Source: Cyanobacteriota bacterium (GTDB lineage: Bacteria; Cyanobacteriota; Cyanobacteriia; Thermostichales; Thermostichaceae). From it: a stretch of DNA of 64,000 bases. The notes beneath the pieces were generated by a model. That model saw only the letters and a program-made list of their open reading frames with translations, was not told the origin of the DNA and searched no databases. How positions within the stretch are numbered: the first letter of the stretch is position 1; every line of letters starts with the position of its first letter. This document shows, piece by piece, positions 1-64,000 of this stretch. Location of the stretch: positions 32,001 to 96,000 of the forward strand of contig JANRIL010000044.1 in NCBI GenBank assembly GCA_033764955.1, in the 5' to 3' direction. A program made the translations under genes and the position numbers.

Positions 1-264
1 ACTCTGACGGCAGGGATGGTAGCTGCCACTCAGATCGGGACGGCTCAGGGGATTGGGGACTCTGGACAGGCGATTGCCGTCAAAACGGGGACATCAGCGC
101 GGCTGGCTCATCCACAGTGGGCAGAAGACTTTCAAGCTTGGTTAGGGGCTTTTTGGCCGGCTCAGGATCCCTTATGGGCGATGCTTCTCTATCTGCATCG
201 GGGCAAAGCCTACCAAGGAGGCATTGGGTTGGCGCGCCAGATCATCACCGCCCAATCCAACTAG
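1..264 (+). CDS. Penicillin-binding protein / transpeptidase domain, C-terminal fragment (5' truncated by window edge)
   Basis: Frame is open from position 1; contains GT(A)...AVKTGTS (KTG triad) followed by a W-x-G-x-x-P-x-x-D-P strand typical of PBP transpeptidase C-termini. Confidence 0.65.
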   Translation, partial: TLTAGMVAATQIGTAQGIGDSGQAIAVKTGTSARLAHPQWAEDFQAWLGAFWPAQDPLWAMLLYLHRGKAYQGGIGLARQIITAQSN

Positions 265-658
265 CCCTCCCTTAAAAAACTATCCGCTCCCAATCCGAGT
301 CGCCAAAGGGGGCAAAGCAGGGAGAGGGAGCGGTCTAGCGGGTCAACAAAGTTGAAACCAGACTGCCGGGAGGAAACCCCAGTCGGGCAAACCTTGAAGC
401 CACATCAGCGTCCTGAAGGGTCTAGGCTTTGTCTCAACTAGAGAACAGCCCCGGCGCACAGCCGATTCAATTCAACGTGATGACCCTGACGTTTACTACT
501 ATCTTGCATCCACAAGTCTCCCTTACTAAACGACCCTACGAGATTAGCACAACCGAACACCAGACTCAGCCCTGGATAAGCTTTCCTTGGCGAATTTGCT
601 AAAGATCCTAGTTATGCTTATAGGCAACCATCCGATGCGGCTCACAAGAGGAGTTCCG

Positions 659-1153
659 GTGACTAGTCAACCTTCTATCTCTGATACCCAGGGTGAACGC
701 AAGCAAGTCCGGCATGTCATGGTGATTGACGATAACAAAGGACGGCGCACGATCTCTCTGGAAGCTGCCACCTACTCAATTGGCCGGGATCCCAGTAACG
801 GTATTGTTCTCAACTCCAGTTTTGCCTCCCGCCAACATGCCATCCTGTTGCGAGTCCCCATTCCAGGGGCTAACGCCTACTTATTTCGGATTATTGATGG
901 CAATTTGCAGGGCAAGCGCAGCACCAACGGCATTACCGTGAATGGGCAACGCTGCTATTCCCATGACCTCAGCCACGGCGACATCATCATCTTTAGCAGC
1001 GATGTGACCGCGGGCTATTATGTCAGCGCCAACCTCTCTAACGAAGAATTTGCCCGTTATACCGAGAAAGTGGATTTTCGCAGTGCCAAATTTCAATCCA
1101 GTGATCCCCATCAAACCAGCTTTGAGCGCCTGCCGCCCCGGCTACAAAACTGA
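659..1153 (+). CDS. FHA domain-containing protein
   Basis: IGR-D...SRQHA...STNG FHA motifs; GTG start at 659 preceded by GAGGAG (ORF could extend to 587). Confidence 0.9.
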   Translation: MTSQPSISDTQGERKQVRHVMVIDDNKGRRTISLEAATYSIGRDPSNGIVLNSSFASRQHAILLRVPIPGANAYLFRIIDGNLQGKRSTNGITVNGQRCYSHDLSHGDIIIFSSDVTAGYYVSANLSNEEFARYTEKVDFRSAKFQSSDPHQTSFERLPPRLQN

Positions 1154-1467
1154 GGGGAATTTCCTGGCCTGACTTGCCCTCCACTCCGTCACCTCCGATG
1201 ATAGAAGAGGGATCCCTTGTGGCTATTTTCATCCAGAAGGTTGAGTTTGGCAGGGCAAATGGGCAAGCTAGGCTTTATCCCGTTCCCGTCTTCAACCAGA
1301 GCTAGCCCGTGACTGGATGCTCTCGTTCCGCAAGCTACGACTACCGCAAGCGTATGGTGTAGGTGAGACATGGGTAGGTTTGGCATAGTCAGCGATCCTG
1401 GCGACCCCGCTGCACGTATCTTTCAAGAGACATGGTGTGGAAGGGATCCCTGGCAAGGAGGTGAGCG

Positions 1468-2130
1468 ATGAAGCGTGTTTTAGTGGTGGATGATGATCCG
1501 ATTTCCTTAAAAGTTTTGAGTCGGCACCTAGCCCAACACGGTTACCGAGTTTGTACGGGGGTGTCAGGGGTGGAAGGATTGAAGCTGTTTGGGCAAGAGA
1601 CGCCTGATGTGGTGGTGTCGGATGTGATGATGCCCGATATGGATGGCTTCGAGTTTTGCCATCAATTGCGCCAACAACGGGGGGGGGAACTGGTTCCTTT
1701 CATCTTTTTGTCTTCTCGTGGAGAGGTGGAAGATCGGGTGCAGGGGTATGAGTGGGGAGCCGATGACTATATGATCAAGCCCGTGGAACCACGGGAATTA
1801 GTCGCTAAAATTGAATCTCAAATTGAACGTTCGCGGCGGATGCAAGCGGAGATCCTGCGGTTAATTCAAAAGCAGCCGGAACCGGTGGCCGTAGTTAGCC
1901 CTCCTCAGCCCGTCGATCTGCCCCTGACGGCGGCGGAAGAGCGGGTGTTTCGAGAAGTGATCCGCGGAGCCACCAACAAACAAATTGGTGAGAAACTCTA
2001 TATCAGTCCCCGCACCGTGCAAACCCATCTGACCAACATTTTGAGCAAGCTCTCCCTAGAAAATCGTGCCCAACTGGTGCGTTTTGCTTTTGAACAGGGC
2101 TATTCGCGGGGAGAGGTGGAATCCCCCTAG
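1468..2130 (+). CDS. NarL/LuxR-family response regulator
   Basis: REC domain (VDDD, DVMMP, KP) plus LuxR HTH (LTAAE...TNKQIGEKLYISPRTVQTH). Confidence 0.93.
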   Translation: MKRVLVVDDDPISLKVLSRHLAQHGYRVCTGVSGVEGLKLFGQETPDVVVSDVMMPDMDGFEFCHQLRQQRGGELVPFIFLSSRGEVEDRVQGYEWGADDYMIKPVEPRELVAKIESQIERSRRMQAEILRLIQKQPEPVAVVSPPQPVDLPLTAAEERVFREVIRGATNKQIGEKLYISPRTVQTHLTNILSKLSLENRAQLVRFAFEQGYSRGEVESP

Positions 2131-2154
2131 AAGCCGGGATCCCCATCTTCCTGC

Positions 2155-3423
2155 CTACGCGAAGGTCTCTGAGAAAAACGCTACTGCCTCCCGTAGGCTG
2201 GCCAAAAAGGTATCGATATCCGCCAGGGTGTTGTAAAGATAAACACTGGCTCTGGCGGTAGATGGCACCTGCAAATAGCGGTGGAGGGGTTGGGTGCAGT
2301 GGTGTCCAGCGCGAATGGCGATCCCCGCTTGATCGAGTAAGGTCGAAAGATCGTGGGGGTGAATGGCGGCGGCGGAGAAACTGACCAAACCGGAGCGATG
2401 CTGCCGCGATCCATAGACGGTGATCCCAGGAATCTCCTGGATCCCTTGCAGTAAATGGTGGGTCAGGGCTTGTTCGTGGGCATGAATTCGTTCCAGGCCA
2501 ATCGTTTGTAAATAATCCACCGCCGCCCCTAGCCCGACCGCTTGGGCAATCGCCGGAGTGCCGGCTTCAAACTTGTGGGGCACATCAGCATAGGTGGCGT
2601 GATCCAAAAAGACATCCGCGATCATCTCTCCTCCCCCCAAAAAGGGCGGCATCGATCTCAGGAGATCGAGCTTGCCATAAAGGCAGCCAATCCCCGTTGG
2701 GCCACACATTTTGTGACCGGAAAAAACCAGCCAATCACAGTCCATCTGCTGCACATTCACCGCCATGTGGGGAATACTTTGGCAGGCATCCACCAACACT
2801 TTCGCGCCGTAGTGGTGGGCTTTAGCGATGATCGTTTCCACTGGATTAATGGATCCCAGCATGTTAGAGACATGCACGACGGCGACCAGTTTGGTTCGGT
2901 CATGCAGCAGCGAAGCAAACTGATCGAGATCTAAGTTGCCCTGGCTATCTAACTCAATAAACCGCAAAATGGCTCCCGTTTTCCGGGCAATCAGTTGCCA
3001 GGGAATCAGATTGCTGTGGTGCTCCATCACCGACAAAATGATCTCGTCCCCCGCCTGTAGGCTAGACAAACCCCAGCTATAGGCCACCAAATTGATGGCT
3101 TCGCTGGCATTGCGGGTATAGATGATCTGCTGGGGAGATGCTGCGCCGATCAAGCTGGCAATTTTTTGCCTGGCTCCTTCATAGGCATCGGTGGCTTCAT
3201 TACTGAGGGTATGTACTCCCCGATGCACGTTGGCGTTGGAGTGACGGTAGTAATGATTCAGGGCATCCAGGACGGCTTGGGGTTTTTGGGAGGTGGCCGC
3301 ATTATCCAAGTAGACGAGCGGATGACCATGTACCTGCCGCTGCAAAATCGGAAAGTCACTCCGCACCTCTAGCGCTAGATCATCGGTGGAAGGAGTGAAA
3401 GGAGCAGTCAGAGTGGAAGTCAT
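2155..3423 (-). CDS. sufS: SufS-family cysteine desulfurase
   Basis: YLDNAATSQKP, SGHK PLP lysine, RAGHHC catalytic Cys; start taken at MTSTL. Confidence 0.95.
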   Translation of the reverse strand: MTSTLTAPFTPSTDDLALEVRSDFPILQRQVHGHPLVYLDNAATSQKPQAVLDALNHYYRHSNANVHRGVHTLSNEATDAYEGARQKIASLIGAASPQQIIYTRNASEAINLVAYSWGLSSLQAGDEIILSVMEHHSNLIPWQLIARKTGAILRFIELDSQGNLDLDQFASLLHDRTKLVAVVHVSNMLGSINPVETIIAKAHHYGAKVLVDACQSIPHMAVNVQQMDCDWLVFSGHKMCGPTGIGCLYGKLDLLRSMPPFLGGGEMIADVFLDHATYADVPHKFEAGTPAIAQAVGLGAAVDYLQTIGLERIHAHEQALTHHLLQGIQEIPGITVYGSRQHRSGLVSFSAAAIHPHDLSTLLDQAGIAIRAGHHCTQPLHRYLQVPSTARASVYLYNTLADIDTFLASLREAVAFFSETFA

Positions 3424-3592
3424 GGGGAGGGATCCAAGTGGGCTTCTATGCTTCAGTATGGCACTTGACGTGGATTCTGTAGTGTAGCTAACGGGGAGGA
3501 TCCTGCTGCTACCCGCCACGGTTGTCAGGGATCCCTAAATTGTCAACTAAGCTAGAAGTGATGCCTTTTTTCTGCCTCGATGTTTGTTATCT

Positions 3593-3955
3593 ATGGGTCG
3601 TTCTAAACCTTCTCCACCGGATCGCGCCAAAACCCTGCTTCGGCAAAGTCAGCCGCTGCTGCTGGAGGTTTTCACCGAGGCTCGCCTCCTTTTCAAGCGT
3701 TGGGATAGCCACCTGGATCGGATGATCCGGCAACGGGGCATGAAGGTGGATGCGTCGGTTCCGAAAGTTCTGATTTATGTGTTGCTAGCGGTTGTGATTT
3801 TGCTGATTCCACCCCTAACCCTTGTGGTGGTGATCGTGGGCTTAACTTGGTTTGCCATCCGCCTGATCAGCAAGCAGCAGCAGCAACAACAGGCAAACCG
3901 CTATCAACGGCAGCGCCAATATTTGACGAAGGGGGAAGCGGAGGAAGATCCTTAA
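3593..3955 (+). CDS. Small membrane protein of unknown function
   Basis: ORF with a hydrophobic hairpin and poly-Q tail; overlaps the stop of the convergent gene by 4 nt. Confidence 0.6.
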   Translation: MGRSKPSPPDRAKTLLRQSQPLLLEVFTEARLLFKRWDSHLDRMIRQRGMKVDASVPKVLIYVLLAVVILLIPPLTLVVVIVGLTWFAIRLISKQQQQQQANRYQRQRQYLTKGEAEEDP

Positions 3956-4221
3956 ATCGGGGATTTGGGATAGCGAGCTTTGGTCACAATGATGATGCTA
4001 ATCAGCAGAATGGTAACGGTGTTGGCAACCGTAATCGCCAGATCGTGGCGCAATATTCCATAGATATCCCACATGACAATCCCCACCCCAAATAGGAGTA
4101 AATAAGGCCAGGAAAAATCCTCAGCACTGCGGCTTTGCCAGGTTTTGCGAGCTTGCGGAAAGAAGCTGGCGGTGGTTAAACAGCCCGCCAATAGACCGAT
4201 CCAACTGGTGACATCGTTCAT
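3952..4221 (-). CDS. SemiSWEET / PQ-loop (MtN3) transporter
   Basis: GCLTTASFFPQ..KTWQSRSAEDFS PQ-loop motif, 3 TM helices, 89 aa. Confidence 0.88.
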   Translation of the reverse strand: MNDVTSWIGLLAGCLTTASFFPQARKTWQSRSAEDFSWPYLLLFGVGIVMWDIYGILRHDLAITVANTVTILLISIIIVTKARYPKSPI

Positions 4222-4242
4222 GGTCGTCCTCTTGAAATCCCC

Positions 4243-5412
4243 TTAGTCTTTTTGAAATCCTCGCAGGCAATGCTCATTAGCGGTCAAACCTCGCCCTTGT
4301 AAGAGTACCCAAAACCCACCCAATCCCAGGGGATCCATCAGGCTATGCAGGCGATGTCGCCGCTGCCAAATCTCTCCTAAGGGCTGATGGGAAGAATGAC
4401 TTAACTGGGCTATGCGATCTAGTAACCCCAGATGGGCTAAAAAGCTATCTTGCTTGACCAATCCCAGAGGGCGCAACCCATAGTGCTCTCCATAGCGCTG
4501 AAGGGCGGTGAAATCGACATGGGCGGTGAGATCTTGGGATCCCATTTGCTGATAGTAATCGGTGTGGGTGGTATGTTGGCGATAACAGAGCAGGCTGCCC
4601 TGGCTGCGACTGGGATGGTAGTAGCGCTCGGCAGAATAACCATAATCAATGGTCAGCAGATATCCTCTGGACAGCTTGGCTGCCACCTGCCTTAGCCAGT
4701 CTCTCACACCAAGATTCACCTCCGTATGATAGCCATCAGGGTAGATGGGATCCGTCAGATCCATGCCGATTATTGGCCAATGTTCCATTAACTCAGGTGT
4801 CGAGGGATCCCCCGTCACCTCCTGCCAGCTTCCCTGTTCGTCTAGGGTGAGATAGATTTCTTGCACCTGACCGGACTGCACCACCAGCCGATGCACAGGA
4901 AAAGCATCCACCAATTCGTTAGCAAAAAAACACCCCGTCACCGACTGATCGGGTAAATCCTCCCAATCCAACCAACGCACCTGGGAAAACCCAGCCAGTC
5001 GCTCCTCCTGCTGGGGTCGCCAAGCCGCCGATTTTTCCAGGATCCCGTAGGCAATCCCCTCGGCAAACTCAGGATGGTGTCCCTCCAAATAGGTGAGAAT
5101 ATCCGCCGCCAGCTTGCCGGAGGCGGATCCCATCTCGATCAGGCTAAAGGGGCGCGGGCACCCCAAAACCTGCCACATCTCAAGTAGTTGTTCCGCTAAT
5201 AACTCACCAAAGTCACTGGTCAGCTCAGGGGCTGTCAAAAAATCTCCCTGACGGGTGATCTTCACCTGCCCAGACGTGTAGTAGCCATAATCGGGGTGGT
5301 AGAGGAGCGCCTCCATCACCTGGGCAAACGTCAAGCGCTGATGCTCCATCACCTGTGAGCGCAGCCAAGTCGCTAAATCCCCCTCAACAGAGGAGATGAG
5401 GGAAGAGGACAT
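4243..5412 (-). CDS. SAM-dependent methyltransferase, MidA/NDUFAF7 family
   Basis: LYHPDYGYY, GDFLTAPE, ANELVDAFP, IDYG, QDLTAHVDF motifs. Confidence 0.9.
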   Translation of the reverse strand: MSSSLISSVEGDLATWLRSQVMEHQRLTFAQVMEALLYHPDYGYYTSGQVKITRQGDFLTAPELTSDFGELLAEQLLEMWQVLGCPRPFSLIEMGSASGKLAADILTYLEGHHPEFAEGIAYGILEKSAAWRPQQEERLAGFSQVRWLDWEDLPDQSVTGCFFANELVDAFPVHRLVVQSGQVQEIYLTLDEQGSWQEVTGDPSTPELMEHWPIIGMDLTDPIYPDGYHTEVNLGVRDWLRQVAAKLSRGYLLTIDYGYSAERYYHPSRSQGSLLCYRQHTTHTDYYQQMGSQDLTAHVDFTALQRYGEHYGLRPLGLVKQDSFLAHLGLLDRIAQLSHSSHQPLGEIWQRRHRLHSLMDPLGLGGFWVLLQGRGLTANEHCLRGFQKD

Positions 5413-5438
5413 CAGGGATCCCTCTCAAGGATGACAAC

Positions 5439-5984
5439 TTAATAGGCATCCTGTAACTCGTAAAAGTCAGGGGTGATATAGTCTTTACGCATCGGCCACC
5501 CTACCCAATCTTCCGGCATCAAAATGCGCTTCAGGTTGGGATGTCCCTCATAGATAATGCCGTACATATCATAGGATTCCCGTTCCTGCCAGTCGGCAGA
5601 TTTCCAGATCCAATAGACGGAGGGCAGACGGGGATCCTGGCGGGGTACGCTCACCTTAACCCGTACTTCGGCGGGACGATCTGCCTGATCCGTGACTTTG
5701 ATCAGGTGCAGGACGCTCACCAACGGTTGCCCTGCTCCCAAATCGTAGGCACATTGGTATTGTAAATAATTAAATCCATAGGCATAGAGGGCGGTGCAGA
5801 GGGGCAGCAAAAACTCCCGTTCTACCCCCAAAACCTCCACTTCCGCGTGATCTCGCCCCAAAACCTCGTGGTCAAAGCCATTCTCAACAAGAAACTGAGA
5901 AACTGGCCCCCGCTCCACCGTGGCTACTGCGGCGGAAGTAGACTCCGCTGGTTCTGGCTGTTGGGGGTCGGTAGTGGTGGTCAT
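5439..5984 (-). CDS. ndhJ: NAD(P)H-quinone oxidoreductase subunit J
   Basis: [29 protein letters not shown]; position in ndhCKJ. Confidence 0.97.
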
Positions 5985-5985
5985 C

Positions 5986-6750
5986 TCAGTTGCCTCCCCG
6001 CAGCGCTTTCACTTCTTCAGGGGAGAGCCGCAAATCGGCAGTCTGGAGCGCGGGAGGAACGGGTAAGCCAATGGCTGCCGCCAATTCGGGAGGAGGCGCT
6101 TGCCGAGATTCACTCTCCAAATATTCCCCGGTCAGGATTTCCGGTACAGCTTGCATGCTGTGGCTAACGGTGTGATAGCGGTGGGTGGGCAAAAGGTAGC
6201 TGCGTTCCCGCATATCTTCCGCCGCAATTTTTTTCCGCAGCTTGACGATGGCATCCATGATTGCCTCGGGGCGGGGTGGGCAACCGGGGATATAGACATC
6301 CACAGGGATTAACTTATCCACACCTCGCACGGCGGTATAGGAGTCAGAACTAAACATACCCCCCGTGATGGTGCAGGCTCCCATGGCGATTACATATTTG
6401 GGTTCTGGCATCTGTTGATAAAGCTTGACAAGGGCGGGAGCCATTTTCATGGTCACGGTTCCCGCCGTGATGATCAGATCAGCCTGTCGGGGGGAAGAAC
6501 GGGGCAATAACCCAAACCGATCAAAATCGAAGCGGGATCCGATCATGGCGGCAAACTCAATGAAGCAGCAGGCGGTGCCGTAGAGCAACGGCCACAGACT
6601 AGACATCTTGGCCCAATTGTAGAGGTCATTGACCGTCGTCAAAACGACATTGTTGGAGAGATCGGAGGTAACCTGGGGAGCCAGCGGCGGAAACATCAAC
6701 TCAGGCGGTGCTGCTTGGGCGGCGGTTGGGGCTGTCAAATTATCATTCAT
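5986..6750 (-). CDS. ndhK: NAD(P)H-quinone oxidoreductase subunit K
   Basis: [21 protein letters not shown] Fe-S ligands; start overlaps the ndhC stop (ATGA), alternative start 6756. Confidence 0.97.
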
Positions 6751-7109
6751 GACCATTCCAATGCTCCTTTTCTCCATGCATAGACCAGACCCACCACCAA
6801 AATGGCGATAAAGATGAGGGCTTCTACAAACGCTAACAAGCCTAACCGATGAAATGCCACCGCCCAGGGATAAAGAAAGACCGTTTCCACATCAAAGATG
6901 ACAAAAACAAGGGCAAACATGTAGTAGCGAATGTTGAACTGAATCCAAGCTTGTCCGAAGGGATCAATGCCCGATTCGTAGGTGCTGCGGCGTAAGGCTC
7001 CGCGACGGCTGGGAGCCAGCAAGGCTGAAGCAACCAAAGCCGCCACCGGTAACAAAGCGCACAACAGCAGGAAAACCAAAAAGTAATCGTAACCGGTCAG
7101 GACAAACAC
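6747..7109 (-). CDS. ndhC: NAD(P)H-quinone oxidoreductase subunit 3
   Basis: [25 protein letters not shown]. Confidence 0.97.
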
Positions 7110-7245
7110 AGGGTGCTCAACAATAAGTTACGCTCTCAGCATACCGTGATTTTTTGGCTTCACCGCACTTCCCCAGCCCTGATCCGGGGGATCTCAGGAT
7201 TGAAAAATCAGATGGTAGGGATAGGCAGAATGGGGGGAGGGATCC

Positions 7246-8778
7246 CTAGTTGAGGAGACCTAACCATTCCGCCAAAAATGGGGGGAGCGGCAGGATAATC
7301 ATCACCAAAAAGGTGAGAATCAGTAATCCCAGCAGGTCGCGTCCTTCGTTGAGTTCAGTGACATCGTTGAGGGTGGGTTCATCGGCACTGGAGATAAAAA
7401 ACAATAAAAGCGCCCACAGCAATAGCCAGGGCTGCACGGTCAGCGCCAAGAGTAATACCAGCAGGCGGGTTACCCGTCCCACATTCGCCCCCACCTGTTG
7501 TCCATAGACGGCATGAACAATATGTCCACCATCCAGTTGACCAATCGGCATCAGATTGAGGGCAATCACCAACAACCCCAGCCATCCGGCAAAAGCGAGG
7601 GGATGCAGTTGAATAACATAGCCCGGAACAAGGGTGGATCCCATGATCAGGCGAGCCAGTACCCCCAGCAACAGAGAGAACTTAGGATCCATGGTTTGGA
7701 AGATGAGCAAGTTGGGCTGGTTGGGTTCGGTTGGCGGGGCGATTTCCGTTTCGGAGAGGCTTAACCCCACCCCCAACATCAGGAGAGCTACGATTCCTCC
7801 AGCCAATGGACCAGCCACCCCCAGATCAAAGAGCGCCTTGCGGTGGGGAACGGGTTCTTTAATCTGGACAAAAGCTCCGAAGGTACCCAGGGCAAAGGGA
7901 ATAGGGATGAAATAGGGCAGGGACGTTTGGATGCGATAGCGACGAGCCATCCAGTAGCGAGCCAGTTCATGGGATCCCAGAATGGCCACGATGGCGAGGG
8001 CATAGGGGAGGCCAACCAGCAGATGTTGGGGGGCTAAGACAAACTGGAGGGGCAACAGTTGCGCCGGATCTACTCCGGCGGCAAAGGCTCCGGCACTGAG
8101 GGTGCAATAGACCGTACAGAGCAGCAGCGTTATCGCCAGACCGGGCTGCTCAGCCGTTGTGGAGGGGTCGCGGCGAGCGGCGGGGTTGGGCACTAGGGCA
8201 AAAAAGGGCTTTCCGGCAAATCCCTCTTGCAAAACCACCAAGAAGCGATTGCCGAAGGTCTGTTCTACATTGGCGCGCACCAGATCATAGGCTTCGCTGG
8301 CATCCACCCGCAGATTGCCCCGACAGATGATGGCTTGGGGGCGATATTCCACATTCTGCAAATAAAAAACATTCCACGGAAAGCAGCCACTCAAATGTTC
8401 GCGGGGAACTTCGGAAATGGGGGTATGGTTGAGGGCGGCAGCCATAGCAGGGCTAGTGGGAGGGATAGGGTAAACCGATGGCTGTGCTGATGGGGAGGGC
8501 TGAGCCTCTGGGGATGGGGTCGGTGCTCCCATCGTTTGCTGTTTGGCACGGCGCAGCAACAGCACCACCACCACGTAGGATCCGAAAAAAAGGATTAACT
8601 TTAGCCAGGCAGGCAAGTCATAGGCAAACACCTGCTTACTCACCACCACAGCACTGGGAGGGGTGATCATGACCATCCACAGGAGTTTCCAGGGAAGTGT
8701 GGGGAGGCGGGTGAGCGTCCAGCGCAGGAGAATGTAAAATCCCCAGCCAACTAGGGCAAGAAGAATCCAGTCTGCCAT
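7246..8778 (-). CDS. Site-2 protease (M50) family membrane metalloprotease, EGY1-like
   Basis: HELAR (HExxH variant), AGP, NLMPIGQLDGGH. Confidence 0.88.
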   Translation of the reverse strand: MADWILLALVGWGFYILLRWTLTRLPTLPWKLLWMVMITPPSAVVVSKQVFAYDLPAWLKLILFFGSYVVVVLLLRRAKQQTMGAPTPSPEAQPSPSAQPSVYPIPPTSPAMAAALNHTPISEVPREHLSGCFPWNVFYLQNVEYRPQAIICRGNLRVDASEAYDLVRANVEQTFGNRFLVVLQEGFAGKPFFALVPNPAARRDPSTTAEQPGLAITLLLCTVYCTLSAGAFAAGVDPAQLLPLQFVLAPQHLLVGLPYALAIVAILGSHELARYWMARRYRIQTSLPYFIPIPFALGTFGAFVQIKEPVPHRKALFDLGVAGPLAGGIVALLMLGVGLSLSETEIAPPTEPNQPNLLIFQTMDPKFSLLLGVLARLIMGSTLVPGYVIQLHPLAFAGWLGLLVIALNLMPIGQLDGGHIVHAVYGQQVGANVGRVTRLLVLLLALTVQPWLLLWALLLFFISSADEPTLNDVTELNEGRDLLGLLILTFLVMIILPLPPFLAEWLGLLN

Positions 8779-8960
8779 GCGTGCGGTTTGTCCTTCGAGA
8801 TGGGCAAAAGCCAGTCAGCACTCACCCTCCCTAGGATCAAGGGGAGGCTCTACCCTTCCCTATGAGCAAGCTAGCTAGCCCATCCATTCTACTGCACCAC
8901 CTGAGCTAGCCAAAACCACCTCTGGGTAGTCCTTTCTGGACAGCAGGGTAGGGTGAGCGT

Positions 8961-10676
<1,716 letters not shown>

Positions 10677-10949
10677 TCAGGGCTACCTTTGATTTAAGCA
10701 GGACAAGGGATCCCTAGTTGCTCTATTTTGCCCATCTCAATCTGGAGCAAGGGGGCTAGAGCGCAGACAACATCCTGCTCGGTCTGGCTGATTGCCTACG
10801 ATCCCATGAGTCCCCACCGTTGAGGGTCTTCAGTCACTACGGAGACAGTCAGGGGAATGTGACTAGGGAAGGGATCCCTTGATAACGCTTATCATGAGAG
10901 GTAACAAAATGTAACAGACCTCCCACGTATTCTTTTCTCAGGAGCATTT

Positions 10950-11837
10950 GTGCTGACTGCTTCCCCACCCCTTGATCGTTTGACCTGGACATGGCAGGGT
11001 TACCCCATTCAATACACCGTGATGGGATCCGGTCAGCCGCTGCTGTTGATTCATGGCTTTGGCGCTTCTATTGGGCATTGGCGTCAGAATATTCCGGTGC
11101 TAGCGGAGGCAGGCTATCAGGTCTGGGCGATTGACCTGTTGGGGTTTGGCGGTTCAGGGAAACCTCCGATTGCCTACAGCCTATCCGTCTGGCAGGAGAT
11201 GCTCAAGGATTTTTGGCAGCAGCACATGCAAAAACCCACTATCTTTGTGGGCAACTCAATTGGAGGGCTGCTCAGCTTGATGATGGTGGCGGATCATCCT
11301 GACTTGGCGGCGGGAGCGATCTTGCTCAACTGTGCGGGCGGACTCAATCATCGCGCCGACGAACTCAACCCTTTTCTTGCCCTGATCATGGCTAGCTTTA
11401 CCCGCCTGGTGGCAACGCCGATCATCGGGGAATGGCTGTTTGAGCAGATTCGGCAAAAATCACGGATTCGTAGCACCTTGCAGCAGGTTTATTGCCATCC
11501 GGCGGCGATCACCGATGAGTTGGTGGATTTGCTCTATCAACCCGCCTGTGATGTAGGGGCACAAAAGGTGTTTGCCTCGATTTTGACGGCTCCGGCAGGC
11601 CCCCGCCCAGAAGAACTGTTGCCTAAGCTGCGCCATCCCCTGCTGGTGTTGTGGGGAGAAGGGGATCCCTGGACACCTATTCAACGGGGCAAAACTTTTG
11701 AACAGTATGTTTCGAATCTCGATTATCAATTCATCGGCATTCCTGAGACCGGACATTGCCCCCATGATGAGCGCCCGGAGTTGGTGAACCGCTTAATGCT
11801 CGATTGGCTCGACCAACGGTTCTCTAGGCAAAACTAG
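10950..11837 (+). CDS. Alpha/beta-fold hydrolase
   Basis: HGFGA, GNSIGG nucleophile elbow, GHCPHDE. Confidence 0.92.
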   Translation: MLTASPPLDRLTWTWQGYPIQYTVMGSGQPLLLIHGFGASIGHWRQNIPVLAEAGYQVWAIDLLGFGGSGKPPIAYSLSVWQEMLKDFWQQHMQKPTIFVGNSIGGLLSLMMVADHPDLAAGAILLNCAGGLNHRADELNPFLALIMASFTRLVATPIIGEWLFEQIRQKSRIRSTLQQVYCHPAAITDELVDLLYQPACDVGAQKVFASILTAPAGPRPEELLPKLRHPLLVLWGEGDPWTPIQRGKTFEQYVSNLDYQFIGIPETGHCPHDERPELVNRLMLDWLDQRFSRQN

Positions 11838-11853
11838 CCGGGATCCCTTTTGT

Positions 11854-14043
11854 CTAGCGGTTCCCCCAACGCAGCACTCCCCATAGATTTGAGTAGTCAT
11901 CCGTCCAGAGGGGATCCGTGGGCTGAGGGGTTAATCGCTGCCAGCGGGAGTCGGAGGCCAGCCTCGCCAAATCAGCATCCTCAGGACTTGCCATCACCAC
12001 CCATTCGGAGGGCAAGTGACCGTTTTGCTGGGCGACAAGCGGCAGGGATAGATCCCCCTGGTGCCAAGCCCATAGGTTTTCTTGGGCGGCCAGTCTCGCC
12101 AGGAGGGGAGCAAGCTCTAAATAGCGATTGGTGATATTGAAGATCAGCCACCCGTGGGGATTGAGGTGGGCTTGATAGATCTGGAGGGCTTCGTGGGTGA
12201 GCAAATGCACCGGCACGGCATCGGAACTAAAGGCATCCAAGACAATCCAGTCATAGTGGGTGGTGCTGGCCTCCAGGCTCAATCGTCCATCCCCTACAAT
12301 CACCTCGACCGCCGCCTCGGCCTGAGATAGATAGGGAAAATAGTGGCGGGCAAGCTCTTCGACCAGCGGGTCAATCTCAAAAAACGTCCAGGATTGCTGG
12401 GGGGTGGCATAGGCCATGAGGGTACCAATTCCCAAGCCCAAGACCCCTATCGTTGTTAGGGATCCCTGGGGGCGAGCCGCAAACAGTTGCCCGACGGGGC
12501 CAGCTTGCGTGAAATAGGTGAGGGGTAGGGTGGGCTGATCCAGATTGACCATGCCGTGTAAAGTCGTGCCATGCAAGAGTCGCCGCCAACGGGGAGTGGG
12601 GGAGGCGGAGTCAGCAGGTTGTGCACTTTCTACCACCCGATATAGCCCAAAGAAACTGCGTTGGCTGTCTACCACCTCGGCACTCAAGCCGATCAGGGGT
12701 TGACTGAGCAGCAGCAGCAACAGGCCAGCACCGATCGCCTGTGCCCAGCGCGGTATCCTCAACACCTGGCTGATCCCCCAGCCCAGACCGATCACCAGTA
12801 AGCGTCCGATCCATCCCTGTTGCCACGAACTGGGATCCCAACCCAGCAGTAAAACGGGTACCAGCAACCCCAAGCTGAGGGGAGGGATCCCTCGCCAGAA
12901 CCTAGGGATCGCTGACCACCCGGATAACAACAAGACGGATAGCAGCAGGGCAAAGGGATATTCCACCACACTGTTGAACAGTAAAGGGGCAACAATCGCG
13001 TTGAAGATCCCCCCCACCCCCCCGCCCAGGGCAATCCAGAGATAAAATTCGGTCAGATAGGTGGCAGAGGGGCGCAGGCGAGCCAGTTGCGCGTGGGCAT
13101 TCCAGGTGGCCACCCCAAAGGTGAGCAAATGCAGTGGCAACAGCAGCCCAGCCGGACGGACGATATTCAAAACTTGCGCCCCCAGTACGAGCGTCACCAA
13201 GCCGGGGAGGATGCCTGTCCAGATCGCTGACGGCCAGTGGGGATCCCGCCCAAACACCGCCATAAAGGTTGCCAGATAGAGGGCAAGCGGAATTGCCCAC
13301 AGCAGGGGAATCGCGGCAATATCGGTGGTTAGATAAGTGGTGACCCCCAGCAACAAACTGGAGGGAATCGCCGCCAAAATCCCCCAGCGCCAGCGCTCCC
13401 GCCAAGTGGGTGGAGGCGAGGGATCCCCTTCTCCCGCCGGATCTTTCTCCTGATCGGCACGAGCCGGGGATCCCTTCAGGTTCAACATCATCACACCAAT
13501 GCCCAGCGCCAGCAGTCCATAACCCCAACTCCAAAGGGAGCGTTGCTGCGTGAGAGAGAGCAGAGGTTCCAAAAGCAAGGGATAGCCCAACAATCCCAAC
13601 AGACTGCCCGCATTGCTGGCCACATAGAGAAAATAGGGATCCCGACTGGGGGCATGGAGGCTAAACCACCGTTGGAAGAGAGGCGCTGTGATAGCCAAAC
13701 AAACAAAGGGGAGTCCGACGGTCAAAGTCAGCACCGCCAATAACCAGAGAATGGGTTGATCGATCGATAAAACGGGGAAGCGCAGTCCAATCGGTAAACT
13801 CAGAGCGGCCAAACCCCAGAACAGCAGGTAACCGATCCGTTGTTGAGCAAAGCTTCTCCATTGACTCAGCCAATTTGCATAGCTATAGCCCAGCAGCAAC
13901 GCCATTTGAAAAAAGAGGAGGCAGGTATTCCAGACGGCTGGGGATCCCCCCAAGAGAGGCAAAACCAGCTTGCCCACCATCAACTGCACCCAAAACAGCA
14001 AAAAGGCACTGAAAAAAACAAGACCAGAAACGAGAATTAGCAA
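11854..14043 (-). CDS. Fused multi-TM membrane protein / spermidine-synthase-like methyltransferase
   Basis: Many TM helices, then HGTTLHG, VLGLGIG, FFEIDP, GDGR, LDAFSSD, WTDDYSN. Confidence 0.85.
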   Translation of the reverse strand: MLILVSGLVFFSAFLLFWVQLMVGKLVLPLLGGSPAVWNTCLLFFQMALLLGYSYANWLSQWRSFAQQRIGYLLFWGLAALSLPIGLRFPVLSIDQPILWLLAVLTLTVGLPFVCLAITAPLFQRWFSLHAPSRDPYFLYVASNAGSLLGLLGYPLLLEPLLSLTQQRSLWSWGYGLLALGIGVMMLNLKGSPARADQEKDPAGEGDPSPPPTWRERWRWGILAAIPSSLLLGVTTYLTTDIAAIPLLWAIPLALYLATFMAVFGRDPHWPSAIWTGILPGLVTLVLGAQVLNIVRPAGLLLPLHLLTFGVATWNAHAQLARLRPSATYLTEFYLWIALGGGVGGIFNAIVAPLLFNSVVEYPFALLLSVLLLSGWSAIPRFWRGIPPLSLGLLVPVLLLGWDPSSWQQGWIGRLLVIGLGWGISQVLRIPRWAQAIGAGLLLLLLSQPLIGLSAEVVDSQRSFFGLYRVVESAQPADSASPTPRWRRLLHGTTLHGMVNLDQPTLPLTYFTQAGPVGQLFAARPQGSLTTIGVLGLGIGTLMAYATPQQSWTFFEIDPLVEELARHYFPYLSQAEAAVEVIVGDGRLSLEASTTHYDWIVLDAFSSDAVPVHLLTHEALQIYQAHLNPHGWLIFNITNRYLELAPLLARLAAQENLWAWHQGDLSLPLVAQQNGHLPSEWVVMASPEDADLARLASDSRWQRLTPQPTDPLWTDDYSNLWGVLRWGNR

Positions 14044-14220
14044 AGCAAGCTAGGCTCCAGGTCAAGGGATCCCTGTTTATCTTAGTGATCCTAGTCAGCA
14101 AATCCACCCCTTCTCCAGACGGATCTGGCTATTCAATCGAAACCGTGGGAGCCTGGGCTGAGTCTAATCACTGATCACAAGTCATTGGCCAATCCACAGT
14201 TCTGCACAGAGGAGATGGAC

Positions 14221-15282
14221 ATGGGCAAGCACTTTCCGCCACATTTATGGACACTGGTATTCAGCAGCTTGAGCCTGCTATTGCCCGCTTGTCTTGCTCA
14301 AGATGCTTCGCTCTCTAAAGTTTTGCCAACCCAGGCAGAGCCCCTTTCGTTATCCGCCTCTGCTCAATCCACGACCATCTCATCTACCCGTTTGCGACAG
14401 GCCGCTCGTTACTCCGCTCGCAAGGGAGGATTATCGATGGTGGTTTGGCAGGGCAATCGGATCCTTTTTGAGCAATATGAACGGGGCTTTAGTGCCGACA
14501 GTGCCCACCCCATCTACAGTGGAACCAAAAGTTTTGTGGGAGTGCTGGCAATAGCCGCCAGTATGGATGGTCTGCTCAGCTTTGAGGAGTTGGTCTCAGA
14601 CACGATTCAAGAGTGGCAAGCTGATCCGCAACGGTCTGAGGTGACAATTCGCCAACTCTTGCAGTTGATCAGTGGGGTGGATTCTGGAGAACTTGGTCAA
14701 CCTCCCACCTATGCTGAGGCGATTGCCTATCCGAGTCTGGCGCAGGCAGGCACAACCTTTGATTATGGGCCTGTTCCTTTTCAGGTATTTGGTGAGTTGA
14801 TGCGGCGCAAGCTGCTGGCAGAAGGGAAAGATTTGCCCACTTACTTGCAGCAACGCATTTTTGACCCTTTGGGCATCACCTGGGCAGATTGGGAAGTGGG
14901 GGAGGACGGCTACTGGAATGTATCGTCGGGAGCGGTCATGCAGCCCCAAGCATGGGGAACCTTTGGCCTGTTGCTGCTGGGGCAAGGGGAATGGCAGGGG
15001 GAGACGATTTTGGATGCTCAGCTCTTGGCCAGTAGTTGGCAAGGGACGGATCCCAATCCTGGCTATGGCACCACATTTTGGTTAAATGCCCCAGGCATCC
15101 TACCCGATGATCAACCGGGGAACCCGATAGGGGCGGGGCCAAGCGACACGGTGATGGCCGCCGGAGCCGCCGGACAACGGCTTTATGTGATCCCTTCCCA
15201 GGATGTGGTGATCGTCAGGCAGGGCTTGGCGTTGCGAGGGGAGTTTGTGGACGCTGATTTTTTAAGAATTTTATTTCCCTAG
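14221..15282 (+). CDS. Serine hydrolase, beta-lactamase class C family (probable lipoprotein)
   Basis: SGTK (SxxK), F-D-Y motif, AAGAAGQ; LPAC lipobox-like signal. Confidence 0.85.
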   Translation: MGKHFPPHLWTLVFSSLSLLLPACLAQDASLSKVLPTQAEPLSLSASAQSTTISSTRLRQAARYSARKGGLSMVVWQGNRILFEQYERGFSADSAHPIYSGTKSFVGVLAIAASMDGLLSFEELVSDTIQEWQADPQRSEVTIRQLLQLISGVDSGELGQPPTYAEAIAYPSLAQAGTTFDYGPVPFQVFGELMRRKLLAEGKDLPTYLQQRIFDPLGITWADWEVGEDGYWNVSSGAVMQPQAWGTFGLLLLGQGEWQGETILDAQLLASSWQGTDPNPGYGTTFWLNAPGILPDDQPGNPIGAGPSDTVMAAGAAGQRLYVIPSQDVVIVRQGLALRGEFVDADFLRILFP

Positions 15283-15306
15283 AAAAATGGTTCTTTATCC
15301 GAATCC

Positions 15307-15768
15307 TTACTGCCATTCGGGCTTGAGGGTGGCAAAGTTTCCTTGGTCTGTTCCCAGATGACAATCAACACAACTGGTCACCCGCACGGGGCGAGGAAAA
15401 TCCACTTGCAGATGCAGGGCTTTGAAATAGCGAGAGTCTGCCAACCGGAAGGGAACCGACTCCCGCGTCAGCAACGATTTTGAGTTTTGTTTCAGGTAGT
15501 TCCAGGCCAATTGCAGAGGGACACCCGTGGGTAAGGGAATCTGCTGTCCATAGTGATTGTTATCCAAGAGCAGGCGTTGCCAGGTTTGGCTGGGCATGAC
15601 TTCGGCGGGCAAAGCCAGATGGCAGCTGCCACAGGCTTGCACATAATTACTTTGCTCGATTTGGGCTTGGGTCAGGGAGGACTGGGCAGCAACCTGCCAA
15701 CCCAAGAGTAGCGAGATAGCCAGGATCCCGATTCCGATCCTCAAGCGATAGTGGCGGTAGGGTCGCAT
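15307..15768 (-). CDS. Dihaem cytochrome c family protein
   Basis: Signal peptide, two CxxCH motifs (CGSCH, CVDCH), HYG axial motif. Confidence 0.85.
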   Translation of the reverse strand: MRPYRHYRLRIGIGILAISLLLGWQVAAQSSLTQAQIEQSNYVQACGSCHLALPAEVMPSQTWQRLLLDNNHYGQQIPLPTGVPLQLAWNYLKQNSKSLLTRESVPFRLADSRYFKALHLQVDFPRPVRVTSCVDCHLGTDQGNFATLKPEWQ

Positions 15769-15876
15769 GGCTAGTCTCTCCTTGGTTTGGTAAGCCTGTC
15801 ATCCATCATCCACCCCTTTAGACGGACTGGCTTTTGACGATAGTTCCTCTCCCCCACTCAGGTGGCATTGGGGAAG

Positions 15877-17097
15877 CTAGGGGCTAGGGGATCCCTCGAC
15901 CATCACCGGAACGGCAGAATTGAGGGTGGTGCCATTGCCCAGTTGTCCAGACAGGTTATATCCCCAGCAACGGGCGGTTTGATCGGTGAGCAAAGCACAG
16001 CTATGCCCCTCTCCCAAACTGAGGGCAATCGCGGGGGGCAAGCCCTTAACCGTGACAGGAATCGGGGAGCTTTGGGTGGTACCATCCCCCAACTGACCTA
16101 AAATATTGGCTCCCCAACACTTTACCGCCCCACCTGCCACCACCGCACAGGCATGGTAACTGCCCGCTGCAATCGCCTGAGCCTCGCCGATCCCATTCAC
16201 AAAAACGGCTGCCCCCGGCACATCCAGGGATCCATTGCCCAGTTGCCCAAAATCATCCACCCCCCAGCACCGCACCCGCCCATCCCGCAAGAGGGCGCAG
16301 GTGAACCGGTTTCCCGCCGCCAATCCCTGCCCATTCACGACCCCTTGCATCGGTATCGGCTGATAGGATCCCGAACCCAAGCCAAAATCTCCCCAACAAC
16401 TGACCCCTCCGGTTGGCAACAAGCCACAGGTATGGACAGCCCCCGCCGCCACCCCCACCACCGCCCCCAGATGGCGTACCGCCACGGGCTGAGCCGCCGC
16501 CGTCCCCGCATCTACAATCGTGCCCACCTGCCCTAACAGATTGGATCCCTGGCAATAGATGGCGGGTGGCTGCGACAAAAAACAGGCATGATGTCGCCCC
16601 AGCGAGATGGACTGGACGGGATCCCCCAGAGGGACGGCGGTGGGTTGAGGGGTATGAACGGCGCTCACCTCCCCAGAGGGCAACCTATCGGATCCCCAGC
16701 AAACAGCCTGCCCGGTTGCACGCAAGGCACAGGTTTGGGATCCCTCAGCGGCGATGCCAATCACCTGACCCACCCCTGCCACCCGCACCGGACGTAAAAC
16801 GGGCTGCTGAGCAGACAAGCCCAACTGCCCCTGTTGATGGGATCCCCAACAAAACACCTCTCCCCCCACCGACACGCCACAGGTGTGCTGTCCGCCCGCT
16901 GCAATCGCCTTGAAGGTCAAGCTCTCAGCAGAATAGCTGGCTTGACCACCCACCGACTGACTGAGCAGCAGAAAACCCACACCGCCCCATAGCCAGCCAT
17001 AGGGATCCCGCCACCCCAAAATAGGCCGCAGAGAATTTCTGCCCGCCAGGGCTGAGCTAGTCAATCTAGAAAAAAAGAACCCAAACAAATCAGGCAA
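15877..17097 (-). CDS. RCC1-repeat beta-propeller protein (start uncertain)
   Basis: About 7 repeats of AAG-x-x-HTC...G-x-V-x-CWG-x-N-x-x-GQLG. Confidence 0.88.
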   Translation of the reverse strand: MPDLFGFFFSRLTSSALAGRNSLRPILGWRDPYGWLWGGVGFLLLSQSVGGQASYSAESLTFKAIAAGGQHTCGVSVGGEVFCWGSHQQGQLGLSAQQPVLRPVRVAGVGQVIGIAAEGSQTCALRATGQAVCWGSDRLPSGEVSAVHTPQPTAVPLGDPVQSISLGRHHACFLSQPPAIYCQGSNLLGQVGTIVDAGTAAAQPVAVRHLGAVVGVAAGAVHTCGLLPTGGVSCWGDFGLGSGSYQPIPMQGVVNGQGLAAGNRFTCALLRDGRVRCWGVDDFGQLGNGSLDVPGAAVFVNGIGEAQAIAAGSYHACAVVAGGAVKCWGANILGQLGDGTTQSSPIPVTVKGLPPAIALSLGEGHSCALLTDQTARCWGYNLSGQLGNGTTLNSAVPVMVEGSPSP

Positions 17098-17121
17098 GGG
17101 AATTGTTCAAATCAATGACCA

Positions 17122-18243
17122 CTAGAACTCCGTCTGGGCAGAGTCCAGCAGCGATTGTAACTGATCGAGGGCTTCCTGGGCAGATTGAGCCTGCTCCGAA
17201 AGGGACTGTACTACCTGGGTGCTGGATTGAGCTGCCGTCACGGTACTGCTACTCTTGCGTTGAATCCGATCCGCCAATCCCCGAATTCGGCTACTGGCTT
17301 CTGTGGTGCGCCCTGCTAATTTACGAATTTCTTGGGCAATGGCGCCAAAGCCCCCGACCGAACTACCGGAACGATTGGCTTCCACGGCGGCGTTAAAGGA
17401 GAGCAGGCGGATGTATCCGGCCACTTCCACAATCAAGTCAGCGATGGTGTTGATTTCCCGTAACTCCGTTTGCAGATCTTGACTACTGCGGGAGATTTCT
17501 TCCGCCAGACTCCGCACGGCTTCCACCCCTTCAAACGTGGCCGCAAAGGTGGATCGCCCTTTTTGCGAAAGCAGTGTACTGATATCCAAAATGCGCGAGT
17601 TGAGCATCGCCAACTCTTCAGAACGAGCTTGAGCCGCCTGTCGCTCCACTTCCAGCGCCAGATTTTGTGCCAAAATTTCCGACTGCTGCCGCTCTAGATC
17701 CTGGGCATAGCGTTGACTGCGTACCCGTTCCTTTTCCAAAACCACCATCACCTGCTTCATATTGTCTTGCTGCTCTTCAATCTTGCGCTTGGTTGCCAGG
17801 TGGACTTGTGCTTGTGCCACCAATAAAATGGGCAGATCCAGGAGGCGATAGTCATTGGGGGCATATTCCACCACAACGGGGTCATAGATTGTTTCTTCGG
17901 GGCGCTGAAAAGCCAGAGTGGAGGCATCCACAACATTGCTCTCCCCTGGCAACAAGATAAAGTCCCGTTGGTGATATTCAATCATTGAGCTAATCGGACG
18001 CTTCAGAAACACATCCAGACCATAGGGGCGACTGAGCATCCACTCCAAGATGGCTCGCCGCGTCAACATCCCCAACAGCTCGCCATCCCGCAGCACCACC
18101 ACTCCACAGAGTTTGTTGTCGTCCTCAAGGCGGCGGACGACGTTTTCACAGGGAGTCTCCTCCGTCACCTGAAAATCGATTAAATCGAGGTCTTTGAGCT
18201 TGGCATCGGTGGAGAGTTCGTTCATGGTTACAACGGTTGTCAT
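17122..18243 (-). CDS. Soluble chemoreceptor: CBS-like N-terminus, coiled coil, methyl-accepting signalling domain
   Basis: LLSFNAAVEANR...GFGAIAQEIRKLA MCP hairpin; N-terminal GVVVLRDGELLGMLTRR CBS-like; no TM segment. Confidence 0.8.
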   Translation of the reverse strand: MTTVVTMNELSTDAKLKDLDLIDFQVTEETPCENVVRRLEDDNKLCGVVVLRDGELLGMLTRRAILEWMLSRPYGLDVFLKRPISSMIEYHQRDFILLPGESNVVDASTLAFQRPEETIYDPVVVEYAPNDYRLLDLPILLVAQAQVHLATKRKIEEQQDNMKQVMVVLEKERVRSQRYAQDLERQQSEILAQNLALEVERQAAQARSEELAMLNSRILDISTLLSQKGRSTFAATFEGVEAVRSLAEEISRSSQDLQTELREINTIADLIVEVAGYIRLLSFNAAVEANRSGSSVGGFGAIAQEIRKLAGRTTEASSRIRGLADRIQRKSSSTVTAAQSSTQVVQSLSEQAQSAQEALDQLQSLLDSAQTEF

Positions 18244-18714
18244 AAGAGTACCTCTATGGAAAAGCCCTGCTCTGACCGCTCAAGTTAGTATTAGCTCAAG
18301 ATCTACCTCTAAGAACCGGGAAATTTAGGCCACAGCTACCCCCAATCTCCTTCTCCCTATTTTTAGAAGCCTATGCAGACTGAGAGGCTTCATTCTAGGA
18401 GGTAGACAATAGGAGTTGGACAGAGGATGGCTAACAAAAATGATGGGCAGTAAGGATCCAACCCCTCGGAGCAAGCTTCTCCGTAGTCATTCCTGCCTTA
18501 TCAGTAAATCTTTTAACTCTTATTTAACACGAAGTCTGAGCGGCGATAGTTAAGCGGCGCTTAAGGGAAGCCTCAACAAAGGGTTGTCCCCAGAAAATTG
18601 TTACTAAAAACCTAGTTTAGGAGGGGAAAGCGGGATCCGGTTCCCCCACAGCCTGAAGGAGATTTTTCAGATTGTCCAAAGGGGTGTGGACTCGCGATGG
18701 TGACCCCTTCAGGG

Positions 18715-19230
18715 TTATTGAGGGGGATCCTGGGTTTCGGCTGGAGGGGGGGTAGGTCTAGACTGGGATCCCGTCAGCATCGCCTGTAACAACAGCAATC
18801 CTACCCCCAGGTTGATGGCTACATCCGCCACATTAAAGACAGGAAATTGGATGGCAATCACATTCAAGAAATCCACGACGTATCCGGTGGCAAAACGGTC
18901 GATGCCGTTGCCCACAGCTCCCGCCAAAATCAGACCATAACCGATTTGTTCCCGCCGAGGCAGGGGAAAGCGCAGGGCGAAGATCAGCAACCCCACCGCC
19001 ACCGCCAACGAGATCCACTTGAGAAAGCCCCCCGACTCCTGAAACAGACTCCAGGCAGCTCCCGTATTTTCCACATAGGTGAGGTGAAACACCCCTGGCC
19101 ACAGTTCGATCTCTGGTCCTGGCAACAACCGTGCCACTGCCCACTGCTTGGTGAGGCGATCCAAAAGAATGGCGACAAGCGCCGCCAGCCAAAACCCAGG
19201 GTTAGGGAGACGAGTCAATCGGGCAATCAA
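18715..19230 (-). CDS. lspA: Lipoprotein signal peptidase II
   Basis: DRLTK, NTGAAWS, GNGIDR, VVDF, FNVAD. Confidence 0.95.
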   Translation of the reverse strand: MIARLTRLPNPGFWLAALVAILLDRLTKQWAVARLLPGPEIELWPGVFHLTYVENTGAAWSLFQESGGFLKWISLAVAVGLLIFALRFPLPRREQIGYGLILAGAVGNGIDRFATGYVVDFLNVIAIQFPVFNVADVAINLGVGLLLLQAMLTGSQSRPTPPPAETQDPPQ

Positions 19231-19306
19231 GGGATCCTCACCAGCAACAGCACAAACTCAATCGAAGGGCAGCATCATGACTAGCGGATCCCTATCCTAA
19301 ACCGAG

Positions 19307-20521
19307 CTAGGGGGTTTCGGTTTGTTGCCAAGCCCACTGTGCGGCCAACCAGACCGTTTGGACGGGAACTTTGGCCTGTCCTGCTAGTTTGGCACAATCC
19401 CGAAACTCCGGTTGCCCATTCACAATCTGCCCGTACTGGCGAGCCACTTTCATCCCCACCTCCCCATAGCGAGTGGAAACCTTGACTATTTCTCGCGCCA
19501 GCAGGGTGCGTTGTTGCTGGCAACGGCGGATCCCGAGGGTGGTGGTTTCGCGGAAGATAATCTGTTCGCACAAGCTGGCACGGTCGGGTGGCACGATCAC
19601 GCTCAAGAGAGTGGCTGAGCGGCTTTGTTTCATGGTGATAGCTTGGGTAAACACATCGAGGGCACCCGCTTGAAACAATTGATCAAAGACATAGCCAATG
19701 ATCTGAGGGTTGAGATCATCAATTTGGGTTTCTAGGAGGGTGACGGTTTCCGTCAGATCGAGACCGCTGCTTTCCCCTAGCCATAAGCGAAGAATGTTGG
19801 GAATGGCGAATTCTTTGGTGCCGGCTCCCCGCCCGACTTTTTCCACCCGCAGGGCAGGACAGGGGCCAAAATCACTGGCTAGGGTGACGGCCAGGGCGGC
19901 TCCTGTGGGGGTGACCAGTTCCGCTTCAATGCCATTGCTATAGACGGGCACACGGGCATCTTCCCAGAGTTGAATGACGGCGGGTACGGGTACGGCCAAC
20001 TGACCGTGAGCCACCTGCACCCAACCTCCCCCGATCGGATGGGGAGAGCAGATCAGTTTTTCCACCTTGAGCCAGTCCAACCCCAGGCAGGTGCCAACAA
20101 TATCTACAATCGCATCCACCGCTCCCACCTCATGAAAATGCACCTTGGTGATGGGTTGCTGATGCACTTTGGCTTCCGCTTGCGCCAGTTTATAAAAAAC
20201 CTCCTGGCTGCGGAGCTTGGCCTGGGGAGGCAGCGTAGCTGATTCGATCATCTGGCGAATTTCCGGCCAGTGGCGGGCATGGGGATGGTCATGATGGGAT
20301 CCCTGGGCATGGGCATGTTCTGACATGACATCGACGAAGACATGTTTGGCGGGTTGGCCGCAGCGATGCACATCGCTCACCGTCAGTTGAAATTCTCCGG
20401 CTAAGCCTAGGCCGCGCAACTGCTGGGTGAGATAGTCAATCGGTACTCCACAATCAATTAGCGCCCCCAAGCACATGTCTCCGGCAATGCCTGCTGAGCA
20501 ATCTAAATAGGCAAGTTTCAT
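19307..20521 (-). CDS. larC: Nickel pincer cofactor biosynthesis protein LarC
   Basis: GIAGDMCLGAL, His-rich insert, VHFHEVGAVD, ELVTPTGAA, ETTTLGIR. Confidence 0.93.
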   Translation of the reverse strand: MKLAYLDCSAGIAGDMCLGALIDCGVPIDYLTQQLRGLGLAGEFQLTVSDVHRCGQPAKHVFVDVMSEHAHAQGSHHDHPHARHWPEIRQMIESATLPPQAKLRSQEVFYKLAQAEAKVHQQPITKVHFHEVGAVDAIVDIVGTCLGLDWLKVEKLICSPHPIGGGWVQVAHGQLAVPVPAVIQLWEDARVPVYSNGIEAELVTPTGAALAVTLASDFGPCPALRVEKVGRGAGTKEFAIPNILRLWLGESSGLDLTETVTLLETQIDDLNPQIIGYVFDQLFQAGALDVFTQAITMKQSRSATLLSVIVPPDRASLCEQIIFRETTTLGIRRCQQQRTLLAREIVKVSTRYGEVGMKVARQYGQIVNGQPEFRDCAKLAGQAKVPVQTVWLAAQWAWQQTETP

Positions 20522-20563
20522 AAGCTTGAGCGTCTCGATGAGCTTGTTCTGGCTGTAACCCTA

Positions 20564-22519
20564 TTATTTATCCCGTTCAATACCGCCGCGCACCTCTGTC
20601 TCCCCCTCTGGCCCCTCCCAATTAAAGTTGTCAATCCGCAGTTCGACAGCTCCGGTTTGCCGAACCGGATTAAACTGTACCGACAGGCCGTAGGTGCGGC
20701 GGTCATAGCCTAGGGTATAGGTGGTATCTACCCGTTGTCCCGATTGCAAATCCACAGTAGTTTGTGCCCCAACTCGGATCGGTCCATAAATTTGCTGGAG
20801 AAAGCCAAGAATGAGTTGTTCACGGGTGGTAATCCGGTCAAACAAAAAGGGAGATGCCCCCGCCAAAAAACCGTTGGAATAGGTAACGTTAATATTGGTG
20901 AAATCAAACGCATCCGCTTGAAAATCTCCCAAAATAGCGTTGAAGCCAATCGTGCCTGACACATAGCTTTGGGCTTTGCCATCGGAGTAAAACGACTGAC
21001 TGCTACTCACCCCCGTATTCAGCCACAATCCCTGCTCAATCGGCGTCGGACTAAACCGCAGCGTCATGGGGGATCCAACCGCTAGGGATCCCTCTGTTTC
21101 GGCTTCCGGCGACCAAAGGGCAAAGGAACGGCTGAGGGCTGTGCCCAGTTGCAGGCGGGAGAGTTGTAGGCGTTCGGTGGTGGTTTTCGCCAAAGTCGGA
21201 TCGGCGTCAATTTCGGCTTGACCGAGGGCATCAATTTGATCGGCAGAAATTTGATAGCTGAGATCGATCCCCGTTTCTCCCATCGGAATGACGGGGGAAC
21301 TGTAGGTGACCCCCAACCGATTTTGCACGATCTGAAACCCCAGCAACCCGCTAAAAAAGCGTTGACGATGGGCGTAGGTATAGGTGACTTGGCCGCCATC
21401 CCCCGTCGGAATTCGTTGTTCGATCTGTATCCGAAGGCGATCCGCCAATTCTTCAAAGACGAGGCCGCGCAGTTCGGCCAAAACATGGGTAGCTTGGCCG
21501 TCGGGATAGGCAACCCGCAGCCTGGTTTGCACCCCCACCCCATCCAGCAACCCTTGATTACTGCCCAATAACCGTTGCGGATACAGTTGGGGGGAGAGAA
21601 CGAAGCTAAAACGGGGATCCCTAGATAGCTCAAAGTTGGGCTGAATCGTCAAGCCTCGCCGCTGATCTTCGCGGTCGAAGTCATCATAAAAAATCGAGAT
21701 GGGTGTTTGCCGCTGAAATTGATCGAGGCGAAAGCGAAGGGGGACGGGCAGAAAAAAAGCCTGGTCAAAAGCCAGTTGACCCGCCTCAGCGTTGATAATG
21801 CTGCTGCCATCCGCTTGTCGTTGGGAGGTGACTAGAGGACTGCGGATTTCGAGTTCCGGCGGATCGAGGGGATCGTTGGTAATGCGAACATTTTCTCCCT
21901 GCCAGTTTTGGGCATCAAACCGAATCCGCTCCGCTCGAAAGCGAACGATACGCGCTCCAGGGCTGGGGGAAGGGCTGGGCAAGGGATCCCCGATCCGATC
22001 ATTGGTCAGTCCTGCGTTGCGGGTATCGCTGGGCAGGCTGGCGATATCAATCTCCCCGGAGGCTTGGTCGAGGGATCCCGTTTCTTGTGTGAAATCGTAG
22101 GTGAGGCGTTCTCCCCTAATCACTTGTTGTCCCAATTCCACCTGCACATTGCCCTCGGCGGTGACGGTGCGTTGCTTGAGATCAATCCGCATCCGCTCGG
22201 CTCGCAACCGCGAACGCCCCAGTTTCATCTCGACATTGCCAATCGCCTCAAACACCTCCTCCACCGGATTGAAGGTTTGCTGATCGGAGCGCAGTTGCAG
22301 AGCTTGGGCACTCAGGTGTAGCGCGGGGGCGGCGGGATCCGAGGGGGGTAGGGGGGTAGGAAGGGGCTGAAGCTGCTGAGCTTGGGGGAGGGGCTGACGC
22401 AGTTGCTGGGCTGCTGAGGGGGGCTGCTGAGCCATCAGGGATCCCTCTGGCCGGATAGGCAGGGTAGCCACAGCCAAGGGATCGGTGAATAAAGGCAGCA
22501 GGAGAGAAAAAAAAGGCAT
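20564..22519 (-). CDS. LptD/OstA-like outer-membrane assembly protein (DUF3769-type)
   Basis: N-terminal OstA-like beta-jellyroll (AEGNVQV...GERLTYDF), TNDPLDPPELE, C-terminal QQIYGP..RRTY..FNW. Confidence 0.75.
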   Translation of the reverse strand: MPFFSLLLPLFTDPLAVATLPIRPEGSLMAQQPPSAAQQLRQPLPQAQQLQPLPTPLPPSDPAAPALHLSAQALQLRSDQQTFNPVEEVFEAIGNVEMKLGRSRLRAERMRIDLKQRTVTAEGNVQVELGQQVIRGERLTYDFTQETGSLDQASGEIDIASLPSDTRNAGLTNDRIGDPLPSPSPSPGARIVRFRAERIRFDAQNWQGENVRITNDPLDPPELEIRSPLVTSQRQADGSSIINAEAGQLAFDQAFFLPVPLRFRLDQFQRQTPISIFYDDFDREDQRRGLTIQPNFELSRDPRFSFVLSPQLYPQRLLGSNQGLLDGVGVQTRLRVAYPDGQATHVLAELRGLVFEELADRLRIQIEQRIPTGDGGQVTYTYAHRQRFFSGLLGFQIVQNRLGVTYSSPVIPMGETGIDLSYQISADQIDALGQAEIDADPTLAKTTTERLQLSRLQLGTALSRSFALWSPEAETEGSLAVGSPMTLRFSPTPIEQGLWLNTGVSSSQSFYSDGKAQSYVSGTIGFNAILGDFQADAFDFTNINVTYSNGFLAGASPFLFDRITTREQLILGFLQQIYGPIRVGAQTTVDLQSGQRVDTTYTLGYDRRTYGLSVQFNPVRQTGAVELRIDNFNWEGPEGETEVRGGIERDK

Positions 22520-22601
22520 GACCCATCAAAAAGCGGGCGGAGGGAATAGAAACAACGCTCTAACGTTAGGGTAGCGGCAAGGCTGACTACTGGCTTGCTG
22601 A

Positions 22602-23462
22602 TCAACTGGGTAGGTTTGGCAAGGGTGAAGAAGGCAGCAATACCCGATTGAGTTTGCCAGAGCGGTAGCCCTCTAGATCGAGACTGACATAGAGAAATCC
22701 TGCTGACCGAAAGGTCTCCACCAAGCTGGGAAGATCGGTGGTTTGCATAAAGGTCAACAGATGCTCTACAGGTAGCTCAATGCGGGCGGTATCCTGCTCC
22801 GAGCGCACCCGTACCTGTCGCCACCCCAACCCGCGCAGATAGCGCTCGGCGGCGGCTACCCGTGCTAACTTGGCGGCGGTGATGGCCTCTCCGTAGGGAA
22901 AGCGAGAACTTAGGCAGGGTTGAGCGGGTTTATCCCACCAGGGCAAGCCGAGATGGTGAGATAGCTGCCGCACCTCCAGTTTACTGATACCCCATTCGGC
23001 GAGGGGTGAATAAACCCCTCGTTCCCGCGCCGCCTGCACCCCTGGCCGATAATCCTGCAAATCGTCGGCATTCAAACCATCCAAGACAACCGCGTAGCCG
23101 CGCTCCCTAGCCCACTGGCGCAGGGTATCATGCAGTTCTCGTTTACAGAAGTAGCAGCGATTCACAGGGTTGGCGGCGTAATCGGGATCCCCCAATTCGT
23201 CGGTTTCGACAATCTCGTGCCGCAGTCCCAGATAGTCGGCTTGGGCGATGGCCTCATCCAGGTCTTCCGGCATCAGCGATACGGAGTTAGCGGTGACAGC
23301 CACCGCTTGGGATCCCCAGACATCGTGAGCCAACTTCGCCACCAGCGTGCTGTCAATGCCACCGGAATAGGCCACCACCACCGGGGACATCCCCCCAATG
23401 GACTGATGCACTCCGGCTAGCTTGGCGGCTAAGGCTGGACTCCAATCAATGAACGGACTCAT
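22602..23462 (-). CDS. larE: ATP-dependent sacrificial sulfur transferase LarE
   Basis: AYSGGIDS PP-loop, RCYFCK, PCLSSRFPYG, GYRSGKLN. Confidence 0.93.
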   Translation of the reverse strand: MSPFIDWSPALAAKLAGVHQSIGGMSPVVVAYSGGIDSTLVAKLAHDVWGSQAVAVTANSVSLMPEDLDEAIAQADYLGLRHEIVETDELGDPDYAANPVNRCYFCKRELHDTLRQWARERGYAVVLDGLNADDLQDYRPGVQAARERGVYSPLAEWGISKLEVRQLSHHLGLPWWDKPAQPCLSSRFPYGEAITAAKLARVAAAERYLRGLGWRQVRVRSEQDTARIELPVEHLLTFMQTTDLPSLVETFRSAGFLYVSLDLEGYRSGKLNRVLLPSSPLPNLPS

Positions 23463-23651
23463 GATCTCGTGATCACCCTAAACTGTTTTTGATTCATGCT
23501 TAGTATCCCCCCATTTCCCCAGTTCCTCCAATGCCCATTAGGGAAGATTCCGCGACGGTCTAGCTCGACAACGGCCAAAAAGCAGCCGAAGCCGAAGCAA
23601 ACAAATGGCTGGATGAATGGTGTATGGGTTGTGAATGGATAGTCATTCTGT

Positions 23652-24533
23652 ATGTTTCATTTAGCTTTATGGTTAACCTCCATGTTTAACTTGATGTTGA
23701 AAAGATTGCTGAAGTTCTGCTTGTGGCGGGTTGGACTTTATTTCATTTTGGGTTTGATCAGTTTGGTGATGATAGGACCACTTTTATGGTTGTTGAGTAC
23801 GTCACTGAAATCATCTGGCGAAAATATTTTTGCCTATCCACCACAATGGTTACCGCAGTTCCCCACCTTGGCTAACTTTCGCCAAGTATGGCAGAACTAC
23901 CCATTCTTCCGCTATTTGCTGAATAGTTTAGGAGTGGCTGTCATCACCGTGATAGTGAATTTATGGTTATCGGCACTGGCGGCCTATCCGTTAGCTCGCT
24001 TTCAGTTTGTCGGCAAGTCGGTTTTTTTCTGGTTAATGGTGGGATCCCTGATGATCCCTTTTCAAATTACAATGATTCCACTTTACATATTGGCGGTTCA
24101 ACTGAACCTCCGCAACTCCTACTTGGGTCTAATTTTTCCCTATGCCGTCTCTGGTTTTGGCATCTTTTTGCTGCGACAAGCTTTTCTCTCCATCCCGCGT
24201 GAGTTAGAAGAGGCTGCCCGTATGGATGGGGGATCCCCTTGGCAAATTTGGCAGCACATTATGTTGCCAGGGATCCAACCGGATCTGATCACGTTGGCCA
24301 TCTTTACGTTTGTGGGAATGTGGGGAGACTTTCTCTGGCCTTTGTTAATGCTTGATGAGCCACAAATGTTTACATTGCCTTTAGGAGTAGCCTCTTTAGC
24401 CAGTGCGTTTGCCTCCGATTGGCGACTGATTGCCGCCGGATCCATCCTGGCTATTCTGCCTGTTACCGTTATTTTTATGGTGATGCAGCGATATATCATT
24501 CCCAATGAAACCAGCAGTGGATTGCAGGGATAA
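23652..24533 (+). CDS. Carbohydrate ABC transporter permease (MalG-like; start uncertain)
   Basis: EEAARMDG EAA loop, WGDFLWP. Confidence 0.9.
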   Translation: MFHLALWLTSMFNLMLKRLLKFCLWRVGLYFILGLISLVMIGPLLWLLSTSLKSSGENIFAYPPQWLPQFPTLANFRQVWQNYPFFRYLLNSLGVAVITVIVNLWLSALAAYPLARFQFVGKSVFFWLMVGSLMIPFQITMIPLYILAVQLNLRNSYLGLIFPYAVSGFGIFLLRQAFLSIPRELEEAARMDGGSPWQIWQHIMLPGIQPDLITLAIFTFVGMWGDFLWPLLMLDEPQMFTLPLGVASLASAFASDWRLIAAGSILAILPVTVIFMVMQRYIIPNETSSGLQG

Positions 24534-24620
24534 TAGGGTTCAAAAAAGCTCAATCTCAATCTAAAATCAGCAAAATATAGATTGGATATGGATTCAATTG
24601 AGTTAAGGATAAATCTCAGA

Positions 24621-26990
24621 TTAAATCTCAATATTTGTCTCAGATCGAGAAGAGGCATCTGGGATCCAGACGCGAAAGTGAGTCCATCCGGCTTGGCTGC
24701 TGACCACGATATCTCCCTTTAATTGATTGACCAACTGTTTGACCAACGCTAATCCTAAACCCGTGCCACCGTGCTTCCAGCGATCCACTTGGCGAATCCG
24801 ATAAAACTTGTTAAATAGCTTGGGTAGCTCCTCATGACTAATCTCACTGCTATTGCTAACAATCAGTTGGATACCTGATGACAGAGAAGATAACTCTAGC
24901 CGAATGAGACCTCCATCTGATGTATATTTGATGGCATTTCCAATCAATTCTCGTCCAATTCGATTGAGATAGGATAGATCTGACCAGAAGGGTTCCGTTA
25001 CATTCAGGCAAGCCAGAAGAATTTGCTGCTGTTTTTGCTCAGCTTGCAGATTTACCGACTGGATCAACTCAGATATCCACGCTTCCAAATAAATCGGTTC
25101 TGCATACAGTTCTTGCTGGCTAAATTCTTCTTTTTGCAGATCCAATAAATCATTGATTAACGTGATTTGTCGCTCACACTCGGAGATTGCCAACTGATAA
25201 TAGGTTTGCTTCTTTTCAGGATCTGAAGTCATCTCTAACAAACGCAGCGCCATCCGCATACTGGTGAGGGGAGTACGCAGTTCATGAGAAACGGTGCTGA
25301 CAAAATCATCCTTCAGTTCATTGAGAGCTTCTAATTCCCTAACTTGTGCCTGCACTGCTTGATAAAGCCGTGACTGACGAATGGCGATAGCACATTGATT
25401 GGCAACCTGCTCGACAAGGCGCACTTCCTGCCAGTTAAAATAGTCATGATTGGCACGAAATAACCACATATCTCCCAACATTTCTTGGTCATCCCGAAGT
25501 GGACAAGCCAAAATAGCGTATTGCGATTCATCCCCTCGTATGGCCGTATCGAGGTTGACCACAAAACACCACTGAATGGATTTTCCTGCCAGGAGGGTGC
25601 GATACGGTTCTACGTAAGGTTTTATTGAAATCTTTTTACCCTGTGCTGGCATCACTTTTTCTACCTGAGGTAAGCTGGGCAGATACTCACAATAAATTGT
25701 GCTCGACATTTCCTGAGGATTAAATATCCCCGTGTCACAGCACATTACCCCCAGTTCGGATCCCAACTCTTGCACGGCTGATTGTAATATTTGTTGTTCA
25801 TCCAAACTATCCCGTACTTTGTCAGTAATCCGCCGTAGAAGTGCCTCAAAATCAAGGGATTTTTCTAACTGCTCCGTGCGATCTTGAATCTGTAACTCTA
25901 GGCTCAAATTGAGAGATTGAACTTGCTGATAAAGCTCAGATTGTTGAATGGCAATCGCTAACCGGTTGGCTAATTTTTGCAGGAGTTCTTTTTCCCAGGC
26001 TTGCCATATCCGCTGGTTTTGGCACTGATGAATCATCACAAGACCCCATAAATAGTCACCCTGAAAGAGAGGGGTGACCAAACTAGCTGTGATTTGGAAT
26101 TGGTTGAGTAGATGAGCATAGCAAGGATCCAGGGTTGCGCTTGCTCTATCCTCAATGGCATGAACGGTGGGCCGAGAAATGCTGGGATCCCTTCCCTCTG
26201 CTGGCCAGACCGAGCTTAAGCAGGCATCCGCTATCGATTGTCCGGCTATGGAGAACAGGGGATCAACAACCGATTCTTCAATGATGATCAGATGATCCTC
26301 CGCCTGTCGCTGACCAATAACCACACGATCGGCGTGTAAAATGGTACGAATTTCCGTAACTGTTGTATGCAAAATATCCTTCAGATCGAGCGACTGGCGA
26401 ATTTTTTGCATAATCGCACCCAGCATTTTTTCGGCAGCCAGTTGATCCTGTAGGCGATCTTCTGCTCGTTTGCGTTCACTAATGTCTTGAAAGGTACAAA
26501 TAACATGCTGAATTTCCCCCTGCTCGGTTAGGCGCGGTTCAGCATTGACCAATAGCCAAATCCGATCCTGATGACGAGGGCGATAAACCCCCATCACTAC
26601 ATGGCGAATTGGTTGCCGGGTGGCAATCGCTTGGGGAACCGGGTGATCGGGGCCAGGAAAAGGTGACCCATCTTCGTGGATGACATGCCAATCGGGATCA
26701 AAAGAGGTTTTGCCCAACAGTTGCGCTTCGGTTAGCCCCAGTAAGGTGAGCGCCTGCTGGTTACTGGCTAAAATTTCAGCTCCTGCTCCCTGCACCAAAA
26801 CCCCCAACTCCAGATCATCAATCATGGCTTGAAAGCTGAGATTGATTGGGGATCCTAGGGAGGCTCCGGGGGCAACTGGCGATGACCGACTAGCCAGGGA
26901 TCCCTGTCGCCATCGGCTGAACTGCACCACCAATTCCCCCAGCCATTGCTGGATTTTGAGGCTGATATCAGTCAGGGAACAGGCAGTCAT
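24621..26990 (-). CDS. PAS-GAF-GAF sensor histidine kinase, putative cyanobacteriochrome
   Basis: PAS (DPDW..IHEDG), two GAF domains, SHELRTPL H-box, NAIKY, GTGLGL; GAF1 carries DACL and PCY cysteines. Confidence 0.88.
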   Translation of the reverse strand: MTACSLTDISLKIQQWLGELVVQFSRWRQGSLASRSSPVAPGASLGSPINLSFQAMIDDLELGVLVQGAGAEILASNQQALTLLGLTEAQLLGKTSFDPDWHVIHEDGSPFPGPDHPVPQAIATRQPIRHVVMGVYRPRHQDRIWLLVNAEPRLTEQGEIQHVICTFQDISERKRAEDRLQDQLAAEKMLGAIMQKIRQSLDLKDILHTTVTEIRTILHADRVVIGQRQAEDHLIIIEESVVDPLFSIAGQSIADACLSSVWPAEGRDPSISRPTVHAIEDRASATLDPCYAHLLNQFQITASLVTPLFQGDYLWGLVMIHQCQNQRIWQAWEKELLQKLANRLAIAIQQSELYQQVQSLNLSLELQIQDRTEQLEKSLDFEALLRRITDKVRDSLDEQQILQSAVQELGSELGVMCCDTGIFNPQEMSSTIYCEYLPSLPQVEKVMPAQGKKISIKPYVEPYRTLLAGKSIQWCFVVNLDTAIRGDESQYAILACPLRDDQEMLGDMWLFRANHDYFNWQEVRLVEQVANQCAIAIRQSRLYQAVQAQVRELEALNELKDDFVSTVSHELRTPLTSMRMALRLLEMTSDPEKKQTYYQLAISECERQITLINDLLDLQKEEFSQQELYAEPIYLEAWISELIQSVNLQAEQKQQQILLACLNVTEPFWSDLSYLNRIGRELIGNAIKYTSDGGLIRLELSSLSSGIQLIVSNSSEISHEELPKLFNKFYRIRQVDRWKHGGTGLGLALVKQLVNQLKGDIVVSSQAGWTHFRVWIPDASSRSETNIEI

Positions 26991-27203
26991 GCCAGATGCC
27001 TAAAGTCTAAAAACTATTGCACACCAAAATGGTGAGAAGCGTGGCTAATTATTCAAAATCATCCCTTTTTTCGTGGTTGAGACGAAAATATCAAGATTAT
27101 TCAGCGCATTTTCGCACGTTTTCGCACTTCAAAAATATCGGATGGCAATGGAGTTTGCTTCCCTCTTTCTCCTTTCACAGAGCCTTTGGAAGGTTATTCT
27201 CAT

Positions 27204-27614
27204 TTACCCTGGGCGGGAAATGGCTTCCCTTAACTTACCCCACCAGATCACCGCTATTTCAATTTGGCTAAAAGGAATACCAATTTGTTGTGGTAAAAAT
27301 AACAAGACAATCTTTCGGCCTTTGGGTGGTTTGAGTAAAGGCCAGTCAAAAATCTGTTGATCCACCTGTAACTGAATCTGATTGACCGCTGTGAGATCGA
27401 GGGTTTGCATGGCTTGTGGTTGTGGGTGGGCGGGTTTACCCCACGTCAGGGTGCTTCCTTGCCAACCCAGCACGGACTCCAGATCATACTTGCTGCGATC
27501 AAAGGCTTTCGCCCATTCCCGATAGGCTTCCACCTTGCGATATTCTACCCAGCCCAACCCAGCTAACAGTGAAAATGTGAACAGCAGGGGTAACCACAAT
27601 ACACCGCGTTCCAT
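27204..27614 (-). CDS. Conserved cyanobacterial membrane-anchored hypothetical protein
   Basis: MERGVLWLPLL N-terminal TM, EYRKVEAYREWA..FDRSKYD pattern. Confidence 0.7.
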   Translation of the reverse strand: MERGVLWLPLLFTFSLLAGLGWVEYRKVEAYREWAKAFDRSKYDLESVLGWQGSTLTWGKPAHPQPQAMQTLDLTAVNQIQLQVDQQIFDWPLLKPPKGRKIVLLFLPQQIGIPFSQIEIAVIWWGKLREAISRPG

Positions 27615-27746
27615 GACGATTGCCTTCCTTGTCTAAAAGGGATCCCTACTCTTTTGGCGGTATCGCTTAAAACTAGTGATTCCCGAAAACCTGCACTATA
27701 GTTGCAGTGGGGATTATGACTCAACGCAGGTGTTAGGAGCTTAGCT

Positions 27747-27932
27747 GTGGACTTTCCCGAAATTCAAGCCCTCGTGGAACGGGCACTGGAAGACAAAGAA
27801 CTCACCCGTGCCGAAATGGATGAAATCGTGGCCGCCATCACTGCTGATGGAGAGGTTTCGACGGAAGAAGCTCAGTTGATGGAACAAATCCGTGAAATGG
27901 TTCTGCGGCGAGAGATTCGCGTGGTGGACTAA
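27747..27932 (+). CDS. Small acidic hypothetical protein with EF-hand/TerB-like DG-x-V-S-x-E-E repeat
   Basis: GTG start after AGGAG; two similar units (EDKELTRAE / ADGEVSTEE). Confidence 0.6.
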   Translation: MDFPEIQALVERALEDKELTRAEMDEIVAAITADGEVSTEEAQLMEQIREMVLRREIRVVD

Positions 27933-28531
27933 GGGGCAACTCCCCATCTCAGGTAAGGTAAATCTGTCGCCACCTCTCGAATGCGGGGGGCTGAGGCTAA
28001 CAATTGCCCGCAAGCATCCCAACTGCCACTCAGCAACATGCCACGGGATCCCTCATTCATTTGCAGAGGAGCCTGCTTTTCGCTCCAGCGAACCTGCATG
28101 GTTGTTAGATCAATCGTGATGGAGATCTGGGGATCTCGCGCCACCTCCGCTTGCAGTTGCTTGACCACCTCGGAGACCGCTACCACACAAGGGATCCCCA
28201 TCGCCAAGCAATTGCCGAAAAAGATCTCCGCAAAACTTTCCCCCACAATGGCGCGGATCCCCCAACGGGCAATCGCCTGAGGAGCATGTTCGCGGCTGGA
28301 ACCACAACCAAAGTTGCCATTTACCAGCAAAATCTCGGCTCCTTGATAGGCCGCTTGATCAAAGGGATGGGATCCCTGAGCTTGGGCGCGATCATCCTTG
28401 AAGACCTCGGATCCCAGCCCATCAAAGGTGACACAGCGCAAAAAACGCGCCGGAATAATCCGATCCGTATCAATATCATTGCCGGGAAGAGGGATCCCGC
28501 GTCCCGTTAGGGTGGTGACTTGGCTAGCCAT
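27929..28531 (-). CDS. leuD: 3-isopropylmalate dehydratase small subunit
   Basis: DIDTDRIIP, NFGCGSSREHAP, SFAEIFFGN. Confidence 0.96.
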   Translation of the reverse strand: MASQVTTLTGRGIPLPGNDIDTDRIIPARFLRCVTFDGLGSEVFKDDRAQAQGSHPFDQAAYQGAEILLVNGNFGCGSSREHAPQAIARWGIRAIVGESFAEIFFGNCLAMGIPCVVAVSEVVKQLQAEVARDPQISITIDLTTMQVRWSEKQAPLQMNEGSRGMLLSGSWDACGQLLASAPRIREVATDLPYLRWGVAP

Positions 28532-28616
28532 GATCCAAAAATCTCAGACAACTGGTTTAGCTAGCTTAGCGCACCGAGGATCCCTGCTCTGTCTATTCGT
28601 TGTCTAGGCGGATGCT

Positions 28617-29717
28617 CTAGCTGGCTAAGGCTGGATAGTCGGTATAGCCCTTGGCATCCCCGCCGTAGAGGGTGGTGGGATCCAGAGGATTTAACTCACT
28701 TTGCTGACGGAAACGTTCCGGCAGGTCGGGGTTGGCAATAAACAACCGCCCAAACGCTACTAAATCCGCCTGCCCAGAGGCTAACACCTGATTTCCTCGC
28801 TGCCAGTCATAGCCTTCATTCACCATCAAGACTCCCTGAAAGCGTTGCCGGAAATAGGAGATCGGGATCATCACGCCCCCATAGCGCAAATCCGCTTCAC
28901 TGGCTTCTCGCAGGTGGAGATAGGCCAGACCAAAACGGTTCAACGCCTCGACTGCATAGCCAAAGGTGGCTTCGCTGTTGGAATCAGACATGCTGTTAAA
29001 CGTACCCCCAGGGGAAAGCCGCACCCCCACTCGGTTAGCCCCCCAGACTTGGCTAACCGCTTCGGTCACCTCTAAGAGAAGACGGGCGCGATTTTCAACG
29101 GATCCCCCATAGGCATCACTGCGATGGTTCGTCCCATCCCGCAAAAACTGATCCAGCAAATAGCCATTTGCCCCATGCACCTCTACCCCATCAAATCCGG
29201 CGGTCAGGGCATTGGCGGCGGCCTGTCGATAGTCAGCAATAATACGGGGAATTTCTGATGTTTCCAGCGCCCGTGGGGTGACATAGGGTTTGGAGCCTGT
29301 ATAAGTTAACACCTCTCCTTGGGGAGCAATTGCGGAAGGAGCTACGGGTAACTGGCCGTTGGGCAGTAAGTCAGGATGCGAGATTCTGCCTACATGCCAG
29401 AGCTGCAAAAAGATCCGCCCCCCCTTAGCATGAACCGCATCGGTCACCAGCCGCCACCCTTCTATCTGCTCCGGTGAATGGATGCCTGGGGTGCCGGGAT
29501 AGCCCACTCCTTCGGGAGAAATTTGGGTGGCTTCGCTGATCAACAAGCCTGCCGAAGCCCGTTGAGCATAATGCAGGGCATTGAGGGCAGTGGGGGCATT
29601 GCCCGCGCCCGCTCGATTGCGGGTGAGGGGAGCCATCACCATCCGATTGGCTAGTTGGTAAGGTCCCACCTGTAGGGGGGAAAATAAATCTACGGTTTGA
29701 GGTTCTAAGGTTAGCAT
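28617..29717 (-). CDS. nemA: Alkene reductase / N-ethylmaleimide reductase (Old Yellow Enzyme)
   Basis: MAPLTRNRA, QLWHVGR, EVHGANGYLLDQF, GYTDYP. Confidence 0.92.
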   Translation of the reverse strand: MLTLEPQTVDLFSPLQVGPYQLANRMVMAPLTRNRAGAGNAPTALNALHYAQRASAGLLISEATQISPEGVGYPGTPGIHSPEQIEGWRLVTDAVHAKGGRIFLQLWHVGRISHPDLLPNGQLPVAPSAIAPQGEVLTYTGSKPYVTPRALETSEIPRIIADYRQAAANALTAGFDGVEVHGANGYLLDQFLRDGTNHRSDAYGGSVENRARLLLEVTEAVSQVWGANRVGVRLSPGGTFNSMSDSNSEATFGYAVEALNRFGLAYLHLREASEADLRYGGVMIPISYFRQRFQGVLMVNEGYDWQRGNQVLASGQADLVAFGRLFIANPDLPERFRQQSELNPLDPTTLYGGDAKGYTDYPALAS

Positions 29718-29749
29718 CGCTTTACTTCCTACGAGTTGGGGTAGTTGAT

Positions 29750-29761
29750 TAGACTGGTCTA
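29750..29761. promoter_or_regulatory. Secondary NemR-like operator (TAGACTGGTCTA) upstream of nemA
   Basis: Near-palindrome sharing GACTGGTCTA with the full box at 30440. Confidence 0.5.
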
Positions 29762-29820
29762 TTCCTATACAGTCAATAACAGGTTGACCGGCTACCTTTT
29801 GGCTTGCTATCGCTTAGCCC

Positions 29821-30429
29821 TTAGGGATCCCTTTTCCCTGATCCTGGTTTTATCAACACATGATCAAATAAAATTGAGATAAAGGCATCAATGGGTTCTA
29901 AGCTTTTACTCACCTTCATTTGTAACAACGCTCCCTCCCATCCACTCATGCAAAACTCTGCCAAAAGACTGACATTCAAGTTGCTTGGAATTTCTTCCTG
30001 CTGCTGAGCCTGAGCCAAACATTGAGCAAATTGTTGTCGCCATTGGGCAAATACTTCAGCCAATTTGCAGCGAAAACTCTCCAGTTGATCCCCTAATTCT
30101 TGCCCCAGGTTTCCCAACAGGCAACCCTCCCGGCACTGCAAGGAAGCAAAAGCCTCCCGCTTGTCGGTAAAGTAGCGACGCAACCGCGTCAGCGGCGAAT
30201 AGGTTATGTCCAACAGATAGGCATCCAAAACCCGTTGATGGGCGGCGGCCTCCTGCTCAATCATCTGCAAGCCAAAGTCTTCTTTGCTGGTGAAGTAGTG
30301 GTAGAAGGATCCCTTGGGTACTCCGGTGGCCTGCAAGATCTCCTGGATGCCAGTGTGATGAAACCCCTTCTCGCGGATGATCTGGGTGCCTGCCTGCAAA
30401 AGTAACGCACGGGTATCAAGCTTGTTCAT
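29821..30429 (-). CDS. nemR: TetR-family transcriptional regulator, NemR-like
   Basis: GVPKGSFYHYF HTH, GCLLGNL conserved Cys, WEGALL; directly upstream of nemA. Confidence 0.85.
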   Translation of the reverse strand: MNKLDTRALLLQAGTQIIREKGFHHTGIQEILQATGVPKGSFYHYFTSKEDFGLQMIEQEAAAHQRVLDAYLLDITYSPLTRLRRYFTDKREAFASLQCREGCLLGNLGQELGDQLESFRCKLAEVFAQWRQQFAQCLAQAQQQEEIPSNLNVSLLAEFCMSGWEGALLQMKVSKSLEPIDAFISILFDHVLIKPGSGKRDP

Positions 30430-30439
30430 GACTAAAGAG

Positions 30440-30455
30440 TAGACCAGTCGGTCTA
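30440..30455. promoter_or_regulatory. NemR operator TAGACC-N4-GGTCTA
   Basis: TAGACCAGTCGGTCTA, 10 nt upstream of the nemR ATG. Confidence 0.85.
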
Positions 30456-30475
30456 GGGCTGTCAAGAGGGTGGGT

Positions 30476-33058
30476 TCAATCGCTCGCTGAGTCAGGAGAG
30501 TGGGAGGAGTCTGGGGATCCCTGGGTGGGGGAAAACAGTTTTTCTAGAACTTGATTCAAGGTGGATTGCATCGTGATGCGTTCTTCATAGGCGGCCAAAA
30601 TCCGTGTTAGTTGGGGCAAGCGATCCCGTTCCGCCTCTAGAAAAAGGGGCTGAATGTAGAGGAGGGCATTTTGAATAGGAATGACCAACAGCGTACCGTA
30701 ATTAACACGGGATCCATGCTCACTCCACAGGGATATTTGCTCAGAGATCTCAGGATTTTGATTGATGCGAGCTTCCACCTGTTCAGGGCCGTAGATCAAG
30801 CGTTGCCGCGAAAATTCATAGACAACGAGTTGTCCATAATGCTCTCCATCACAACGGGCTGCCATCCAGGCAATCATATTTTGTTTGCTAAAGGGAGTAA
30901 ATTGAGACAGCAAGACAAATTCTGGTTCATTTTGGGCATTGGGCAATTCGGGCAGAGTTAAAATCAAGTATTGTGGCTGCATTGGTTGCAGTTTTTCATG
31001 GCGATATTGATTCGGAATTTGCCAGAGATCTTCGCGGTTATAGAAAATTTGTGGATCCACCATATGGTAGGTGGCATATTGCTGGGTTTGAATACGAAAG
31101 AGGTCTTGGGGGTAGCGCAGATGATTCTTCAGATCATCGGGCATCTCGGCAAAACGATGAAAGAGATCAGGGAAAATATGCTGGTAGGTACGAATTAAGG
31201 GATCCCCCTCATCCACCACATAAAAATCAACGCTCCCATCATAGGCATCAATGATTACTTTCACGGAATTGCGAATGTAATTGAAAGCATGGAGAGAGGC
31301 GGCTGGCTCGGAATAGGGATAGTAATTTGTGAGGGTATAAGCATCCAAAATCCAGTAGAGCTTTCCCTGGCTAATCACTAAATAGGGATCCGCGTCGTAG
31401 TCTAAAAAAGGAGCTAGGTGTTGAACCCGTTCTCGAATTTGCCGACGAAAGAGGAATTTGGTTTCTGGGCGAAACTCACGGCTGATTAAAATCCGTAGAT
31501 CTCGGAAATGCCAAGCAAACATCAGGCGTTGCCAGAGGTGAGGTACGGGCACTCCCCCGGATCCCTGATAGTTGCTATAGATATATTCATCGGCTTCGGG
31601 ATAGTCCAGTTCGCGGGCGGAGGTGCCGACAAAAATATCGGTGTCCGTCAATTCTCCGTAATAAATAGCTGGGTTACGGATGGTCATGGCTTCGTCCACA
31701 AGGGAATTCACTGATTTGGGAGGCAGATCAGAGATGAAGAAGGCGGGTAAACCCTCCGAGGTGACAACATTGACCGGACTGAGAGCCAGACCATAGCCGT
31801 GGGTATAAAAAAAGCGTTGGTTGATCCAGGTTTGAGCGGGTTCGGGCACACGCTGATAGTCCAGTTCGCGGGCAGAGTGCATCACTTGACGCAGTTCTCC
31901 GCCAATCCGATAGCGATCCACATCCACAAAGGGAAATTGATAGTAAGGGCGAATTTCCTGCAACTGTCGATAGGCGGCCAGCAGGGGATCCGGATCCCAG
32001 AGGCGAATATTTTTGATGGTGGGATCATTGGCCTGAATGTCTTGGGCGGTGAGTTGTCCCAAATCTTGAAAGGGCTGTACTTGGACATGTTCCAGATTAA
32101 ATGCTTGGCGGGTAAAGCGGATAGTGTGTTCAATGTAGGGGCGTTCCCGCTCCAGTTCGTTGGGAGCCACAAACACCGATTGAACAAACTCAGGGTAAAT
32201 ATCACCCGTCAATTCCGCAAGCAATCCGTAAGACACCGCCAAAACTGCGGGAGCAATCAGGCACCATACCCAAGGACGACATTTGAATTTGAAACGGACA
32301 ATTTGTGGGTTAATCTGACGCAACGCAATCCAGGCAAACCCGATAGCATTGAGGAGCGCGACCCCCGCCAAGAAGGTTTCGGCAGGCAGTTGAGCATGAA
32401 TATCCGTATAGCTGGCTCCATAGTTAGCTCCGCGCGGCGAATAGAGTAGCTCGTAGCGGTTCAGCCAATGTCTCCAAGCCACGATAGCAAATAGGGATCC
32501 CCCCAGGAGGATCAGGTGGCGCTGAGCGGGCAAGGGTAGGGCAAACTGGAGCCGCCGCTTGCCAAAGCCCCATTGGGTGAGATAGCCAATCCCCACAATC
32601 ACCAGCAGGATGACCAGCAGACTAAAGCACCAAGATTGCAGCATTTGCCAAAAAGGCAGGCTAAACAAGAAAAAGCTGATATCCCGCCCAAAAATCGGGT
32701 CTTGGATCCCTACCTCCACTTGATCGATCCAGGCCATGACGGTGAACCATTGGCGAGCCAAGATCACCGCAAATCCCCCCGCCAGCAGGAGGATAAGAGT
32801 TCCTAACCCCGGTCGCTTTTCCGGCCAGAGGGGTCGGAGATTTGCCCACCACACCCATGCCCCCAGACCAAAAGCCAGCAGCCCTACAAAGGCTCTTGCC
32901 CCCACCCCTAAAGCCAACGTTGAAGCATAGCCCAATTCTTCAAACCAACTAAACTCAATCAGGAGGGCACTCAGGCGATCCCATGCCAAACCCGCTAGCA
33001 GCAGTGTTGCCAGCAGCCACAACCCCACGCGGAGCCATCGACGAGGTTGGGATCCCAT
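30476..33058 (-). CDS. UPF0182 family membrane protein
   Basis: DPIFGRDISFFLFSLP, GASYTD, NIRLWD, YTHGYG, YIRNSVK, HLRYP. Confidence 0.92.
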   Translation of the reverse strand: MGSQPRRWLRVGLWLLATLLLAGLAWDRLSALLIEFSWFEELGYASTLALGVGARAFVGLLAFGLGAWVWWANLRPLWPEKRPGLGTLILLLAGGFAVILARQWFTVMAWIDQVEVGIQDPIFGRDISFFLFSLPFWQMLQSWCFSLLVILLVIVGIGYLTQWGFGKRRLQFALPLPAQRHLILLGGSLFAIVAWRHWLNRYELLYSPRGANYGASYTDIHAQLPAETFLAGVALLNAIGFAWIALRQINPQIVRFKFKCRPWVWCLIAPAVLAVSYGLLAELTGDIYPEFVQSVFVAPNELERERPYIEHTIRFTRQAFNLEHVQVQPFQDLGQLTAQDIQANDPTIKNIRLWDPDPLLAAYRQLQEIRPYYQFPFVDVDRYRIGGELRQVMHSARELDYQRVPEPAQTWINQRFFYTHGYGLALSPVNVVTSEGLPAFFISDLPPKSVNSLVDEAMTIRNPAIYYGELTDTDIFVGTSARELDYPEADEYIYSNYQGSGGVPVPHLWQRLMFAWHFRDLRILISREFRPETKFLFRRQIRERVQHLAPFLDYDADPYLVISQGKLYWILDAYTLTNYYPYSEPAASLHAFNYIRNSVKVIIDAYDGSVDFYVVDEGDPLIRTYQHIFPDLFHRFAEMPDDLKNHLRYPQDLFRIQTQQYATYHMVDPQIFYNREDLWQIPNQYRHEKLQPMQPQYLILTLPELPNAQNEPEFVLLSQFTPFSKQNMIAWMAARCDGEHYGQLVVYEFSRQRLIYGPEQVEARINQNPEISEQISLWSEHGSRVNYGTLLVIPIQNALLYIQPLFLEAERDRLPQLTRILAAYEERITMQSTLNQVLEKLFSPTQGSPDSSHSPDSASD

Positions 33059-33461
33059 ACTCTTTTCCTCCCTACAGTAACCCCGCCAGCAGACCCAGAA
33101 TCGTTGGGACTAGCGGAAAGAAGCATCTATTTATCCCATAACAACCCATGATCCAGGATGGATAGATAGTGAGGTTGCCCATTGGCATTGGAATTTGCAT
33201 TGGAAATAAAGTATTGGGCAACGGTTATTAAGCCCCAATCTATCTTAATCTTTGCAGCAGGAATTGAGCTGCCCCTCTGTCTACTGCTTTGCGGATCCCA
33301 TCCCCCCTGAGCGCGGGATGGTTATCTTTAAGTGATGGAGAGATTTAGCATGAGGAAGATCGGGGACAGTTGAGACCGATTTCTGAAGGGGAAAAGAAAA
33401 AGGTTTTGCAGATCTTTTCGGATGGATCCATCTCTGACCTGTTTCCAGCTAGGAGGAAATC

Positions 33462-33894
33462 ATGAAACTCTATGATCTAGATTTTTATGCCTGGACTCAG
33501 GAACAAGCCAAGCTTCTGAAATCAGGGCAATGGGATCAATTAGATAGATATTGCCAACTTGGTGGAGGAGATTGAGTCTTTAGGCAAACAAGAACGACGG
33601 GAATTGATGAATTGGCTAGAGATCTTGATGGGACATCTGCTGAAGTGGCAGTTTCAGCCCCAATGTCGGGGCAAAAGTTGGGTGGTGACCATTGTCGGAC
33701 AACGGCAGGAAGTAGAGGAGTTGATTGAGGATAATCCTAGCCTCAAACCTGATCTGGTAGCCAAAGAAACTCCGCTATCCCAGAAAGATCTGCCGGCGCA
33801 GTGCCCCTATACTTTTGAGCAGGTGATCGATCCTGGATTTTATAAAGTTTTACCATCACGATTCAACACTTCTGCGATTGAACAACACCCTTAG
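33462..33894 (+). pseudogene. DUF29-family gene, frameshifted and internally deleted
   Basis: MKLYDLDFYAWTQEQAKLL from ATG 33462; 4-bp GATA duplication (TTAGATAGATATT, about 33540-33552) breaks the frame from LDIANLVEEIESLG; HLLKWQFQP, CPYTFEQ; the helix normally between PSLKP and AKET is missing. Confidence 0.85.
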
Positions 33895-34016
33895 ACAGCG
33901 AATGGGAAGGCTAGTCAGAAAAACTCTCTCCTTCTCCAAGAAGCTGGAGAACCCTATTGGGATGATCTTCAACTTCTTGCATCACTACTATGCATCATTA
34001 TTTGTATAGGACTACC
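33841..34016 (+). mobile_element. IS1-family transposase 3' remnant with right terminal repeat
   Basis: 33875-34009 reads RLNNTLRQRMGRLVRKTLSFSKKLENPIGMIFNFLHHYYASLFV*, typical of the InsB C-terminus; followed by GACTACC (IS1 ends in ..ACTACC); left boundary approximate. Confidence 0.8.
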
Positions 34017-34081
34017 CTGAAGCCCGTTGGCAAAACTGGCGAAAAAGGCAACTCACAACATGACATTAGGCGGATCAGGGC

Positions 34082-36586
34082 TTAGGAACGGGTGCGACTG
34101 GCGGCCACCAGGCGGGGTAAAACCCGTTCGCCGTAGCGCAGGAGCATTTCTAGAGAGGCTAGGCGATTTTCCCAAGTGTTAACGCGGTAAGCCTGTTGCA
34201 GAGACTCGGAGCGCATCCAGTTGGCAAAACCATCCCGCAGGGTAGCTAGGGATCCCTGGGTGGCGGCGAGTTGAGCAGGACTGGGATCCCCGACCAAGCC
34301 ATTGAGATCTTGCTCCACCTGCCTGATGGCAGCAAGCCACTCCGAACGCCCTGGTTCTGGGATCCGTATCTGGTTTTGATTGAGCAAAAATTGCCACTCC
34401 TGCTGCAAAACCTGGAAGCGAGCTTGAGCGGCTCCAAAGGGGTTGCGATGGGGAATCTGGCTAGAGGAAATGGCGGATCCACTGAGAATTTGCTCAAGTT
34501 CTTGGGTGAGTTGACGCGCGGCAAACAGGGCATAGCCTCCCGTGGGCAGATCGCGCACCACCTGCATCTGATCCAAAAATTCCACAGCAGGCAGATCCAG
34601 CAAATTGACGCTGGGTAAATAAAGGGTGGGAGAACGGCGGACAATCTCTAGGTTGGGTTCCACCAACTGTGCCAAGCGGCGGGTGTTTTGGGCATAGGTG
34701 AGGGGAACCAGCAAATCAATGTCTCCCGCTGCAATCCATTTCTCCCAGTCCTGTTGCAGTTTTTGCACCCGCTCATTTTCGGGCAGAGCATAGACCGCCG
34801 CCGATAACACCACATGCGGATCGAGTTTTTGAATCGCTTGGGCAACCTCGCCGACAAACTGGTTGATTTGCTGAGTGCGAAACTGCGTCCACAACTGATA
34901 GAGAGAGCGATCCTGGGTGGGATCCACATCTAAGGGATCCACATCCGTCAGTTGGCGAAACTGCTGACGAGCCGCTTGTCCATAGCCAAAGGTGGCACGA
35001 CTGGAGGCATTTTGAAAGGGATAACGAATATAGTCCAGTTGGATGCCATCCACACCATAATCCCGAATCATTTCGGTGATCAGCCCTAATAGATAGCGGC
35101 GCACCTCTGGATTGGCGGGATCTAGCCAGGTTTCCACCTGACCACGGGGAAACCATTCTTGGCGGTCATCCAGGTTAGCCCAGGTGGGATGGGCGGTTAA
35201 CACCGGGCCGATATAGCGTTCCGGACGGCTGATCTCCGGCAAGACGTTGTGGCGAATATTGCCCACCGCGAACGTCCACATCCAGGCATGTAGCTCAATC
35301 TGTCGCTCATGAGCCAGCTTGACGGCGGCGGCTAAGGGATCCCAGCCACGGGTGAGGGGGTTTTGTTCCGGGGCTAACCGACTGGGGTAGATAGGAAATC
35401 CAGCGTTGATGGTTTCAAAAAAGACCGTGTTGATGCCCGCTGCTGCCAACCGATCAAAAACGCGGCTCAAGCCCAATTCGGATCCCGCCTCGACAATCGT
35501 ACCTCGATCTAACCAAATGGCTCTCACCTCCGGCAGAGCTGTTAGACGATCCACCGGATAGTTTTGCCAGAGATCCGCCCGTGCCTGTTCAAACTCCCGC
35601 CGTGCCTTCACATGTTCTCCGGCTTCTACCCATTTCAAGAGGTTGCTGGTCACGTCGCGGGCATGGTCAACTACACCCGCAAACTGCGGCGAAAGGGAGG
35701 ATGTGGAGGCTTGGGTGGCTTGGGTCACTAACAGCGCACTCTCCACCCGTCCCAAGAGGCTTTGCAGTTCTTGCCGCATCGCCAGGGCTTCTAAGGTATT
35801 GATGGGTTGAGGAGGGGGAGGGGAGGGGGTTCCCTGTCCTCCAGGCTGATTGACTACCGTCAGCCCTTGCAGATATTGCAGGGCAGCTTGTAGCCATTGT
35901 TGATCCTGTTGGGCGGCCTCCGGCTGATCGATGGATCCCCATTTCCAGCCTAAATAGACACTCCGACGGGTGGCAATCACCGCGTAGGGATCCCTAGGGC
36001 TTTCTCCCCACTGAGCGATTAAGCGGCTATCTACCCCCGCCGGCAGTAGGGATCCCCCTCGGATGGGAGTGAAATCGGTCACAAGGCTAGCCCAACTGCT
36101 GTCGGCAAAGGGGGTGAGGCGGATCCCCTCAGCTTGGCGCAATTCCCCACTCCAGTAGGCATCGATTAAAGCCCGCCAAGCGGATTTGTTTTCAGCATCT
36201 ACCTCGAGCGGCCCACTGATAATCAGACGTCCTTGCTGATTTTCCATCCAATTGATCAGGGCTTGGGTTTGATCGGCGGTCAACTCACCCAGATTGGGTA
36301 AAAACAAAATCTTCAGGCCAGCCAATCCATCCTCATTGATCTGCTGGGCAGCCATGACTTGATAAGGGAGGTTGCTGCGATCCAATCGTTGTTGAAGGAG
36401 CGTCCATGCTCCACCCCCACTTTGCCACACTCCTAAGCGAGCTTCTTCCTGCGCCTGAGAATGGAGGGATCCCGGCCATGACAGCAAGGTTAACCCTACC
36501 AGCAGCAATCCCAACCCTGTGCTGAGCAACCGCACTAGCCAACGGCCTTGTTCCCTCCCCCATTGCCCAAGAGGTTTCTCCCCCAT
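34082..36586 (-). CDS. Family 10 glycoside-hydrolase-like (DUF187/GHL10) protein with N-terminal extra domain
   Basis: EVRAIWLDRG, WDPLAAAVKLAH..ELHAW, LDPANPEV, DGIQLDYIRYP; start uncertain (up to 36670). Confidence 0.85.
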   Translation of the reverse strand: MGEKPLGQWGREQGRWLVRLLSTGLGLLLVGLTLLSWPGSLHSQAQEEARLGVWQSGGGAWTLLQQRLDRSNLPYQVMAAQQINEDGLAGLKILFLPNLGELTADQTQALINWMENQQGRLIISGPLEVDAENKSAWRALIDAYWSGELRQAEGIRLTPFADSSWASLVTDFTPIRGGSLLPAGVDSRLIAQWGESPRDPYAVIATRRSVYLGWKWGSIDQPEAAQQDQQWLQAALQYLQGLTVVNQPGGQGTPSPPPPQPINTLEALAMRQELQSLLGRVESALLVTQATQASTSSLSPQFAGVVDHARDVTSNLLKWVEAGEHVKARREFEQARADLWQNYPVDRLTALPEVRAIWLDRGTIVEAGSELGLSRVFDRLAAAGINTVFFETINAGFPIYPSRLAPEQNPLTRGWDPLAAAVKLAHERQIELHAWMWTFAVGNIRHNVLPEISRPERYIGPVLTAHPTWANLDDRQEWFPRGQVETWLDPANPEVRRYLLGLITEMIRDYGVDGIQLDYIRYPFQNASSRATFGYGQAARQQFRQLTDVDPLDVDPTQDRSLYQLWTQFRTQQINQFVGEVAQAIQKLDPHVVLSAAVYALPENERVQKLQQDWEKWIAAGDIDLLVPLTYAQNTRRLAQLVEPNLEIVRRSPTLYLPSVNLLDLPAVEFLDQMQVVRDLPTGGYALFAARQLTQELEQILSGSAISSSQIPHRNPFGAAQARFQVLQQEWQFLLNQNQIRIPEPGRSEWLAAIRQVEQDLNGLVGDPSPAQLAATQGSLATLRDGFANWMRSESLQQAYRVNTWENRLASLEMLLRYGERVLPRLVAASRTRS

Positions 36587-36882
36587 CGGGATTATCCCTT
36601 TTAGTCTGGGTATCTGCCAGTGGACATGGGGCATAATGACTCCTCGACGGGCAACTATCTTCAGACGCAAATCGGACGCTCAACTTCACGTTTGTCGCCC
36701 TCTTTCAAAACGGGCAAAGAGAGCTTCGCTGAAATAGTATCCCTTCCTTCACCAATTAACCATCCCCAATATTGAATTCCGGACATTGAATAGACTGCTT
36801 TTTAGGCGAAGCGACTCACTAATCAGCAGAGATCATCGACAGGAAACGATTCCTCGAAAACTATTCATAAGAAAGGTGAATT

Positions 36883-36911
36883 AAAAAAGCATGTCTTTGT
36901 AGGACATGCTT
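36883..36911 (-). terminator. Intrinsic terminator downstream of the hli gene
   Basis: Minus strand AAGCATGTC-loop-GACATGCTT followed by a T-run. Confidence 0.65.
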
Positions 36912-37038
36912 GTGGTTAAAGATAAATTGAAGGCAAAGGCTTCAAGGCCAGGAATTTATGTTCTATCAGATACGCTGATCTCGCTTCAGCCTAAAACTCA
37001 CTAGGGGGAGGAACGTTAGTTAACCATTAAATCAGTGG

Positions 37039-37191
37039 TTACATCAATCCTAGCCAAGCAGCAACACCTTGGCCGGTGGCCGCTTCAATGACAATAGCCA
37101 GCAAAAAGCCAATCATGGCCGCCCGACCATTTAGGCGCTCGGCGTATTCATTAAAGCCAAATTTGGGTTCGGTAAGATTGGGGTTAGACAT
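37039..37191 (-). CDS. hli: High-light-inducible protein (HLIP/SCP), 50 aa; not in the ORF track
   Basis: MSNPNLTEPKFGFNEYAERLNGRAAMIGFLLAIVIEAATGQGVAAWLGLM; ExxNGR-x-AM chlorophyll-binding motif; AGGAGG RBS. Confidence 0.95.
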   Translation of the reverse strand: MSNPNLTEPKFGFNEYAERLNGRAAMIGFLLAIVIEAATGQGVAAWLGLM

Positions 37192-37235
37192 GGGGTCCTC
37201 CTGAGAAAATCAAGAATGCAGCATTTCGTGATTCC

Positions 37236-37260
37236 AGTATAGTTTACATTTCTTTGCATT
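37236..37260 (-). promoter_or_regulatory. hli promoter: -10 TATACT adjoining an HLR1 (RpaB) direct repeat
   Basis: TTTACATT-TC-TTTGCATT at 37243-37260 (+ strand) next to minus-strand TATACT at 37236-37241. Confidence 0.7.
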
Positions 37261-37331
37261 TTCAACGGTAGCGACGGGGGATCCCTTCGGCTTGTTGCCC
37301 AGAGGGTTCTTTTCCCCTCAGGTGATTGTTC

Positions 37332-38387
37332 TCAGTAAATCATCTGCACCGACAAAAGAAAGGAACTGCCCAACAGCAGGGTGCCGAGGAGGCGTCGCCA
37401 ACCCAAACAGGGGATCTCCATCAACACGCCACCGGCGCTCACACAGAGAAGGGGCAAGATCACCAACCCTGAGCGGGCGCTGGCCTGTAGCCAGTTGACG
37501 GATCCGTGGCTATGGAGCAGGAGCATCGTCAGTTCTAGGCCAATATAAATCACGGCAGCCAGACTAATCAGAGCTTGCTGGCGATGGCTCCACGGCCAGA
37601 CCAAGCGCACCAACGTCAACCCCAATGGCAGCATCAGCGCCGCCAACACAGCCAGCCCACTTTGCCAGACCACCGCTGCTCCGAAGGTATCGTGCAGAGG
37701 CTGCACCCAAGCCGGGATCCCGCCGTACCAGATAGCGTTAATCAGGATGCTACCCCCCACCAGCATCACCCCCTGCCAGCGATAGCGAGGCCACCCCTGG
37801 CTTGTCCAGAGCAATGTAAGGAGAAGGGCAATCGGCCAAGCCCGCGCACTCAGGCTACAGGCTAAGGCTAAGCCGATAAATCGTCTGGGGAGCCTCACCT
37901 GACAAGCCCAAAACAGCAAGGCCGCCGCAAAAATTTCACTGCCCGGTTCTAACCCTTGACTAATCACCCAAGGACTCAATCCCCACAAACCGGCGCTCCA
38001 AAAATTTCCCTTTACCCAGCAGCCCAGCAGGATCAGTAAGCAACCCAAAAGCGCCACCCCCTGCAAAAAGAACGAGCTGGGTAATTCTGGTGCCGGAACT
38101 TGGGCAATAAATTGGCTAAATCCCTGATAGAGGGGTAACTCAGGAGGACTATGGCTGAGTCCAGCGTCCATGTCACTGGTGGTTTGTAAGATTGGCAGTG
38201 AGCGCCACCATTGATGATGAAAACTGGGCTTTTGCAGAGTCAGGCGCAGACGTTGGCTGATCAAAATGACCATGCCTACCCAAAGCAAGGTGGATCCCCA
38301 TATTGTCCAGGATTGCCTACGAGGCAGATCGACGGACGAACGGATCCGGCGGCGACTCAAAGACTGGTTTTTGCGTTTCCAAGACAA
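37332..38387 (-). CDS. Multi-pass membrane protein of unknown function (possibly GT-C fold)
   Basis: About 9 hydrophobic segments; SP-W...E motif reminiscent of membrane glycosyltransferases. Confidence 0.5.
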   Translation of the reverse strand: MSWKRKNQSLSRRRIRSSVDLPRRQSWTIWGSTLLWVGMVILISQRLRLTLQKPSFHHQWWRSLPILQTTSDMDAGLSHSPPELPLYQGFSQFIAQVPAPELPSSFFLQGVALLGCLLILLGCWVKGNFWSAGLWGLSPWVISQGLEPGSEIFAAALLFWACQVRLPRRFIGLALACSLSARAWPIALLLTLLWTSQGWPRYRWQGVMLVGGSILINAIWYGGIPAWVQPLHDTFGAAVVWQSGLAVLAALMLPLGLTLVRLVWPWSHRQQALISLAAVIYIGLELTMLLLHSHGSVNWLQASARSGLVILPLLCVSAGGVLMEIPCLGWRRLLGTLLLGSSFLLSVQMIY

Positions 38388-38499
38388 CGGGCAACCCCCT
38401 ACTGACAGTTAGCTTGCTTGGAGGCCAGCTATGGGCTGTGTCTGTCCTAACCACAACTCCCCTGACATCATAACGAGCGAGGGATAAACTCGTCGGTAA

Positions 38500-39021
38500 T
38501 CAGCGGGTTAACTGGAGATCTTCCGCCGTCGGGCAACCCGCCGCTTGCCAAGCGCGGATCCCTTGGGCGGTGGCTCCATCCGATATATCCCGCGGGATCC
38601 CTTCCGGTCGCAGCACTTGCAATCGGCTCAACACCAGGCTGCTGGTCGGACTAGCCTGAAAAACTTCAGCTCGATAGGCGAGGGAGAGGCTGTCGGTACG
38701 TCGGTTGTCCCAGGTGTCTGGCGAATCCACCCCGACCAATTGGCGTTCTAAGGTTGAAAAATAGATCCCATAGCCCAACGGTTGACTGGGATCCACCGCT
38801 AAATCGAGAGGGGAGGGGAGGAGGGGTTCCACCTGAGGAGGGCTGACCAAAATCAGGCGAAATTGGGCGTTGGTGCGAGTTAAGACAAGATTGACAAAGC
38901 GGGGCAATTGGCTGGTCATCCCTTCCGCCCAAGCATTTACTTCCGTTGGGCAGGCAAGCGCGGGCCACGATAGGCTGATCCACGCTACCCAGAGAATAGG
39001 GATCCCTACCGTTCCTTTCAT
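38500..39021 (-). CDS. Exported hypothetical protein
   Basis: Signal peptide ending ALA-CP; start overlaps the pyrF stop. Confidence 0.6.
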
Positions 39022-39713
39022 AACCCCGCCCTGATTTCTGCCCAAGCTACTTCTGGGTCAGGGGCTTGTGTGATCGAGCGCCCAATCACTAAGTAATCGG
39101 CTCCGGCGGTGAGCGCCTGTTGAGGAGTCCAAACCCGCGCCTGATCTTGAAGACCATCTTGAACACGCCGGATGCCGGGAGTCACCAACAGCCAATCTGA
39201 TCCTAACTGCTGACGGAGGCTGGCCACCTCCATGGGAGAACACACGGCTCCGCTACAGCCGGCCCGTTGCGCCATTTGGGCAAGATGCAGAGCATAGTCC
39301 GGCAAATCCAGGGCAATGTTGAGATCGTGCCTCAGCTGAGCTGGGCTGAGACTGGTTAAGACGGTGACGGCCAAAAGCTGGCAAGGGGATCCCTGTGCTG
39401 CTGCTACGGCTGCCTGCAACATCGCTTCTCCTCCCGTGCTGTGGAGGGTGAGCATATCTACCCCTAGGTTGATCGCGGCCGCTGTGGCACGGGCTACCGT
39501 ATGGGGAATGTCATGTAGCTTAATATCGAGAAAAATTTTTTTTTGGCGTTGCTTGAGTTGGCGGATGACAGGCCAGCCCCCCGCTGTAAACAACTCTAGA
39601 CCCACCTTCCACCAGACTACTTCTGGAAGACGCTCCAGCCAAGCCAAAGCTTGCTCTTGGTCAGCCACATCCAAAGCAACAATAATGCGTTCTGCCAACG
39701 TCAACTGAGACAT
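39018..39713 (-). CDS. pyrF: Orotidine-5'-phosphate decarboxylase
   Basis: [36 protein letters not shown]. Confidence 0.96.
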
Positions 39714-39740
39714 AATCAGCCCTACGGGACTATAGCCAGC

Positions 39741-39968
39741 CTAAAGGGATCCCGCCTGGGAGGAAAGAGGGGGAGGATCGGGGGTTTTGCTTAAACAGGG
39801 GGATTGAGCCGCCTGCCGAAATGTTTCAATGGATTCCACATGATTGCAAAAGCCACAAAAAGGGCAGTATAAGAGATCCCCGATGTGGGGGGCAATGTCG
39901 GCATGACTCCACCAACGTCCGCAGGCTTGGCAATGGCAGTGGTAGAGATACTCCAGGGAGATTTTCAT
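39741..39968 (-). CDS. Small zinc-ribbon protein
   Basis: CQAC..WWS and CPFCG pairs, 75 aa. Confidence 0.65.
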   Translation of the reverse strand: MKISLEYLYHCHCQACGRWWSHADIAPHIGDLLYCPFCGFCNHVESIETFRQAAQSPCLSKTPDPPPLSSQAGSL

Positions 39969-40029
39969 GATTTTTCATGAGGAACAGAATTAGTTCAACA
40001 GAAAAGATGATTAGTGTGTATGGAAAGAG

Positions 40030-41829
40030 CTAGGGATCCCTGGCCGTCAGGGAGGAAATGTGACGGCGTTGTGGATCCCCCGTGGGGATGGCCGCCAGCA
40101 GTTGCCGCGTATACTCCCGTTGGGGATCCCGATACAGTTGATCAGCAGGGGCGATTTCTTCCAGACGGCCTCGGTTCATCACCAAAATCCGGTCACTCAT
40201 AAACTGCACCACACTCAAATCATGGGAGATAAACAAATAGGTCAAGTCCAGATCGGTTTGTAGCTGTTTGAGAAGATTGAGCACCTGTGCCTGCACCGAG
40301 ACATCGAGGGAGGATACGGCCTCATCACAAATCAGCAGGCGGGGCTGACTGGCTAAGGCACGGGCAATACAGATCCGTTGCCGCTGCCCTCCCGAAAATT
40401 CATGGGGCATCCGCGACAATGCTTGGGGATCCAAGCCCACCTTGATAAACAACTCCTCTGCCCGTTGCCGACGCACCATGGAATTGTCCCCGAGCCGATG
40501 CAAAATCATCGGCTCCAGCACACTCTCCCCCACCGTCAGGCGCGGATCGAGAGCGGCTGTCGGATCTTGAAACACTAACTGGATCTCGCGCCGCCGCTGC
40601 CGCAAGCGTTGGCGAGACAGCGCCAGCCAATCCTCCCCGTCGTAGCGAATGGATCCCGCCGTAGCTTGAGTCAGTCGCAAAATGGTTCGCCCTAGGGTGC
40701 TTTTCCCGGATCCCGACTCCCCCACCACTCCTAAGGTTTCCCCCGGATATATCTGAAAACTGATATCGTCCACGGCGCGAATGTCCCCAATCCTTTGCCG
40801 CCATACCCCCCGCATCGGGAAATGCACCTGCAAGCCCTCAACCTGGAGGAGGGGAGGACGTGATTGCAGCCGTTGCAGACGAATGGACATTTCTCCGCTA
40901 CTCACTTCCAGCAAAGGGAGGGGTTGGAGAGGGATAGATGAGGTCGGCATCTCTAGCTGACCATCCTGCCGCCGCATCGTCCTGACCCAATCCTCGGTGG
41001 TGGGTAGGCGGTGCAGGCGGCGACCCAAAACCGGACGACAGGCTAACAATCCTTGGGTATAGGGATGTTGGGGATGAGCAAAGACGCTGGATATGGGAGC
41101 CGCTTCCACTTTTTTGCCTCCGTACATCACCAGCACCTGATCCGCTAGTTCAGCCACCACCCCCCAGTCATGGCTAATCAACAAAATCGACATCTGGCGC
41201 TGTTCTTGCAACTGGCGCAATAATTTGAGAATCTCTGCTTGAATGGTCACATCCAGGGCAGTTGTCGGTTCATCGGCAATCAATAAACAGGGGTCACAGG
41301 CAATAGCACAGGCAATGGCCACCCGCTGCCGTTGTCCTCCCGACAATTGATGGGGATAACGCCGCAAAAGGGCACTCGGTAATTGCACTTCTGCAAACAA
41401 GTCTGCTGCCCGTTGTTCTGCCTCGCGCTGATTCATCGACAAATGGGTACGAAGAGTCTCTTGTAACTGATAGCCACAGCTATAGACAGGGTTGAGGCTT
41501 TGACCCGGATCCTGAAACACCATCCCCACCTGCCGTCCGCGATAGGTTTGCTTGGGGCGGGCTGAGCTATCTAACAAATTCACCCGGTTTCCTTGGGGGG
41601 GAGTTAACCAGGCGGATCCACTCACTATCGCTGGGGTTGGGGTCAGCCCCATCAAAGCCAACGCTGTCATGGTTTTGCCGGATCCCGACTCCCCGACAAT
41701 GCCGAGGGTCTCTCCCACCTTCAGGTCAAAGCCGATGCCATCCACCACGGACACCCGTTGCTGCCCTTGGGGAATTGTCACAACCAAGTCTTTCACCTGC
41801 AAAAGAGGGGGGGCTGAGGGCTGGGTCAT
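40030..41829 (-). CDS. Peptide/nickel ABC transporter ATP-binding protein (double NBD)
   Basis: Two GESGSGK Walker A motifs, [20 protein letters not shown]. Confidence 0.93.
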
Positions 41830-41908
41830 CCGATCACAGAAATAGGTAGGCTATCGTTAGGCGCGATTATAGGACAAACCGGATCCCGACTCTAGCCCAC
41901 AACCCTTG

Positions 41909-41990
41909 GCGGATCGACCAATCTCACCGGACGCAAATAACCTTTGCAACTCAGCCGATCAGCTTGGGGCGGTGCAGCGACTTGTTATTA
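41909..41990 (-). mobile_element. Integron attC site (R' replaced by chromosomal G|ATCCGC)
   Basis: Minus strand TAATAAC-AAGTC-GCTGCACC-[central region]-GGTGAGA-TTGGTC-G|ATCCGC: R'' AAC, 5-nt spacer, 8-nt L'' with extrahelical G pairing 6/7 with L', 6-nt spacer. Confidence 0.72.
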
Positions 41991-42047
41991 TGTGTCGTGT
42001 ATCGGCTTTTGAGTTGCGCTGATTCGTAACCATCTAAAGGGCTGCTT

Positions 42048-42695
42048 TCAAACTTGAAGCCAATTTCGTAAAATATTAACCACTACTGGAGCGAAAGGCT
42101 CCAATTGTCCCTGTTGAGGTTGTGTTAGCTCGTCAATCAACAATGCTAGAACTTCTTTATCTCCTTCCAGTCCTTGGTTTGGATCTCCATAACACTTCCA
42201 TAACAACACGTTGGATAATTGTTTGCGTTTCTCGATCAAAGAACGGTTATTGTTCTCATGGTCGCCCAAGTTTAAGACTTGAATGGTATCGATTGCCCGA
42301 TTACTCAACCCCTCAACCCGACCACTAATTTTAAATCGCAGTTCTGTTTTACATTCCGTCATCAGAGGAGTTAGGGGTAGGTGCTGCGATTTATGAGCAT
42401 CGCCACATTGATTATGGGTATTACAACTAGCCACAATATTTAAAAAGTCGAGCGTGCGTTTAGGATTCAGTTTTTGAGCTTCTACATGCTCATTATGGCA
42501 ATCATCAATGTCTTGGATTCGCTGGCAGCAATAGGCACAAAGGTAAAACTGCTCCTTGAGAGCATAGTCTCGAATCGTTGCACGAAGGACTTTCCCCTCT
42601 TCTGTTTTGTCTAGGTCATCGTATACGCCATGAGGGTTCTTCTTCTTCCAAGTTGTCAAACAAGACGGTTCAGCCCCTTTACTAATGGTTCGCAT
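42048..42695 (-). CDS. ptuB: HNH endonuclease PtuB (Septu / retron-Ec78-effector type)
   Basis: EQFYLCAYC, HNEH, NIVASC, CGDAH, LNL..LIEKRK; overlaps the ATPase stop. Confidence 0.85.
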   Translation of the reverse strand: MRTISKGAEPSCLTTWKKKNPHGVYDDLDKTEEGKVLRATIRDYALKEQFYLCAYCCQRIQDIDDCHNEHVEAQKLNPKRTLDFLNIVASCNTHNQCGDAHKSQHLPLTPLMTECKTELRFKISGRVEGLSNRAIDTIQVLNLGDHENNNRSLIEKRKQLSNVLLWKCYGDPNQGLEGDKEVLALLIDELTQPQQGQLEPFAPVVVNILRNWLQV

Positions 42696-44046
42696 GACGT
42701 AATTTTTGTTTACAGAGCAATAATTTAGCTTTGACCAATTCGAGATGATTGGCAGGTAGTTCCTCGGTTAATCTGGCAAGCAATTGTTGAGCCTCCGTTA
42801 GCTTTGAATCCTGTATGGCATCTAGTAAATCATTTAGTTCAGTATCAATTTTCTCGTTACGGATGCTAGTATCCATGACATCTAATAAAACCGTATTAGC
42901 ATCTTGTCCATACTGGGAAGGCAATTGTCGCAACTTACCATCAGCTAAGGAGTAAACCAAAACATTTTTACAGTCGCTGATTATCAGAGGTGAATGGGTC
43001 GTCAGTACAAACTGACAATTTGGGAAAGTTGCAATCAAGCGATCGCACAGGCTTCGTTGCCAAGAGGGATGTAGATGCAAATCAACTTCATCAATCAAAA
43101 CGATACCATCACCTGCTAAAGGATTTTCTAGAGCAGGATTCAGCATGGCTAGACGGCGGGCAATATCACCAACAAGAGCCATTAGTGACTTTTCGCCTTG
43201 TGAAAGTTGGGCTACGTTCAGGGGTTTACCATTTTTGTCAATTGCCATGTAAAGACGAGGTTTACGATGGACTCTAAGATTGTTTATATGGGGCATAAAC
43301 TGGCTAATAGCGGTGCGAACGGCGGTTAACTGCCGATCTTTATTATTGCGTTCGTTTAACAATCGCCATACATCTTGATTAGTTTCAGCTAGTGGTCTTA
43401 GTTGGTTCAGAACCTCTTCAGGAATTCCTGATTCATTTTCGGTATCTTCCCGCTCTCGGAACCATTCAAAAAAGCGACGAAAGTCAACGCCCTGACTTAA
43501 GGAATTATCGTAACCATCCAATTGCAAAAAGGTATGCTTAGTCCTAATTTTTAGTGGAATATCGAGGACGACACGCTCGACAGGGTAAAACGCAATTAGG
43601 GGCAAGCTAGTTTTGTCATTATGAGTGAGTGCATCACGATAACGATTGGCTAAGCGAGTGCAGTTGTTTAGGATGCTACTATATTGAGCCCTTCGCCCTT
43701 TTCTGTTTTTTGCAAGAGTCCATTTGAAATAATGATCGATCTCGCTTTGATTGGAATTGTTCAACAATCCAGAGGAGTCACAAATTTCTATTTCAATGCT
43801 GGCCGCATTGGCAGTGTTGAGTATGGCATCTTCAGGAATAGGGTTACCACTGCCTTTTTCTGTACGTAAACGAGCAGTAAACCAGCTAAGAGAGGTTGCT
43901 AAGGCTTTCAGTACAGAGGTTTTACCAGCGCCGTTATTACCAACAAAGACAGTAATATTGCTGGGGTTTCGCTCAGTGGGCGCTAAGGGAATTTCCAGAC
44001 TTTTAAACAGCCCAATATTATTTAAGATGATCCGTTGGATTTCCAT
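42682..44046 (-). CDS. ptuA: AAA/ABC-type ATPase PtuA (Septu)
   Basis: GNNGAGKT, FFEWFRERED, LSQGEK, LIDEVDLHLHPSWQ, TTHSP, YGQDAN. Confidence 0.88.
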   Translation of the reverse strand: MEIQRIILNNIGLFKSLEIPLAPTERNPSNITVFVGNNGAGKTSVLKALATSLSWFTARLRTEKGSGNPIPEDAILNTANAASIEIEICDSSGLLNNSNQSEIDHYFKWTLAKNRKGRRAQYSSILNNCTRLANRYRDALTHNDKTSLPLIAFYPVERVVLDIPLKIRTKHTFLQLDGYDNSLSQGVDFRRFFEWFREREDTENESGIPEEVLNQLRPLAETNQDVWRLLNERNNKDRQLTAVRTAISQFMPHINNLRVHRKPRLYMAIDKNGKPLNVAQLSQGEKSLMALVGDIARRLAMLNPALENPLAGDGIVLIDEVDLHLHPSWQRSLCDRLIATFPNCQFVLTTHSPLIISDCKNVLVYSLADGKLRQLPSQYGQDANTVLLDVMDTSIRNEKIDTELNDLLDAIQDSKLTEAQQLLARLTEELPANHLELVKAKLLLCKQKLRHANH

Positions 44047-44112
44047 AGGGGTAAAGTTCAAACCTCTGAGGTCTCTGATGTTTGGGTAGTGGTAAAAAGG
44101 AAAAGACTTAAG

Positions 44113-44163
44113 AGGGGTCGTAGGTGCATTGCCCTTATATGGGGGCGAGGCCCCCAAACCCCC
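44113..44163. repeat. REP-like palindromic element
   Basis: GGGGT-C-GTAG-GTGCATTGCCCTTAT-AT-GGGGGCGAGGCCCCC-AA-ACCCC: two hairpins in an outer stem with a GTAG tetranucleotide, GC-rich in AT-rich DNA. Confidence 0.5.
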
Positions 44164-44463
44164 AACCAACTCCCATCCTTACTCTTTTAGAACTACCGAT
44201 GTTTGTAGTAATACGGTTGATTTACTTAAAAGTGAAAAAACAAAGCCTCTATAACAAGGGTTTTTTCAGGCCAGATTGTCTCACCCTTATCCAAATCAAC
44301 CATATCTCAAATATTTGAAGGCACTTACCCTTAATCATGCGCTCAAAATGGTTGCTCGGAACTAGTTTTATCTTAATTCATGATGAGGGGAACCACAGAT
44401 ACATAACTAGATGCTCCCCTGCTTGCCAGCAAAATGCTGCTCGCCCATAGTGGGGTTTTGCTA

Positions 44464-44775
44464 TTAAGCCGATGATTCTTCAGACTCGGCTTCTAGCTCC
44501 GCCTGCAACGCCTGCCATGCCTCTGGGGTGAGGGTGTTCAAGGCTTCCTGTAACTGTTCTTTTTCGTAAACCTGCTTTTGGTGGTGAAAGGTCATGTGAC
44601 CGGAGGTGACTCGTGTCAGGTAATGGAGTACCCAGCCGAGACACCCCAACAAAAGGATCCCACTACTCCAGGCTTGAGCTGAGGATCCCCAACCCAAGGC
44701 TTGCATCGCCCCATAGAGGGATCCCCCTGCCAGCAGGAGATAACCACCCCAGAGTAAAACGTCCTTCCTACGCAT
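44464..44775 (-). CDS. DUF3007 family membrane protein
   Basis: MRR-x-DV, GW..YL-x-RV..MTF..Q...YE, LQAELE; downstream of ndhB. Confidence 0.8.
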   Translation of the reverse strand: MRRKDVLLWGGYLLLAGGSLYGAMQALGWGSSAQAWSSGILLLGCLGWVLHYLTRVTSGHMTFHHQKQVYEKEQLQEALNTLTPEAWQALQAELEAESEESSA

Positions 44776-44803
44776 GATAGTGAGAATCCTTAAAACATTT
44801 CCG

Positions 44804-46378
44804 CTAGCTGAGGGTGGGTGGGATCCGATCGGCTGGAGGGAGTGTCTCGGTCAAGTTTCCCATGACAGCGGCGGGGGAAATCCGCAAAAAGGGACTGGCT
44901 TCAATCGAGGTGGTGGTGATGTTGAATAGAGGATTGGAGAGGATCCCGACCACAATCGTTCCCACGAGCGTGACCAGCATTCCCGTCTGGATCAGTCTCA
45001 TGCCATCCAACGTCCAATCCACATCGGGATAGTTTTGCACAGAGCTAGACATTTCCTGGGGTTCTTTGACCACCATCGTCTTGATCACCCGCACATAGTA
45101 ATAGATGGAAATCACACTGGTGACCAAGCCCACCAAGACCAGCGTATAGGCTCCTGCCTGCCAGCCCGACCAAAACAGATACAGCTTGCCGAAGAAGCCC
45201 GCCAAGGGAGGTAATCCACCCAAGGAGAGCATACACAAGCTCAGGCAAAGGGTGAGGAAGGGATCCTTTTGGTAGAGTCCGCTATATTCCGTGATTTCAT
45301 CGGTTCCGGTCTGCAAGCTGAAGAGGGTGACGCACAAAAACGCCCCTAAATTCATCACCAAATAGACGAATAGATAGAAAATTAGGCTGGCGTATCCGGC
45401 CTCGCTGCCAATCACTAAGCCGATCATGGCAAACCCCGCCTGCCCAATCGAGGAATAAGCCAACAGCCGCTTCATACGGGTTTGGGCGATTGCCACCACA
45501 TTGCCCAAAACCATACTCAAAATGGCTAGCACCGCAAATACCGTCTGCCATTGCTCACTCATGGTGGCAAAGGTGGTCAACAGAAAGCGAATCGCCAGGG
45601 CAAATCCCGCCGCTTTGGATCCCACCGACAAAAAAGCCACAACCGGAGTGGGTGCCCCTTCATACACATCGGGCGTCCATTGGTGAAAAGGAACCGCCGC
45701 CAGCTTAAAGCAAATCCCCGCAATGCACAGCACCAAGGCAATAATACCCGCCAACCCCGCTTGGGAGAGGGTGGGAGCAATCGCCTCTAGGTTGGTTTCT
45801 CCCCCCGATAAGCCGTAGAGTAAGGACATGCCGTAGAGAAAAATCGCGGTGCTGCTGGCTCCGATCAACAAATATTTGAGGGCTGCTTCCGAGGAGCGGG
45901 GATCCCGTTTCATATAGCCCGCCATCAGGTAACTGGCAATTCCCAACGTTTCCAGCGCCACAAATACCATGATCAAATCGGTTGCCCCCGCCAGCAACAT
46001 GCCCCCCAGGGTGGCGGTGAGCAGCAGGACATAAAACTCTGCCGTTGGGGATCCCGCCAAAAAGACGTACCGCTCTGACATCATCACCGTCAAAATCGCC
46101 GTCAAAACCACCAAACCTCGAAACAAAATGCTGACGGGATCCGCCGAAAAGCTCCCGAAAAACCCTGACATATCGGGATGCTGCCACTGCAAGACCAGGG
46201 TCACCAAGGCTCCGATCAACCCAATAATCGCCAGCCCCGCCAAGGATTGACGACGTTGACCAGTCCCCAGCAAATCCACAATCAAAACAATCATCAAGGT
46301 GAGGGTGACCACCGTTTCAGGAATAATCGTGCCCGCATTTAGATTTTGGAGGTTTTGGGTTAGGGAGAATACATCCAT
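44804..46378 (-). CDS. ndhB: NAD(P)H-quinone oxidoreductase subunit 2 (NuoN homologue)
   Basis: [42 protein letters not shown]. Confidence 0.97.
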
Positions 46379-46628
46379 AAGGATTTGACCGACACGGTGA
46401 ATCTAGGGTGCGTCTTCACGCTAAAGCTTTTTTGCCCAAGAGACAAGTTCAAAGGTAAGGGCTGCTCATTAAGCAGCACTACGAAAGCGGATTTGTCCTG
46501 TTGCTGCTCTGGCCAGTCAGCCATATTTCAGTCTTTCCCGCAAAAGATCTGGCGGTTTTGGCCTCTGGAATCGTCAAAGGTATTGAGTAGGATGAATAGC
46601 AATCAATGGTTATTGTGGGGAAAGAGCG

Positions 46629-47039
46629 ATGAAACCACTGGTACGTTTGGCGGTCTGCTCTGGCTTAACCCTCATTCTCTTGGGATTGAGCGCCTGTCAA
46701 AAAACACCTCCCCCGCCACCCACCCCTAGCGAAGCTCCCCAACTCAGCCCAGCCGAGATTGAAGCGATCCGCGAGGAGGTGAAACAAAAACTACGGGAAG
46801 AAATCGAAAACGAAGTGGATGCGGTGCAACAGCAGGTGGAAGAACGGGTGCAAGAGCAGGTAGATGCGGCCAAACAAGAAGCTCAGCAACAGATTCAGGA
46901 AGCGAAACAAGAAGTAGAAGAACGGGTAGTGGAAAACAAACAACAGGTGCAGCAGCAACTTCAGCAAAAAATTCAAACCACTCTTGAAGATCGCCCCCGT
47001 CTGCGGGAGCGTCTGCAAGAAAAAGCTGGATCCCCCTAA
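46629..47039 (+). CDS. Lipoprotein with Pro linker and Q/E-rich amphipathic repeats
   Basis: LSAC lipobox, PPPPP, repeated QQVEERV/QEAKQE. Confidence 0.7.
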   Translation: MKPLVRLAVCSGLTLILLGLSACQKTPPPPPTPSEAPQLSPAEIEAIREEVKQKLREEIENEVDAVQQQVEERVQEQVDAAKQEAQQQIQEAKQEVEERVVENKQQVQQQLQQKIQTTLEDRPRLRERLQEKAGSP

Positions 47040-47392
47040 CGACCTCCCCCCGTGAAAGAGCGCTCCTGAGTTTGGGGAGCGGCTTCGGCGGCCTGTTGTC
47101 CAAAGGCGGTGGCCGGTTCAAAATGAGGAGGTAGGGGTGGATCCAGGAGTGGATTCACTACGATCCAAGTGCCCCAACCCAACAAGCCCAGCCCACTTAT
47201 CACCGCCGACATCAGCAGTAGCGATACCCACGGAAACCGCCAGCTACCCATCAGCCAGGAGGTTGATGGGCTGGGATCCCGTCGCGAAGAAGGGATCCCG
47301 CTATACCGTCGCTGCCGCAGCAGCCGACCACAACGGCGACAAGCATGATCGGTGTCATAGGCAATGCCTTGGCAGGCGGGGCAACGGCGCAT
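47036..47392 (-). CDS. Zinc-ribbon membrane protein
   Basis: CPAC...CRRCG plus one TM helix. Confidence 0.6.
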   Translation of the reverse strand: MRRCPACQGIAYDTDHACRRCGRLLRQRRYSGIPSSRRDPSPSTSWLMGSWRFPWVSLLLMSAVISGLGLLGWGTWIVVNPLLDPPLPPHFEPATAFGQQAAEAAPQTQERSFTGGGR

Positions 47393-47497
47393 GGGGGGAT
47401 GGCAGGATTCTGAGCAGAATCATACTGAAGTTTGCGGGGAATGGGCTACCCGGCTTTTCTGGCCGGCAAAGGCAGGCCAAACCGTCGGGAAAACCTC

Positions 47498-48175
47498 TTA
47501 AAAATTGGCTTGGTGGCGGATCAGGCTCAAGAACTCTTCGCGGGTGCGGGGATCCTCCTGAAAAACCCCCACCATCGAACTGGTGACCGTCCAGGATCCC
47601 GGTTTTTGCACACCCCGCATCACCATACACATGTGGGAGGCTTCGATCACCACTGCCACCCCCTGTGGTTCCAAAACCTGCATGAGAGATTCGGCAATTT
47701 GACGGGTGAGGCGCTCCTGCACCTGCAAACGGCGGGCATACATTTCCACAATGCGGGCAATTTTGCTCAATCCCACCACTTTTTGGGTGGGAATGTAGGC
47801 CACATGGGCGCGTCCGATAAAGGGCAGCATGTGGTGTTCACACATACTAAACAGGTTGATGTCCCGCACCAAGACCATCTCATCGTGCCCCACATCAAAG
47901 ATTGCCCCGTTCACCAGATCTTCCAGAGATTGGTCATAGCCATTTGTGAGAAATCTGAGGGCTTTGGCCACTCGTTTGGGGGTTTTGAGTAATCCTTCCC
48001 GACTGGGATCCTCCCCCAAGCCCCGCAGCAGGGTTTCCACCGCCGCCACCATCTCCGGATCCACGGCTTCGTTGGTTTCCTCCTCAATCAGGTCAGCGGT
48101 AACCGACTTAACCACCCGCTTTTGAAAACTATTTTTGTCGTTGAGGGAAGGATTTCCACTGTGGGCAATGGTCAT
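47498..48175 (-). CDS. folE: GTP cyclohydrolase I
   Basis: [34 protein letters not shown]. Confidence 0.97.
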
Positions 48176-48315
48176 AACCTGAGCATCTCCAGATGATAAA
48201 GAACAAGAACGTAACGACCCGTTCGCCTCCCTTGTGGCTGACCTGACTTTTCAGAACATCCTGACGAGGGATTGGCCAGGAAAATGGAGGCATGCGATGA
48301 GTCAGGGCGAGGGCT

Positions 48316-49047
48316 TCAAAAGACCCCTCCCGCTGGCATCAAGACCATCTCTTCCACCACGGCACCAGGGGACATGAGCACCAGATGCAACAAAGAATCC
48401 GCCACCTGATCAATGGTCAACATCTGGCTGCGATCAAAATTGGCTTGGACGGTGGGGCTATCCCAAAGGGGAGTGTTGACCGAGCCGGGACAAAAAGCAG
48501 TAACGCGGATCTTGTTGGCGCGCTCTTCCTGGGCAAGCGCCTGCGTCATCCCCAGCAGAGCAAATTTACTGGCACAGTAGGCGCTCCATCCGGGGAAGGC
48601 TTGTTTGCCCGCAATCGATATCACGTTAATGATTTGACCTCCTCCCCGTTGACGCATTCCTGGTAACACCGCTTGAATGCACAAGAAAGCTGCCGTCACA
48701 TTGAGGTTGAATACCCGCTGCCAATCCGTTAAGGGCGTGGCTGCTGTCGTCCCCGTGTAGCCGATGCCCGCATTGTTGATCAGCAAATCACAGGATCCCC
48801 ACTCCTTTAGTAAAGCATCCAACTGAGACGGAACCCGCTCCACATCGCTCAAATCGACAGGAAATGCTTGTGCGGTTCCACCCATCTGTTCTATTTCTTG
48901 AACCAATGCTTGCAAATCAGGGGCAGAACGAGCCACGACAGCCACGCTAAAACCCTGGCTAGCCAGACGTAAGGCAACAGTTCGACCAATGCCCCGACTG
49001 GCTCCAGTGACCAGAGCTTTCTGGACACCGTTCTGAGTATGAGACAT
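48316..49047 (-). CDS. SDR-family oxidoreductase
   Basis: TGASRGIG, NNAG, YCASK. Confidence 0.92.
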   Translation of the reverse strand: MSHTQNGVQKALVTGASRGIGRTVALRLASQGFSVAVVARSAPDLQALVQEIEQMGGTAQAFPVDLSDVERVPSQLDALLKEWGSCDLLINNAGIGYTGTTAATPLTDWQRVFNLNVTAAFLCIQAVLPGMRQRGGGQIINVISIAGKQAFPGWSAYCASKFALLGMTQALAQEERANKIRVTAFCPGSVNTPLWDSPTVQANFDRSQMLTIDQVADSLLHLVLMSPGAVVEEMVLMPAGGVF

Positions 49048-49075
49048 GTATTGTGTGGGAGTCTGAGAAGGTATA

Positions 49076-49531
49076 TTAACAAGTGTAACACTGATTGGCT
49101 TGCCAAGCCCGCTTGAGGAAGGCTTGCAACTGTTGACGGGCTTCCGGCAAGGGTATGGATTGCTGGATCAACGGCAGGACTTCTTCGGCATAGGCGGGCT
49201 GAAAGGCGTCCGCAGGCCAGAGCAAGTCGCTGGTTTCCAGCAGATTCCATATCTGTTGATGGCCGGGCTGAGTGATATCCCTGCTCACCAGCCATAGGGG
49301 ACGCACCCACAGCATGGCACGGGATCCCCCGGCTGGGACAGGGCTGGCTTCCTGGATCAATTCTCCATAAAGCACCTGATCGTGGATCCGCAAGCTCAAA
49401 ATTGGGCGACTTAGGGATCCCGTGTCAGGGAGTTCAGGGGGAGATAGATCCTGTGCTTTAACAAGCGCCGGCTGGCATTGAGCAGGCAGTTGGGGCCGCA
49501 TCATCCGTTGGTCAGGGGGTGTGGAGGGCAT
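49076..49531 (-). CDS. Conserved hypothetical protein
   Basis: LYGELIQ, WVRPL, SDLLWP..F-x-PA..EV pattern; same strand as SDR-folE. Confidence 0.65.
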   Translation of the reverse strand: MPSTPPDQRMMRPQLPAQCQPALVKAQDLSPPELPDTGSLSRPILSLRIHDQVLYGELIQEASPVPAGGSRAMLWVRPLWLVSRDITQPGHQQIWNLLETSDLLWPADAFQPAYAEEVLPLIQQSIPLPEARQQLQAFLKRAWQANQCYTC

Positions 49532-49599
49532 CGATAGACTTGAGATGGTATTTTTCTCATCAAATATCCTAACGGTTTCAATCAGGCAAGGACTTAACC

Positions 49600-50820
49600 A
49601 TGATGCAGGTGGAGAGGGCTTTTCAGGTGATTATGGGATCCATCCATCCCTTAGAGCCGGAGTGGATCAGCACTAGCGCCGCCCTAGATCGGATATTGGC
49701 CGAAACGGTGCTGAGTCCCTCGGATTTTCCGGCGGCGGATATCTCCAGTATGGATGGGTATGCGATGCGCTATCAGGATGGGTGCGCGGCTCCCTGTGAA
49801 CTCCAGGTGATGGAGACTATTCCCGCCGGTCATCTGCCCAGCCAAACGGTGCAAGCGGGACAAACCAGTCGCCTGTTTACGGGATCCCTGCTTCCCCCTG
49901 GAGCCGATACCGTGATTATCCAAGAAAATACGCAGGTGTTAGGGGATGGACGGGTGAAGATTGTCCAACCTGCTAACCAGTTGGGGCAATTTGTCCGAAA
50001 ACAGGGGCATTACTGCCGACAAGGGGATCCCATCCTGCGGGCAGGGTTGGCGTTGGGGCCAGCGGAGTTGGGGGTGTTGGCTGCACTGGGGCGGTCGGTG
50101 ATTCCGGTGGGGCAACGACCTCAGGTGGCGCTCTTTTCGACAGGTAATGAGCTGGTGCGGCTGGATCAACTCCCTCAAGCGGGGCAGATTGTGGATTCTA
50201 ATCAGTATGCTCTGTGGGCAGCCATTCACAAGGCGGGCGGGATCCCCACCTCATGGGGGATTCTCCCTGATGATCCCCAATGTTTAGGCACCACCATGCA
50301 GTCCAGCATCCAACGGGCGGATGTGGTCATCTCCTCCGGTGGGGTTTCGGTAGGAGACTACGACTATGTGGAAAAACTCTTGGCGGAATTGGGGGGGCAG
50401 ATCCTTATTCATAGCATCGCCATTAAACCAGGTAAACCCCTCACCTTTGCCATCTTTGAGAAGGATCCCCACCGCCGCTGTTATTTTTTTGGCCTCCCCG
50501 GAAATCCTGTTTCTGCCCTCGTCACTTTTTGGCGGTTTGTGCAGCCCGCCCTCGCCAAACTGCAATCCCAAGCCCCCCCCTGGGATCCCCGTTGTCTAAC
50601 CGCCCTGGCTCAGAGCGATCTCTCCGGCGACGGCAAGCGGGAAACCTATCTCTGGGGATCCCTCAACTGGCAGAGCGATCCCCCCTTATTTACCCCTGTG
50701 CTGGACTATCAATCCGGTAACCTAATCAACTTAGCCGGATGTAATGGGCTGGCGGTTGTGCCCGTGGGGGTGACGGGGATCGCTGCCCAACAACCTGTGC
50801 GGGTGATGCTGCTGAAGTAG
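49600..50820 (+). CDS. moeA: Molybdopterin molybdotransferase MoeA
   Basis: SSMDGYA, STGNEL, SSGGVSVGDYD, KPGKP, GLPGNPVSA. Confidence 0.95.
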   Translation: MMQVERAFQVIMGSIHPLEPEWISTSAALDRILAETVLSPSDFPAADISSMDGYAMRYQDGCAAPCELQVMETIPAGHLPSQTVQAGQTSRLFTGSLLPPGADTVIIQENTQVLGDGRVKIVQPANQLGQFVRKQGHYCRQGDPILRAGLALGPAELGVLAALGRSVIPVGQRPQVALFSTGNELVRLDQLPQAGQIVDSNQYALWAAIHKAGGIPTSWGILPDDPQCLGTTMQSSIQRADVVISSGGVSVGDYDYVEKLLAELGGQILIHSIAIKPGKPLTFAIFEKDPHRRCYFFGLPGNPVSALVTFWRFVQPALAKLQSQAPPWDPRCLTALAQSDLSGDGKRETYLWGSLNWQSDPPLFTPVLDYQSGNLINLAGCNGLAVVPVGVTGIAAQQPVRVMLLK

Positions 50821-50827
50821 GTTGCCT

Positions 50828-50862
50828 AAAAAAGGGATCCCCTCGTTGTCAGAAGGGATCCC
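50828..50862 (-). terminator. Intrinsic terminator built from two GGGATCCC octamers
   Basis: Minus strand GGGATCCCTTC-loop-GAGGGGATCCC-TTTTTT, between convergent moeA and the CSLREA gene. Confidence 0.75.
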
Positions 50863-50901
50863 GGTCAATTTCAGGGTCTTTATTGGGAAAGCCGCCGGAG
50901 T

Positions 50902-53061
50902 CTAAAAAGTTGCTGGGGTACAGCCGGAGGGAGTAGCGGCGGCAAAGGTCGCTGGTGAGATAAAGGTGAGGGTGCCGCCGCCATTGGTGAAGGAGGTGCC
51001 GTTGTTATTGGTGGAGAGAGTGATCAAAGTAGGGGTAGTGCTCACTCCGTCGGAAACTCGGAAGGTACTGCTGTCACTCTGGCGCAGTTCAAAGTCGGTT
51101 GTGCTAGTGCTGCCACCTTGATTCCCTTGGAACCATCCACAAAACACCGAGGTGCGGCGGGAACGAGCTGCTAGACTGCCATTGCCACTCCCTGACGTAT
51201 TGATGTTGCTAGTCAGAACGTTATCCTTTACCGTGGCATACATCTCGCTAGTCGCATTAAAGTCAGGATTAGTGCGTAGACGGATCCCTTCTCCTAAAGT
51301 ATTGCTAATAGTGTTATCACTGACAGACACCTCTAGCAAGCCTGTATCATCTGTCGCTAAATCAATGCCTCGATTGGCTTCAGAGAGAGTATTTTCATAA
51401 ATCAGTACGTTGGCTTTAGCACTATTGGCTCCATCATTGGGGGGATCATCACGGTTAAGACTAACACTGATGCTATTAGCTCCAACACCTGTAACGGTAT
51501 TCCGATAAATTTGCATCTCTTGAACTATCGAACTGCCACGTGGACGGATATGAATGCCGTTGTCAACCGCTGCCGTAATTGTATTGTCATGCAGATTGCT
51601 AGTAGTGACTTCCGCCGTACCTAACAGTCCAAAACTTATCGATTTGTCAGGCATATTAGTGATTGTGTTGTTGTGTAGGGTGATGGAGTCGAAAATAGCT
51701 CCTGTATCCCCGTTAATATCAATACCATCAGCGCCCCCAACCACGATCCCATTATGGATAACGGTATTCTCTTGAATCAAGTATGTGCCGGATGCCGTAC
51801 TACTACATGTGGTATAGCCAGAGAATGGCCGGCAGAGATTGACTTCAACTCCATCAACTCGATAGTCGGTAAAGGGGGTAGTAGTTTCAATCAAGTTGCC
51901 AGCAATGATGGCGTTAATACTGCCGGCATTGTTTCTCACAAAAATTCCTGCTTCTAGGTTCGTATCTGTGGTTTCCTGGCGAGTATCACTAACCCTATTA
52001 TCAGTGATCGTAATATTTCCTGTGATATCACTGACGAAAATTCCTTCGCCCAAAGCACTAGTTACCCGATTATCTTGAATAGTAACGGTTTCACCATTCT
52101 GAAGACTAATTCCTCGTTTGGCATTATTGGTACTGATAGAACAGCGCACTGTATGTCCATTGCCCTGGAGAGCAATCCCATCTTGACTAAAGTTTTGGAT
52201 CTGTAACCCTTGGATCATAAGATTATCTGCTGAACCTGATATACCACTGGTCTTGCTTCCTGCACTAGAGCCATCAATGACAATCCCTAGGCTATCTGTG
52301 CTGCAATCAGATCCGGGTTGGCTCAACCCATCAACGGTTACAGAGGTAGTTAAGATGGGTAAGGGGGTGAGAACACTGATTATTTGGGGGGTTGATCCAG
52401 GGATATTGAAAGAAATAGTTGTCCCGGCTCCCGTAGCATTAGCCTGCTCCATAGCAGCTCGTAAACTGCATTCACCGAAAGAGGCGGTTTCACAAATGCC
52501 ATCCGCTAAGTCAGCATCCGAGGCATCAGTAACGACATTCACAACAAAAAACTCGTCGTCTTGGCAGGGAAAGTCCACAATATTATTAGGTTTTAGGTCA
52601 TAAAGAAATTTTACCTCAGCCTTGATCATAGCCTCTGTTGGGCAGTTGATATTTTTGGGAGGCTCTCTCAGAATAGCGACCGCAAAAGCAATAGCGGCGT
52701 CAGTAGAATCAGCATCCTCATCCTCATCAAAATCACTGCTGCTTAATACCTGGGCATTATTACTACTGAGTTCAGCATCGGTCAGAATCAGACCAAAGCG
52801 AGAAAACACCTCCTTTTTAACTTGCTGATTGGTAGGGCTAGTAATATTGTTGGGTGGCTCCTGTAAAACAGCGATCCCAAAGGCAATGGCGGCATCTGTT
52901 GAGTCAAAAGTTGCGGAGGATCCCTCAAACCAAACTTGGGTAGATTGCGAGGGGTTTTGGTCTTGGGTGGTGGGCAATGAAGAAGTACAACCTAAGAGGG
53001 CTGAACACATAGCAGGTAGGAAGACCGACCAGCCCCAACGATTTGCTATGGATTTTGACAT
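50902..53061 (-). CDS. Surface lipoprotein with duplicated dockerin-like motif, CSLREA domain and right-handed beta-helix
   Basis: LLGC lipobox; 2x DSTDAAIAF..EPP; DGICET..CSLRAAMEQAN; many I-x-x-N-T-I/GI repeats. Confidence 0.8.
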   Translation of the reverse strand: MSKSIANRWGWSVFLPAMCSALLGCTSSLPTTQDQNPSQSTQVWFEGSSATFDSTDAAIAFGIAVLQEPPNNITSPTNQQVKKEVFSRFGLILTDAELSSNNAQVLSSSDFDEDEDADSTDAAIAFAVAILREPPKNINCPTEAMIKAEVKFLYDLKPNNIVDFPCQDDEFFVVNVVTDASDADLADGICETASFGECSLRAAMEQANATGAGTTISFNIPGSTPQIISVLTPLPILTTSVTVDGLSQPGSDCSTDSLGIVIDGSSAGSKTSGISGSADNLMIQGLQIQNFSQDGIALQGNGHTVRCSISTNNAKRGISLQNGETVTIQDNRVTSALGEGIFVSDITGNITITDNRVSDTRQETTDTNLEAGIFVRNNAGSINAIIAGNLIETTTPFTDYRVDGVEVNLCRPFSGYTTCSSTASGTYLIQENTVIHNGIVVGGADGIDINGDTGAIFDSITLHNNTITNMPDKSISFGLLGTAEVTTSNLHDNTITAAVDNGIHIRPRGSSIVQEMQIYRNTVTGVGANSISVSLNRDDPPNDGANSAKANVLIYENTLSEANRGIDLATDDTGLLEVSVSDNTISNTLGEGIRLRTNPDFNATSEMYATVKDNVLTSNINTSGSGNGSLAARSRRTSVFCGWFQGNQGGSTSTTDFELRQSDSSTFRVSDGVSTTPTLITLSTNNNGTSFTNGGGTLTFISPATFAAATPSGCTPATF

Positions 53062-53262
53062 AAAAAAAGCTGCTCCTGCCGAGGTTATTTGAGGAAATCT
53101 CAGGTTTTGAATGATTAGGGATCCGCTACTCGAATACCTTACGACGAGGATCAAGTTCTTCAGGTTATCAACAGGTTGTCTTTTAGCGAAGGATGGATAT
53201 GGTTCTTCGTGAACTCGTTGAGGGTCATGCCGATGTTCCCTAATTGGGATCCTCAGGAAACG

Positions 53263-53305
53263 GTAGTCTGTAACACGGTTTCTTCTGAAAGGGTTTGGTT
53301 ATAGT
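53263..53305 (+). promoter_or_regulatory. Putative NtcA-activated promoter
   Basis: GTAgtctgtaaCAC (one mismatch to GTA-N8-TAC), then 23 nt, then TATAGT -10 element, just upstream of the riboswitch. Confidence 0.6.
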
Positions 53306-53327
53306 TTGGGACAACAAAATAAAGCAG

Positions 53328-53516
53328 GCTTCTAGGGTTCCGGTTAAGCGACTTCACCTACCTAATTCTGGGGATGGCAAGTTAACTTAATGTCTGGGTC
53401 GAGAGAAGCAGCCACAACTCTAGATAACCTCTAGGTAAGGGCAACCCGTAAAGACAGCCGTCGATATGTCTGGTTACTTTTACGTGTGGTGACACGGCGG
53501 GATAAAAGCCCGGGAG
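53328..53516 (+). ncRNA. Guanidine-I (ykkC-yxkD) riboswitch aptamer
   Basis: GCTTCTAGGGTTCCG...CTGGGTCGAGAGAAGC (P1) and ACACGGCGGGATAAAAGCCCGGGAG (P3); upstream of gdmH. Confidence 0.92.
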
Positions 53517-53558
53517 AGCAAGCCTTGAAAGGTTGTGCTTTCCTGGGCTTCAGTATTT
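53506..53558 (+). terminator. Riboswitch expression-platform terminator overlapping P3
   Basis: AAGCCCGGGAGAGCA...TGCTTTCCTGGGCTT followed by CAGTATTT; mutually exclusive with the aptamer 3' end. Confidence 0.75.
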
Positions 53559-53615
53559 GAAGACTAGGCTCAAGCCAGCAACCCATCCACACTCTGTTGT
53601 TTCTGACTGACTCCT

Positions 53616-54803
53616 ATGTCGATGACTTCCGATTTTTCTTCCCCTTCCCCTCGCGCATCCCGTGAAGCAGAGCAAGCACTAGCCGCTGAAAGTCGGATCC
53701 CGTTAACGGGGTGGCAGCAGGAGGTGGATCGCGGATTGGCGCTGGGGTTAGAGGCGGCTGAGAGCATCAATGATCGCTCCATTCCCACTTTTTCACGCGG
53801 AGAATTGCCTCATTTTGCGGGCATCAATACCTTTCTGAAGGCTCCCTATTGTGAAGATGTGCGACAGGTGGGCAATTATGATGTAGCCGTCGTCGGGATC
53901 CCCCATGATTCCGGTACTACCTATCGACCGGGTACCCGTTTTGGCCCCCAAGGGATCCGCCGTATTTCTGCTCTCTACACCCCCTATAATTTTGAATTTG
54001 GAGTGGATTTAAGGGAGTCGATTACCCTCTGTGATGTAGGGGATGTTTTTACGATTCCTGCAAACAATGAGAAATCATTCGATCAAATTTCTAAGGGAGT
54101 TGCTCATATTTTTGGATCGGGAGCCTTCCCGATTATCTTGGGGGGGGATCACTCTATTGGATTTCCCACTGTGCGTGGGGTCTGTCGCCATTTGGGGGAT
54201 AAAAAGGTAGGCATTATTCACTTTGATCGGCATGTCGATACTCAAGAGACCGATTTGGATGAACGGATGCATACCTGCCCCTGGTTTCATGCCACCAATA
54301 TTAAGAATGCTCCTGCTCAGAACTTGGTGCAATTGGGAATTGGTGGTTGGCAGGTTCCCCGTCAAGGGGTAAAGGTTTGCCGAGAGCGAGCCAGCAATAT
54401 TTTGACGGTTACCGATATCACCGACATGGGGCTGGATGCAGCGGCTGATTTCGCTCTAGAACGAGCGATGGATGGTACGGATTGTGTCTACATTAGCTTT
54501 GATATTGATTGTATTGATGCCGGATTTGTGCCAGGGACAGGGTGGCCGGAACCGGGGGGACTGATGCCAAGAGAAGCTCTCTATTTGCTGAAAAAGATAG
54601 TCAGACATGCACCCGTTTGTGGTTTGGAGATAGTTGAGGTTTCTCCTCCTTATGACATCAGTGATATTACGTCTTTGATGGCAACCCGTGTTATTTGTGA
54701 CACCTTAGCCCATTTAGTTATTTCCGGTCAGCTACCCCGTTCATCAAAGCCAAGTTTTATTTACCCCGAGGCTCCCCCTGAAATGACTGGGGAATGGAGG
54801 TAG
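53616..54803 (+). CDS. gdmH: Ni-dependent guanidine hydrolase (agmatinase/arginase family)
   Basis: GGDHS, HFDRHVD, MHTCPW, SFDIDCID, PGTGWPEPGG, N-terminal extension; riboswitch, hypAB and ABC context as in the Synechocystis sll1077 operon. Confidence 0.93.
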   Translation: MSMTSDFSSPSPRASREAEQALAAESRIPLTGWQQEVDRGLALGLEAAESINDRSIPTFSRGELPHFAGINTFLKAPYCEDVRQVGNYDVAVVGIPHDSGTTYRPGTRFGPQGIRRISALYTPYNFEFGVDLRESITLCDVGDVFTIPANNEKSFDQISKGVAHIFGSGAFPIILGGDHSIGFPTVRGVCRHLGDKKVGIIHFDRHVDTQETDLDERMHTCPWFHATNIKNAPAQNLVQLGIGGWQVPRQGVKVCRERASNILTVTDITDMGLDAAADFALERAMDGTDCVYISFDIDCIDAGFVPGTGWPEPGGLMPREALYLLKKIVRHAPVCGLEIVEVSPPYDISDITSLMATRVICDTLAHLVISGQLPRSSKPSFIYPEAPPEMTGEWR

Positions 54804-54808
54804 GGTTT

Positions 54809-55195
54809 ATGCATGAAACCGATATGACTCGCGCCTTGATCGTAACCGTAAAAGACTGGATGGAAGCACAATCCCAACCCATTCGGATTACCCATGTTCA
54901 CCTAATCGTGGGACAGTTTACCTGTGTAGAGCCTGTCAGCCTTCAATTTAGTTATTACCATCAAACTATCGGCACCTTTTTAGAGGGATCCCAATTGGTT
55001 ATTCAAGAGGTTCCTCTTGTGGCCTTTTGTCATCCGTGCCAGCAAACCTATCTACCTCAAATCGGATCCCGCTATGCTTGTCCAAGTTGTGGGAGTGCAA
55101 TGGAAGATATCCGATCGGGACGAGAGCTAAAAATTGATCGGATTGAATATCAGCCTAATCAGCCATTAGAGGTTATCTATGCATCAAACTTTTGA
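54809..55195 (+). CDS. hypA: Nickel metallochaperone HypA (GhaA-type)
   Basis: MHE N-terminus, two CxxC, SGRELKI. Confidence 0.93.
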
Positions 55196-55886
55196 AGCCG
55201 CGATCGGATCGAATCTACTCCATGCTAATCAACATTTAGCCGCTCATAATCGGGCTAATTTTGATGCCTGGGAACTCATTTGTTTGAACCTAATGAGTGG
55301 TCCTGGAGCTGGTAAAACTTCTCTTTTAGAACGGACATTGGCAGAATTAGTCGGTACCCTTGATGTTGCTGTCATTGAGGGAGATATGACTACACAATTG
55401 GATGCCGAACGTCTACGAAAATATGGATTTCCTGTGATTGCTATTAATACGGGACGAGCCTGTCACCTGGATGCAAAAATGGTAGCAGGTGGGTTAGTTC
55501 AACTGCAAAATTATGCTGACCCTAAACTGATTGATTTGTTGCTGGTTGAAAATGTTGGTAATCTGGTTTGCCCTGCTGAGTTTGAGGTGGGAGAACATGC
55601 CAAAGTGGCTTTGTTAAGTATCACAGAAGGCGAGGATAAACCCCTGAAATATCCGATTATGTTTCAAGCCGCTGACTGTGTATTGATCACCAAAATTGAC
55701 TTGGCTCCCTATCTAGAAATTGATTTGGAACGGATAAAGTCTCACATTCAAGAAGTTAATCCTCACGTTCCAATTATTCAAGTTTCATCCCGTAGCGGAG
55801 TTGGTTTGGAAGACTGGTTAGATTGGATTTTATACAAAATTACTAGTCGATCCCAGCTATCTACTTTTGCCCAAGTCGCTTGCTAA
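55179..55886 (+). CDS. hypB: Nickel-insertion GTPase HypB (GhaB-type)
   Basis: [37 protein letters not shown]. Confidence 0.94.
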
Positions 55887-55913
55887 GTATTACTGATTTT
55901 TGGAGGAAAGAAT

Positions 55914-56936
55914 ATGAACCTTAGGTATGGAATGAAACGCTGGATCCCTTGGCTGCTAACCTGTACATGTGGAATGGCAATGTTACTTCTCCTTTGGAGT
56001 GGGGGAGTTTCTCAAGCTGCTGATCCGATTGTGATTGGTTATAGTAATTGGGCTGGCTGGTGGCCTTGGGCAATTGCTGAAGAAGAGAAACTTTTTGAGA
56101 AGAATGGAGCCAATGTGGAGATGCGTTGGTTTGATGGCTATCTTGCTTCTATGGAAGCTTTTGCCGCAGGCCAACTGGATGGGAATTGCCAGACGCTCAA
56201 CGATACCATTTCTTTTGCCGCTGATGCAGTTAATGGAGAAGTCGTTGTTTTGGTCAATGATAATTCAGCCGGAAATGACAAGATTATTGTGGCTGAAGGA
56301 ATCAACACAATTCAAGATCTAAAGGGCAAAAAAGTTGCCGTGGAAGAAGGGGTTGTGGATGATTTCTTGCTCTCATTAGGGCTGCAAAAGGCTGGTATGA
56401 CTCGTAGTGATGTAGAAATTGTTCCCTTGGAAACTGGAGCAGCGGCGGCGGCTTTTGTTGCGGGTCAAGTGGATGCGGTTGGAGCTTTCCCGCCTTTTTG
56501 GGCTACAGCTTTGGAGCGAGAAGGTAGCAAAGAGCTGTTTTCTTCGGCTGAATTTCCGGGAGCGATCCCCGATTTACTGGTGGTTAGTCAAAAGCTGATT
56601 GATGAACAGCCCGAACAAGTTCAGGCTCTAATCAAAACTTGGTTTGATACGTTGCAGTTCATGAAGGATAATCCTGAAAAATCAGATCAAATCATGGCTA
56701 AGCGAGCTGGAGTTACTCCTGAAGAATTGAAGTTATTTAAGGATGGAACTCGCTTTTTTTCTGTGCAAGATAATCTGGAGGCATTTAGCCCTGGAGATAA
56801 TATGAAGCACATGCCTTATGCTGCTCAAGTCATGACAGATTTTATGGTGAGTGTTGGATTCATTGAAAAGGGTCCGGATCTGAGCAAAATTTTTAATGAC
56901 ACCTTTATCAAAGCCTATGCAGAAAGCCTACCATAA
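55914..56936 (+). CDS. ABC transporter substrate-binding protein (NitT/TauT family, probably guanidine)
   Basis: Signal peptide, GYSNWAGWWPW, DNSAGND, IPDLLV. Confidence 0.88.
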   Translation: MNLRYGMKRWIPWLLTCTCGMAMLLLLWSGGVSQAADPIVIGYSNWAGWWPWAIAEEEKLFEKNGANVEMRWFDGYLASMEAFAAGQLDGNCQTLNDTISFAADAVNGEVVVLVNDNSAGNDKIIVAEGINTIQDLKGKKVAVEEGVVDDFLLSLGLQKAGMTRSDVEIVPLETGAAAAAFVAGQVDAVGAFPPFWATALEREGSKELFSSAEFPGAIPDLLVVSQKLIDEQPEQVQALIKTWFDTLQFMKDNPEKSDQIMAKRAGVTPEELKLFKDGTRFFSVQDNLEAFSPGDNMKHMPYAAQVMTDFMVSVGFIEKGPDLSKIFNDTFIKAYAESLP

Positions 56937-56986
56937 TAATAGTCAGTGAGCAGGACAAAAGGATGATATTAAGAGGATCCTAACCG

Positions 56987-57814
56987 ATGAAAAATGCCAC
57001 TCAAGCCTCTCCCGGTCATCAGCAAACCTTAAGTCCTACGGTTTTCTGGCGAATTGCCGAAGATATTCCAAAATCACTCCAGATTACGCTAAGCATTCTT
57101 TCTGTTTGTTTGCCATTTTTGGTATGGTTTGTAATTTCTTTGATGGTGAACTCTAAGTTTTTACCTTCTCCCTGGCAAGTGGTTTTGGCATTGGGTAATC
57201 TCTGGGAGTCGGGTTACCTACTTAAAGATACATTCATGAGCTGTTTGAGGGTGGGCTTAGGCTTCCTTTTGGCGGCTATGGTTGCTATTCCGATTGGATT
57301 AGCTATGGGATCCTTTGCCAGCATCCGTGCTCTTTTAGAGCCAATGGTGGGGATATTTCGCTATATGCCAGCACCCGCCTTTATTCCTTTATTGATTATT
57401 TATCTAGGGTTGGATGAAACGCCTAAAATTACCCTGATTTTTATTGGCACAGTCTTCTTTAATGTTCTGATGATTATGGATGCCGTTAAATTTGTTCCCA
57501 AAGATCTGATTGAGGCAACCTATACTCTGGGCGGAAAACGATCTCAGGTGCTTTTCCAGGTAATTACTCCGCATGTCATTCCCAGCATTTTAGATACCCT
57601 GCGGGTGAATATGGCAACATCCTGGAGTTTGGTGATGGTGGCTGAGCTAGTAGCGGCTAATGAAGGGTTGGGAAAACGAATTCAGTTAGCTCAGCGATTC
57701 TTCAAGACGGATGAAATTTTTGCCTGTTTGATTGTTTTGGGTTTGATTGGTTTTTTATTGGATGTTGGTCTGCAAGCCATGCTTCGTCTCACTTGCAGGT
57801 GGGCGGTGGACTAA
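56987..57814 (+). CDS. ABC transporter permease (NitT/TauT family)
   Basis: FLPSP, RYMPAPAFIPL, EATYTLG, AELVAA..GLG. Confidence 0.9.
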   Translation: MKNATQASPGHQQTLSPTVFWRIAEDIPKSLQITLSILSVCLPFLVWFVISLMVNSKFLPSPWQVVLALGNLWESGYLLKDTFMSCLRVGLGFLLAAMVAIPIGLAMGSFASIRALLEPMVGIFRYMPAPAFIPLLIIYLGLDETPKITLIFIGTVFFNVLMIMDAVKFVPKDLIEATYTLGGKRSQVLFQVITPHVIPSILDTLRVNMATSWSLVMVAELVAANEGLGKRIQLAQRFFKTDEIFACLIVLGLIGFLLDVGLQAMLRLTCRWAVD

Positions 57815-57911
57815 CTGAACTTCGATTCTAAGTCAAAAAAACTAAAGTTAATAGGTAGAAAAAATCAATGACAGACAAGCTTGCTTGATAACACTATCTG
57901 GAATTTTGATT

Positions 57912-58691
57912 ATGCATTTAGAAGTTATTCACTTATATAAGCAATTTTTAACCCGTCAAGGGTCAATGGTGGTGCTAGAAGACATTAACCTGCATGTGGA
58001 AACTGGAGAATTCGTCTGTGTGGTGGGAGCTTCTGGTTCTGGCAAAACCACATTGTTGAGGATCATGGCTGGACTGGAGCTACCTAGTAGTGGTCACGTC
58101 ATAGTGGATGGGGAAAAAGTATTTGGTCCTGGCTCCGATCGAGGGGTTGTTTTTCAAGCCTACACTCTTTATCCCTGGATGACGGTCGCGGATAATGTTG
58201 GGTTTGGTCTCAAGCTACAAGGGATCCCTCGTGCAGAACGGCAACATCAAGTGGCTTATTATCTGGAGGTCGTTGGCCTAGCTCCTTTCGCGAAATCATT
58301 GCCGAAAGAGCTATCTGGCGGCATGAAACAACGAGTTGCTATTGCCCGTGCCCTAGCCGCTCAACCCAAAATCCTGTTGTTAGATGAGCCGTTTGGAGCA
58401 CTTGATATTCAAACCAAAATGAATATGCAAGAATTTTTACTGGATCTTTGGCAACGAACTGGCACCAGTATTTTTATGATTACTCATGATGTAGAAGAGG
58501 CCGTTTATTTGGCTCAACGAATTTATGTTTTAGGTGCTTGTCCTGGCAAGGTCAAACAAGAGATAAAACTAGACTTTCCCGTACAACGGGACTATCAGCT
58601 CAAGCGTTCTCATAAATTTCAAGACTACAAAGATCAAATTATGGATTTGTTGCGCGGGATCCCTCAACAGCAGGTATCCTCCCCTGGTTAA
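57912..58691 (+). CDS. ABC transporter ATP-binding protein (NitT/TauT family)
   Basis: GASGSGKT, LSGGMKQR, LDEPFGALD, ITHDVEEA. Confidence 0.92.
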   Translation: MHLEVIHLYKQFLTRQGSMVVLEDINLHVETGEFVCVVGASGSGKTTLLRIMAGLELPSSGHVIVDGEKVFGPGSDRGVVFQAYTLYPWMTVADNVGFGLKLQGIPRAERQHQVAYYLEVVGLAPFAKSLPKELSGGMKQRVAIARALAAQPKILLLDEPFGALDIQTKMNMQEFLLDLWQRTGTSIFMITHDVEEAVYLAQRIYVLGACPGKVKQEIKLDFPVQRDYQLKRSHKFQDYKDQIMDLLRGIPQQQVSSPG

Positions 58692-58757
58692 CAAGCTTAG
58701 GGATCCCTGACGTGCTGAAGGCGATGTTCAGTAGTGGTGTTAGACTCATTTCACAAA

Positions 58758-59222
58758 ATGCACCATTCTTCTATGAAAGCTCCTGACTCTCAACCAACCA
58801 TTCAACTGACTGAAGTCTCCAAGGCTGTCGCTGCTCTGGGTATTGGTGCTACCGCCGGAGCTGGAGCATCAGCCCTCGTAGGCGGTATGGGTTTGGTGGT
58901 TGCGGGCACAGCAGTGGGTATTGGCATGGCTCCAGTGGCCGCAGCGGGCGCTGTGGTTGGTACAGCCATGTATGGGGTGAAGACCGCTATTGCACAGAAA
59001 GATGTCAATGCTTGGGGAGCTGCTACCCTGGGATTGGGAGCCGGAGCAGGGCTTTCAGCAGTTGTGGGAGGCATGGGTTTAGCCGTTGCAGGTACAGCCG
59101 TTGCGGTCACTATGGCTCCGGTTGCTGCTGCTGGAGCGGTAGTCGGGCTGGCAGGGTATGGAGTTTCTAAGCTTTTTCAGAAGGAAAAGCATGAAAGCCA
59201 AGGTAACTCATATAATAACTAA
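58758..59222 (+). CDS. Glycine/alanine-zipper hydrophobic protein with internal duplication
   Basis: Two copies of GAGxSAxVGGMGLxVAGTAVxxxMAPVAAAGAVVG; start 58734, 58758 or 58773. Confidence 0.7.
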   Translation: MHHSSMKAPDSQPTIQLTEVSKAVAALGIGATAGAGASALVGGMGLVVAGTAVGIGMAPVAAAGAVVGTAMYGVKTAIAQKDVNAWGAATLGLGAGAGLSAVVGGMGLAVAGTAVAVTMAPVAAAGAVVGLAGYGVSKLFQKEKHESQGNSYNN

Positions 59223-59237
59223 GCATGATACCTAAAA

Positions 59238-59654
59238 ATGGCAACTAAAAAGAAAGAAAAGCCTCATTTTTTGCAACAAGTTGTGAGAGCAGCTATTCGA
59301 GGTGGTATTCGACAGATCAACCAACAGATCAATGAAATTATTGCTGATCCCCAGATCAGCACCCCTGTTCAAGGGAGTGAGGCGTGGTATCGAGACAAGT
59401 TGGCAAAAAAGCTGAAAGGACAGGTTGAGGTTGTTACCCCATCTGGCAGGATAGATATTCTTACGGATCGGGAAGTGATTGAAGTAAAAAAAGCTAGTAA
59501 TTGGAAGGCAGCTATCGGTCAAATCCTTGTTTATGGAAGAAATTACCCTAACCATAAAAAGAGGATTCACTTATTCGGTGAATTAACAAAAAATGATCTG
59601 AAAAAAATAAAAGAAGAATGTAACGCATTTGGAATCCTCCTCACTTGGGAGTAA
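59238..59654 (+). CDS. Small PD-(D/E)XK-like nuclease domain protein
   Basis: E..GRIDILT..VIEVK...WKAAIGQILVY signature. Confidence 0.65.
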   Translation: MATKKKEKPHFLQQVVRAAIRGGIRQINQQINEIIADPQISTPVQGSEAWYRDKLAKKLKGQVEVVTPSGRIDILTDREVIEVKKASNWKAAIGQILVYGRNYPNHKKRIHLFGELTKNDLKKIKEECNAFGILLTWE

Positions 59655-59690
59655 TTCAATAGAATCTACTATCTCAAAAATCAGTCAATC

Positions 59691-60491
59691 ATGAGAAACT
59701 TCCATTTCCATATTGTGGCTGCCATGAGCTGTATTTTGCTGAATTCAACTGCTCAAGCAACTCCATCAAGTGCTGAATGGATCCGAATTAATCTTGAATT
59801 AGATTCTCTAGAACCTCAAGCAGGCAATCCAAAAAAATATTCTCATGACATGCAAAAATTTAATGCTTTCTGTGCCAAACAGATAGAGGATTATCTGATT
59901 GATGGTGGAGATATTCACACTAAGACTAAAGATGCATTAACTCCATTGCACAAGGCAGTGGATTGTCGCTCATTCTCCATGGTAGAGACGCTGCTACAAA
60001 TGGGTGCAGATATTAATGCACTAGATCATTATCAGAAGCCTCCTCTAACTTTGTAGATGGAGATTGTAGATGGAGATAGGAAATTCTCTGAAAGAATGGC
60101 GGCCTACTTAATCGCTAACGGATCAAAGTTTGATTTTTATGGAGACGATCAATCCCTACTACATGTGGCTGTGAGTTGCCAGCAAGAGCAAACTGTTAGA
60201 CAGCTTCTAGAACTGGGGATCCTAGCTAATATCCGAGACTACCGAGGAGCGACCCCACTTCATCATTTTCCTAAAAATTTAGTCCTCTCACCCCTAAACT
60301 CAACTCAGTACGAAGCTATCGTTAGGAGCCTAGTGGATGCAGGTGCCGATATTCATGCTCATGATAACGATGGATTAACTCCTCTGGCTACCTTGCTTCA
60401 AGCTATGGAGGTGTCCTATTTCACTGCCGAGGACAAACAGAGCTTTGGAAAAATGATGGATATCTTGAAAAAATATGGGGCTACTCAGTAA
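59691..60491 (+). pseudogene. Secreted ankyrin-repeat protein interrupted by one in-frame TAG (60054-60056)
   Basis: Signal peptide (AQA-TP); TPLHKAV..GADIN, KPPLTL*MEIV, SLLHVAV, TPLHH, GADIH..GLTPL all in one frame. Confidence 0.75.
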
Positions 60492-60613
60492 AGCTAAGTC
60501 CTTTTGGGTGGGTCAACAAGCTCACGATTCCTCCAGCTCGAACCGATTATAGCCATCAGCTAAGTATCTGGCTTGGCACGGTTTGATTGTTCAGAAGGTT
60601 GTCCTAAAAGGGG

Positions 60614-61543
60614 CTAGTTCTCCCGTTTGATCGCGCTCTCGTGCCAACTGCCTAGCATTCGGTCAGAAAATATTGTCATCACGACAAAGATCACTACCCC
60701 CAAAGCAGTTGTCAAAAATAAGGCGGCAAACATGCGGGGGACTTGTAGATTAAAGCTGGAGATCAAAATTTGATAGGCAATGCCCGCCTTTTGTCCCCCG
60801 GTGCCCGCCACAAACTCAGCCACCACCGCCCCAATCAGAGAGAGTCCACCACTGATGCGTAACCCCCCCAGAAAATAGGGCATAGCACTGGGTAAGCGCA
60901 GGTAGAGCAGGGTTTGCCAACGATTGGCTTTGTAAAGCTGGAAGAGGTTGATCAGGTTGTGATCGGCACTGTTGAGACCAAGGGTGGTGTTGGACAAAAT
61001 CGGGAAAAAGGCCACAATCCAAGCGCAGACCACCATAGCTGCTAGAGCATTATTCCGCAACCAAATGATAATCAGGGGGGCAATCGCCACAATCGGCGTG
61101 GTTTGTAAAATCACGGCATAGGGGAAAAAGCTGCGTTCAATCCATTTGCTTTGGGTAAAAAGAATAGAAATTAATAGTCCTGACGACACCGCCACCCCAA
61201 AGGCCAGCAGGGTAATCTGAATCGTAATCAGCAAAGAAGGCCACAGATCGCCCCATTCCTCGATCAGGGTCTTAAACACCAAAATTGGCCCCGGCAGTAG
61301 ATAGGGTGGGATCCCCGTTATCCGCACCGCTACCTCCCATCCCACCAAAAACAGGATGCCGACAATCGCGGGAGCCACCACCTCCAGGGACAAGAAGCGC
61401 CGCCACCCGATAGCAGCTCCAAAGGAGAGAGCAGGGGATCCCTCTTCTGAGAGTCCGACAGCCGAGGAGAAACTTGCTTTTCCGGTTCTGAGGAGGCTAG
61501 AGAGGATGCCGCCCCCCAGAGCCATCAGTTGCCGTAGATTCAT
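60614..61543 (-). CDS. ABC transporter permease (NitT/TauT family)
   Basis: LLPGP, QTTPIVAIAPL, LRLPSAMP, GAVVAEF; start uncertain. Confidence 0.88.
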   Translation of the reverse strand: MNLRQLMALGGGILSSLLRTGKASFSSAVGLSEEGSPALSFGAAIGWRRFLSLEVVAPAIVGILFLVGWEVAVRITGIPPYLLPGPILVFKTLIEEWGDLWPSLLITIQITLLAFGVAVSSGLLISILFTQSKWIERSFFPYAVILQTTPIVAIAPLIIIWLRNNALAAMVVCAWIVAFFPILSNTTLGLNSADHNLINLFQLYKANRWQTLLYLRLPSAMPYFLGGLRISGGLSLIGAVVAEFVAGTGGQKAGIAYQILISSFNLQVPRMFAALFLTTALGVVIFVVMTIFSDRMLGSWHESAIKREN

Positions 61544-61598
61544 AACTGCGTCCTTTCCTTGGCTGGATAGAAGCTCATCTGGATGGGCGGAAATAAAA

Positions 61599-62405
61599 TT
61601 AGGCAACGCGGCTACTGCTGACTCGCCGCAGATGGTGATCAGTGCCTGACATGGCGGCTGACAGTTGGGCAGACACCTCACGGCAATATTGGTTGTAGAG
61701 GGTGGTTGTGCGAAAGTCTTCTGTGCGGGGATAGCTAGCATCAATCCCCAAGTCAGCCACCACTCGCCCTGGACGAGCTGCCATCACCACAACCCGATTA
61801 GAGAGATAAACCGCCTCATAAATATTATGAGTCACAAAAATAACCGTCCATTGTTTCTGTTGCCACAGATCCAGAAGATCGCTGTTGAGTTTGCTGCGGG
61901 TGATTTCATCGAGTGCCCCAAACGGTTCATCCATCAATAAAACATCCGGCTTAGTAACAAGGGCGCGGGCAATCGATACCCGCATTTTCATACCCCCCGA
62001 CAATTCCCGTGGAAAACACCGTTCAAATCCTCGCAATCCCACGAGATCCAAAGCTTCTAGCACATCCCCTTGAGAGGTTTGTTTCGGGATCCCGGCTAGC
62101 TTGAGGGGCAAGCGCACATTTTCCATCACCGTGGCCCAAGGCATGAGGGCCGGCTCTTGAAAAACAAAGGCTAGCTTGCCGGGGTTGGTGGTGGCGGATC
62201 CCTCTCCCCAGCTAATGTTGCCACTGGTCATGTTGCCCAATCCAGCAATGATCCGTAAAACTGTGCTTTTGCCGCAGCCAGAAGGCCCCACCAAACTGAC
62301 AAATTGGGATCCCTGAATAACCATGTTCATATCCTGCAAAGCCAGAGTTCCGTTGGAATAGACCTTGCTGACATGGGAGAGGGTAATCGCAGGCTTGGGC
62401 TTCAT
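61599..62405 (-). CDS. ABC transporter ATP-binding protein (NitT/TauT family)
   Basis: GPSGCGKS, LSGGMKMR, MDEPFGALD. Confidence 0.92.
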   Translation of the reverse strand: MKPKPAITLSHVSKVYSNGTLALQDMNMVIQGSQFVSLVGPSGCGKSTVLRIIAGLGNMTSGNISWGEGSATTNPGKLAFVFQEPALMPWATVMENVRLPLKLAGIPKQTSQGDVLEALDLVGLRGFERCFPRELSGGMKMRVSIARALVTKPDVLLMDEPFGALDEITRSKLNSDLLDLWQQKQWTVIFVTHNIYEAVYLSNRVVVMAARPGRVVADLGIDASYPRTEDFRTTTLYNQYCREVSAQLSAAMSGTDHHLRRVSSSRVA

Positions 62406-62643
62406 GAAATCAGCATCCTAAACAAGGACAGTGCCTTTAGTCTAGAACATTCCTCTCTGACAAAAAGCGCCCCAGATAACCAGAAGGGATCCCCATTACC
62501 CCCTAACTCCACCTCCCCTCCAGCAAGATTATCTGAGATCATCGGAGATACAGTGGGACTTCAAGCCGAACAGCAGGCAAAAGGGAGAGGGAATGGGGGG
62601 ATCCTCAAAAGGGAAGGGAAAGGGAAGGGATTGCCCAGCCAGC

Positions 62644-63207
62644 CTAGGAGTTAGCTGGGGTTGCCATTTCCGGATCCACCTGTCTGAGGGGCTTTTGCCC
62701 AGAGGTGGTCGTGGCTAAGTGTTGGCTCAACTGTTGGCTAGCTAACTGCTGATCGATCCATGCGGCGAGCAGATAATCCAACGAAAACAACCCCCCCCCG
62801 TTCATGGCAAAAGCAAGAAAGCAAGCGGCATACAAACTGGATAGCTCCAGATAGGGAATATTAAAGCCGGCCACCTTGACATGGTGGAAAATCGCCACTG
62901 CCATCGTGCTAAACAAAGCCAGCCCTGCTGGACGAACCCACAACCCCAAGGCCAGTAAGGGAGCTGCCAATAGCTCGGTATAAGCCGCCAAATAGGCAAA
63001 AAACACAGGGTAGGGTAAACCAATCACCTCTACATAGGCGGTGGCAAATCCCTGAATATCTTCCAATTTGTCCAGGCCATTGTGGATCATCACCAAGCCC
63101 GCGACCACTCGCAACAGCAACCAGCCCCAATGAGAGACAGAAAGGGGCACACTATCAAACTTCAACAGGTAAGTTAGCCACGTTAGGGATCTCTGAAAAA
63201 GTGTCAT
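62644..63207 (-). CDS. DoxX family membrane protein
   Basis: LLRVVAG.MIHNG..KL, AAYTE, E....Y, GGGLFSLD. Confidence 0.88.
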   Translation of the reverse strand: MTLFQRSLTWLTYLLKFDSVPLSVSHWGWLLLRVVAGLVMIHNGLDKLEDIQGFATAYVEVIGLPYPVFFAYLAAYTELLAAPLLALGLWVRPAGLALFSTMAVAIFHHVKVAGFNIPYLELSSLYAACFLAFAMNGGGLFSLDYLLAAWIDQQLASQQLSQHLATTTSGQKPLRQVDPEMATPANS

Positions 63208-63229
63208 GGTAGGTACTCGCCAATGCAAT

Positions 63230-63266
63230 CATGTAAACCAATGTAACTTTTCCAAAGAAATGTAAC
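63230..63266 (-). promoter_or_regulatory. HLR1 (RpaB)-like direct repeats upstream of doxX
   Basis: Minus strand GTTACATT-GG-TTTACATG (63247-63230) plus a further GTTACATT at 63266-63259. Confidence 0.55.
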
Positions 63267-63354
63267 AATCCTGATTGGGCAAGTTTATCTAAACAATTGG
63301 CCGATTGGCAGCCATTCAATCGGCAGCCATCCCAAAGGTGGTGAGTTGTGGGGG

Positions 63355-63999
63355 TTAAGGAATCAGGTCGCGTCCTCTGGTGTCGGCCAATGCCTGAGGA
63401 TCGGGGACTTCTCCTTCGGTGTAGTAACCTGCGGCTTTTTTGGCTTCGATTTCCACACGGGCATCAGCAGGGATCAGATCCTCAGGAATCGGGATCCGCT
63501 TGACCACCTCAATCCCGGAGTGAGTAATAGCCCGATACTTCATGTCACTCATGGAAACCAGCCGATCAATGCGGGTGACCCCTAGCCAGTGCAACACATC
63601 CGGCATTAACTCTTGAAAACGCATATCCTGCACCCCAGCCACACATTCGGTGCGGGCAAAATAGGCATCCGCCCGATCCCCCCCCTCCTGCCGCTTGCGG
63701 GCGTTATAGACCAAAAACTTGGTGACTTCCCCCAGGGCACGCCCTTCTTTCCGCAAATAGACAATGATGCCTACGCCCCCTGTTTGGGCGGTTTGAACGC
63801 ACTCCTCAATGCCATGCACCAGATAGGGACGACAGGTGCAAATATCGGAGCCAAATACATCCGAGCCATTACACTCATCGTGAACCCGCACCGCTACGGC
63901 TCGTTCTGGATCAGTGATGGCAGCCAGCCGCCCAAAAATATAAACCGTTAGACCCCCAATGGGTGGCAAAAATACCTCCAGATCCGAGCGGGTCACCAA
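63355..63999 (-). CDS. GTP cyclohydrolase II-like protein (RibA-like / URC1 type), 5' truncated by window edge
   Basis: KVFLPPIGG-like, RVHDECNGSDVFGSDICTC, KEGRALGEVTKFLVYNAR, DMRFQ, AKKAAGY. Confidence 0.85.
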   Translation of the reverse strand: MVTRSDLEVFLPPIGGLTVYIFGRLAAITDPERAVAVRVHDECNGSDVFGSDICTCRPYLVHGIEECVQTAQTGGVGIIVYLRKEGRALGEVTKFLVYNARKRQEGGDRADAYFARTECVAGVQDMRFQELMPDVLHWLGVTRIDRLVSMSDMKYRAITHSGIEVVKRIPIPEDLIPADARVEIEAKKAAGYYTEGEVPDPQALADTRGRDLIP

Positions 64000-64000
64000 C

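Follow-up and report, generated by a model that had tools for sequence, protein, structure and literature searches.

In this study, we characterized a pair of Septu defense genes, ptuA and ptuB, in the chromosome of a cyanobacterium and conclude that they very probably constitute a single integron cassette inserted at an ordinary site in the chromosome, with a core gene on either side. Within the window analyzed here (the whole 64,000-nucleotide stretch of DNA), homology to orthologous cassettes, which range from 2.3 to 2.5 kb in length, places the ptuAB cassette at 41915 to 44406 on the minus strand; it is 2,492 bp long, starting with a T at 44406 and ending with the final G of its attC site at 41915. 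These exact limits replace the block of about 2.5 kb proposed in a preliminary description of this DNA, and the foreign composition claimed there is borne out: the G+C content of the cassette is about 42% (0.40 to 0.46) versus 0.52 to 0.60 in the flanks, and the GGATCC/GGGATCCC repeat is missing from the block, with GGATCC absent from 41887 to 44654 compared to a genome-wide frequency of 3.08 per kb.

A PADLOC check upheld the proposed identity of the genes as Septu, with full-length PtuA1 and PtuB1 matches and intact ATPase and HNH motifs. The ptuA gene (42682 to 44046, minus strand) encodes an ABC/SMC-type ATPase of 454 amino acids whose match spans positions 1 to 419 of the 421 in the PtuA model (PDLC00271; 1.6e-164); the protein has Pfam matches to AAA_21, AAA_15, and AAA_23, carries Walker A (GNNGAGKT), LSQGEKS, and Walker B (VLIDEVD) motifs in its translation, and shares 88% amino acid identity with homologs in Coleofasciculus. 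The ptuB gene (42048 to 42695, minus strand), which overlaps ptuA by 14 nt, encodes the HNH nuclease partner of 215 amino acids in an open frame with a CHNEH motif; this protein matches positions 1 to 212 of the 213 in the PtuB model (PDLC00344; 4e-94) and had no match in Pfam. Type I Septu was first described in Bacillus, and in these systems an oligomer of the PtuA ATPase holds the PtuB HNH nuclease, which cuts DNA upon infection. The locus described here likewise consists of two overlapping genes, a likeness that is one of sequence membership, and belongs to a clade with 60 to 88% identity across cyanobacteria and 59 to 67% identity to proteobacterial homologs. The intact ptuA and ptuB should work as a type I Septu system, as predicted from their sequences.

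The leader upstream of ptuA includes two conserved parts with additional DNA between them. The first part (44306 to 44406, minus strand) is common to the orthologous cassettes and has 77% identity over 111 nt to that of L063, one of 80 loci that we found to encode close PtuA relatives (E value of 1.4e-13), while the second part (44047 to 44084, minus strand) reaches the ptuA start codon, with homology picking up again at 44083-44084 in a majority of these loci. The intervening DNA comprises an 87-nt MITE-like insertion (44215 to 44301, minus strand; terminal inverted repeats GGTTGATTT and AAATCAACC), which is missing from the orthologous leaders in our alignment and has copies elsewhere in the genome (C28:98094-98192, C17:1869-1931, and C38:182524-182627), and an extra 130 nt (44085 to 44214, minus strand) that are also absent from the orthologous leaders, hold the hairpin GGGGGCCTCGCCCCC, and have no second copy in the genome according to blastn. 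A promoter and terminator scan recovered 5 promoter-like sites versus 5.5 ± 2.4 in shuffled sequences, with none in the minus-strand leader, and the case for an internal ptuAB promoter is therefore that of leader conservation. An Rfam search of 41000 to 45500 returned nothing relevant.

Orthologous cassettes in L058, L074, and L063 fix the crossover after a G at both ends of the cassette, as the preliminary description had claimed. The candidate left junction named there, G|TTATGT at 44407|44406 on the minus strand, is confirmed by orthologous homology that starts exactly at this point: ungapped identity to the orthologs is 12 to 22 of 30 positions inside the cassette and 7 to 10 of 30 outside, and homology with L063, L058, and L057 begins at T[T/G]ATGT. 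The cassette start TTATGT comes immediately after the final G of an attC site scoring 78 bits in L058 and after the G of a half attC site of the same subfamily in L074 (...TTGGTCG|TTATGT). An exception is seen in L057 and L063, whose cassettes begin with G|TG in place of G|TT. The right junction is ...TTGGTCG|ATCCGCC at 41915|41914, where homology to L063 ends after the G (22 of 30 positions identical inside versus 8 of 30 outside), and this cassette-end G aligns with CCG|TTATGCC of L063. An alternative left junction, GTGG|TTCCCC at 44393, would put the target in the GGATCC repeat; we rejected it because homology to the orthologous cassettes begins 14 nt further upstream.

Taken together, the flanks point to a target of CATCTAG|ATCCGCC, the left half of which (CATCTAG, 44407 to 44413, minus strand) ends in the crossover G at 44407 and the right half of which (ATCCGCC, 41908 to 41914, minus strand) occupies the position taken by TTRRRY in an array. 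The reconstructed target site would read CATCTAGATCCGCC, and the predicted empty-site joint of 44407 to 41914 on the minus strand is ...GGGGAGCATCTAG|ATCCGCCAAGGG... As a target triplet, GAT agrees with the attG consensus of 5'-GWT-3' given in a recent study (bioRxiv 10.1101/2022.09.11.507474). A palindrome at the reconstructed target (ATCTAGAT) is off-center relative to the crossover and missing in the C42 case mentioned below, and we do not consider it evidence.

The attC site of the cassette (41915 to 41991, minus strand) is decayed, and all elements of the box layout that had been listed for the region after ptuB are present in the sequence: R'' TAATAAC at 41990 to 41984, 57 nt past the ptuB stop codon and followed by AAGTC; L'' GCTGCACCG at 41978 to 41970; and, after an intervening stretch, L' CCGGTGA at 41930 to 41924, the spacer GATTGGTC at 41923 to 41916, and the crossover G at 41915. 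Its identity as an attC site, also claimed earlier, is supported by an 85-nt stretch with blastn matches to attC sites of the same genome on C30 (77.6% over 85 nt, E value of 1.4e-9) and C7 (E value of 7e-7) and by a full-length alignment with the attC site of L063, where it belongs to the orthologous ptuAB cassette. With a leave-one-out covariance model (R1), for which we used 41 further attC sites from the genome, the site reached only 17.7 bits (E value of 0.06 over the 64-kb window and 0.006 over 6.5 kb), below all 80 other listed sites in the genome, which score 29.6 to 94 bits. This low score is due to a deletion of 5 nt from the inner arm of L'', relative to L063, that removed a bulged A, together with a TAA duplication and a changed R'. 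The bulged A is invariant in 41 of 41 attC sites of the genome, and one of the two conserved attC bulges is missing in the cassette. The R'' box is a TAA-duplicated form of the ancestral ACATAAC, and GTTATGT at the left end is the perfect complement of ACATAAC, the R'' box of the orthologs, which bears out an earlier side remark on the TAA and the left-end match.

The minimum-energy fold of the present-day bottom strand is not attC-like (-8.0 kcal/mol, z score of +0.77), a result that the preliminary description had named as counting against an attC site. In our view, this reflects decay that followed insertion, given that the L063 ortholog of the site is intact (60.5 bits). When the cassette ends were joined by script into an "excised circle," the resulting attC site formed R and L boxes, but its -7.3 kcal/mol does not improve on the -7.6 ± 2.3 kcal/mol of shuffled sequences. 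Minimum-energy folding does not discriminate here, since two genuine family members (L032 and L063) also fold weakly or differently.

The core genes on either side of the cassette share its orientation. A DUF3007 gene (44464 to 44775, minus strand; Pfam PF11460, 4.8e-25) lies 56 nt upstream of the left junction and was present in all 31 genomes searched, while a gene for a double ABC ATPase (40030 to 41829, minus strand; Pfam ABC_tran, 7.3e-63), with orthologs in 30 of the 31, starts 85 nt past the right junction. The left flank contains a terminator-like hairpin of the core gene, and the right flank contains the start of the other core gene, native G+C content, and a GGGATCC site at 41881, 28 nt from the crossover. 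No empty site could be obtained because orthologs of the two genes are never neighbors in relatives: in all 30 compared, they lie on separate contigs or at a great distance from each other, the nearest of these genomes being from other genera. A comparison of the DNA from 41400 to 45000 with these relatives recovered only ptuAB in G004 and G005 and short pieces of ABC genes; in a set of metagenome contigs from which records close to this genome may be missing, none of the 285 pattern matches from a scan with the DUF3007 protein was confirmed, and a 24-nt pattern from the right flank gave 0 matches. The cassette attC is the sole R1 match (E value of ≤0.1) in the 64-kb window, in keeping with the claim of a lone site, and with filters off we found no second attC site, attI, or remnant of an attC site or intI within 6.5 kb of the cassette.

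It had been noted that the window encodes no integrase; this is correct for the window, but the genome carries two full-length intI genes elsewhere, at C9:19-960 and C38:63588-64529. In this assembly (3.8 Mb, 48 contigs, 89% complete), in which the contig bearing the cassette is 105,943 bp long, the two genes reach 463 and 451 bits, the cutoff being 265, which 0 of 14 control genomes passed, and several intI fragments are also present. The intI matches are on contigs other than that of the cassette, and attC arrays adjoin intI on C9 and C38 in the canonical divergent arrangement. The genome-wide search that had been recommended also recovered 82 attC-like sites in 54 clusters, with 40 single sites and 12 clusters of 2 to 3 sites spread across about 30 contigs. 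An alignment of 41 members of this attC family contains 19 base pairs, with compensatory changes at 10 of the 11 pairs given by RNAalifold, and the bulged bases on the bottom strand are C and T; those of class 1 type attC sites are G and T. Single sites have a GAT junction in 5 of 35 cases, versus 0 of 41 for clustered sites (one-sided Fisher test, P of about 0.018), and the other GAT cases likewise follow AT-rich, GGATCC-free blocks that adjoin core genes. At least two lone cassettes carry defense genes, namely, Septu in the window and an AAA_21/DUF4276 pair at C42.

The same cassette is present in other cyanobacteria. A strong attC site (35 to 87 bits) lies directly 3' of ptuB in 7 of the 80 loci (L057, L058, L060, L063, L067, L088, and L099), and the orthologous cassette is part of an array in L058, part of a pair in L063, and alone in L057, L060, L067, and L088, as it is in the window. 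Its neighbors vary (cbiJ and cbiD, near recG, or near mdh), and it is found between differing core genes in at least 6 other cyanobacterial genomes, mostly without a detectable integrase; an intI gene was detected at an E value of ≤1e-30 in 1 of 5 other genomes with the attC-bearing cassette, for which genome completeness is not given. The closest taxonomic relatives that encode ptuAB are G004 and G005 (79% and 76% nucleotide identity, respectively); their copies lie between core genes and have no attC site after ptuB, indicating that the gene pair also travels or persists without one.

These features are consistent with the following course of events. A circular cassette, comprising ptuA and ptuB, a leader of 150 nt, and an attC site with R'' ACATAAC and R' G|TTATGT, would have been inserted by an integron integrase into a double-stranded chromosomal GAT site of the attG kind, with the target ...CATCTAG|ATCCGCC... 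in a 141-bp spacer between the DUF3007 and ABC ATPase genes. With a crossover following the G in each partner, insertion would produce CATCTAG|TTATGT... on one side and ...TTGGTCG|ATCCGCC on the other, and the hybrid right-hand site so formed would be unable to pair its R box. The attC site would then have decayed through the 5-nt deletion and the TAA duplication, with the MITE-like element and the 130-nt segment entering the leader. Given an R box that cannot pair and a decayed attC site, the cassette is now probably fixed in place, and ptuAB expression may start in the conserved leader or rely on read-through out of the DUF3007 gene, which has the same orientation.

Other origins of the locus deserve consideration. 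It could be the remnant of an array or integron that formerly resided here and lost its neighbors and integrase by deletion, with GAT representing a mutated GTT; the many small attC clusters and several intI fragments in the genome and the visible decay of the cassette attC would accord with this. However, native DNA extends up to the crossover bases on both flanks, as judged from G+C content, the GGGATCC site, and the core-gene hairpin and start, the surrounding 6.5 kb is free of attI, attC, and intI remnants, deletions would need to have stopped exactly at the crossover on both sides, and all five GAT junctions of the genome are at single sites, making such a history unlikely. We consider it very unlikely that entry was unrelated to an integron integrase, with the attC site a mere passenger during illegitimate or homologous recombination after transformation or the movement of another mobile element. 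The location of ptuAB between core genes without an attC site in G004 and G005 and the failure to detect intI in 4 of 5 further genomes that contain the cassette would fit this scenario, but the cassette ends match to the base the crossover positions set by the attC sites of L058, L074, and L063, a G is present at the crossover in both junctions, and the block contains no direct or inverted terminal repeats, transposase, or other recombinase.

An assembly artifact, in which metagenome-style assembly placed a foreign cassette in the contig, is extremely improbable; attC repeats are frequent in this fragmented and incomplete genome, but the left junction lacks any repeat, the cassette attC is at most 78% identical to any other copy in the genome, and the contig is more than 100 kb long with core genes on either side of the cassette. 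Insertion of a single cassette by an integron integrase at a chromosomal GAT site accordingly remains our preferred reading.

More broadly, the 40 single sites and 12 small clusters, the confinement of the 5 G|AT junctions to single sites, the lone cassettes bearing defense genes, and the scattered Septu cassette raise the possibility, which we put forward tentatively and at somewhat less than even odds, that in this species, and perhaps across cyanobacteria as a whole, cassettes enter the chromosome mainly at ordinary GWT sites and not at attI, acting like integrase-dependent transposons. If this is true, the Septu cassette would be a pan-cyanobacterial, self-contained defense module spread by the GWT-site route. 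Off-integron insertion has been demonstrated by laboratory assays and deduced from counts of lone attC sites; based on a partial survey of the literature, there are few natural examples that allow both junctions, the R' box of the circular form, and the target triplet to be read. The ptuAB locus is one of these, and it comes from a phylum whose integrons have been little studied. Its aftermath is also visible, in that the attC site erodes and small repeats enter the leader while the defense genes stay intact, as expected for the predicted "domestication." The orthologous cassettes found in an array, in a pair, and alone provide a natural series for tests of attC × attG recombination with a nonproteobacterial integrase.

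The insertion of cassettes outside integrons, the probable origin of the chromosomal Septu cassette, is known from laboratory work. Cassettes insert at attG sites with the consensus 5'-GWT-3' and crossover after the G, as evidenced by assays of IntI1, IntI2, and IntI3 in Escherichia coli and Vibrio cholerae and by counts in RefSeq of SALINs, which are lone attC sites without any integron integrase; among 2,469 genomes with SALINs, 1,847 contained just one, and the attC sites of genome-inserted cassettes were predicted to be lost or "domesticated" (bioRxiv 10.1101/2022.09.11.507474). The ptuAB locus resembles the cases described there in being a lone attC cassette outside an integron, with the G in a GWT triplet (here GAT) and flanks unlike attI or attC, and its decaying attC matches the predicted loss. 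It differs in being a natural cyanobacterial event read from sequence, with a different attC family of its own, whereas the published assays used IntI1 to IntI3, and in belonging to a genome with 40 single sites, compared to mostly one per genome in that survey.

Sedentary chromosomal integrons are regarded as biobanks of defense functions. A whole-word literature search, judged by title, found no work linking Septu to attC sites or integrons. Mobile integrons encode phage defense systems, as reported in a recent study (bioRxiv 10.1101/2024.07.02.601719), and the ptuAB cassette likewise combines a complete defense system and its own attC site in one cassette. The integron-borne defense cassettes described there sit in arrays of Proteobacteria, whereas the two-gene Septu cassette stands alone at cyanobacterial chromosomal sites.

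The block under study (41915-44406, minus strand; 2,492 bp) lies in a 40-46.4 kb gene order in which an NdhB-like gene (44804-46378), a DUF3007 gene (44464-44775), ptuA (42682-44046), ptuB (42048-42695), and a double ABC ATPase gene (40030-41829) are all on the minus strand. Its assignment to Septu is upheld by matches of both proteins to PADLOC models over the full model length (PtuA, 1.6e-164; PtuB, 4e-94), and the translations show open reading frames with Walker A, signature, Walker B, and HNH motifs; Septu works through an ATPase oligomer with an HNH nuclease. The preliminary description also noted an AT-rich block devoid of a ubiquitous repeat, with the DUF3007 and ABC ATPase genes on either side, and base composition agrees: G+C drops from 0.52-0.60 to 0.40-0.46 across about 41.95-44.45 kb, and positions 41887-44654 contain neither GGATCC (11,709 copies in the 3.8-Mb genome, or 3.08 per kb) nor GGGATCCC (4,915 copies).

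A PtuA scan of species-representative genomes recovered 80 loci, and a BLASTN comparison of the block with them found, for L063, homology at 44408-44306 (77%, E = 1.4e-13) and 44083-41923. In two alignments (A3 and A5) the left limit of similarity falls exactly at T[T/G]ATGT. In locus L058 a 78-bit attC ends, with its terminal G, immediately before the cassette start (...GCGAACG|TTATGT), and in locus L074 this G belongs to a half attC from the same subfamily as the window's site (...ACTTGGTCG|TTATGT); in the window, the start is preceded by unrelated native DNA (CATCTAG|TTATGT). At the right end, the alignment of the window's attC with that of L063 extends as far as the G, after which L063 reads TTATGCC and the window ATCCGCC. 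Ungapped identity is 22/30 inside versus 10/30 outside the left junction, and 22/30 versus 8/30 at the right one. The proposed junctions, G|TTATGT at 44407 and G|ATCCGC in place of GTTRRRY, are therefore confirmed at both ends, as is the proposed match between cassette start and R'': the R'' of the orthologues, ACATAAC, is the exact complement of GTTATGT, so a circular cassette would have had a 7-bp R box. The orthologous cassettes at L057:3851 and L063:3850 begin with G|TGATGT rather than G|TTATGT, and the right junction of L057 is likewise G|TG (CCG|TGAGATG); a standard G|TT crossover fails to account for these G|TG starts.

The 85 nt 3' of ptuB resemble repeats at other genomic positions (C30, 77.6%, E = 1.4e-9; C7, E = 7e-7) that have an attC layout, namely, CTAAC, spacer, TGCAGCGGA, variable middle, TCCGCTGA, spacer, and CGTTA. 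We aligned 41 such sites, excluding the window's own (alignment A1), and used them as the basis of a covariance model, R1. RNAalifold recovered the L stem from this alignment, 10 of its 11 pairs showing compensatory changes, and a 19-pair structure checked by hand fits most of the 41 sequences. The 5' arm carries two conserved single-base bulges, G and A, the latter invariant (41/41). On the recombining bottom strand these are C and T; the extrahelical bases of class 1 and Vibrio attC sites are G and T, and the C/T bulges may signal a separate variant of integrase-attC recognition. The attC anatomy that we followed is that of PMC11641012 (R box, L box, unpaired spacer, two to three extrahelical bases, and bottom-strand cleavage at AAC).

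A genome-wide search for intI and further attC sites, as the preliminary description had suggested, was productive: R1 recovers 80 sites at E <= 0.01 (29.6 to 94 bits), and there are two full-length integron integrases (C9:19-960, minus strand, and C38:63588-64529, plus strand) scoring 463 and 451 bits with TIGR02249, whose cut-off of 265 was passed by none of 14 control genomes. Arrays of attC-type repeats sit divergently next to both (C9:2534-8473 and C38:53304-61840), and several intI fragments are present (C36, C4, C30, and C38:182.6 kb). Integrons have already been reported in Cyanobacteria (PMC4889954; PMC8618304).

The window's attC is the sole credible R1 match within the 64 kb, at 17.7 bits (E = 0.06 over 64 kb and 0.006 over 6.5 kb, filters off). 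Relative to both R1 and the orthologous L063 attC, a 5-nt deletion takes the inner L'' arm and the invariant bulged A, R'' has an additional TAA, and R' is GATCCGC; these changes explain the low score. The minimum-energy fold of the bottom strand is no longer attC-like. Because the site is homologous to the genomic repeats yet carries these alterations, we regard it, on sequence grounds, as a genuine but eroded attC; the attC described after ptuB thus stands as a family member, but not as an intact site.

An iterated nhmmer profile that included the window's site (E <= 1e-3) identified 82 attC-like sites in 54 clusters (maximum spacing, 4 kb): 40 singles, 7 pairs, 5 triplets, and one cluster each of 6 and 7, the last two adjoining the integrases. 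The attC sites are scattered over some 30 contigs, an unusually dispersed cassette complement. Among 76 sites aligned to the R' column, R' starts with GTT in 61, GAT in 5, GGT in 3, CTT in 3, ATT in 2, and GCT in 2; GAT occurs at 5/35 singles versus 0/41 clustered sites (Fisher one-sided p about 0.018), and GATCC is found at 3/5 GAT sites, compared with 18.8% of GAT triplets genome-wide. Two more of the GAT sites, on C42 and C28, have an AT-rich, GGATCC-poor block upstream, a core gene alongside, and a plausible G|TTA left end.

A second lone cassette, C42:17030-19750 (L040), follows a core gene and spans 2.7 kb that are AT-rich and free of GGATCC; its junction is G|ATCCCC, and CTTG|TTAGCTG is a candidate for its left end. 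Its genes run on the opposite strand to the attC and code for an AAA_21 ATPase (PADLOC HEC-01A, 1.3e-70) and for a DUF4276 protein (HEC-01B). Other single sites ending in G|AT are C28:79099-80463 (L041), C36:55218-55306, and C27:28758-28847 (GATAACA, GATCCTG, and GATAGAT); cupin and SnoaL-like genes are found in the C28 block, whose target, when reconstructed, would be the palindrome TTATCGATAA. Immediately after six or seven attC or attC-like sites comes a conserved motif of ~25 nt, G|TTATCGAATTGATGACAGACC, with native unrelated DNA beyond (C4:15563, C11:33782, C27:18911, C27:112540, C38:64786, C23:45262, and C7:103487); one copy is located a short way downstream of the C38 intI. The motif could represent a favored landing sequence, an attI-like site's distal half, or the beginning of a very small conserved cassette. 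This genome-wide pattern may merit separate study.

The nearest PtuA loci (74 to 88% amino acid identity) are all cyanobacterial (Coleofasciculus, Microcystis, Microcoleus, Limnothrix, Arthrospira, and others), and a strong attC (35 to 87 bits, R1) immediately follows ptuB in 7 of the 80 loci (L057, L058, L060, L063, L067, L088, and L099). In L058, ptuAB is part of an array (attC, ptuAB, attC, DUF6985 gene, attC), and in L063 it precedes one further small cassette, both between cbiJ and cbiD; in L057, L060, L067, and L088 the ptuAB attC stands alone within the fetched 4-kb flanks, with neighbors that include an FNR-like gene, recG, an ABC transporter gene, and mdh. An intI (E <= 1e-30) was found in one of five genomes checked with an attC-bearing ptuAB cassette, the completeness of the five not being given. 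The two nearest taxonomic relatives with ptuAB (79 and 76% nucleotide identity) lack an attC in the region after ptuB and carry the pair between other core genes. In L051 (88-3560), from a Coleofasciculus MAG, a PtuA gene whose product shares 88% identity with that of the window precedes a 530-amino-acid ORF in place of ptuB and then an attC (55 bits), which may represent a partner swap in the same cassette frame.

Compared with its orthologues, the window's leader has a 217-nt insertion at 44085-44301 (A5), consisting of an 87-nt MITE-like repeat (44215-44301; terminal inverted repeats GGTTGATTT and AAATCAACC) and another 130 nt. Three other copies of the repeat occur in the genome (C28:98094-98192, C17:1869-1931, and C38:182524-182627), one adjoining a truncated intI fragment (C38:182627-182934). 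The remaining leader (44306-44406 and 44047-44084) is strongly conserved across genera upstream of ptuA (L049, L057, L058, L060, L063, L068, and L102), with a core, GTTTTGAG.GCATAATAGGGGTAAGTGCCTTCAAAT, and a possible hairpin; Rfam yielded zero matches for the leader, and its conservation suggests a cassette-borne promoter or regulatory RNA.

The original observation is confirmed, and acquisition as a single cassette at a G|AT site, as then proposed, is supported. An integrase would recombine the folded attC of the ptuAB cassette with a double-stranded G|AT site, producing the two junctions found; integrase catalysis, expression, and defense activity are what we infer for this cassette. Among the papers listed in a literature search and judged by title or abstract, none linked Septu to attC sites. 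Lone attC cassettes have been termed SALINs, and attG sites have the consensus 5'-GWT-3' (bioRxiv 10.1101/2022.09.11.507474), which the GAT triplet of the window fits. The ptuAB insertion is a natural, base-resolved instance of this known route, with a cargo and host group that are new.
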